Shown in pieces: positions 1 to 24,000 of a stretch of DNA of 24,000 nucleotides. The notes under the pieces were generated by a model. That model was not told the origin of the DNA. It did no database searches and saw only the letters and a list, made by a program, of their open reading frames with translations. The stretch lies in assembly GCF_020687385.1 (NCBI RefSeq), contig NZ_JAJEQM010000001.1, positions 259,110-283,109 on the forward strand, given 5' to 3'. Positions within the stretch are counted from its first letter, which is position 1, and each line of letters begins with the position of its first letter. Both the position numbers and the translations under genes were made by a program. The DNA is from Hominilimicola fabiformis (GTDB taxonomy: Bacteria; Bacillota; Clostridia; UBA1381).

Positions 1-92
1 ACAAGTATATTATAATACTTGGAGTTTACTCTAAGTCAATAGTTTTTTGAAAATTTTTTGAAATAAATTAAGTGGAGGAGAGAATTTCGTAT

Positions 93-125
93 AAAAAAAC
101 AGGCAAAACCTTTCGGTTTTGCCTG
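93..125 (-). terminator. Rho-independent terminator downstream of ppdK
   Basis: Perfect 11-bp stem caggcaaaacc/ggttttgcctg with a 4-nt loop. It is followed on the minus strand by a T-run (A-run 93-99 on plus), about 25 nt after the ppdK stop. Confidence 0.85.
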
Positions 126-150
126 TCTTATTATCATATTCGATAATGAA

Positions 151-2781
151 TTAGTTTTCTTCGTTAATCTTAGCTTGAGCAGCTGCAAGTCTTGCGATTG
201 GCACACGGAATGGTGAGCATGAAACATAGTCAAGACCAATCTTGTGGCAGAACTCAACTGATGATGGGTCGCCGCCGTGTTCACCGCAGATACCGATGTG
301 AAGTTTTGGATTAACCGGCTTACCAAGCTTAATAGCTGTTTCCATAAGCTTACCAACACCCTTTTGGTCAATCTTAGCGAACGGATCGTTTTCAAAGATT
401 TTAGCGTCATAGTAAGCGTCAAGGAACTTACCTGCGTCGTCACGAGAGAAACCGAATGTAAGTTGAGTAAGGTCGTTTGTACCGAAACAGAAGAAGTCAG
501 CTTCGTTAGCGATTTCGTCAGCTGTTAGAGCCGCACGAGGGATTTCGATCATTGTACCAACTTCGTACTTAAGTTCGATACCTGCTGCAGCGATTTCAGC
601 GTCAGCTGTTTCTACAACGACTTTCTTAACGTACTTCAATTCCTTGATGTCGCCGATAAGCGGAATCATAATTTCAGGAACGATTGTCCAATCAGCGTGA
701 GCCTTTTGAACGTTGATAGCTGCACGAATAACAGCCTTTGTCTGCATTTTTGCAATTTCAGGATATGTTACTGCAAGACGGCAACCTCTGTGACCCATCA
801 TAGGGTTAGCTTCGTGTAAACCGTTGATAATATCCTTAATAGCCTCAACGCTCTTGCCTTGAGCCTTTGCAAGCAATTCAATATCTTCTTCTTCTGTAGG
901 AACGAACTCGTGTAGAGGTGGGTCCAAGAATCTGATTGTTACAGGGTTACCTTCAAGAGCCTCGTAAAGTTGCTCGAAGTCACCTTGTTGCATAGGAAGA
1001 ATCTTATTAAGAGCTGCTTCTCTTTCTTCAACTGTATCGGCACAAATCATTTCTCTGAATGCGTCAATTCTGTTGCCTTCAAAGAACATATGCTCTGTAC
1101 GGCAAAGACCGATACCTTCTGCACCAAGCTCCTTAGCTTTCTTAGCGTCAGCAGGAGTATCTGCGTTTGTACGAACTTTTAGTGTTCTGTACTTATCAGC
1201 CCATGACATAATTCTGCCGAATTCACCTGCGATTGATGCGTCAACTGTTGGGATAATACCGTCATAGATATTACCTGTTGAACCGTCAAGTGAAATTGTA
1301 TCACCTTCGTGATATTCTTTACCGTTAAGTGTAAACTTCTTGTTTTCTTCGTCCATTGCGATGTCGCCGCAACCTGATACACAGCATGTACCCATACCAC
1401 GGGCAACAACGGCTGCGTGAGATGTCATACCGCCGCGAACTGTAAGGATACCTTGAGCGGCTTTCATACCTTCGATATCTTCAGGAGAAGTTTCAAGTCT
1501 TACAAGAACAACCTTTTCGCCTCTTGCAGCCCATTCCTTAGCGTCGTCAGCTGAGAATACAATCTTACCTGCTGCGGCACCCGGAGATGCACCAAGAGCC
1601 TTACCCATTGGTGTAGCAGCCTTTAGAGCGGCAACGTCGAATTGAGGGTGAAGTAGTGTATCAAGGTTTCTTGGGTCGATCATTGCAACAGCTTCTTTTT
1701 CTGTTCTCATACCTTCGTCAACAAGGTCACAAGCAATCTTCAAAGCAGCTTGAGCAGTTCTCTTACCGTTTCTTGTTTGTAGCATATAAAGCTTTTTATT
1801 TTCAACAGTGAATTCCATATCCTGCATATCTCTGTAATGGTCTTCAAGAAGTTTGCAAACCTCCTTGAACTGAGCAAATGCCTCAGGGAACTCTTCTTCC
1901 ATCTTTGCGATTGGCATTGGTGTACGAACGCCGGCAACAACGTCTTCACCTTGAGCGTTTATAAGGAATTCGCCCATAAGCTTCTTTTCGCCTGTAGCAG
2001 GGTCACGAGTAAATGCAACACCTGTACCGCAGTCATCACCCATGTTACCGAATGCCATTGACTGTACGTTTACGGCTGTACCCCATGAATAAGGAATGTC
2101 GTTATCACGACGGTATACGTTAGCTCTTGGGTTATCCCATGAACGGAATACGGCTTTAACGGCACCCATAAGCTGTTCTTTAGGATCTGATGGGAAGTCT
2201 TCGCCAATCTTTTCCTTATATTCAGCCTTAAATTGTGATGCAAGTTCCTTTAGGTCGTCAGCTGTAAGCTCAACGTCAAAAGTAACTCCCTTTTCTTCTT
2301 TCATCTTGTCGATAAGTTCTTCAAAATACTTCTTACCGACTTCCATAACTACGTCTGAATACATCTGAATAAATCTTCTGTAACAGTCCCAAGCCCATCT
2401 TGCGTTACCTGACTTCTTAGCGATAACTTCAACAACGTCTTCGTTAAGACCAAGGTTCAAGATTGTATCCATCATACCCGGCATTGATGCTCTTGCACCA
2501 CTACGAACAGAAACAAGAAGTGGGTTTTCCTTATCGCCGAACTTCTTACCTGTGATTTCTTCCATCTTGCCGATGTACTCGTTGATTTCAGCCATAATAT
2601 CAGGATTGATTGTACGACCGTCTTCGTAATATTGAGTACAAGCCTCAGTTGTAATTGTGAAACCCTGCGGTACCGGAAGACCGATATTTGTCATTTCAGC
2701 AAGGTTAGCACCTTTACCGCCAAGCAACTCTCTCATAGTTGCATTACCTTCTGTAAAAAGGTAACAATACTTTTTTGCCAT
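151..2781 (-). CDS. ppdK: pyruvate, phosphate dikinase
   Basis: 876-aa ORF. N-terminal ATP-grasp region (GGKGANLAEM), phosphohistidine swivel motif GGMTSHAAVVARG, C-terminal PEP-utilising TIM-barrel region (GICGEHGGDP). AGGAGGAG SD lies 6 nt upstream of the ATG. Confidence 0.97.
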   Translation of the reverse strand: MAKKYCYLFTEGNATMRELLGGKGANLAEMTNIGLPVPQGFTITTEACTQYYEDGRTINPDIMAEINEYIGKMEEITGKKFGDKENPLLVSVRSGARASMPGMMDTILNLGLNEDVVEVIAKKSGNARWAWDCYRRFIQMYSDVVMEVGKKYFEELIDKMKEEKGVTFDVELTADDLKELASQFKAEYKEKIGEDFPSDPKEQLMGAVKAVFRSWDNPRANVYRRDNDIPYSWGTAVNVQSMAFGNMGDDCGTGVAFTRDPATGEKKLMGEFLINAQGEDVVAGVRTPMPIAKMEEEFPEAFAQFKEVCKLLEDHYRDMQDMEFTVENKKLYMLQTRNGKRTAQAALKIACDLVDEGMRTEKEAVAMIDPRNLDTLLHPQFDVAALKAATPMGKALGASPGAAAGKIVFSADDAKEWAARGEKVVLVRLETSPEDIEGMKAAQGILTVRGGMTSHAAVVARGMGTCCVSGCGDIAMDEENKKFTLNGKEYHEGDTISLDGSTGNIYDGIIPTVDASIAGEFGRIMSWADKYRTLKVRTNADTPADAKKAKELGAEGIGLCRTEHMFFEGNRIDAFREMICADTVEEREAALNKILPMQQGDFEQLYEALEGNPVTIRFLDPPLHEFVPTEEEDIELLAKAQGKSVEAIKDIINGLHEANPMMGHRGCRLAVTYPEIAKMQTKAVIRAAINVQKAHADWTIVPEIMIPLIGDIKELKYVKKVVVETADAEIAAAGIELKYEVGTMIEIPRAALTADEIANEADFFCFGTNDLTQLTFGFSRDDAGKFLDAYYDAKIFENDPFAKIDQKGVGKLMETAIKLGKPVNPKLHIGICGEHGGDPSSVEFCHKIGLDYVSCSPFRVPIARLAAAQAKINEEN

Positions 2782-2946
2782 TGGATTCTCCTCCTAAAGT
2801 TATAAAAATAGTAGCGACGGCGTCTGCCGCCATATGTCTGTATATTAATTATACCATAAATAAACGAAATGTCTATATTATTTATTCAAATTTTTTATAA
2901 TTTGTGAAAAATATATCATTGTTTAGATATTTTTTTTATAAATCGA

Positions 2947-2976
2947 CAAAAAAACACCGATGTGTCGGTGTTTTTT
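2947..2976 (-). terminator. Bidirectional hairpin terminator downstream of the LOG-family gene
   Basis: Stem caccga/tcggtg with loop tgtg, flanked by an A-run on one side and a T-run on the other. It starts 4 nt beyond the stop of the minus-strand CDS at 2980. Confidence 0.75.
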
Positions 2977-2979
2977 AGA

Positions 2980-3576
2980 TTATTTTTTTACGTCTTTCAT
3001 TTCAAATACGTTAATTTTCGGTGCTTTGTATGACTCAATGTAGTCAAGTGTTTCATCCACGTCATCGAAAACTTTGTAAAGAAGTTTACAGCCCGCTCTC
3101 AAAAACTTTTCCTTGACCGCAACTTCAAGCATATCAATCATTGCGTTGTAATATCCGTTTACGTTAAGTATGGCGATAGCTTTGTTATGTCTTTCAAGCT
3201 GTTTTAGAGTAAACACTTCAAAAAATTCCTCAAAAGTGCCTATTCCGCCGGGAACAATAACAAAAGCGTCCGCTCTTTCTTCCATTATACGTTTTCTTTC
3301 ACGCATTGTGTCCGTTCTGATAAGTTCCGTACAGTCTTGGAAAATACGGCCGTCAACACCCATATCTTCATCATCAAAGAAATTCGGTACGACACCGACA
3401 ATTTCGCCTTTCTTTTCATAAACACCGCGTGCAACCGCACCCATAAGTCCGGATGCACCTGCACCGTAAACAAGTCCGTGACCTCTGTCAGCAATTTTAC
3501 GTCCGAGTTCTTCGACTTGGCTGACATAAGATTTATCTATTGTGCTGCTTGACGCTCCGAATACACAAATTTTCAT
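2980..3576 (-). CDS. LOG family / TIGR00730-type Rossmann-fold nucleotide-binding protein (cytokinin riboside 5'-monophosphate phosphoribohydrolase-like)
   Basis: 198-aa ORF with family motifs GAGASGLMGAVARG and PGGIGTFEE. AAAGGGG SD upstream. Confidence 0.88.
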   Translation of the reverse strand: MKICVFGASSSTIDKSYVSQVEELGRKIADRGHGLVYGAGASGLMGAVARGVYEKKGEIVGVVPNFFDDEDMGVDGRIFQDCTELIRTDTMRERKRIMEERADAFVIVPGGIGTFEEFFEVFTLKQLERHNKAIAILNVNGYYNAMIDMLEVAVKEKFLRAGCKLLYKVFDDVDETLDYIESYKAPKINVFEMKDVKK

Positions 3577-3598
3577 AATACATACCCCTTTCTGCTTG

Positions 3599-4126
3599 TT
3601 ATTTTTGAGAAAAACTGTTGTAGAAAACAGTTTCGTTTAAATCTTTTCTGCTTGAATGAGCCGCCGAAGGCTCTGCGTCGTCTGACGGATAACCTGTCGG
3701 TAAAAATGCAACGGGAACATAATTTTCAGGCAAATTGAATTGCTCTTTTACGTCCTTCGGATTAAATGAGCCTACCCAAGTCGTTCCGAGCCCTATGCTT
3801 TTTGCCGCCAACATCATATGCGTTGCAACGATAGCCGCGTCGATTTCGCCCTCGTCATGTCCGTCATTTCCGCGCGTCCAAGATGTTTCTTTGTCGTAAC
3901 ATACAAGGAAATTAAGCGGCGGATTAAATGCAAATTTCGTGCATTTGCTCACCTTTTCAAGTTCTTTTTCGTCGGTAAGTACAAGTATTCTCTGTGGCTG
4001 AAAATTTACGGCGGTAGGCGCTGCCTGCATTGCCGCAAGAATATAATCTATCTTTTCTTTCTCTACTTTTTTATCAGAAAATTTTCTGAGCGAAAATCTG
4101 TTTTTTGCCAATTCTAAAAAATCCAT
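3599..4126 (-). CDS. nitroreductase family protein
   Basis: 175-aa ORF. The N-terminus (RFSLRKFSDKKV...IDYILAAMQAAPTAVNFQP) and C-terminal region (GLGTTWVG) are typical of the NADH/FMN nitroreductase fold. GAGGAG SD upstream. Confidence 0.85.
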   Translation of the reverse strand: MDFLELAKNRFSLRKFSDKKVEKEKIDYILAAMQAAPTAVNFQPQRILVLTDEKELEKVSKCTKFAFNPPLNFLVCYDKETSWTRGNDGHDEGEIDAAIVATHMMLAAKSIGLGTTWVGSFNPKDVKEQFNLPENYVPVAFLPTGYPSDDAEPSAAHSSRKDLNETVFYNSFSQK

Positions 4127-4216
4127 TTTTAATCACTCCTCATCGTATTCTTTCCTTATTATTGTTATTTTATCATAAATATTATTGTTTGTAAATAAAT
4201 TAAATTTTAATAATAA

Positions 4217-4245
4217 TTGAATTTTTTATAAGTGTGTGTTATAAT
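4217..4245 (+). promoter_or_regulatory. sigma-A-type promoter for the PHP gene
   Basis: TTGAAT (4217-4222), 17-nt spacer, TGT-TATAAT extended -10 (4237-4245). Confidence 0.6.
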
Positions 4246-4275
4246 ATATGCAAATGAGAAAAAGGAGGTTTTCCG

Positions 4276-4917
4276 ATGTATACCGTTGATTTACACAATC
4301 ACACAAAATTCAGCTATGACGGCTCGAACACACCCGAAGAAATAATTGAAAATGCAATCAGACACGGTGTTGACGTTATCGGTATAACCGACCATCAATT
4401 CTCAATCGGTGAAAATCTTCCTATATATTATGAATATATTCAGCATTGTAAAATAAAATATGCCGATCAAATAAAAGTTCTTTGCGGTCTTGAAATCGGT
4501 ACACGTCCGACACCGCCGGAATCGCTTCCGCGTGCAACGGAAAATTTTGATTATGTACTTTTTGAATGCCTCGACGATACAAGGGCAATAGATTTTTATG
4601 AATTTTTGGAATGGCGAAAGCTGTTTAAATGCAAAGCAGGTCTTGCACATACCGATATTTTCAAACTCGGTGAAAGATACGGACTTGATATAATAAAAAT
4701 TTTACGTGACAACGATATTTTTTGGGAACTGAATACTTCGGGAAATTACATATACTATTATGATTTTCTTACCAACGAAAAGAAACAACAGATAATCAAA
4801 GAAAGCGGAATTCCCGTAAGCGTCGGTTCTGATACGCATTACATTGCGGAATATCGTAAAAAACAGATTCGCCGTGCGAATGAATTATTGCAAAAATTAA
4901 ATATTCCTTTACCATAA
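4276..4917 (+). CDS. PHP domain-containing phosphoesterase (histidinol-phosphatase-like)
   Basis: 213-aa ORF. N-terminal DLHNHTKFSYDG (HxH metal motif), GITDH, C-terminal GSDTH. AAGGAGG SD upstream. Confidence 0.85.
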   Translation: MYTVDLHNHTKFSYDGSNTPEEIIENAIRHGVDVIGITDHQFSIGENLPIYYEYIQHCKIKYADQIKVLCGLEIGTRPTPPESLPRATENFDYVLFECLDDTRAIDFYEFLEWRKLFKCKAGLAHTDIFKLGERYGLDIIKILRDNDIFWELNTSGNYIYYYDFLTNEKKQQIIKESGIPVSVGSDTHYIAEYRKKQIRRANELLQKLNIPLP

Positions 4918-4919
4918 AA

Positions 4920-4947
4920 ATGACGATTTTTAATCGCCATTTTTTTA
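4920..4947 (+). terminator. Rho-independent terminator after the PHP gene
   Basis: Stem atgacgatt/aatcgccat (one mismatch) followed by T7. Confidence 0.6.
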
Positions 4948-4982
4948 TTGTTAAAAATAAAATCGAAAAAGTTTTAAAAATA

Positions 4983-5011
4983 TTGCTTAAAATCGAATAT
5001 TGTTATATAAT
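4983..5011 (+). promoter_or_regulatory. sigma-A-type promoter for the RodA/FtsW-family gene
   Basis: TTGCTT (4983-4988), 17-nt spacer, TATAAT (5006-5011). Confidence 0.55.
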
Positions 5012-5056
5012 ATAAATAATTGTGATAAAACAGTTTTGTCTGTAATCTGAATAGGA

Positions 5057-6196
5057 GTGATATTTTTGAAAATAAAAAGTGTTTCAAAAAAATCCGTCAT
5101 ACTTATGGAGTTTGACTGGGTTTTGTTTATAGCGACAATCTGTTTGTCGGTGTTTGGAATAGTGATGATTTATTCGGCTACGCGAACATTGCAGTCGAAT
5201 ACGAATGTAATAGTGCAGTCTGGTGCAATGGTTTTGGGTTGTGCGGCAATGCTTGTAACGTGTTTTTTCGATTACGAACAGCTTAAAAATCTCGTCAAAC
5301 CGATTTATATATTCGCCGTCGCGATACTGCTTTTGGTATTGGTGTTTGGTGTCAGTGGCGACTGGGGTGCGAGGAGCTGGATTAGATTCGGTGCAATCGG
5401 TATTCAGCCTTCGGAAATCGCAAAAATTTGCTTTATAGTAACTTTTTCGTGTCACTTATCAAAAGTGCATGACGATATAAATAAACCGCTTACGATTTTA
5501 GGATTGTTACTTCATATCGGTGTGCTTGTAGGTTTGATTTTGTTACAGCCTGATATGGGCAGTGTGTTGGTATTTTTGTTTATGTTTATATGTCTTATGT
5601 TTGTTGCAAAACTTTCATATAAATATATATTGCCGATTGGTGTGGCAGGTGTCGCGTCATTGCCTTTTATATATAAGTATGTACTTTCGGAATATCAGCA
5701 GAAACGTATTCAGGTGTTTTTAAATCCAAACCTTGACCCAAGGGGAAGAGGCTATAACGTAATTCAATCTAAAATTGCGGTCGGTTCAGGTCAGCTTTGG
5801 GGTAAAGGATATTTGCAGGGAACGCAAAACCAAATGGGTTATTTGCCTACTAAATATACCGACTTTATATTCAGTGTAATAAGTGAGGAATTTGGTTTTA
5901 TCGGTGCATTGCTTGTTACGGCGGTGCTGTTCTTCATAATTTATAAATGCTTTAAAACCGCTCAAAAAGCCGATAATGCTTTCGGAAGATATATTTGTGT
6001 CGGTGTCGGTGCAATGATGTTGTTCCACGCATTTGAAAATATCGGTATGTGTATCGGACTTATGCCTGTTACGGGTATTCCGTTGCCGTTTGTAAGCTAC
6101 GGCGGTACATCACTTGTTGTGAATATGATTGCAATAGGACTGGTGCTTAGTGTGTCGTATCACAATAAACCGCGAAGTGTGTTTGACGTATATTGA
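5057..6196 (+). CDS. FtsW/RodA/SpoVE family cell cycle protein (SEDS peptidoglycan polymerase, RodA-like)
   Basis: Polytopic membrane ORF with SEDS motifs (SEIAKI, LQPDMGS, GSGQLWGKGY, TDFIFSVISEEFGFIG, PLPFVSYGGTS). The start is ambiguous: GTG 5057, TTG 5066 (8 nt after AGGAG) or ATG 5105 (MEFDWVLF). Confidence 0.92.
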   Translation: MIFLKIKSVSKKSVILMEFDWVLFIATICLSVFGIVMIYSATRTLQSNTNVIVQSGAMVLGCAAMLVTCFFDYEQLKNLVKPIYIFAVAILLLVLVFGVSGDWGARSWIRFGAIGIQPSEIAKICFIVTFSCHLSKVHDDINKPLTILGLLLHIGVLVGLILLQPDMGSVLVFLFMFICLMFVAKLSYKYILPIGVAGVASLPFIYKYVLSEYQQKRIQVFLNPNLDPRGRGYNVIQSKIAVGSGQLWGKGYLQGTQNQMGYLPTKYTDFIFSVISEEFGFIGALLVTAVLFFIIYKCFKTAQKADNAFGRYICVGVGAMMLFHAFENIGMCIGLMPVTGIPLPFVSYGGTSLVVNMIAIGLVLSVSYHNKPRSVFDVY

Positions 6197-6203
6197 TAAT
6201 TAA

Positions 6204-6234
6204 GGCTGTCGACAAATTGTCGGCAGTCTTTTTT
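6204..6234 (+). terminator. Rho-independent terminator after the RodA-like gene
   Basis: Stem ggctgtcgaca/tgtcggcagtc (imperfect), 3-nt loop, followed by T6. Confidence 0.7.
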
Positions 6235-6329
6235 GTTTACTCACAAACTATCGTCGATTGAATATTATATAGTAAGGAGGCAAGAATTTCTCGCTTGCCT
6301 TTTTAAAATATTTGAGGGGAGTGAAATTT

Positions 6330-6584
6330 ATGTATATATTGGTTGGATCGGTCACTACTGCGACAAGACTTAAAAAAGTTGCAGAAAAAATTATCGGTTT
6401 TCCGGCATATGTTGTGCATACGCCGTCCGCTTTAAATCAAGGTGGCTGTTCCTATTCCGTGCGTGTTGATGACCGTGCACTTAATGAAATCAGAAAGATA
6501 GCCGGCGATAATGAAATTCCGATTAGACGGATTTATATAGAAAGAACAGTAAACGGGGAGCGTGTTTATGATGTTGTATCTTGA
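6330..6584 (+). CDS. DUF3343-like small protein (putative Se/S carrier-like)
   Basis: 84-aa ORF from ATG 6330, with GAGGGGAG SD 8 nt upstream; the track start at 6312 is a TTG extension. Small alpha/beta protein with a central GGC motif (NQGGCSY). Its 3' end overlaps the start of the downstream desulfurase-like gene. Family assignment is from memory of the fold pattern and gene context. Confidence 0.6.
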   Translation: MYILVGSVTTATRLKKVAEKIIGFPAYVVHTPSALNQGGCSYSVRVDDRALNEIRKIAGDNEIPIRRIYIERTVNGERVYDVVS

Positions 6585-7692
6585 TAACGCGGCAACGACT
6601 TTGAAAAAGCCTTTGTCGGTGTATGCGACGCTTTTTAAGAGTACCTTGTTTTCGGGCGGAAACGCGGGACGGGGAGGGCATAAGATGAGTATGGACGCAG
6701 TGCGTGCTATTGTAGATACACAAGATTTGATTGCACAGCTTTTTAATATAAAAAAAGCCGAAAATGTTGTTTTTACGCAAAATGCGACGTACGCTCTGAA
6801 CACTGCCATTCTCGGCACAATGTCAAACGGAGGACATATTGTCGTTACGGAGATGGATCATAACAGCGTTTTAAGACCTGCTTGTTTGTCGGGGAATTAC
6901 ACCGTTGTAAGAGCGGATAAGAGCGGATATGTACACGCGGAAGATGTTGAAAAGGCTGTGAGGAAGGATACAAAGCTGATTGTTTGTACCCACGCGTCAA
7001 ACGTGTGCGGAACAATTCAGCCGGTGTATGCAATAGGAAGAATAGCGAAAAAGCATAAAATACCGTTTTTAATGGACGTTGCACAAACGGCAGGGAGCAT
7101 AAAGATTGATGCGGAAAAAATGAATGCGGATATGATAGCTTTTTCCGGACATAAAGGTCTTATGGGACCGCTTGGAACAGGCGGATTGTATGTGAAAAGT
7201 CCGGAAGAACTTGCACCGCTTGTGACGGGCGGAACGGGAAGTAATTCGGAGAGCGTTTCACAGCCGGAATTTATGCCCGATAAGTTTCACAGCGGTACGA
7301 TGAATACACCTGCAATTAAGGCTTTGGGGGCAGGGGTTAAGTATGTTATGAAATACGGCGTTGATGTAATCGGTAAGCATGAAAAAATGCTTTCCGAAAA
7401 ATTTAAAGAAAATTTGATGAATATGGATAATGTTACGATATACGGGAATGATAACAGTGTTGCGACTGTCGCGTTTAATGTGGCAAATCTCGGAAGTGAA
7501 GAAGTTTTTGAAATGCTTAAGGGCAAAGCGGCGGTAAGAGCGGGTTATCATTGTGCACCGCTCGCACACAGAGCGATAGGTACATCGGATAGGGGAGCGG
7601 TCAGAGCGTCGTTCGGAGTTTTTAATTCAAAAAATGATGTGGCGAAAATGACTGATTATGTGTATAAAATCAGTAAAAATGTGTCGGGATAG
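6568..7692 (+). CDS. aminotransferase class V-fold PLP-dependent enzyme (cysteine desulfurase-like)
   Basis: N-terminal YLDNAATT motif and PLP-lysine motif FSGHKGLMGP. GGGGAG SD lies 7 nt before ATG 6568; the track start GTG 6562 is also possible. Confidence 0.9.
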   Translation: MMLYLDNAATTLKKPLSVYATLFKSTLFSGGNAGRGGHKMSMDAVRAIVDTQDLIAQLFNIKKAENVVFTQNATYALNTAILGTMSNGGHIVVTEMDHNSVLRPACLSGNYTVVRADKSGYVHAEDVEKAVRKDTKLIVCTHASNVCGTIQPVYAIGRIAKKHKIPFLMDVAQTAGSIKIDAEKMNADMIAFSGHKGLMGPLGTGGLYVKSPEELAPLVTGGTGSNSESVSQPEFMPDKFHSGTMNTPAIKALGAGVKYVMKYGVDVIGKHEKMLSEKFKENLMNMDNVTIYGNDNSVATVAFNVANLGSEEVFEMLKGKAAVRAGYHCAPLAHRAIGTSDRGAVRASFGVFNSKNDVAKMTDYVYKISKNVSG

Positions 7693-7741
7693 AGAAATCT
7701 GTCCCGGTACATAAAAATGACAAATTTTTTTGAAAAAAGTA

Positions 7742-7770
7742 TTGACAAATGCTTTTTGGTCTGTTATAAT
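7742..7770 (+). promoter_or_regulatory. strong sigma-A promoter of the tRNA operon
   Basis: TTGACA (7742-7747), 17-nt spacer, TGT-TATAAT (7762-7770). Confidence 0.75.
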
Positions 7771-7822
7771 TAATCAAGTCAGTTGGTGAGTAGAGAACTC
7801 ACTGAAAGACAGATTGAATTAT

Positions 7823-7896
<74 letters not shown>

Positions 7897-7902
7897 ATAT
7901 AT

Positions 7903-7979
7903 GTGTCTGTAGCTCAGTTGGATAGAGCAATTGCCTTCTAAGCAATGGGCCGGGGGTTCGAATCCCTCCAGACACGCCA
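7903..7979 (+). tRNA. tRNA-Arg (anticodon UCU), CCA encoded
   Basis: Acceptor gtgtctg/cagacac, anticodon stem attgc/gcaat with loop cTTCTaa, T-loop GGTTCGAATCC. Confidence 0.93.
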
Positions 7980-8037
7980 ATTTCTTTTTGGAATTCAAAA
8001 AGAGTTTAGTGTGCGTAGATAACTACCGCCATCATAT

Positions 8038-8115
8038 GGTGGGTATAGTTCAGCTGGTTAGAGCGTCAGTTTGTGGCACTGAATGTCGTGGGTTCGAATC
8101 CCACTACCCACCCCA
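8038..8115 (+). tRNA. tRNA-His (anticodon GUG), with extra 5' G(-1), CCA encoded
   Basis: Acceptor gtgggta/tacccac preceded by an extra G opposite discriminator C. Anticodon stem tcagt/actga with loop tTGTGgc. Confidence 0.92.
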
Positions 8116-8132
8116 TTTTAATTTTAATATAC

Positions 8133-8208
8133 AGGGATATAGCCAAGTCGGTAAGGCACCAGATTTTGATTCTGGCATGCGTAGGTTCGAGTCCTGCTAT
8201 CCCTGCCA
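8133..8208 (+). tRNA. tRNA-Gln (anticodon UUG), CCA encoded
   Basis: Acceptor agggata/tatccct, anticodon stem ccaga/tctgg with loop tTTTGat. Confidence 0.9.
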
Positions 8209-8284
8209 GGGCCATTAGCTCAGTCGGCAGAGCACTTGACTTTTAATCAAGTTGTCCGGGGTTCGAATCTCCGATGGCTCACCA
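8209..8284 (+). tRNA. tRNA-Lys (anticodon UUU), CCA encoded
   Basis: Acceptor gggccat/atggctc, anticodon stem cttga/tcaag with loop cTTTTaa. It directly abuts tRNA-Gln. Confidence 0.92.
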
Positions 8285-8288
8285 AGTG

Positions 8289-8321
8289 AAACCGCTTAAA
8301 CGTATGTTTAAGCGGTTTTTT
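8289..8321 (+). terminator. Rho-independent terminator of the tRNA operon
   Basis: 13-bp stem aaaccgcttaaac/gtttaagcggttt, loop gtat, followed by a T-run. Confidence 0.85.
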
Positions 8322-8535
8322 ACTGCTTATTATATTTTGAGGCTGTATATTACATGTATATTACCGCTATATTTTGTTTATGGCTCGAATGGATTCGCTT
8401 GTGAAAATGTTGTAATTTGTGTTGGAGTGATGATGTTGATGCGATATGATTGAAATAGTTTGTGTAACAGTGAATCACTCTTATCAAACCTTGAATGTTT
8501 TTCGGAAAAAGTGTTGGAAAACAAAAAATATAAAT

Positions 8536-8575
8536 AAAAAAGTGTTGAAAACCTTAGGTTTTCAACACTTTTTTA
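8536..8575 (-). terminator. Bidirectional terminator downstream of tRNA-Trp
   Basis: 14-bp stem aagtgttgaaaacc/ggttttcaacactt, loop tta, with A-run and T-run flanks. Confidence 0.8.
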
Positions 8576-8577
8576 TT

Positions 8578-8653
8578 TGGCAGGGGTACAAGGACTCGAA
8601 CCTTGGGCACGCGGTTTTGGAGACCGCTGCTCTACCAACTGAGCTACACCCCT
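8578..8653 (-). tRNA. tRNA-Trp (anticodon CCA), CCA end encoded
   Basis: The reverse complement reads aggggtgtagctcagttggtagagcagcggtCTCCAAAaccgc...ggttcgagtccttgtacccctgcca. Anticodon loop is cTCCAaa. Confidence 0.92.
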
Positions 8654-8672
8654 ATCAGTAAACTGCCTTATT

Positions 8673-8701
8673 ATTCTACTACACAATCGACTATATGTCA
8701 A
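8673..8701 (-). promoter_or_regulatory. sigma-A-type promoter for tRNA-Trp
   Basis: On the minus strand: TTGACA (plus 8696-8701), 17-nt spacer, TAGAAT (plus 8673-8678). It lies about 20 nt upstream of the tRNA 5' end. Confidence 0.6.
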
Positions 8702-8769
8702 TAGTTTTTTATGAATTTACTTTAAATATTTCAAAAATAATCACATTATGTCGATTTGCAATTCTGAAA

Positions 8770-9183
8770 TTATATCAAAACACCGTTACAGTGGTCGATT
8801 TCGTGTTGGACGATTTGAGCTGTCCAGCCTTCAAAAGTTTTTGTTCTTATTTTAAAATCAAGTGTCTGATACTGCACGCGTATTTTCTTATACCTTTTAA
8901 TTTTACGAGGGCCGCCGAGCAGGGAAAGACAACTTTCTTCCGTTTCGTATGGGTCAGACCTTTTAATTATTTCGGGATTTAGCATTATCATATATTTTCC
9001 GTCATTATCAAAGCATATAATGCTTTTATTTACGCCTATCATATTTGCCGCCATACCTACGCATACTTCTTTATGTGCGGTTAAGGTTTCAAGCAAGTCT
9101 TGGGCGGTTTGTAAATCGGCGGCTGTTGCCGGTTCTGATTTTAATGTCAAAAATATTGGGTCATGTACAAGTTCTTTAATCAT
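8770..9183 (-). CDS. def: peptide deformylase, short (about 137 aa) paralogue type
   Basis: Motif 2 EESCLSL (EGCLS-like) and motif 3 QHEIDHCNG (HExxH) are present. Motif 1 is GMAANMIG rather than the canonical GxGxAAxQ. GAGG SD upstream. Confidence 0.88.
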   Translation of the reverse strand: MIKELVHDPIFLTLKSEPATAADLQTAQDLLETLTAHKEVCVGMAANMIGVNKSIICFDNDGKYMIMLNPEIIKRSDPYETEESCLSLLGGPRKIKRYKKIRVQYQTLDFKIRTKTFEGWTAQIVQHEIDHCNGVLI

Positions 9184-9346
9184 TTTAAAACCTCACAATA
9201 ATATTGATTACATTTGAATTATAACACAATAGTAATATAAGTCAAGTGTAGGGTAATTTTATTTTTACAGTGAAATATATTGACAAAATAATACAATATA
9301 GGATAAAATATTTATGAAATAAATAAAATTGGTGATGAAGAAAATT

Positions 9347-10063
9347 ATGAAATTAAATATAGCGATTTGCGATGACAACAAATTAGTATTGGAAAATGAG
9401 AAAGCGCTAATTGAAGAAACGTTGAAAGAGATGGGAATACCGTACAAGATGGACAAGTATCAAAATCCCGAAAATCTTATTAAAAATGCTTGGCAATACG
9501 ATTTAGTATTTTTAGATGTGGAAATGGATGAAGTCAACGGAATTGTGGCGGCGGAAAGTATTCACAATATCAACAAGGAATGTTTGCTGTTTTTCGTAAC
9601 CAACCACGAGGTTTATATGGACTATGCTATGAACGAGTATGCATTCAGATTTTGGGTAAAGCCTATGTCGAAAGAAAAACTGAAATTTGGGTTAGAGTCG
9701 GCGTTGAAACGGTTGGAGAACAACAACAAATGCATAGAATTCAACACCGACAGAAATGTTGTGAATATACCGATAAATAAAATTATTTTTATATGTGCCG
9801 AGAACAAAAAAACGACTATTGTTACGGTAGATGAACAATTTGTGGTAGACAGACCGTATAAAGCGGTCAAAGATATGATAAATTCATATTTCTTCTACGA
9901 GTCACACGCAAGTTACTATGTGAACTTAAATTATGTGAAAGCATATTCGCCGTCACACGTAAAATGCGGAATAGGAAATCATGAATATGAAATTCATATG
10001 TCGCGAAGAAAATATACGAAATTTAATAAATATTTTATAGATTGGATGGGTGAACAAAAATGA
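9347..10063 (+). CDS. agrA: LytTR-family two-component response regulator (AgrA-like)
   Basis: Receiver domain with DD (ICDDN), phospho-acceptor Asp (FLDVEMD), Thr (FVTNH) and Lys-Pro (VKP). C-terminal LytTR domain (IPINKIIFICAENKKT...HMSRRKY). Start is uncertain: TTG 9329, ATG 9335 or ATG 9347. The stop overlaps the kinase start (ATGA). Confidence 0.9.
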   Translation: MKLNIAICDDNKLVLENEKALIEETLKEMGIPYKMDKYQNPENLIKNAWQYDLVFLDVEMDEVNGIVAAESIHNINKECLLFFVTNHEVYMDYAMNEYAFRFWVKPMSKEKLKFGLESALKRLENNNKCIEFNTDRNVVNIPINKIIFICAENKKTTIVTVDEQFVVDRPYKAVKDMINSYFFYESHASYYVNLNYVKAYSPSHVKCGIGNHEYEIHMSRRKYTKFNKYFIDWMGEQK

Positions 10064-11340
10064 GAATAGATGCAGGATTGATAATTGGTGTTGCACTGGA
10101 ATTTATAATAATGTTGTATTTTGCAAATTCGACGTTACAACCGAAAAAGAATTATTATATAAGCTCTGCGATGTGCTTTGTGGGGTATTTGATTGTATTT
10201 GCTTTTTCGCTGTTTAATCAATTATTTGTTAATGTGGGTGTTTTTATAGTAATTAATTTGCTGATTTTTAATTTGGGTTATAGAATAAATTTTAAAACCT
10301 CAATATTTCAAACAATAATGTTGTTGGTGTTTATGTTTTTGGGTGAAATAATAGTAGCGTTTACTATGAAAATGGGATTAGACAAGAAAAGCTTTTTAGA
10401 AGTCACGCCTCAACAGTCAATGATTATAACGGTGGCGGGAAAATTGATATACTTTTTATCGGTGTTTTTTATGAAAAGAGTAGACAGAAAAAAGGTGATT
10501 TCTTCAGAAAAATCTTCTCTGTTGTTAGCGGTAGTTCCTATAATGACTTTTGTGTGTTTAATTATGGTTTATCCGCTGAATATTGACAAGCGTATATTTT
10601 CTTCGGTTTGTATTATCGCAATAACCTTAAATGTTGTTACTTTTTCGATAAACGAATTTATGCTTGCAAAAAACAGAAGAATAAGAATACTTGAAGATGA
10701 AAATTATAAAAACTGTATTGAATTAGAAGAATACAAGACGTTAAATGAAAAATATGAACACAGCAGAATAATGAATCATGATTTTAGAGAACATCTAAAT
10801 GTTTTGAAAACTTTAATTTCAGAAGATATTCAAAAAGCACAAGAATATGTAGGAAAGATTGAAAAAGAGTGTGAGGATTCAAAAATAGAAAAATACAGTG
10901 ACAACAATATTCTTAATATATTACTTATTCGCAAGAAAAAAGAGTGTGAAGAAAACGGAATTAAGTTAAACATAACCTCAACTAACCCGAAACTTGATTT
11001 TATAGACGGAATGGACACGGTTGCTATATTTTCTAATTTGATTAACAATGCAATAGAGGCTTGCTCAGACTCGGCAAGAAAAGATATTTTTATTGATTTA
11101 TATACAGTTAATAACGCATTTAGTGTTATTAAAGTTGAAAATTATGCTGATAAAGAGCCGATAGTTGTAGAAGGTATGTTGAGAAGTGGGAAAGATGACG
11201 GTAATTCTCACGGAATCGGTATTAAGAGTATAAATAATTCATTAAGCAAATATGACGGTAAAATGAGTTGGTCGTATGACAAAGCTAAAGGTATGTTTAG
11301 AACCGTTATTTCTATAAATAATTCACAAATTAACATTTAA
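10060..11340 (+). CDS. agrC: AgrC-like sensor histidine kinase (GHKL ATPase, HPK10 type)
   Basis: About 200-aa N-terminal polytopic membrane sensor (6-7 hydrophobic helices). H-box NHDFREHLNVL, N-box FSNLINNAIEA, G-box SHGIGIKSI. Translationally coupled to the LytTR regulator. Confidence 0.9.
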   Translation: MRIDAGLIIGVALEFIIMLYFANSTLQPKKNYYISSAMCFVGYLIVFAFSLFNQLFVNVGVFIVINLLIFNLGYRINFKTSIFQTIMLLVFMFLGEIIVAFTMKMGLDKKSFLEVTPQQSMIITVAGKLIYFLSVFFMKRVDRKKVISSEKSSLLLAVVPIMTFVCLIMVYPLNIDKRIFSSVCIIAITLNVVTFSINEFMLAKNRRIRILEDENYKNCIELEEYKTLNEKYEHSRIMNHDFREHLNVLKTLISEDIQKAQEYVGKIEKECEDSKIEKYSDNNILNILLIRKKKECEENGIKLNITSTNPKLDFIDGMDTVAIFSNLINNAIEACSDSARKDIFIDLYTVNNAFSVIKVENYADKEPIVVEGMLRSGKDDGNSHGIGIKSINNSLSKYDGKMSWSYDKAKGMFRTVISINNSQINI

Positions 11341-11348
11341 AATTTATA

Positions 11349-11377
11349 TTGACATTGTTGACATTTAATGTTATAAT
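11349..11377 (+). promoter_or_regulatory. consensus sigma-A promoter for agrD-agrB
   Basis: TTGACA (11349-11354), 17-nt spacer, TATAAT (11372-11377). A second TTGACA lies at 11358-11363, giving a 9-bp-phased direct repeat TTGACATTG/TTGACATTT. ACATT pentamers occur at 11333, 11352 and 11361. Confidence 0.7.
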
Positions 11378-11427
11378 GTGATTGTAGGAATATAGGTAAA
11401 CGTAAAGATAAGAAAGGATGTTTTATT

Positions 11428-11583
11428 ATGAAAAAGTTCCTAAACAAAGTAGTTCCAACACTAATTAAAATTGTGCCTGTTTGCTCAGCATTGATGCTTG
11501 TAATTAACAGTAATTCAACATCAACAATTTGGAATGGACAGCCGGAAGCACCAAAAGGACTTAAGAAGTATCGTAAGTTCTAA
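11428..11583 (+). CDS. agrD: AgrD-type cyclic autoinducing peptide precursor (51 aa; not in the supplied ORF track)
   Basis: Translation: MKKFLNKVVPTLIKIVPVCSALMLVINSNSTSTIWNGQPEAPKGLKKYRKF. It has a basic/amphipathic N-terminal leader, a short core, and the conserved charged tail QPExPKxL seen in clostridial AgrD. AAAGGA SD lies 9 nt upstream. It ends 2 nt before agrB. Confidence 0.8.
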   Translation: MKKFLNKVVPTLIKIVPVCSALMLVINSNSTSTIWNGQPEAPKGLKKYRKF

Positions 11584-11585
11584 TT

Positions 11586-12182
11586 ATGTTTCGTAAATTT
11601 TCGGAATGGGCTGTGGCATATGCCATTAGGTTAGGTTACATACCTAAGGAAGAACAGGAAGAATATACTTACGGACTTGACCTTGTAATGAGTGTTATTG
11701 TCAGTGATTTGACAATGCTTATAATAGGTATAATAATGAAAATGATACCGCAAGTTATCGTTTTCGGATTTATGTACAAGTTTATTCGTAAATATGTGGG
11801 CGGATACCATTGTGAATCATCTTTGACGTGTTTAATGTCGTCAAGTACGATGTGCATATGCGTTCTGCTTGCTATTAAATATCTTCCGTATAACCTTGGC
11901 GTATACATAGTCGCAACCGTTTTATCTATTGGGGTACTCTTTGCAATTTCGCCAATCGAGGCGATAAACAAACCTTTGGAAGAAATCGAAGTTAAGGTTT
12001 TCGGAAAAAGGGCGAGAATTGTACTTTGTATTACACTTGTAATATTTGGTGTGATTTGCGCGTTCGGTTTGACGGAAATGGTAAAAACAATGGCAATAAG
12101 CGTCGTTGATATTTTACTTTTTGCGGTTATGGGTAAGATAAAATTGTTGAACTACAAAAGGAAAAAAATTGAACAGAATTAA
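11586..12182 (+). CDS. agrB: accessory gene regulator B (AgrB) family membrane peptidase
   Basis: 198-aa polytopic membrane ORF with an AgrB-type N-terminus and the conserved RKYVGGYHCES region (catalytic His/Cys context). It is immediately downstream of agrD. Confidence 0.9.
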   Translation: MFRKFSEWAVAYAIRLGYIPKEEQEEYTYGLDLVMSVIVSDLTMLIIGIIMKMIPQVIVFGFMYKFIRKYVGGYHCESSLTCLMSSSTMCICVLLAIKYLPYNLGVYIVATVLSIGVLFAISPIEAINKPLEEIEVKVFGKRARIVLCITLVIFGVICAFGLTEMVKTMAISVVDILLFAVMGKIKLLNYKRKKIEQN

Positions 12183-12186
12183 CTCG

Positions 12187-12222
12187 AAAAATGTGATATT
12201 TTTACAAATATCACATTTTTTT
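12187..12222 (+). terminator. Rho-independent terminator after agrB
   Basis: Stem aaaatgtgatattt/aaatatcacatttt, followed by T7. Confidence 0.8.
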
Positions 12223-12432
12223 GCTACCAAGTTTCCGGATTAAGCTACCACTTAGTCGTAAACTGTTTACTTTTTTTTATTTTTGAGATAATATTACTAC
12301 ATCAGATTCATTAAAATTTTATATATTTCAATCGAAAAAACATCGGTTTTTGCATTTCTCCAAAGCAAACGATGTTTTTTTATTTTTACAGGGATATGTT
12401 GGAATAACTCGATTAATTTATTTTAGAATGGA

Positions 12433-12461
12433 TTGACGGTAAAATGACTGTGTGATATAAT
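12433..12461 (+). promoter_or_regulatory. sigma-A-type promoter for the GNAT-cysE unit
   Basis: TTGACG (12433-12438), 17-nt spacer, TATAAT (12456-12461). Confidence 0.65.
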
Positions 12462-12495
12462 TTTAGTAGTTTATGAGATTAGAGGAGAAATGAAA

Positions 12496-13050
12496 ATGAG
12501 TTATATAAGAAATGTTGAATTATCCGACGCGGAAGTGTTGGTTGAAATATACCGTCCGTATGTCGAAAATACAACAATATCGTTTGAATATGAAACTCCG
12601 TCTGTAGACGAGTTTAGAAGTCGTATTGAAAATATTTCAAAAAAGTATCCTTACATTGTTATGGTTGAGGACGATGAAATTGTCGGTTATGCATATGCGG
12701 GAACGTTCAAAGGACGTAAGGCGTATGACTGGAGCGTTGAAACGACTATATATGTAAGAGAGGACAAAAAAGGTGGCGGATACGGCAAGAAGTTGTATCT
12801 TGAACTTGAAGAAAGATTGAAAAAACAAAACATTCTTAATATGTATGCTTGTATTGCGTATACGGACAATGAAGATGGGCATTTGACAAACAACAGTATG
12901 CAGTTCCACGAGCATATGGGTTTCAGACTTATCGGCACATTCAAAAAGTGCGGTTACAAGTTCGACAAGTGGTACGATATGATTTGGATGGAGAAATTTA
13001 TCGGCGAACATAAGGTTAATCCCGACGCGGTGACAAAACCTGAAATTTAG
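12496..13050 (+). CDS. GNAT family N-acetyltransferase (phosphinothricin / methionine-sulfoximine acetyltransferase-like)
   Basis: PAT-like N-terminus (IRNVELSDAEVLVEIYRPYVENTTISFEYETPSVDEF) and AcCoA-binding motif KKGGGYGKKLYLELEERL. ATG 12496 lies 8 nt after GGAG; the track start at 12490 is too close to the SD. Confidence 0.88.
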   Translation: MSYIRNVELSDAEVLVEIYRPYVENTTISFEYETPSVDEFRSRIENISKKYPYIVMVEDDEIVGYAYAGTFKGRKAYDWSVETTIYVREDKKGGGYGKKLYLELEERLKKQNILNMYACIAYTDNEDGHLTNNSMQFHEHMGFRLIGTFKKCGYKFDKWYDMIWMEKFIGEHKVNPDAVTKPEI

Positions 13051-13120
13051 TTTACAATTTTCGATATGTGTGATAGACTATAGGAACAGTGCATAAAATA
13101 GTACATAAGGAGGTTTACAT

Positions 13121-14047
13121 ATGGCGAATAAAGTAGAAGATTTAGTCAATGTGATTTTAGACAGCTACAATGAATGTGACATTACAGCGAGAATTGACGA
13201 AGAGAATATGCTTAACAAGGATATTCTTATAGAAATTATAGATGAAATAAGAAAAGTGCTTTTTCCGGGCTTTTTTGACAACAACAAGGTCAGAAGTGAA
13301 TACTTAAAGTTTCTTGTCGGTGAAAGACTGGAATTTATACAGTATCATTTGAAGAAACAGGTATCAAACGCGTTTGCAAATCAAGATGTATGCAGAGAGT
13401 GCAGTAAGGCACAGGCAGAGGAAAAAGCGGAAGAAGTTGTTTTTGAATTTTTAAAGAGAATACCGAAAATAAGAGAATACTTAAATACAGACATTCAAGC
13501 TGCGTATGACGGTGACCCTGCGGCATACAGCACAGATGAAATAATTTTCTGTTATCCGGGAGTGTTTGCAATCACTGTTTACAGAATTGCTCACGAATTG
13601 TGGCTTTTGGGCGTGCCTATGATTCCGAGAATAATGACGGAATATGCTCACAGCACAACAGGTATAGATATTCACCCGGGTGCGACTGTCGGCAAATATT
13701 TCTTTATAGACCACGGTACAGGTATTGTTATAGGTGAAACTACCGAAATCGGCGATAATGTAAAAATATATCAAGGCGTTACTTTAGGTGCACTTTCGAC
13801 AAGAAAAGGTCAGCAGTTAAAGGGTGTTAAACGTCATCCGACTATCAGTGACAACGTTACGATATATTCGGGTACGACTATTCTTGGCGGTGAAACGGTT
13901 GTCGGTAAGGGTACGACTATCGGCGGTAATGCGTTTATCGTTAATTCCGTTTCGGAGGGTATGAAAGTCAGCGTGAAAAATCCCGAACTTGAGTACAGTG
14001 TCGGAAATGCGTCTATGAAGGACGGTTATTGGGATTGGTGTATATAA
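13121..14047 (+). CDS. cysE: serine O-acetyltransferase (long form)
   Basis: Left-handed beta-helix hexapeptide region [41 protein letters not shown], preceded by the SAT N-terminal helical domain. AAGGAGG SD upstream. Confidence 0.9.
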
Positions 14048-14056
14048 AAAATTTGC

Positions 14057-14124
14057 GAGCCTGTCGACAGCTCCAAAAATCACATCTTGCGATGTAATTT
14101 TTGAGTATTTTCAAAGAAAAAATC
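14057..14124 (-). repeat. Copy A of a ~65-bp dispersed intergenic repeat (inverted relative to copy B at 18365)
   Basis: The reverse complement of 14062-14124 matches 18365-18427 at 57 of 63 positions in a hand alignment without gaps. It contains the small palindromes gagcctgtcgacagctc and acatcttgcgatgt. Confidence 0.8.
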
Positions 14125-14161
14125 ATAAAGTTCCTCCGAAGTCGAAACTTTAGATTTTAAG

Positions 14162-14197
14162 TCATTTCTGCCGCACATGTCGCCAGAAATGATTTTT
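14162..14197 (+). terminator. terminator-like hairpin in the cysE-metY spacer
   Basis: 9-bp stem tcatttctg/cagaaatga with a 13-nt loop, followed by T5. Confidence 0.5.
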
Positions 14198-14305
14198 AAT
14201 GAGGCTGCACCTCAAACTTCCCCAAGAATACAGTAGACAAAACCATAACGGTTTTGTCAGCAATCTGAACATATACAATATGATTTTTGATAATATTTCA
14301 GAGGT

Positions 14306-14351
14306 AAATATCCGCATAAAATCGAAGAATTTTAGCGGATATTTATTTTTT
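14306..14351 (+). terminator. strong terminator-like hairpin just upstream of the metY promoter
   Basis: About 16-bp stem aaatatccgc(a)taaaat/attttagcggatattt with one bulge, loop cgaaga, followed by ATTTTTT. Confidence 0.65.
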
Positions 14352-14374
14352 ATAAAAAATTTTTCAAAAAGGTA

Positions 14375-14402
14375 TTGACAAATCGGAAAAATGTGCTATA
14401 AT
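14375..14402 (+). promoter_or_regulatory. consensus sigma-A promoter of the leader-metY-cysK unit
   Basis: TTGACA (14375-14380), 16-nt spacer, TGC-TATAAT extended -10 (14394-14402). Confidence 0.75.
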
Positions 14403-14450
14403 ACAAATCATAGTAATTCCATAGGAAAAGAGAAGAAAGGAAAATGCGAT

Positions 14451-14513
14451 ATGATAACACAAAATCTAAAGTATGTACAGAACGGACGAATGTGTTGCTG
14501 TTGCTGTAACTAA
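14451..14513 (+). CDS. putative Cys-rich leader peptide (20 aa, MITQNLKYVQNGRMCCCCCN)
   Basis: ATG at 14451 lies about 9 nt after AAAGGA. Five consecutive Cys codons TGT TGC TGT TGC TGT occupy 14493-14507, with the stop at 14511-14513. It sits between the predicted promoter and metY and is not in the supplied ORF track. Confidence 0.55.
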   Translation: MITQNLKYVQNGRMCCCCCN

Positions 14514-14574
14514 TTTAATAAGAAAGAACAATACACATAAATATAAAAATTGAGAAAGAAAGAGGTACAAAATT

Positions 14575-15864
14575 ATGTCAAATAAGAATTGGAGATTTGA
14601 AACAAAGCAATTACACGTTGGTCAGGAACAAGCAGATCCTGTTACAGATTCAAGAGCTGTTCCGATTTATGCATCAACATCATTCGTATTCCACAACTCA
14701 CAGCACGCAGCTGACCGTTTCGGTTTGAGAGATGCAGGTAACATCTACGGCAGACTTACAAACCCTACAGAAGATATTTTTGAACAGAGAATAGCAGCCC
14801 TTGAAGGCGGTGTTGCAGCATTGGCAGTTGCATCGGGTGCGGCAGCTCTTGCTTATACATTCCAAACACTTGCTAAGCAAGGCGATCACATCGTAGCCGC
14901 AAAGACAATTTACGGCGGAACATACAACTATCTTGAACATACATTCCCTGAATTCGGTGTTACAACAACATTCGTTGACCCTGAAGTTGACGGTGCATTT
15001 GAAGCAGCTATTCAGGATAACACAAAGGCAATCTTCATTGAAACACTTGGTAACCCAAATTCAAACCTAATTGATATTGAAGAAATTGCAAAGATTGCTC
15101 ACGCACATAACATTCCGCTTGTAGTTGACTCAACATTCGCTACACCTTATCTTGTAAGACCAATCGAATACGGTGCAGACATCGTTGTTCACAGTGCAAC
15201 TAAGTTTATCGGCGGTCACGGTACTGCAATCGGTGGTGTAATCGTTGACAGCGGTAACTTTGACTGGGCTAAGTCGGGTAAGTTCCCTCACCTTGTAGAG
15301 CCTAACGCATCATATCACGGTATCAGCTTTGCAAATGATGTAGGAGCTGCCGCATTCGTAACATATATCAGAGCTATCCTGCTTCGTGACACAGGTGCTA
15401 CACTTTCACCGTTCCACGCATTCATCTTCTTACAGGGTCTTGAAACTTTGTCACTAAGAGTTGAACGTCACGTTGAAAACGCTCTAAAGATTGTTGATTA
15501 CCTAAACAAGCATCCAAAGGTAGAGGCTGTTCATCATCCGTCACTACCTACAGAGCCAAGCCACGAACTATACAAGAAGTATCTTCCAAACGGCGGCGGA
15601 AGTATCTTTACATTTGAAATCAAGGGCGGAGTTGAAGAGGCTCACAAGTTTATCGATAACCTTGAAATTTTCTCGCTTCTTGCAAATGTTGCAGACTCTA
15701 AGTCACTTGTAATTCACCCGGCTACAACTACTCATTCACAGTGCAATGAACAGGAACTTGCAGAACAGGGTATTAAGCCAAATACAATAAGACTATCAAT
15801 CGGTACAGAAAATATTGATGACCTTATTGCAGCTCTTGACGACGCATTCAACGCCGTTGACTAA
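14575..15864 (+). CDS. metY: O-acetylhomoserine aminocarboxypropyltransferase / sulfhydrylase
   Basis: 429-aa ORF of the Cys/Met-metabolism PLP family. PLP-lysine motif HSATKFIGGHG, with typical N-terminus (FETKQLHVGQE) and C-terminus (IRLSIGTENIDDLI). AGAGG SD upstream. Confidence 0.95.
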   Translation: MSNKNWRFETKQLHVGQEQADPVTDSRAVPIYASTSFVFHNSQHAADRFGLRDAGNIYGRLTNPTEDIFEQRIAALEGGVAALAVASGAAALAYTFQTLAKQGDHIVAAKTIYGGTYNYLEHTFPEFGVTTTFVDPEVDGAFEAAIQDNTKAIFIETLGNPNSNLIDIEEIAKIAHAHNIPLVVDSTFATPYLVRPIEYGADIVVHSATKFIGGHGTAIGGVIVDSGNFDWAKSGKFPHLVEPNASYHGISFANDVGAAAFVTYIRAILLRDTGATLSPFHAFIFLQGLETLSLRVERHVENALKIVDYLNKHPKVEAVHHPSLPTEPSHELYKKYLPNGGGSIFTFEIKGGVEEAHKFIDNLEIFSLLANVADSKSLVIHPATTTHSQCNEQELAEQGIKPNTIRLSIGTENIDDLIAALDDAFNAVD

Positions 15865-15906
15865 TTTTAAGTAAATTGTGTTAAAAGTCAGAAAGAAGGA
15901 ATTAAA

Positions 15907-16839
15907 ATGTCAAAGATATATCAGAAAATTACAGATCTTATCGGTGGTACACCGCTATTGGAACTTGCAAACTATGAAAAGAAGAATAACCTTGAAGCAA
16001 CCGTTCTTGGTAAGCTTGAATACTTTAACCCTGCCGGTTCGGTAAAAGACAGAATCGCAAAGGCAATGGTTGATGAGGCTGAACAAGAGGGTAAGTTAAA
16101 GGAAGGTTCTGTTATCATCGAGCCAACATCAGGTAATACAGGTATCGGTCTTGCGTCGGTTGCAGCCGCAAGAGGTTATAAAATTATAATCACAATGCCT
16201 GAAACAATGAGTATTGAAAGACGTAATCTATTAAAAGCATACGGTGCCGAACTTGTTTTGACAGACGGTGCAAAGGGTATGAAGGGTGCTATCGAAAAGG
16301 CTAAGGAACTTGCTGAAACAACAGAAAACAGCTTTATCCCAAGCCAGTTCACAAACCCTGCAAACCCTGCTTATCACAGAGCAACAACAGGTCCTGAAAT
16401 CTGGGCAGATACAGACGGTAAAGTTGATATATTTGTTGCCGGCGTAGGTACAGGCGGTACAGTTACCGGTGTAGGACAGTATCTAAAGTCACAAAACCCT
16501 GACGTTAAGGTTGTTGCAGTTGAGCCTGCAGGCTCACCGGTATTGTCACAAGGCAAAGCAGGTGCACACAAAATTCAAGGTATCGGTGCAGGTTTCGTTC
16601 CTGAAACTCTTGATACAAAGGTTTATGACGAAATCATTACTGTTGAAAATGAGGACGCATTCAAGACCGGCAGAGATATTGCCCGCAGTGAAGGTGTACT
16701 TGTGGGTATTTCATCAGGTGCGGCTGTTTGGGCGGCTACAGAGCTTGCCAAACGCCCTGAAAACAAGGGTAAGACAATCGTAGCTCTTTTGCCTGATACA
16801 GGTGAAAGATACTTGTCAACTCCTATGTTCGCTGAATAA
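15907..16839 (+). CDS. cysK: cysteine synthase A (O-acetylserine sulfhydrylase)
   Basis: 310-aa ORF. PLP-lysine motif [29 protein letters not shown], and C-terminal [11 protein letters not shown]. Confidence 0.96.
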
Positions 16840-16868
16840 TTCAGTATTTAAAATTTGTTCACTATACC

Positions 16869-16897
16869 AAAGATGGCATTTATATGCCATCTTTTTT
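16869..16897 (+). terminator. Rho-independent terminator after cysK
   Basis: Stem agatggcat/atgccatct, 4-nt loop, followed by T6. Confidence 0.85.
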
Positions 16898-17046
16898 GTG
16901 TACGGTTTTTCGGACATTGTAGTTGTTATAATGTAATCATAATAAAGCTAAATTGTCGCTAAATTGTCAAAGTGAAGTTTGGGTTTTGAGGGTAAAAAAA
17001 CGAGAAATTTCCTAAAATCACCTTGACAAAAACGGAGGTAAATATT

Positions 17047-17130
17047 ATGGTTATAGTGGGAACAATACTTATAAGTGTAGGAGCGTCAATACTTTTTGTA
17101 TTAAAGGTTAATTCGGTAAAGGATATATAA
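17047..17130 (+). CDS. possible 27-aa hydrophobic micropeptide (MVIVGTILISVGASILFVLKVNSVKDI)
   Basis: GGAGG (17034-17038) lies 8 nt upstream of the ATG. It has a single predicted transmembrane helix and sits 40 nt upstream of the ThrE-like gene. It is not in the ORF track and there is no homology evidence. Confidence 0.35.
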   Translation: MVIVGTILISVGASILFVLKVNSVKDI

Positions 17131-17170
17131 GTTTTGGCGTTGTCTGCATATTGTGTGAGGAGATGAGAAT

Positions 17171-17929
17171 ATGCAGATAAATGAACTTGTGACATTTGCG
17201 GCGGATGTCGGCAGAGGTCTGCTTGAAAGCGGTGCGGAAACGAGTCGTGTCGAAGATACGGTTGAGAGGATAATACGGCACTTTTATGACGGTAAAAGTG
17301 AGGTTTTGGTCGTAATGACAGGACTGTTTGTCACTGTCGGCGATGTTACAAAAACGGTCAGAGTTCGCAGACGGACTATAAACCTTGATAAAGTATCGAA
17401 AATTAATATGATGTCACGAGATATTGCTGATGATAAAATCGACTTTGAAGAAGCTTTAAAACGCTTTGAATATGTAATGGCACAGAAACCTTATCCGTTA
17501 TGGGTTAAAACTGTTGCGGTAGCGTTTTGCTGCGGATTTTTTACGTTGTTGTTTGGCGGTAATGCGTTTGACGGACTTAATTCGTTTGTGGTCGGTGCGG
17601 TTATCAATGTTTTTATATGGTTTTTGAGAAAACATCACACGGCGGAGTTTATTATAACATTTTCGGGCGGAGTTGTTATTGCGTTGCTGATATTACTCTT
17701 TTATGCAATAGGTTTGGGAAAAAATATTAATCCTATGATAACGGGAGCTATTATGCCGCTTGTACCCGGTTTGGCAATAACTAATGCAATTCGTGATATT
17801 ATTGCCGGAGATTACCTTTCGGGCGGTGCGAGATTGTTTGATGCGATAGTCGTGGCGATTGCACTTGCCACAGGTGCGGGCAGTGTTATGTACATTTTCG
17901 GTCATATGACGGGAGGTGTTATGGGATGA
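17171..17929 (+). CDS. threonine/serine exporter family protein (ThrE / DUF1212 part)
   Basis: 252-aa ORF. The N-terminal cytoplasmic region (GRGLLESGAETSRVEDTVERI) followed by five hydrophobic helices is typical of DUF1212. GAGGAG SD upstream. Confidence 0.85.
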   Translation: MQINELVTFAADVGRGLLESGAETSRVEDTVERIIRHFYDGKSEVLVVMTGLFVTVGDVTKTVRVRRRTINLDKVSKINMMSRDIADDKIDFEEALKRFEYVMAQKPYPLWVKTVAVAFCCGFFTLLFGGNAFDGLNSFVVGAVINVFIWFLRKHHTAEFIITFSGGVVIALLILLFYAIGLGKNINPMITGAIMPLVPGLAITNAIRDIIAGDYLSGGARLFDAIVVAIALATGAGSVMYIFGHMTGGVMG

Positions 17930-18354
17930 TTTTTCTTGAAATGTTTGTCGCTTTTGCGGCGACAATGGCTTTTGCAGTGATATTTAACGTGAGCCGAAGT
18001 GAATTGATATTTTGCGGAATCGCAGGTTTAGTCGCAGAGGGGGTGTATTTGTTTACACTTAGAATAAGCGACGAAACGGCACTTGCTATATTTGTTGCGT
18101 CGATTGCCGTGACGGTATTTTCACGAATTTTGGCGAACGTAAGACGTATGCCCGTTACGGTTTATTTGATTTCGGGAATAATATCGCTTGTACCCGGTGC
18201 GGGTATGTATAACACTGTTTATAACATAATATCGTCGGACTATATGAAAGCAATGTACACAGGCGTTGATACAATAAAAGTTGCCGTAGCGATTGCGGTG
18301 GGGATTGTACTTGTGTTTGCATTGCCGAATAAAATGTTTTTCAAGAGAAAATAA
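17926..18354 (+). CDS. threonine/serine exporter family protein (ThrE_2 / DUF3815 part)
   Basis: 142-aa four-helix membrane ORF with a 4-nt ATGA overlap on the preceding gene. This is the usual two-gene arrangement of split ThrE-family exporters. Confidence 0.82.
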   Translation: MIFLEMFVAFAATMAFAVIFNVSRSELIFCGIAGLVAEGVYLFTLRISDETALAIFVASIAVTVFSRILANVRRMPVTVYLISGIISLVPGAGMYNTVYNIISSDYMKAMYTGVDTIKVAVAIAVGIVLVFALPNKMFFKRK

Positions 18355-18364
18355 TGCCAATTTA

Positions 18365-18442
18365 GATTTTTTCTCTGAAAATACTCAAAAAATACATTGC
18401 AAGATGTGATTTTATGAGCTATCGACAAAATATCGACAGCTC
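18365..18442 (+). repeat. Copy B of the ~65-bp dispersed intergenic repeat
   Basis: 18365-18427 matches the reverse complement of 14062-14124 at 57 of 63 positions. It ends in an expanded imperfect hairpin gagctatcgaca-aaa-tatcgacagctc. Confidence 0.8.
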
Positions 18443-18454
18443 ATATACTTTGGC

Positions 18455-18483
18455 TTGACAGAAACGATGTTGTATAGTACAAT
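18455..18483 (+). promoter_or_regulatory. sigma-A-type promoter for the polysaccharide deacetylase gene
   Basis: TTGACA (18455-18460), 17-nt spacer, TACAAT (18478-18483). Confidence 0.6.
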
Positions 18484-18552
18484 AGGCAAGATAGAAGTAA
18501 AAATTATACACCGCATTTTTACGGTGCAGGAGGAAAGGATTTTACGATAGTA

Positions 18553-19332
18553 ATGAAAAAGATAATTGCCGTTATGGCGGTGCTTATAACGCTTTTTTCA
18601 ATGGGTAATGTGTCGGCAAGTGCGGCGGCAAAGGTTGCGGCACTGATGTATCACAGTGTGACAACTGATTCGTCACGTTGGAATGATTATACAATATCAC
18701 CCGAGCAGCTTGATGCGGATATACAATACTTTAAAAGCTGCGGATATATACCGATGACCGCGACAGAACTCGCAACGGCGAATATGGCTGATATTGACAA
18801 CAGAAAAATATTGCTTTTGACATTTGATGACGGATACTCAAACTTCTATACGGAGGTATTTCCGATATTAAAGAAAAATGACGCAAAGGCTACAATGTTT
18901 TTGATTGGCTCATACATAGACCGTTACGGTTATTTGACGTCTGATGAAACATATGAAATGGCGAACAGCGGACTTGTCGAAATAGGCAATCACACAAACG
19001 GTATTCACAGTATGCCTAAGGAACAGTTAAAGGCGATTTACAACAATACAAACGCTTACGGCGATATACTCGATGATATTCAGAGTAACGGAGAAATTTT
19101 GAAAGAAGTTACCGGAAAAGATGTGACAAGTATTTCGTGGCCGTACGGATATTATACGACAACACTCGATAATGCGGTTAAAAGTCAGCTTGGTTATAAG
19201 ATTTCATTCAGTACGGTGTACGGTGTGAATTTCTTTACCGGCAATACATACAGTCCGTTAAAACGTATGAACAGAGAATACTCTGCCGGAACTCAACAGG
19301 TGTTTGACAGGGCAAACGGTAAATTTTATTAA
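18553..19332 (+). CDS. secreted polysaccharide deacetylase family protein (NodB homology domain)
   Basis: Signal peptide MKKIIAVMAVLITLFSMGNVSASA. NodB motifs MYHSV, LTFDDGY, and GNHT/WPYG. Confidence 0.88.
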   Translation: MKKIIAVMAVLITLFSMGNVSASAAAKVAALMYHSVTTDSSRWNDYTISPEQLDADIQYFKSCGYIPMTATELATANMADIDNRKILLLTFDDGYSNFYTEVFPILKKNDAKATMFLIGSYIDRYGYLTSDETYEMANSGLVEIGNHTNGIHSMPKEQLKAIYNNTNAYGDILDDIQSNGEILKEVTGKDVTSISWPYGYYTTTLDNAVKSQLGYKISFSTVYGVNFFTGNTYSPLKRMNREYSAGTQQVFDRANGKFY

Positions 19333-19336
19333 TCAT

Positions 19337-19367
19337 CAGCGGTACGGTGAAAAGTACCGCTGTTTTT
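19337..19367 (+). terminator. Rho-independent terminator after the deacetylase gene
   Basis: Stem cagcggtac/gtaccgctg followed by T5. Confidence 0.8.
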
Positions 19368-19388
19368 ATAAATGAGGGGTAGTATGAT

Positions 19389-21191
19389 ATGAATAGAATA
19401 GAGATTAAAGATTTTTCGATAAAAATAGATAAAGATAAAGTATTAAAAACTTTGGGGTGTTTTGAGGGGAGCAGTGTGTATGGAACTGTTTCTTCTTATT
19501 TTGACGAGCTTGAAGAAACGGTGATGGATTTACTGTCCCCGCGTGCAGTTGCCGTAACGGAGGGTATGAAAGCATATTGCATACTTACGGTCGGTGAAAA
19601 AATTAGCGGAATATCAAAAAGCTTTTTTGACAACGGTGAGGGTATGAAAGGTATACTTGTTGACGCAATGGCGGACGAGTATCTTTTTATGGTGGATGAT
19701 GTGCTTGCCGAAAATATAAAGCTTTTGTGTGCAAAAAAGTCTTGGGGTGTTAAAAAACGTCTTGATGCACCGAAAGATTTTCCGCTTTCTCAACAATCCG
19801 TTATTGTCGTGAAAACAGGCGTTGACGGAATAAAAATGACAAGCGGTTTTATGTTTGAACCCGTAAAAACTTTTGGCTACATACTTGAATTTACGACTGA
19901 TGAAAAGGTATTTAACGCACAGCACGACTGTTCAAAGTGTTCTAATTTTGACTGCCCGAGAAGAAGTAATATAAAAAACGGCAGATTTGAAGTGCTGTCG
20001 AGTTATGAGTATAAACCGAATTTTAAAGATGGTGACAGTGCAGTCTGTATTGATATAGGTACAACTACTGTTGCTTTTGAACTTGTGACGGATAAGGGGA
20101 CACTAAAAACATACAGAACAATTAATCCTCAAAGACGTTTCGGACTGGATGTTCTTTCAAGAATCGAGTCGGCAAACAGAGGAAGGTTGGACGAGCTTTC
20201 GGCTGTTATGCGTTATACGATTATAAGCGGATATAAAAAAGTGACCGAAGAATTTGGGGACACTAAAAAAGTTGTTATCGCGGGCAATACAACAATGGTA
20301 CATCTGCTTATGGGATATTCTTGCGGTACACTCGGTGAATATCCTTTTAAATCAAAACACTTGGGGACACTAAAAACTACGCTTGATAAAGTTACAAAAA
20401 GTAAGGTTTCGCCGATTGAAACAGTTGTATACGGCGGTATATCTGCGTTTGTAGGTGGCGATATAGTGAGCGGACTTTATATGAGTGATTTTGATAAATC
20501 GGATAAGGTTAATATGTTTATTGACCTGGGTACAAACGGTGAAATGGCGTTGGGCAATAAGGATAAAATGATTGTTACGTCTACTGCCGCAGGACCTGCT
20601 TTTGAGGGCGGAAGAATTTCGTGCGGAATAGGTTCGGTTGACGGTGCGGTATGCGGTGTTGATTTAAAAATGGGGACACTAAAAACTATCGCGGATAAAC
20701 CGCCTGTCGGTCTTTGCGGAACGGGTATAATTGAGTTGGTTTCGGAATTGCTTGACGAAAAAATAATTGATAAAACGGGTCTTTTGAATGACGACTATTT
20801 TATAAACGGTTATAAGGTCGCGGAGGACGTTGTGTTTACGCAAAATGATATTCGTCAGGTGCAAATGGCAAAATCGGCGGTGAGAGCCGGTATTGATGTG
20901 CTTGCGAAGTCGTGGGGAACAGAGCTTTCACAAATTGATACGGTGTATCTTGCCGGCGGTTTCGGTTACGGTCTTTCGATTGAAAAGGCTTGCAATATCG
21001 GAATATTGCCGCGTGAGTTTTTGGGTAAGACGAAAGTTATCGGTAACAGCTCGCTCGGCGGTTGCGTCAAATATGCCGAAAGGCAGGACGGCGATGAAAG
21101 AATCGGTCGTATAAAGGAAATCAGTTCCGAAATTTCACTCGGAAACAGTGAAGATTTTGAAAAATTGTATATCGAATATATGAATTTTTGA
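19389..21191 (+). CDS. ASKHA-domain protein (DUF4445, corrinoid reductive-activase-like) with an N-terminal MetH-activation-like domain
   Basis: 600-aa ORF. The N-terminal ~180 aa resemble the B12-dependent methionine synthase activation domain. A Cys motif CSKCSNFDC follows. The ASKHA/actin-fold motifs are DIGTTTV, AGNTTMVHLL, DLGTNGE and AAGPAFEGG. Confidence 0.8.
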   Translation: MNRIEIKDFSIKIDKDKVLKTLGCFEGSSVYGTVSSYFDELEETVMDLLSPRAVAVTEGMKAYCILTVGEKISGISKSFFDNGEGMKGILVDAMADEYLFMVDDVLAENIKLLCAKKSWGVKKRLDAPKDFPLSQQSVIVVKTGVDGIKMTSGFMFEPVKTFGYILEFTTDEKVFNAQHDCSKCSNFDCPRRSNIKNGRFEVLSSYEYKPNFKDGDSAVCIDIGTTTVAFELVTDKGTLKTYRTINPQRRFGLDVLSRIESANRGRLDELSAVMRYTIISGYKKVTEEFGDTKKVVIAGNTTMVHLLMGYSCGTLGEYPFKSKHLGTLKTTLDKVTKSKVSPIETVVYGGISAFVGGDIVSGLYMSDFDKSDKVNMFIDLGTNGEMALGNKDKMIVTSTAAGPAFEGGRISCGIGSVDGAVCGVDLKMGTLKTIADKPPVGLCGTGIIELVSELLDEKIIDKTGLLNDDYFINGYKVAEDVVFTQNDIRQVQMAKSAVRAGIDVLAKSWGTELSQIDTVYLAGGFGYGLSIEKACNIGILPREFLGKTKVIGNSSLGGCVKYAERQDGDERIGRIKEISSEISLGNSEDFEKLYIEYMNF

Positions 21192-21284
21192 AAGAAATAA
21201 AAAGTTACGCAAAACTAACAACGGCATAGTTAAGCCATATTCGAAAAACATCAATATTTTTTTGAAAAAAATTCAAATTTTTTG

Positions 21285-21313
21285 TTGCATAATCATAAAA
21301 ATAATGCTAAAAT
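21285..21313 (+). promoter_or_regulatory. sigma-A-type promoter for gdhA
   Basis: TTGCAT (21285-21290), 17-nt spacer including TGC, TAAAAT (21308-21313). Confidence 0.55.
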
Positions 21314-21347
21314 ATATGTTAGATTGGCACAACAGAGTGAACCATAG

Positions 21348-22748
<1,401 letters not shown>

Positions 22749-22767
22749 TTATAATATTTTGAATTTT

Positions 22768-22799
22768 AAAAGGTGTTTCCAATCGGAAACACCTTTTTT
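22768..22799 (+). terminator. Rho-independent terminator after gdhA
   Basis: 11-bp stem aaggtgtttcc/ggaaacacctt, loop aatc, followed by T6. Confidence 0.88.
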
Positions 22800-22830
22800 G
22801 TATTGGTTGATGTATTTTATTGTATTATGC

Positions 22831-23048
22831 CACCCCTCAGTCAACTGCATTGATAGCTCCTCTCAAGGGGAGCCTTTATGAAGTTCATCGGCAATTTTAT
22901 TCGTAGGATACGGTACCTCGACGTTCCGTATCCCTTACCACCACTCCACCGCAAGCGGTCCCCCTATCCTCAAGGAGAGGCTTTTGAATAACAGCCAATC
23001 CAAAGGCTCCCATAGAGGGGAGCTGTCGGCTATGCCGACTGAGGGGGG
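22831..23048. repeat. GC-rich MITE-like element with nested imperfect inverted repeats
   Basis: Termini are CCCCTCAGTC (22833-22842) and GACTGAGGGG (23037-23046). Inner arms 22852-22876 and 23003-27 are complementary at 21 of 25 positions. A central perfect 8-bp hairpin ggatacgg/ccgtatcc spans 22906-22933. It has no coding capacity and is much more GC-rich than its surroundings. Confidence 0.6.
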
Positions 23049-23072
23049 TTCTTGTTTATTCTCTATTTTAAA

Positions 23073-23264
23073 ATGTGCGGCCAATGATCGCCCCTACATC
23101 GTTAATAGGCGACCAATGATCGCCCCTACGTCGTTAATGTGCGACCGATGATCGCCCCTACATCGTTAATGTGCGACCGATGATCGCCTCTACGTTGTTA
23201 ATGTGCGACCGATGATCATCCCTGCGTCGTTAATGGGGGACCGATGATCGCCTCTACATCGTTC
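23073..23264. repeat. Tandem repeat, 6 x 32 bp (consensus atgtgcgaccgatgatcgcccctacatcgtta)
   Basis: Six head-to-tail units at 23073, 23105, 23137, 23169, 23201 and 23233, with 0-4 mismatches each to the consensus. There are no spacers between units. It ends 15 nt from the DUF421 stop codon. Confidence 0.9.
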
Positions 23265-23278
23265 GTAACAACTCATCA

Positions 23279-23986
23279 TTACTGAAACGGGTCATTCTTT
23301 GGTGAATCGTCTGTTTTTTTATAAACCGACAATGTATTATTACCGTCGCAAAGTGCGATGAACACATCTTTCACATTGCCGATTTTTTGCTTTTGCAATT
23401 CATTTTCAAGCCACTTTTTATTATTGCCGCTGAGTTTTAAATTTTCCTCCATAATATGTCCGTCAAGAACAACTGTAAAGGACAGCTTTTCTTGTTTTGC
23501 TGCGATGTTCATATCCTGCACATTAGCAGGGCGTGCCTGTACTTTGGGCAAAAACGATATTTTACCGTTTTGTTCAAGTATTGCGGTATCGACATCATCT
23601 AATGTGAAAAAACCGTTTATTCTGCATTGTACAAGGAAATCGTTTATATCTATTTTTGAAGTCTTAAAATTTTTCTGATATATTTTACCGCTTTGCATTA
23701 AAACTATTGACCGTCCCGTAAAGAAACGTCTTAGTTTAATATTTTTTTCGGTAAGATATGATATAAACCACATAATGACGGTATAAATTACTATCGCAGT
23801 AAGGGGATAGTAAAACTTGCCGTCAAGCGAAGTCGCCATTTCGGCGGCGATAGAGCCGATAGTTATACCGTTTATATAGTCGAACATACTCAATTCCGAC
23901 ATTTGCTTGTTGCCGATTATTTTTGTTGAGAAAAACAATGCGATGATTGAGCCGACTGATGTAAGTATAATTTTTATAAATTCCAT
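23279..23986 (-). CDS. DUF421 domain-containing membrane protein (YetF-like)
   Basis: 235-aa ORF. The N-terminal membrane helices (GNKQMSELSMFDYINGITIGSIAAEMA) and C-terminal soluble domain are typical of DUF421/YetF-family proteins. GGAG SD upstream. Confidence 0.85.
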   Translation of the reverse strand: MEFIKIILTSVGSIIALFFSTKIIGNKQMSELSMFDYINGITIGSIAAEMATSLDGKFYYPLTAIVIYTVIMWFISYLTEKNIKLRRFFTGRSIVLMQSGKIYQKNFKTSKIDINDFLVQCRINGFFTLDDVDTAILEQNGKISFLPKVQARPANVQDMNIAAKQEKLSFTVVLDGHIMEENLKLSGNNKKWLENELQKQKIGNVKDVFIALCDGNNTLSVYKKTDDSPKNDPFQ

Positions 23987-24000
23987 AATAATCTCCGTTC

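What the first reader, a model, noticed from the sequence alone, without database searches (positions are those of the whole stretch)
11428..11583. Untracked AgrD precursor with Ser instead of Cys at the ring position (predicted lactone autoinducer)
A 51-aa ORF lies between the AgrC-like kinase and AgrB. It has the AgrD architecture: an amphipathic leader, a short core and a charged tail QPEAPKGLKK.

I aligned the tail to clostridial AgrD precursors of the form C-x4-(H)QPEEPK. For example, in C. perfringens the ring CLWFT precedes HQPEEPKSL. This places Ser in ...NSTS-T-I-W-N-G-QPEAPK at the position of the thiolactone Cys, giving a predicted 5-residue ring S-T-I-W-N. The only Cys in the peptide lies 12 residues upstream, inside the hydrophobic leader.

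Serine-lactone AIPs are established in the Staphylococcus intermedius/pseudintermedius group (core TSTGFF). A Cys-less AgrD in a clostridial-type locus would be unusual and makes a concrete chemical prediction.
Basis: partly seen in the sequence, partly recalled or inferred. Interest (0 to 1): 0.68.

Follow-up and report, generated by a model that had tools for sequence, protein, structure and literature searches.

The report
Cys-less AgrD quorum-sensing peptide precursor
This is a genuine, already-annotated gene for a bacterial cell-to-cell signalling peptide (AgrD) from a common gut Clostridia species; it lacks the usual ring-forming cysteine, and its relatives suggest the ring may be closed through threonine 33 rather than serine 32.

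Summary
The 51-aa ORF at 11428-11583 is real. It matches the AgrD model TIGR04223 (27.2 bits, cutoff 19) and lies between an AgrC-like kinase and AgrB. It is under purifying selection and occurs on at least 1000 public contigs. RefSeq already names a sister allele [quoted passage not shown], so it is not new as a gene.

The core has no Cys.

The peptide's own subfamily tells a different story. Its 110 distinct sequences follow the pattern ..NST-x-[C/S/T]-x-x-N-G-QPxxP..KKYRKF.
- The only column that always holds a nucleophile is the next one, Thr33 (S 58, C 29, T 23).
- Column 32 is Ala in 68 sequences.
- The nearest Cys-type relative reads NSNSTS-C-IFNGQP.
- Natural S32A variants keep intact loci.

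Cys-less cores are the majority in this subfamily (74%). A clostridial lactone AIP is already published for C. thermocellum.

What is unusual is the position of the nucleophile, 9 rather than 10 residues before the conserved Pro. This implies either a 4-residue ring or a shifted cleavage site. Thr at that position is also unusual. Ser32 versus Thr33 remains unresolved. Interest is moderate.

The parts
9329..10063 (+). AgrA-like response regulator (receiver + LytTR DNA-binding domain). The true start is probably one of the ATGs a few codons downstream of the listed TTG.
   Evidence: Pfam Response_reg E 1.9e-11 and LytTR E 2.2e-13. Orthologues were called at 239-242 aa in L036 and L037.
10060..11340 (+). 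AgrC-like sensor histidine kinase, the presumed receptor of the peptide.
   Evidence: Pfam HATPase_c_5 E 1.9e-17. About 7 hydrophobic segments in residues 1-200 and an NHDFREH H-box at H240. Conserved upstream of agrD in L001-L004, L006, L007 and L035.
11349..11377 (+). Sigma-70-type promoter of the agrD-agrB pair: TTGACA, 17 nt, TATAAT with a TG extension. The -35 hexamer is part of a TTGACATT x2 direct repeat.
   Evidence: 12 of 12 consensus match. Repeat D1. Identical in L001 and L036-L038.
11428..11583 (+). agrD: the 51-aa autoinducing-peptide precursor.
   Evidence: TIGR04223 27.2 bits against cutoff 19. The identical protein P0181 is on at least 1000 contigs. 13 synonymous versus 3 non-synonymous codon differences to L001.
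11428..11520 (+). Leader, residues 1-31: basic N-terminus, hydrophobic stretch 8-26, polar NSNST end. It contains C19, which is not conserved in the subfamily.
   Evidence: Hydropathy segment 8-26. Column 19 is C 45, I 39, V 13, L 7, M 4, F 2.
11521..11523 (+). Ser32 codon (tca). In the subfamily it is mostly Ala.
   Evidence: Alignment A5. Column 32 is A 68, S 31, T 4, G 4. The natural tca>gca (S32A) variant occurs in L036-L038.
11524..11526 (+). Thr33 codon (aca). This is the only column that holds a nucleophile in every subfamily member, so it is the likelier ring-forming residue.
   Evidence: Column 33 is S 58, C 29, T 23 of 110. P0082 has Cys here with identical flanks. Synonymous aca>act in L001 and L035.
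11527..11535 (+). I34-W35-N36. I34 and W35 are the two hypervariable (specificity) positions. N36 is the predicted last ring residue (P1) under canonical cleavage.
   Evidence: Alleles IW, VW, IL, IV, IG, LM, SF, VM, LV, TY, TF. N36 aligns with the ring-end residues of characterised AgrDs.
11536..11580 (+). Follower peptide G37-F51 (GQPEAPKGLKKYRKF), which AgrB removes. It contains the invariant P42.
   Evidence: It aligns without gaps to DEVEVPKEL, HQPEEPKSL and FsrD GQTEKPKK. G37 109/110, Q38 110/110, P42 110/110.
11586..12182 (+). agrB: membrane cysteine peptidase/cyclase that processes AgrD.
   Evidence: PF04647 E 7.2e-33. H75 and C82 are invariant and align with the His/Cys of FsrB. About 5 hydrophobic segments.
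12186..12222 (+). A/T-rich 16-bp hairpin followed by a T run. Probable terminator of agrDB.
   Evidence: -14.7 kcal/mol, z -6.79, 0 of 200 shuffles fold as well.

Best explanation
The ORF is the agrD gene of a four-gene agr-type quorum-sensing locus (response regulator, kinase, agrD, agrB) in a Hominilimicola-like gut Clostridia genome.

Proposed pathway:
1. The 51-aa precursor inserts into the membrane by its hydrophobic leader.
2. AgrB (His75/Cys82) removes the follower GQPEAPKGLKKYRKF by cutting between N36 and G37. This forms an acyl-enzyme on N36.
3. A side-chain hydroxyl of the core attacks that acyl-enzyme and releases a macrolactone.
4. The leader is then removed. The two hypervariable ring residues (I34, W35) give allele specificity for the adjacent AgrC-like kinase, which signals through the LytTR regulator.

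The ring-forming residue is most likely Thr33. It is the only position that carries Cys, Ser or Thr in every member of the peptide's own subfamily. With canonical cleavage this gives a 4-residue ring, T-I-W-N. If cleavage is shifted by one residue it gives a 5-residue ring, T-I-W-N-G.

What is shown and what is inferred:
- Shown here: gene identity, locus architecture, conservation pattern and alignment registers.
- Inferred: every processing step, the nucleophile and the ring size.
For: AgrD and AgrB identity:
- TIGR04223 scores above its cutoff.
- AgrB matches PF04647, and its His/Cys dyad is conserved.
- The order RR-HK-D-B is conserved and all genes are full length in L001-L004, L006, L007, L035, L036 and L037.

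Nucleophile column:
- Column 33 is C, S or T in 110 of 110 distinct subfamily sequences. Column 32 is Ala in 68.
- P0082, the nearest non-Thr relative (64-79% identical to members of the window's clade outside the core, 72% to the window), reads NSNSTS-C-IFNGQP.
- NSVA-T-PING and NSVA-S-PING differ only at this column.
- Thr with Ala32 occurs in at least two further clades: the ATP clade (L003, L005, L007) and P0267/P0271. Each sits next to agrB.
- AgrB identity within the ATP clade is only 42-57%, so Thr has been kept over deep divergence.

Within the window's own clade:
- T33 is invariant and carries synonymous changes.
- S32A occurs in P0190 (3 samples, intact loci) and in P0074/L035.

Cleavage at N36|G37:
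- In six characterised systems the first follower residue lies 5 residues before the conserved Pro. These are S. aureus, C. perfringens, Listeria, L. plantarum and FsrD (sequences verified, aligned), plus C. thermocellum Y30/P35.
- FsrD's follower also starts with GQ.
- Ring size is known to vary with nucleophile position. C. acetobutylicum has a 6-residue ring (R6T0, PMC10301443). GBAP has a 9-residue ring (from my own knowledge).
Against: - Alignment to all characterised AgrDs puts their Cys on Ser32, not Thr33.
- A Ser32-to-N36 ring would have the canonical 5 residues and would start S-T, like the staphylococcal lactone ring S-T-G-F-F.
- A primary alcohol closing a 16-membered ring is chemically easier than a secondary alcohol closing a 13-membered ring (general chemistry, inference).
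- Ser32 is enriched where column 33 is Thr: 19 of 23 versus 12 of 87. This could mean Ser32 is the working nucleophile in this clade. The counts are not phylogenetically independent.
- The S32A variants are rare (3 contigs against at least 1000) and could be signal-null variants.
- I know of no characterised AIP with a Thr linkage or a 4-residue ring, and I found none in the library.
- Nothing here shows processing or secretion.
Confidence: 0.5

Rival explanations
1. Ser32 is the ring nucleophile, AgrB cuts N36|G37, and the product is a canonical 5-residue serine lactone S-T-I-W-N (with or without an N-terminal tail). In this clade Thr33 would be only ring position 2.
For: - MAFFT alignment to S. 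aureus, C. perfringens, Listeria and L. plantarum AgrDs places their Cys on Ser32 and their ring-end residue on N36.
- The distance from Ser32 to the conserved Pro42 is 10 residues, as in C. thermocellum S25/P35.
- The S. pseudintermedius AIPs end in S-T-G-F-F.
- More distant relatives with canonical spacing exist, such as NTT-S-TWIA-HQPKVP (P0302) and NVT-C-SWIW-GQPETP (P0282).
- Ser32 co-occurs with Thr33 in 19 of 23 sequences.
Against: - Column 32 is Ala in 68 of 110 subfamily sequences, so it cannot be the family's nucleophile.
- The closest Cys-type relative has Ser32 as well, yet places its Cys at column 33.
- S32A occurs naturally with intact loci in the same species and in L035.
- Thr33 is invariant although the neighbouring ring positions 34 and 35 are hypervariable.
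Confidence: 0.37
2. The secreted signal is not a lactone. The leader is cut directly before the nucleophile residue. The free alpha-amine then takes over the acyl group (O-to-N acyl shift), giving an all-amide cyclic peptide. This parallels what has been shown for tail-free clostridial thiolactones. It concerns the final chemical form and is compatible with either nucleophile.
For: - Molloy et al. showed that tail-free clostridial AIPs rearrange to homodetic cyclopeptides. They state that the fate of tail-free Ser lactones is open (PMC8251862).
- Columns 30 (S 84, A 20) and 32 (A 68, S 31, G 4, T 4) resemble the small -3 and -1 residues of a type I signal-peptidase site placed just before column 33 (the resemblance is my inference).
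- Free interchange of C, S and T at column 33 is easy to understand if the side chain acts only transiently.
Against: - The C. thermocellum tail-free Ser peptide was reported as a lactone that matched a synthetic standard.
- A 12-membered all-L cyclic tetrapeptide would be strained (inference).
- The leader cleavage site was not predicted with any tool here.
Confidence: 0.25
3. The peptide is not cyclised by AgrB at all. It could be a degenerate or decaying signal gene, or the ring could use the leader Cys19.
For: No Cys in the core. No experimental data.
Against: - The gene is under purifying selection and all four genes are intact across many contigs and species.
- AgrB keeps its catalytic His and Cys.
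- Hypervariability is confined to two core positions, as in functional agr specificity groups.
- Cys19 is replaced by I, V, L, M or F in 65 of 110 relatives.
Confidence: 0.06

Closest known systems
Staphylococcus intermedius/pseudintermedius AgrD (AIPs RIPTSTGFF, RIPISTGFF, KIPTSTGFF, KYPTSTGFF; serine lactone, Ji et al. 2005)
   Same: No Cys in the core. A T-S-T or S-T motif sits at the ring start. Ser lies 10 residues before the conserved Pro, as Ser32 does here. A hydroxyl-linked ring is expected.
   Different: - Staphylococcal follower (DE..P) and agrBDCA gene order.
- Ser there has no competing, better-conserved neighbour.
- Here the subfamily's conserved nucleophile is the residue after that Ser.
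Enterococcus faecalis FsrD / GBAP (QN[SPNIFGQWM], serine lactone)
   Same: A lactone-forming AgrD/AgrB-type system. The follower starts G-Q-x-E-x-P-K (GQTEKPKK against GQPEAPKG), with Gly as the first residue after the cut.
   Different: - The GBAP ring has 9 residues.
- fsrD is read in frame with the end of fsrB.
- The leader is unrelated.
Clostridium (Acetivibrio) thermocellum Clo1313_2818 cyclic pentapeptide (Verbeke et al. 2017, PMC5322536)
   Same: A clostridial, Cys-less AgrD whose product was reported as a tail-free lactone. A small residue precedes the nucleophile.
   Different: - Ser is 10 residues before the conserved Pro, the ring has 5 residues, and the follower starts with Tyr.
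- It is not next to agrB.
- It is not in the KKYRKF subfamily.
Clostridium perfringens AgrD (ring CLWFT, follower HQPEEPKSL)
   Same: The follower QPE-x-PK-x-L is almost identical. A polar motif (TSA there, NST here) comes before the ring. It is the same TIGR04223 family.
   Different: Cys thiolactone with canonical spacing. Gene order agrB-agrD. The tail lacks KKYRKF.
Clostridium acetobutylicum AgrD (synthetic R6T0 active; six-residue ring, PMC10301443)
   Same: It shows that in Clostridia the ring size changes when the nucleophile moves by one residue while the follower stays in register.
   Different: The shift is in the opposite direction (larger ring), and the nucleophile is Cys.

Membership tests
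AgrD precursor family (NCBIfam TIGR04223) | Score above the curated family cutoff | tested here: met
   27.2 bits against cutoff 19, E 3.1e-6, residues 18-47 on model positions 9-38. Pfam has no hit for the peptide.
AgrD precursor family (NCBIfam TIGR04223) | Encoded next to an agrB gene, and this pairing is conserved in relatives | tested here: met
   agrB starts 3 nt after the agrD stop. The same pairing is found in L001-L007, L035-L038 and L040.
AgrD precursor family (NCBIfam TIGR04223) | Three-part build: membrane-binding leader, short core, charged follower with a conserved Pro | tested here: met
   Hydrophobic segment 8-26. The follower GQPEAPKGL aligns without gaps to characterised followers, and P42 is invariant.
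AgrD precursor family (NCBIfam TIGR04223) | Ring nucleophile (Cys, rarely Ser) five residues before the AgrB cut, that is 10 residues before the conserved Pro | tested here: inconclusive
   The window peptide has Ser32 at that spot. In its subfamily that column is Ala in 68 of 110, and the conserved nucleophile is 9 residues before the Pro.
AgrD precursor family (NCBIfam TIGR04223) | Processed by AgrB to a secreted cyclic peptide | not testable with these tools
   Needs co-expression and mass spectrometry.
Serine-lactone AIPs (S. intermedius type, GBAP, C. thermocellum) | No Cys in the core, with a Ser available at the ring position | tested here: met
   The core NSTSTIWN has no Cys, and Ser32 is on the canonical column.
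Serine-lactone AIPs (S. intermedius type, GBAP, C. thermocellum) | That Ser is conserved as the nucleophile among relatives | tested here: not met
   Column 32 is A 68, S 31, T 4, G 4. There are natural S32A variants with intact loci. The relatives' Cys is at column 33.
Serine-lactone AIPs (S. intermedius type, GBAP, C. thermocellum) | Ester bond demonstrated chemically | not testable with these tools
   No experimental data.
AgrB peptidase/cyclase (PF04647) | Family profile match and the catalytic His/Cys pair, 7 residues apart | tested here: met
   E 7.2e-33. H75 and C82 are invariant in 16 homologues and align with FsrB.
AgrC/AgrA-type two-component pair | Multi-pass membrane sensor with a HATPase_c_5 kinase core, and a receiver + LytTR regulator | tested here: met
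Canonical agr operon (agrBDCA with an AgrA-activated P2 promoter) | Gene order B-D-C-A and LytTR direct repeats upstream of agrB | tested here: not met
   The order here is A-C-D-B. agrD has its own perfect sigma-70 consensus promoter. The repeat scan of the two upstream regions found no spaced direct repeats of the kind LytTR regulators bind, only the overlapping TTGACATT x2.

The most novel reading that the evidence does not exclude
This gut-Clostridia AgrD subfamily (..NST-x-[C/S/T]-x-x-N-G-QPxxP..KKYRKF) makes autoinducing peptides with a ring of only four residues, closed one position later than in every characterised AIP. In about a fifth of its members, including this abundant Hominilimicola allele, the ring would be closed through threonine. 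That would be the first threonine-linked AIP and the smallest AIP macrocycle.
Probability: 0.3. Interest if true: 0.65.

Novelty: new variant of a known kind. Interest (0 to 1): 0.45.

Why it matters
AIP structure is normally predicted from sequence by the rule [quoted passage not shown]. Large microbiome mining and synthesis efforts rely on that rule (for example PMC11953309).

This peptide belongs to a sizeable gut subfamily: 193 clusters at 90% identity with E<=1 (120 listed and read) and 57 clusters at 50% identity. There the rule gives the wrong residue for most members, and Thr appears in the nucleophile column.

If confirmed, synthetic AIPs for these organisms would have to be redesigned. 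AgrB chemistry would extend to a secondary alcohol and/or a smaller ring. The producer is common in human gut metagenomes (at least 1000 contigs) and its genus has a named species, Hominilimicola fabiformis, so the prediction may be directly testable in culture.

Tried and rejected
- Pfam gave no hit for the 51-aa peptide. Only NCBIfam recognises it.
- The PDB sequence search found no AgrB structure to model the cut site.
- An AgrB-AgrD complex model could not be run. The structure tool takes a single chain, and agrD and agrB are in different frames.
- Literature searches for a Thr-linked AIP found nothing relevant. The search for the motif KKYRKF found nothing.
- The supplements of the microbiome RiPP paper are not held. 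The FsrD paper PMC1698201 is not held. I therefore verified the FsrD and four other AgrD sequences by exact database look-up.
- Cys19 as the ring residue was rejected because the column is not conserved.
- I considered Ser30 or Thr31 as alternative nucleophiles. Both were rejected because those columns are Ala, Val or Ile in many members.
- A scan for direct repeats of the kind LytTR regulators bind, upstream of the regulator gene and of agrD, found nothing convincing.
- Rfam found only the six tRNAs.
- The choice between a 4-residue ring (cut N36|G37) and a 5-residue ring (cut G37|Q38) could not be settled from sequence. Follower homology favours the former. The canonical ring size favours the latter.

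Full report
**Observation**

The ORF at 11428-11583 (+) exists exactly as described. It encodes MKKFLNKVVPTLIKIVPVCSALMLVINSNSTSTIWNGQPEAPKGLKKYRKF.

Its neighbours form an agr-type locus:
- Upstream lie a LytTR response regulator (9329-10063) and a multi-pass GHKL kinase (10060-11340; HATPase_c_5, about 7 hydrophobic segments, NHDFREH H-box).
- Three bases downstream lies AgrB (11586-12182, PF04647 E 7e-33).
- AgrB residues His75 and Cys82 are invariant among homologues and align with FsrB.

The peptide has no Pfam hit. It passes the curated cutoff of NCBIfam TIGR04223, quorum_AgrD (27.2 bits against 19).

The agrD-agrB pair has its own expression signals:
- A perfect TTGACA-17-TATAAT promoter with a TG extension at 11349-11377.
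- An AAAGGA ribosome-binding site 9 nt before the ATG.
- A 16-bp hairpin plus a T run after agrB (z -6.8).

**Is it a real gene, and is it new?**

The identical peptide (P0181) is on at least 1000 public contigs, the longest 3.03 Mb. A sister allele (VW instead of IW) is RefSeq WP_147514981.1, named [quoted passage not shown]. Hominilimicola is an Oscillospiraceae genus. A human-gut MAG contig (L001) is 95-96% identical across the locus.

Window versus L001 shows 13 synonymous and 3 non-synonymous codon differences in agrD. Among 23 close clusters, only residues 34 and 35 vary freely: IW, VW, IL, IV, IG, LM, SF, VM, LV, TY, TF. This is the pattern expected of agr specificity alleles.

So the gene is real, functional-looking and already recognised by public annotation.

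**The register relative to characterised AgrDs**

I verified by exact look-up that my recalled sequences of five characterised precursors are in the collection under the right organisms. They are E. faecalis FsrD, S. aureus AgrD-I, C. perfringens AgrD, L. monocytogenes AgrD and L. plantarum LamD. The GBAP string QNSPNIFGQWM and the S. pseudintermedius AIP strings are in the literature.

In all of these, and in C. thermocellum (S25...F29 | Y30...P35, PMC5322536), the first follower residue lies 5 residues before the conserved Pro: DEVEVP, HQPEEP, YEPKSP, FETKIP, GQTEKP.

MAFFT aligns the window follower G37-QPEA-P42-KGL to these without gaps. It places the characterised Cys residues on Ser32 and the ring-end residues on N36. 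It starts S-T, like the staphylococcal lactone ring S-T-G-F-F.

**The register within the peptide's own subfamily**

I scanned small ORFs beside AgrB homologues in 34 genome loci and ran a profile search (193 clusters at 90% identity with E<=1, of which the best 120 were listed and read). Together they define a subfamily with the build ..N-S-T-x-[C/S/T]-x-x-N-G-Q-P-x-x-P..L-K-K-Y-R-K-F. It is always encoded directly upstream of agrB and downstream of the regulator and kinase genes.

Over 110 distinct sequences (an earlier count is):

| Column (window residue) | Composition |
|---|---|
| 33 (Thr33) | S 58, C 29, T 23 |
| 32 (Ser32) | A 68, S 31, T 4, G 4, M/V/C 1 each |
| 37 (G37) | G 109 of 110 |
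| 38 (Q38) | Q 110 of 110 |
| 42 (P42) | P 110 of 110 |
| 19 (leader Cys19) | C 45, I 39, V 13, L 7, M 4, F 2 |

Column 33 is therefore the only column that always holds a nucleophile.

Further points:
- The nearest non-Thr relative of the window peptide, P0082 (64-79% identical to members of the window's clade outside the core, 72% to the window), reads ..LVINSNSTS-C-IFNGQP... Its Cys sits exactly where the window has Thr33, with identical flanks and with Ser32 also present.
- NSVA-T-PINGQP (L003, L005, L007) and NSVA-S-PINGQP (P0115) differ only in this column.

The subfamily's nucleophile therefore lies 9, not 10, residues before the conserved Pro. In that column the window peptide carries Thr.

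**Is Thr a maintained state?**

Thr at column 33 occurs in at least three groups:
- The window clade (S-T; AgrB 59-95% identical to each other).
- The A-T-P clade. Its AgrBs are only 42-57% identical to each other and 34-41% to the window, no closer than the Cys-type L004 or the Ser-type L006.
- An A-T-W group (P0267, P0271), found by the every-sequence profile search (57 clusters at 50% identity). P0267 lies directly upstream of an agrB.

In two of these groups column 32 is Ala, so Thr is the only hydroxyl residue at or next to the position.

Inside the window's own clade:
- Thr33 is invariant and carries synonymous changes (aca to act).
- Ser32 is replaced by Ala in P0074/L035, where the four-gene locus is intact.
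- Ser32 is also replaced by Ala in P0190. This is a single tca-to-gca change of the very same allele, seen in three independent samples with intact regulator, kinase (426 aa), agrD and agrB (198 aa).

**Weighing Ser32 against Thr33**

For Thr33:
- The column statistics.
- The Cys-for-Thr replacement in the nearest relative.
- Invariance of Thr33 next to hypervariable positions.
- Natural S32A variants.
- The Ala32-Thr33 clades.

For Ser32:
- It is the canonical spacing in every characterised system.
- It gives the canonical 5-residue, 16-membered ring.
- A primary alcohol is the better nucleophile.
- Ser32 accompanies Thr33 in 19 of 23 sequences against 12 of 87 otherwise. These counts are not phylogenetically independent.
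- The S32A variants are rare enough to be signal-null variants, which are common in agr systems (my knowledge).

I put Thr33 at about 0.5, Ser32 at about 0.37, and the remainder on other outcomes.

**Where is the cut?**

Follower homology points to N36|G37:
- The P-minus-5 rule holds in six characterised systems.
- FsrD also begins its follower with GQ.
- More distant KKYRKF-tailed relatives with canonical spacing have Gly in the same place, such as NTA-C-VWVL-GQPEEP and NVT-C-SWIW-GQPETP.

With a column-33 nucleophile, this cut gives a 4-residue, 13-membered ring.

Ring size is known to follow nucleophile position in this family. C. acetobutylicum uses a 6-residue ring (R6T0, PMC10301443), and GBAP uses a 9-residue ring (my knowledge).

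The alternative is a 5-residue ring ending in the invariant Gly37, with the cut shifted by one. This keeps the canonical ring size but breaks follower register.

I could not settle this from sequence. Either way the subfamily departs from the rule used to predict AIPs.

**Final chemical form**

Columns 30 and 32 are dominated by small residues (S/A and A/S/G/T). This resembles the -3 and -1 positions of a signal-peptidase site just before column 33 (inference).

If the leader is removed there, the product is tail-free. An O-to-N acyl shift to an all-amide ring then becomes possible, as shown for tail-free clostridial thiolactones. This was left open for Ser lactones by Molloy et al. (PMC8251862).

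**Comparison with what is known, and novelty**

Lactone AIPs are documented in three systems: S. intermedius/pseudintermedius, E. faecalis GBAP and C. thermocellum (references listed).

In this subfamily Cys-less cores are the majority (81 of 110; only 5 of those have a Cys elsewhere in columns 28-37). Other Cys-less candidate AgrD ORFs lie next to agrB in Lachnospiraceae and related MAGs.

What I could not find in the literature is any AIP closed through Thr, any 4-residue AIP ring, or any description of this subfamily. A recent microbiome-wide AIP synthesis study assumes Cys or Ser only (PMC11953309).

I therefore rate the locus as a new variant of a known kind, of moderate interest. The gene and system are ordinary. 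The nucleophile position and identity are not, but they remain predictions.

Noticed in passing
window 9329-12182; L001-L007, L035-L037: The gene order is regulator-kinase-agrD-agrB, the reverse arrangement of the staphylococcal agrBDCA. agrD lies before agrB. This order is conserved throughout the subfamily.
   Followed up: partly
window 11349-11377: agrD-agrB has a perfect sigma-70 consensus promoter (12/12, TG-extended) embedded in a TTGACATT x2 direct repeat. It is identical in relatives. This looks constitutive rather than AgrA-activated, so any autoinduction may act elsewhere.
   Followed up: partly
window 11515-11526: Codons S30-T31-S32-T33 form a tandem 6-nt duplication (tcaaca tcaaca). 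Metagenome variants lacking two residues of the NSNSTST stretch exist (P0003 INSTSTIW, P0010 NSNSTILNG). This suggests slippage, and it is how an S-T pair could have arisen beside the nucleophile.
   Followed up: partly
loci L011, L008, L030; proteins P0301, P0304, P0285: Other AgrD groups also have adjacent nucleophiles, such as S-C (NSAS-C-VFLYQP, NSTS-C-IVVHQP) or C-C. There the Cys is 9 rather than 10 residues before the conserved Pro. The one-residue register ambiguity is therefore not confined to this subfamily.
   Followed up: no
loci L013, L014, L015, L018, L024, L032, L033: Several candidate AgrD ORFs flanking agrB in Lachnospiraceae, Erysipelotrichales and related genomes have no Cys in the predicted core (for example AGRSASWYGFYQAKEPEAL and NAEAASSGHAYEPEMPSMM). 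Cys-less AgrDs seem common in gut Bacillota.
   Followed up: no
proteins P0016, P0017, P0019, P0023: Some metagenome variants of this AgrD have frameshifted or rearranged C-termini (for example ..QPEAKDLRSIVSSDYVS) or a duplicated leader. They may be assembly errors or decayed alleles.
   Followed up: no
window 7823-8284 (+) and 8578-8653 (-): A cluster of five tRNA genes (Gly-TCC, Arg-TCT, His-GTG, Gln-TTG, Lys-TTT) and an opposing tRNA-Trp lie just upstream of the locus. A peptide deformylase gene is at 8770-9183 (-).
   Followed up: partly
window 12490-14047: Downstream of agrB lie a GNAT acetyltransferase and a hexapeptide-repeat protein, in the same order in L001 and L036. There is no sign that they belong to the agr unit.
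   Followed up: no
L035 3066-5225: In the P0074 (Ala32-Thr33) locus, agrB is followed by a YobI-ATPase family gene instead of the window's GNAT gene. The agr cassette therefore sits in different contexts in different lineages.
   Followed up: no

What the first reader, a model, noticed from the sequence alone, without database searches (positions are those of the whole stretch)
14375..14574. Five consecutive Cys codons in a 20-codon leader ORF in front of metY-cysK
A consensus promoter (TTGACA, 16 nt, TGC-TATAAT) drives a ~170-nt leader ahead of metY-cysK. The leader holds a short ORF (14451-14513) with a well-spaced SD, encoding MITQNLKYVQNGRMCCCCCN. The Cys codons alternate as TGT TGC TGT TGC TGT.

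A run of the cognate amino acid's codons in a short upstream ORF is the classic signature of ribosome-mediated attenuation (hisL, pheL, trpL, leuL). Here the run is cysteine and the downstream genes make cysteine and homocysteine. In low-GC Firmicutes these genes are normally controlled by S-box, T-box or CymR mechanisms, and I see none of those in this leader.

I also cannot find a terminator/antiterminator pair. The 62 nt between the leader stop and the metY start are A-rich and unstructured. If the ORF is regulatory, the mechanism is therefore not the textbook one; it could involve Rho, mRNA stability or translational coupling. Alternatively, the ORF may encode a genuine Cys5 micropeptide.
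Basis: partly seen in the sequence, partly recalled or inferred. Interest (0 to 1): 0.78.

Follow-up and report, generated by a model that had tools for sequence, protein, structure and literature searches.

The report
Cysteine-codon leader ORF before metY-cysK
A 20-codon upstream reading frame ending in Arg-Met-Cys-Cys-Cys-Cys-Cys precedes a homocysteine/cysteine synthesis operon of a human-gut Clostridia bacterium. It belongs to a conserved leader-peptide family, not found in Rfam or in the searchable literature, that most likely lets paused ribosomes report a shortage of sulfur amino acids.

Summary
A consensus promoter and a well-spaced Shine-Dalgarno (SD) site lead into a 20-codon short ORF (sORF), 14451-14513, ending RMCCCCCN, followed by metY-cysK. 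This leader has no Rfam riboswitch, no terminator and no fold that hides the metY SD.

About 30 distinct metY loci (Lachnospiraceae, Oscillospiraceae including Faecalibacterium, Christensenellales, Negativicutes, Acholeplasmatales) carry an SD-led sORF at the same place.

The conserved part is not the Cys run, which varies from 0 to 5 codons. It is an invariant Arg-Met pair always written CGA-AUG, usually followed by Cys. CGA makes up 3% or less of Arg codons in ordinary genes.

In several relatives the pause site is complementary to the metY ribosome-binding site. In others it precedes a terminator/antiterminator. These are ordinary attenuation outputs; this window has neither.

Rrf2 (CymR/IscR-like) regulator genes flank metY in 19 loci.

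Best reading: a ribosome-pausing sensor of Cys (perhaps also Met) supply, layered on repressor control. The output step in this window is unknown. The kind is known (Cys leader attenuators in mycobacteria); this is a new variant in Firmicutes.

The parts
14375..14402 (+). Sigma-70-type promoter: TTGACA, 16-nt spacer, TG-extended TATAAT. The predicted transcription start is about 14409.
   Evidence: 12/12 match, TG present. It is homologous to the promoters of L017, L006, L001 and L061.
14409..14425 (.). Operator-like imperfect palindrome CATAGTAATTCCATAGG at the transcription start. It is a probable site for an Rrf2-family (CymR/IscR-like) repressor.
   Evidence: CCTA-N9-TAGG-type sites occur in 24/30 leaders, over the -35 box and/or just after the -10 box. 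One search shows the conserved block. Rrf2 genes lie next to metY in 19 loci. Binding was not tested.
14436..14441 (+). Shine-Dalgarno AAAGGA of the leader ORF, 9 nt before its ATG.
   Evidence: SD-led ATG starts are found in 28/32 family members.
14451..14513 (+). Leader ORF of 20 codons, MITQNLKYVQNGRMCCCCCN*.
   Evidence: It is a member of a conserved sORF family upstream of metY.
14487..14492 (+). Invariant core CGA-ATG (Arg13-Met14). Arg is written with a rare codon.
   Evidence: Invariant in all aligned leaders. 42 of 43 Arg-Met pairs use CGA. CGA is 7/219 Arg codons in the window's genes and about 1.3% in family metY genes.
14493..14507 (+). Five consecutive Cys codons, TGT TGC TGT TGC TGT. 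These are the presumed pause codons.
   Evidence: unique in the window, 0/100 shuffles. The same RM+Cys5 occurs in L017. Cys makes up 9.9% of family sORF codons against 1.4% in the window's genes.
14476..14508 (+). Local hairpin. Cys codons 2-5 form the 3' arm, paired with UACAGAACGG.
   Evidence: -10.4 kcal/mol, pair probabilities about 0.9. It is not significant against shuffles (z=-1.3) and is not conserved in L017. Its role is uncertain.
14514..14574 (+). A-rich (59% A), unstructured spacer. It contains ACACAT (14533-14538), complementary to ATGTGT of the core, and the metY SD AAGAGG (14560-14565).
   Evidence: There is no significant complementarity between the pause region and the metY ribosome-binding site (p=0.19-0.28).
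14575..15864 (+). metY (O-acetylhomoserine sulfhydrylase / homocysteine synthase).
   Evidence: TIGR01326, 625.7 bits.
15907..16839 (+). cysK (cysteine synthase A), in the same operon.
   Evidence: TIGR01139, 472.7 bits. cysK follows metY in 12 family loci.
16869..16894 (+). Intrinsic terminator that ends the metY-cysK unit.
   Evidence: 11-bp stem followed by a T-run.
14306..14352 (+). Hairpin AAATATCCGC...GCGGATATTT followed by a T-run. It is a likely terminator of the upstream cysE-like gene, insulating the metY promoter.
   Evidence: sequence. The pairing is visible in the alignment. It was not listed because its loop is longer than 8 nt.

Best explanation
The sORF is a cis-acting leader peptide. 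It belongs to a conserved family (core ...x-Arg(CGA)-Met-Cys...) placed 20-130 nt upstream of metY or metY-cysK in Clostridia and some other Firmicutes.

Proposed mechanism: ribosomes translating the leader slow or stop at the CGA-AUG-(UGY)n site when charged tRNA-Cys, and possibly tRNA-Met, is scarce. In this window the site has been expanded to five Cys codons. A parked ribosome then raises expression of the downstream genes.

- In several relatives the parked ribosome would cover a segment that otherwise pairs with the metY ribosome-binding site.
- In the Faecalibacterium type it would hold open a hairpin, so that an antiterminator forms.
- In this window no such RNA switch is present. The output step is inferred only. 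The leading guess is protection or stabilisation of the mRNA, or a local effect on metY initiation, caused by the stalled ribosome.

This post-initiation control sits on top of transcriptional repression by an Rrf2-family (CymR/IscR-like) regulator at the operator on the transcription start.

Shown: the anatomy, the conservation, the reading frame, the codon bias, and the output structures in relatives. Inferred: pausing, its cause, the sign of regulation, and the output step in this window.
For: - Family: about 30 distinct loci have an in-frame SD-led sORF upstream of metY. The frame test gives 28/32 against 1/32 and 0/32.
- Motif enrichment: CGAATGTGY occurs about 40 times in metY-upstream windows, against about 10 times in the other 1.9 Mb fetched.
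- Codon content: Cys codons are 7-fold enriched in the sORFs. RM+Cys5 is shared with L017 despite unrelated N-termini.
- Rare codon: CGA is invariant before AUG.
- Pause-site to ribosome-binding-site complementarity is significant in L022, L027, L024, L124 and L012. The metY SD opens when a ribosome footprint is imposed there in L012, L017, L022, L026, L038, L087, L089 and L124.
- Faecalibacterium type: a conserved hairpin with compensatory changes lies between two RM units, there is a terminator with compensatory changes, and a 5'-strand segment is complementary to the terminator's 5' arm (86% of cells paired, against 26-41% in slid controls).
- Same position as a known Met sensor: the same gene carries an S-box riboswitch at this position in other Clostridia.
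- Precedent: polycysteine sORFs are Cys-responsive attenuators in mycobacteria (bioRxiv 10.1101/834739). Cys-run leaders without terminators were predicted in Actinobacteria (PMC1262725).
- Operator.
Against: - This window has no terminator, no SD sequestration and no fold better than shuffles, so there is no visible way to transmit a stall.
- The closest relatives, L001 (86% MetY identity) and L061 (79%), keep the promoter and operator but have no sORF. The sORF is therefore dispensable in some lineages.
- Some family members have no Cys codon after RM, or none at all (L026, L032, L005, L116-type). Cys sensing cannot be the universal function.
- The SD-opening effect is heterogeneous. Across the family it is no better than an early-stall control.
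- In L023, a ribosome with Cys in the A site would mask the antiterminator strand, which gives the opposite sign. L116 is also unclear.
- In B. subtilis, four CGA codons in a lacZ reporter did not reduce expression (PMC10454642). This weakens the idea that CGA acts as a slow codon.
- There are no expression or ribosome-profiling data.
Confidence: 0.6

Rival explanations
1. The nascent peptide (...N-F/Y-R-x-G-R-M in most members, ...Q-N-G-R-M here) is an arrest peptide. It stalls the ribosome in response to a small molecule such as Met, SAM, Cys or an O-acetyl precursor, rather than to uncharged tRNA. The Cys codons would be secondary.
For: - Residues at -6 to 0 before the pause site are conserved at the amino-acid level, with synonymous codon variation: Asn AAC/AAT, Phe TTC/TTT, Arg CGT/CGC/CGA/AGA, Gly GGA/GGC/GGG.
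- RM sits most often at codons 17-18, so the whole peptide would lie inside the exit tunnel.
- Members without any Cys codon exist (L026, L116-type).
- After RM the next codon can be a stop or Pro, as at known arrest sites.
- The geometries of L023 and L116 fit stall-dependent repression.
Against: - Arg is always CGA. That points to a codon-level or RNA-level constraint, not a purely peptide-level one.
- The window's peptide lacks the NFR part.
- In the anti-SD members a stall would switch metY on, which is the wrong sign for an end-product ligand.
- No known arrest motif matches, and no paper in the library prints these motifs.
Confidence: 0.13
2. In this window the sORF is an evolutionary remnant with no present regulatory output. 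The metY-cysK response to sulfur status would come entirely from the Rrf2-type repressor at the operator.
For: - The window has no output structure.
- L001 and L061 keep the promoter and operator without any sORF.
- L005 looks degenerate: RM is followed by Ser, and the ORF runs into metY.
Against: - The SD, the ATG, the open frame, CGA-ATG and five uninterrupted Cys codons are all intact.
- The same RM+Cys5 is kept in L017 although the rest of the peptide has diverged. A neutral (TGY)5 run should decay quickly.
Confidence: 0.12
3. CGAAUG(UG) is an RNA-level or DNA-level recognition site for an RNA-binding protein, an sRNA or a nuclease. The reading frame would be incidental or secondary.
For: - The conservation is at the nucleotide level: CGA is never replaced by synonymous codons.
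- The unit is repeated 2-3 times in some leaders (L006, L084, Faecalibacterium type). This is reminiscent of multi-site RNA-binding attenuation proteins.
Against: - The motif is always in the same frame of an SD-led ORF.
- Flanking amino acids are conserved with synonymous variation.
- The motif has no conserved local structure: it is in a loop in some leaders and in a stem in others.
- No candidate binding partner is known.
Confidence: 0.06
4. The ORF encodes a functional, released Cys5 micropeptide, for example for metal or redox chemistry.
For: Only the Cys-rich C-terminus itself.
Against: - Across the family only R-M is invariant.
- Length runs from 14 to 44 aa, and the tail and the Cys count vary.
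- Some members end right after RM (L026, L032).
- The sORF is always tied to the same downstream gene while the flanking genes change.
Confidence: 0.03

Closest known systems
Polycysteine leaderless sORF attenuators of mycobacteria (the 'Cys ribulon'; Canestrari et al. 2020, bioRxiv 10.1101/834739)
   Same: Both are short ORFs with consecutive Cys codons upstream of cysteine/sulfur genes, with no obligatory terminator. In several relatives of the window, as in Ms5788A, the pause region pairs with the downstream ribosome-binding site.
   Different: - The window's sORF is SD-led behind a 42-nt 5' UTR, not leaderless.
- The phylum is Firmicutes, not Actinobacteria.
- The conserved core here is CGA-AUG plus a variable number of Cys codons, not a Cys run as such.
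- The window itself lacks the sequestering duplex.
- A repressor operator is also present here, whereas transcription initiation was reported as not regulated at Ms5788.
Classical ribosome-mediated transcription attenuators (trpL, hisL, pheL, leuL, thrL, ilv leaders)
   Same: Both are leader peptides enriched in codons of the pathway's amino acids, close to the stop codon. Sensing of more than one amino acid has precedent in the thr and ilv leaders (from general knowledge). The Faecalibacterium-type relatives have a terminator and a candidate antiterminator.
   Different: The window has no terminator/antiterminator. The family shares an invariant non-cognate rare codon (CGA) and conserved peptide residues, which classical leaders lack.
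Predicted Cys-run leader peptides upstream of cys/cbs operons in Mycobacterium, P. acnes and B. longum (Seliverstov et al. 2005, PMC1262725), and the uORFC-8-2 cysS leader of Rhodobacterales (PMC8632094)
   Same: All have Cys codons near the stop of an upstream ORF in front of Cys-related genes. The actinobacterial cases also lack terminators.
   Different: The taxa, downstream genes and peptide sequences are unrelated. uORFC-8-2 has a clear terminator stem.
ermC/cat-type translational attenuation and stall-dependent mRNA stabilisation in Firmicutes
   Same: In both, a ribosome stalled on a leader peptide frees the downstream SD. A stalled ribosome near the 5' end can also stabilise the mRNA without any switch structure (ermC, from general knowledge). 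This is the only known route that would fit the structure-free window.
   Different: Those systems are triggered by antibiotics acting with the nascent chain. No stabilisation evidence exists here.
CymR (Rrf2) regulon of Bacillus/Staphylococcus/Clostridium (PMC3828012 and references therein)
   Same: Cysteine-synthesis genes are repressed by an Rrf2 protein at a palindromic site overlapping the promoter. The operator half-site ATAGGAA resembles the B. subtilis CymR box as I recall it.
   Different: The adjacent Rrf2 proteins score below both the CymR and the IscR equivalog cut-offs. The window itself encodes no Rrf2 gene. Binding is untested.

Membership tests
Classical leader-peptide transcription attenuator | Short translated ORF in the leader with its own start signals | tested here: met
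   SD 9 nt before the ATG. The frame is conserved in 28/32 relatives.
Classical leader-peptide transcription attenuator | Cluster of codons for the amino acid made by the operon | tested here: met
   Five Cys codons at 14493-14507, with cysK and metY downstream.
Classical leader-peptide transcription attenuator | Mutually exclusive terminator and antiterminator hairpins overlapped by the ORF | tested here: not met
   No terminator in the window's leader, and its fold is no better than shuffles. The feature is present in Faecalibacterium-type relatives and in L023.
Classical leader-peptide transcription attenuator | Expression responds to charged-tRNA supply | not testable with these tools
   Needs expression or ribosome-profiling data.
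Mycobacterial polycysteine sORF translational attenuator | At least 2 consecutive Cys codons in an sORF heading a Cys/sulfur operon | tested here: met
Mycobacterial polycysteine sORF translational attenuator | Leaderless sORF (the transcript starts at the start codon) | tested here: not met
   The predicted transcription start is about 14409, 42 nt before the ATG, and an SD is present.
Mycobacterial polycysteine sORF translational attenuator | RNA duplex that hides the downstream ribosome-binding site and is broken by the stalled ribosome | tested here: not met
   Window: the metY SD is 0.59 unpaired when free and 0.57 when a stall is imposed, and duplex p=0.19-0.28. The feature is met in L022, L027, L024, L124 and L012; L038 shows SD opening, and L042/L087/L089 show a pairing read from the sequences.
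R(CGA)-M-C leader family upstream of metY (defined here) | SD-led sORF ending 20-130 nt upstream of metY | tested here: met
   The stop codon lies 61 nt before the metY ATG.
R(CGA)-M-C leader family upstream of metY (defined here) | In-frame CGA-ATG core, usually followed by Cys | tested here: met
   14487-14495 CGAATGTGT.
R(CGA)-M-C leader family upstream of metY (defined here) | Promoter carrying a CCTA-N9-TAGG-type palindrome | tested here: met
   14409-14425, one mismatch. It aligns with the boxes of L017, L006, L001 and L061.
S-box / T-box / other Rfam cis-regulators | Match to the covariance model | tested here: not met
   Nothing credible at E<=10 in 13900-14700 and nothing at gathering score in the window. 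There is also nothing over the leaders of 38 related loci, except S-box in L037 and L041.
CymR/Rrf2-repressed promoter | Palindromic operator overlapping the promoter or transcription start, conserved among orthologous promoters | tested here: met
   (24/30 leaders).
CymR/Rrf2-repressed promoter | Cognate regulator identified and shown to bind | tested here: inconclusive
   Rrf2 genes adjoin metY in 19 loci but fall below the CymR and IscR cut-offs. None is found in the window. Binding is not testable here.
Regulatory arrest peptide | Conserved nascent-chain residues next to the stall site that are needed for arrest | tested here: inconclusive
   R-M is invariant, and NFRxG is conserved with synonymous variation in a subfamily. 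The window has only QNGRM. Arrest itself is not testable here.

The most novel reading that the evidence does not exclude
The invariant rare-codon pair CGA-AUG, usually followed by Cys codons and preceded by a conserved ...NFRxG nascent chain, would define a previously undescribed and widespread class of sulfur-amino-acid-sensing leader peptides in gut Firmicutes, including Faecalibacterium.

In this reading an I:A-wobble codon, or the nascent peptide, sensitises the ribosome to Met-tRNA and Cys-tRNA supply. The same sensor is wired to at least three outputs: SD sequestration, an intrinsic terminator, and a structure-free mode as in this window. It would functionally replace the S-box riboswitch in front of metY.
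Probability: 0.35. Interest if true: 0.8.

Novelty: new variant of a known kind. Interest (0 to 1): 0.62.

Why it matters
Firmicutes are textbook users of T-box, S-box and protein regulators for Met/Cys genes. Leader-peptide attenuation is regarded as rare there, and in B. subtilis transcription outruns translation.

A conserved sORF sensor in front of metY across Lachnospiraceae, Oscillospiraceae, Negativicutes and Acholeplasmatales would add a ribosome-based sulfur sensor to abundant gut commensals. In Faecalibacterium the leader is seen on hundreds of contigs.

It would also give a function to sORFs now annotated at most as 'hypothetical protein'. Examples are WP_256466444.1 and WP_279220762.1.

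The strict use of a rare CGA codon before AUG gives a cheap, sharp experiment: a synonymous swap tests whether a codon pair can tune an amino-acid sensor.

For this window specifically, it shows a leader that keeps the sensor but has no recognisable RNA switch. How a stall is transmitted without structure therefore becomes testable.

Tried and rejected
- Known riboswitch or leader: Rfam at a permissive E-value on the leader, at gathering score on the window, and on 38 related loci found nothing on the leaders.
- Terminator/antiterminator in the window: none.
- The Cys-run hairpin 14476-14508 is stable but not significant (z=-1.3) and has no U-tract.
- SD sequestration in the window: rejected.
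- Rho-dependent polarity: the spacer is 59% A with C/G 0.53, so it is not rut-like. The spacers of L030 and L084 are C>G and might use Rho.
- Internal initiation at the AUG of the RM unit: there is no consistent SD 5-10 nt upstream across the family.
- A conserved local structure around CGAAUG, such as a GAAU loop: seen in a few leaders only.
- UGA after RM in L026/L032 as selenocysteine or a recoding site: considered, but there is no evidence and it was not pursued.
- Other genomic contexts for the family: the peptide-profile search returned only metY-linked leaders of three subfamilies, because sORFs under 30 aa are not called as genes. Extra CGAATGTGY hits outside metY leaders are at background level.
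- Literature: no paper in the searchable library prints these peptide motifs or links a leader peptide with metY in Firmicutes.
- I could not retrieve the published CymR consensus. The similarity to it rests on memory.
- The sign of regulation in L023 and L116 could not be resolved.
Full report
**1. The observation**

The sequence is as described. TTGACA (14375-14380), a 16-nt spacer and a TG-extended TATAAT (14397-14402) form the only 12/12 promoter match in 13800-17200. Transcription should start near 14409.

An SD (AAAGGA, 14436-14441) lies 9 nt before the ATG at 14451. The ORF 14451-14513 encodes MITQNLKYVQNGRMCCCCCN. The five Cys codons TGT TGC TGT TGC TGT (14493-14507) are the only (TGY)5 in the window, and none occurred in 100 shuffles.

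Downstream lie an O-acetylhomoserine sulfhydrylase (metY, 14575-15864), cysK (15907-16839) and a terminator (16869-16894). Upstream, a cysE-like gene ends at 14047. A strong hairpin with a T-run (14306-14352) probably insulates the metY promoter.

No Rfam model matches the leader, even at E<=10, or the window at gathering score apart from tRNAs. The leader has no terminator. Its predicted fold is no better than shuffles (z=+0.34).

MetY is 100% identical in two human-gut metagenome contigs that carry the same leader. The organism is therefore a human-gut bacterium. The MetY relatives point to Clostridia, and the window is 39% G+C.

**2. Related loci**

I fetched 160 metY loci from GTDB genomes and metagenomes, plus four through sORF products. 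About 30 non-identical loci carry a short ORF ending 20-130 nt before metY. They come from:
- Ruminococcus, Eubacterium and Lachnospiraceae MAGs;
- Oscillospiraceae, Faecalibacterium, Butyricicoccus and Anaerotruncus;
- Christensenellales;
- Anaerovibrio lipolyticus DSM 3074;
- an Acholeplasmatales MAG.

Aligned, these peptides share only two invariant residues, Arg-Met. Cys follows in most. A large subfamily reads [LV]xR[AHQ]N[FY]R[FCN]GRM(C). The window's peptide is a short, divergent form (..QNGRMCCCCCN).

The frame is real. An ATG with an SD, at least 8 codons upstream and with no intervening stop, covers the motif in 28/32 leaders. In the other two frames the figures are 1/32 and 0/32. 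CGAATGTGY occurs about 40 times in the metY-upstream windows and about 10 times in the remaining 1.9 Mb.

The window and L017 (77% MetY identity) share RM+Cys5+x+stop, while the first 12-15 codons are unrelated.

**3. What is actually conserved**

The number of Cys codons directly after RM is:
- 5 in the window and L017;
- 2 in L012, L018, L022, L030 and L038;
- 1 in many leaders;
- 0 in L026 and L032 (RM then a UGA stop), L011 and L031 (Pro, then Cys codons), L005 and L092 (Ser), and the L116 type (Thr). L026 and the L116 type have no Cys codon anywhere in the peptide, and the L116 type is seen on more than 100 contigs.

The invariant part is the codon pair CGA-AUG. In 32 leaders, 56 of 115 Arg codons are CGA, and 42 of 43 Arg-Met pairs use it. 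By contrast, CGA is 7/219 Arg codons in the window's genes and about 1.3% in the metY genes of the same loci.

The neighbouring conserved residues vary synonymously (Gly GGA/GGC/GGG, Asn AAC/AAT, Phe TTC/TTT, the other Arg CGT/CGC/CGA/AGA). There has therefore been time to diverge. The constraint on CGA is at the codon or RNA level.

The CGA-AUG unit is repeated two or three times in some leaders (L006, L084, Faecalibacterium type). Cys codons make up 9.9% of sORF codons, against 1.4% in ordinary genes.

I have no proven explanation for CGA. The hypothesis I favour is kinetic. CGA is read by tRNA-Arg(ICG) through an I:A wobble (PMC3711424, PMC10454642). In yeast, a CGA codon in the P site impairs decoding of the next codon (bioRxiv 10.1101/755652). 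CGA could thus sensitise decoding of AUG and UGY. Against this, four CGA codons did not lower a lacZ reporter in B. subtilis (PMC10454642).

**4. How relatives transmit the signal**

The output elements differ between lineages.

(a) *Direct masking of the metY initiation region.* The segment at or just after RM is complementary to the metY SD or start codon:
- L027: AUGUGUACC with GGUACACAU, extended to about 16 bp;
- L024: GUACCUCU with AGAGGUA;
- L022/L038: UGUGUUGUUCC with GGAAUAACACA;
- L042/L087/L089: CUUUCGAUGUUA with UAACAUCGAAAG;
- also L124 and L012.

Duplex energies beat shuffles at p<=0.02 in five leaders. Imposing a ribosome footprint with RM in the P site raises SD accessibility by 0.13-0.43 in eight leaders. 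This is the mechanism shown experimentally for Ms5788A in M. smegmatis (10.1101/834739).

(b) *Faecalibacterium type.* These are monocistronic metY loci, and the leader is annotated 'hypothetical protein' (WP_256466444.1, WP_279220762.1). A hairpin with compensatory changes spans from the G of the first RM to the C of the second RM. A terminator, also with compensatory changes, follows. The hairpin's 5' strand (CCGGGCA) is complementary to the terminator's 5' arm. A ribosome paused at the second RM-Cys would keep the hairpin open and allow antitermination. That is my inference.

(c) *Unresolved cases.* L023 has a clear terminator/antiterminator, but a ribosome with Cys in the A site would cover the antiterminator strand. 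The sign fits only if the pause is one or two codons earlier. L116 is also unclear.

Across the whole family the SD-opening effect is weak (p=0.048) and no better than an early-stall control. I therefore claim it only for the subset.

**5. This window**

None of these outputs is present.
- The metY SD is about 0.6 unpaired with or without an imposed stall.
- Complementarity between the pause region and the ribosome-binding site is at chance level (p=0.19-0.28).
- The only stable element is a hairpin in which Cys codons 2-5 pair with UACAGAACGG (14476-14508, -10.4 kcal/mol). It is not significant, has no U-tract and is not conserved in L017.
- The spacer is A-rich and C-poor, which argues against Rho.

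By homology I infer that pausing at CGA-AUG-(UGY)5 signals a Cys, and perhaps Met, shortage and raises metY-cysK expression. The transmitting step is unknown. Stall-dependent mRNA protection, as known for ermC in Bacillus (general knowledge), is the only established route that needs no switch structure.

Both Cys5 leaders head metY-cysK operons. Across the family, however, the link between Cys number and the presence of cysK is weak.

**6.

The transcript start carries CATAGTAATTCCATAGG (14409-14425). CCTA-N9-TAGG-type palindromes occur in 24/30 leaders. They lie either across the -35 box (CCTATTGACAnAGTAGG) or just after the -10 box, and often at both positions.

L001 and L061, close relatives without any sORF, keep this promoter-operator block. 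Rrf2-family genes lie next to metY in 19 loci. These proteins score between CymR and IscR, below both cut-offs.

Transcriptional repression by a CymR-like protein is therefore likely, and the leader peptide is a second layer of control. Other Clostridia place an S-box riboswitch (L037, L041), or what look like MET-box palindromes (recalled from memory), at the same position. The metY leader is thus a site of regulatory turnover.

**7. Comparison and novelty**

Cys-codon leader peptides are known. They were predicted in Actinobacteria (PMC1262725) and demonstrated in mycobacteria (10.1101/834739). A two-Cys uORF precedes cysS in Rhodobacterales (PMC8632094).

I found no description of a Met/Cys leader peptide in Firmicutes, no Rfam family, and no paper that prints these motifs. 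The searchable library does not include most subscription journals.

The window's element fails two defining features of the mycobacterial class (a leaderless sORF and a sequestering duplex). It fails one defining feature of classical attenuators (a terminator/antiterminator pair). It works like them by inference but is not a member of either.

I rate it a new variant of a known kind. It has one unexpected feature, the invariant rare CGA before AUG, and one open problem, how a stall is transmitted without structure.

Noticed in passing
window 23072-23263: A tandem array of six 32-nt units (consensus AATGTGCGACCGATGATCGCCCCTACATCGTT, 85% matches). It lies between a glutamate-dehydrogenase-like gene (21354-22748, +) and a convergent ORF (23279-23986, -). 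It has no spacers, so it is not CRISPR-like. Its function is unknown.
   Followed up: partly
window 9329-12182: An agr-like quorum-sensing module: a LytTR response regulator (9329-10063), a histidine kinase (10060-11340) and an AgrB-like protein (11586-12182). No obvious AgrD-type precursor ORF was seen in 12182-12490.
   Followed up: partly
window 14444-14509: An overlapping ORF in another frame, MRYDNTKSKVCTERTNVLLLL. The Cys run read out of frame becomes a Leu run. Its ATG is only 2 nt from the SD, and the family conserves the other frame, so it is probably not translated.
   Followed up: yes
window 14047-14375: The 330-nt gap between the cysE-like gene and the metY promoter holds three hairpins: 14057-14073, 14236-14258 (9-bp stem, no T-run) and 14306-14352 (10-bp stem plus T-run, a likely terminator). 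The first two are unexplained.
   Followed up: no
window 12490-14047: An ArsN1/phosphinothricin-type N-acetyltransferase (12490-13050) directly precedes a 308-aa serine O-acetyltransferase-like gene with a long N-terminal extension (13121-14047). The latter scores below the cysE cut-off but above the EpsC cut-off.
   Followed up: no
L116 868-981 and proteins P0044, P0045, P0048, P0055: A leader subfamily, MKDLFELLNRHNFRNGRMTSEQGHKVMGPHAFGSxDR, is seen on more than 100 contigs. It has no Cys codon at all, and its C-terminal tail is also conserved. It keeps CGA-AUG. This shows that Cys sensing is not universal in the family.
   Followed up: partly
L026 2883-2939; L032 2871-2927; third RM unit of L020/L098: In these leaders the codon after CGA-AUG is a UGA stop instead of UGY (Cys), one substitution away. 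The ribosome would therefore terminate exactly where others would wait for Cys-tRNA.
   Followed up: no
L003, L018, L034, L092 (CGA-TGT-ATG); L031, L042, L087, L089 (CGA-TGT-TGC/TAT): A second recurring unit in the same leaders has CGA directly before Cys, sometimes followed by Met (R-C-M). Eight CGA-Cys pairs were counted. Arg-Cys pairs in the NFR-C position use CGT/CGC instead.
   Followed up: partly
L109 3607-4011; L040, L003, L036 (downstream); L017, L018, L011, L124, L031, L013, L007 (upstream): Rrf2-family regulator genes are repeatedly adjacent to metY or metY-cysK. They sometimes appear to sit in the same operon, directly downstream of metY (L109).
   Followed up: partly
L002, L005, L007, L009, L028, L035, L083, L085 (about 100-150 nt upstream of metY): Palindromes of the TATAGTTTnAAACTATA type resemble the streptococcal MET box of LysR-type MtaR/MetR (recalled from memory). 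They replace the CCTA-N9-TAGG operator in these metY promoters. L005 has both this box and a degenerate RM leader.
   Followed up: no
L012 about 1344: A second CGAATGTGT ('..NIQRMC*') lies 190 nt upstream of the main leader and upstream of the promoter. It may be a remnant of a duplicated leader, or chance.
   Followed up: no
window 7823-8653: A tRNA cluster, Gly(TCC)-Arg(TCT)-His-Gln-Lys, lies on the + strand, with tRNA-Trp on the - strand. A class-V aminotransferase (cysteine desulfurase-like, 6562-7692) lies just upstream. No Rrf2 gene precedes it.
   Followed up: no
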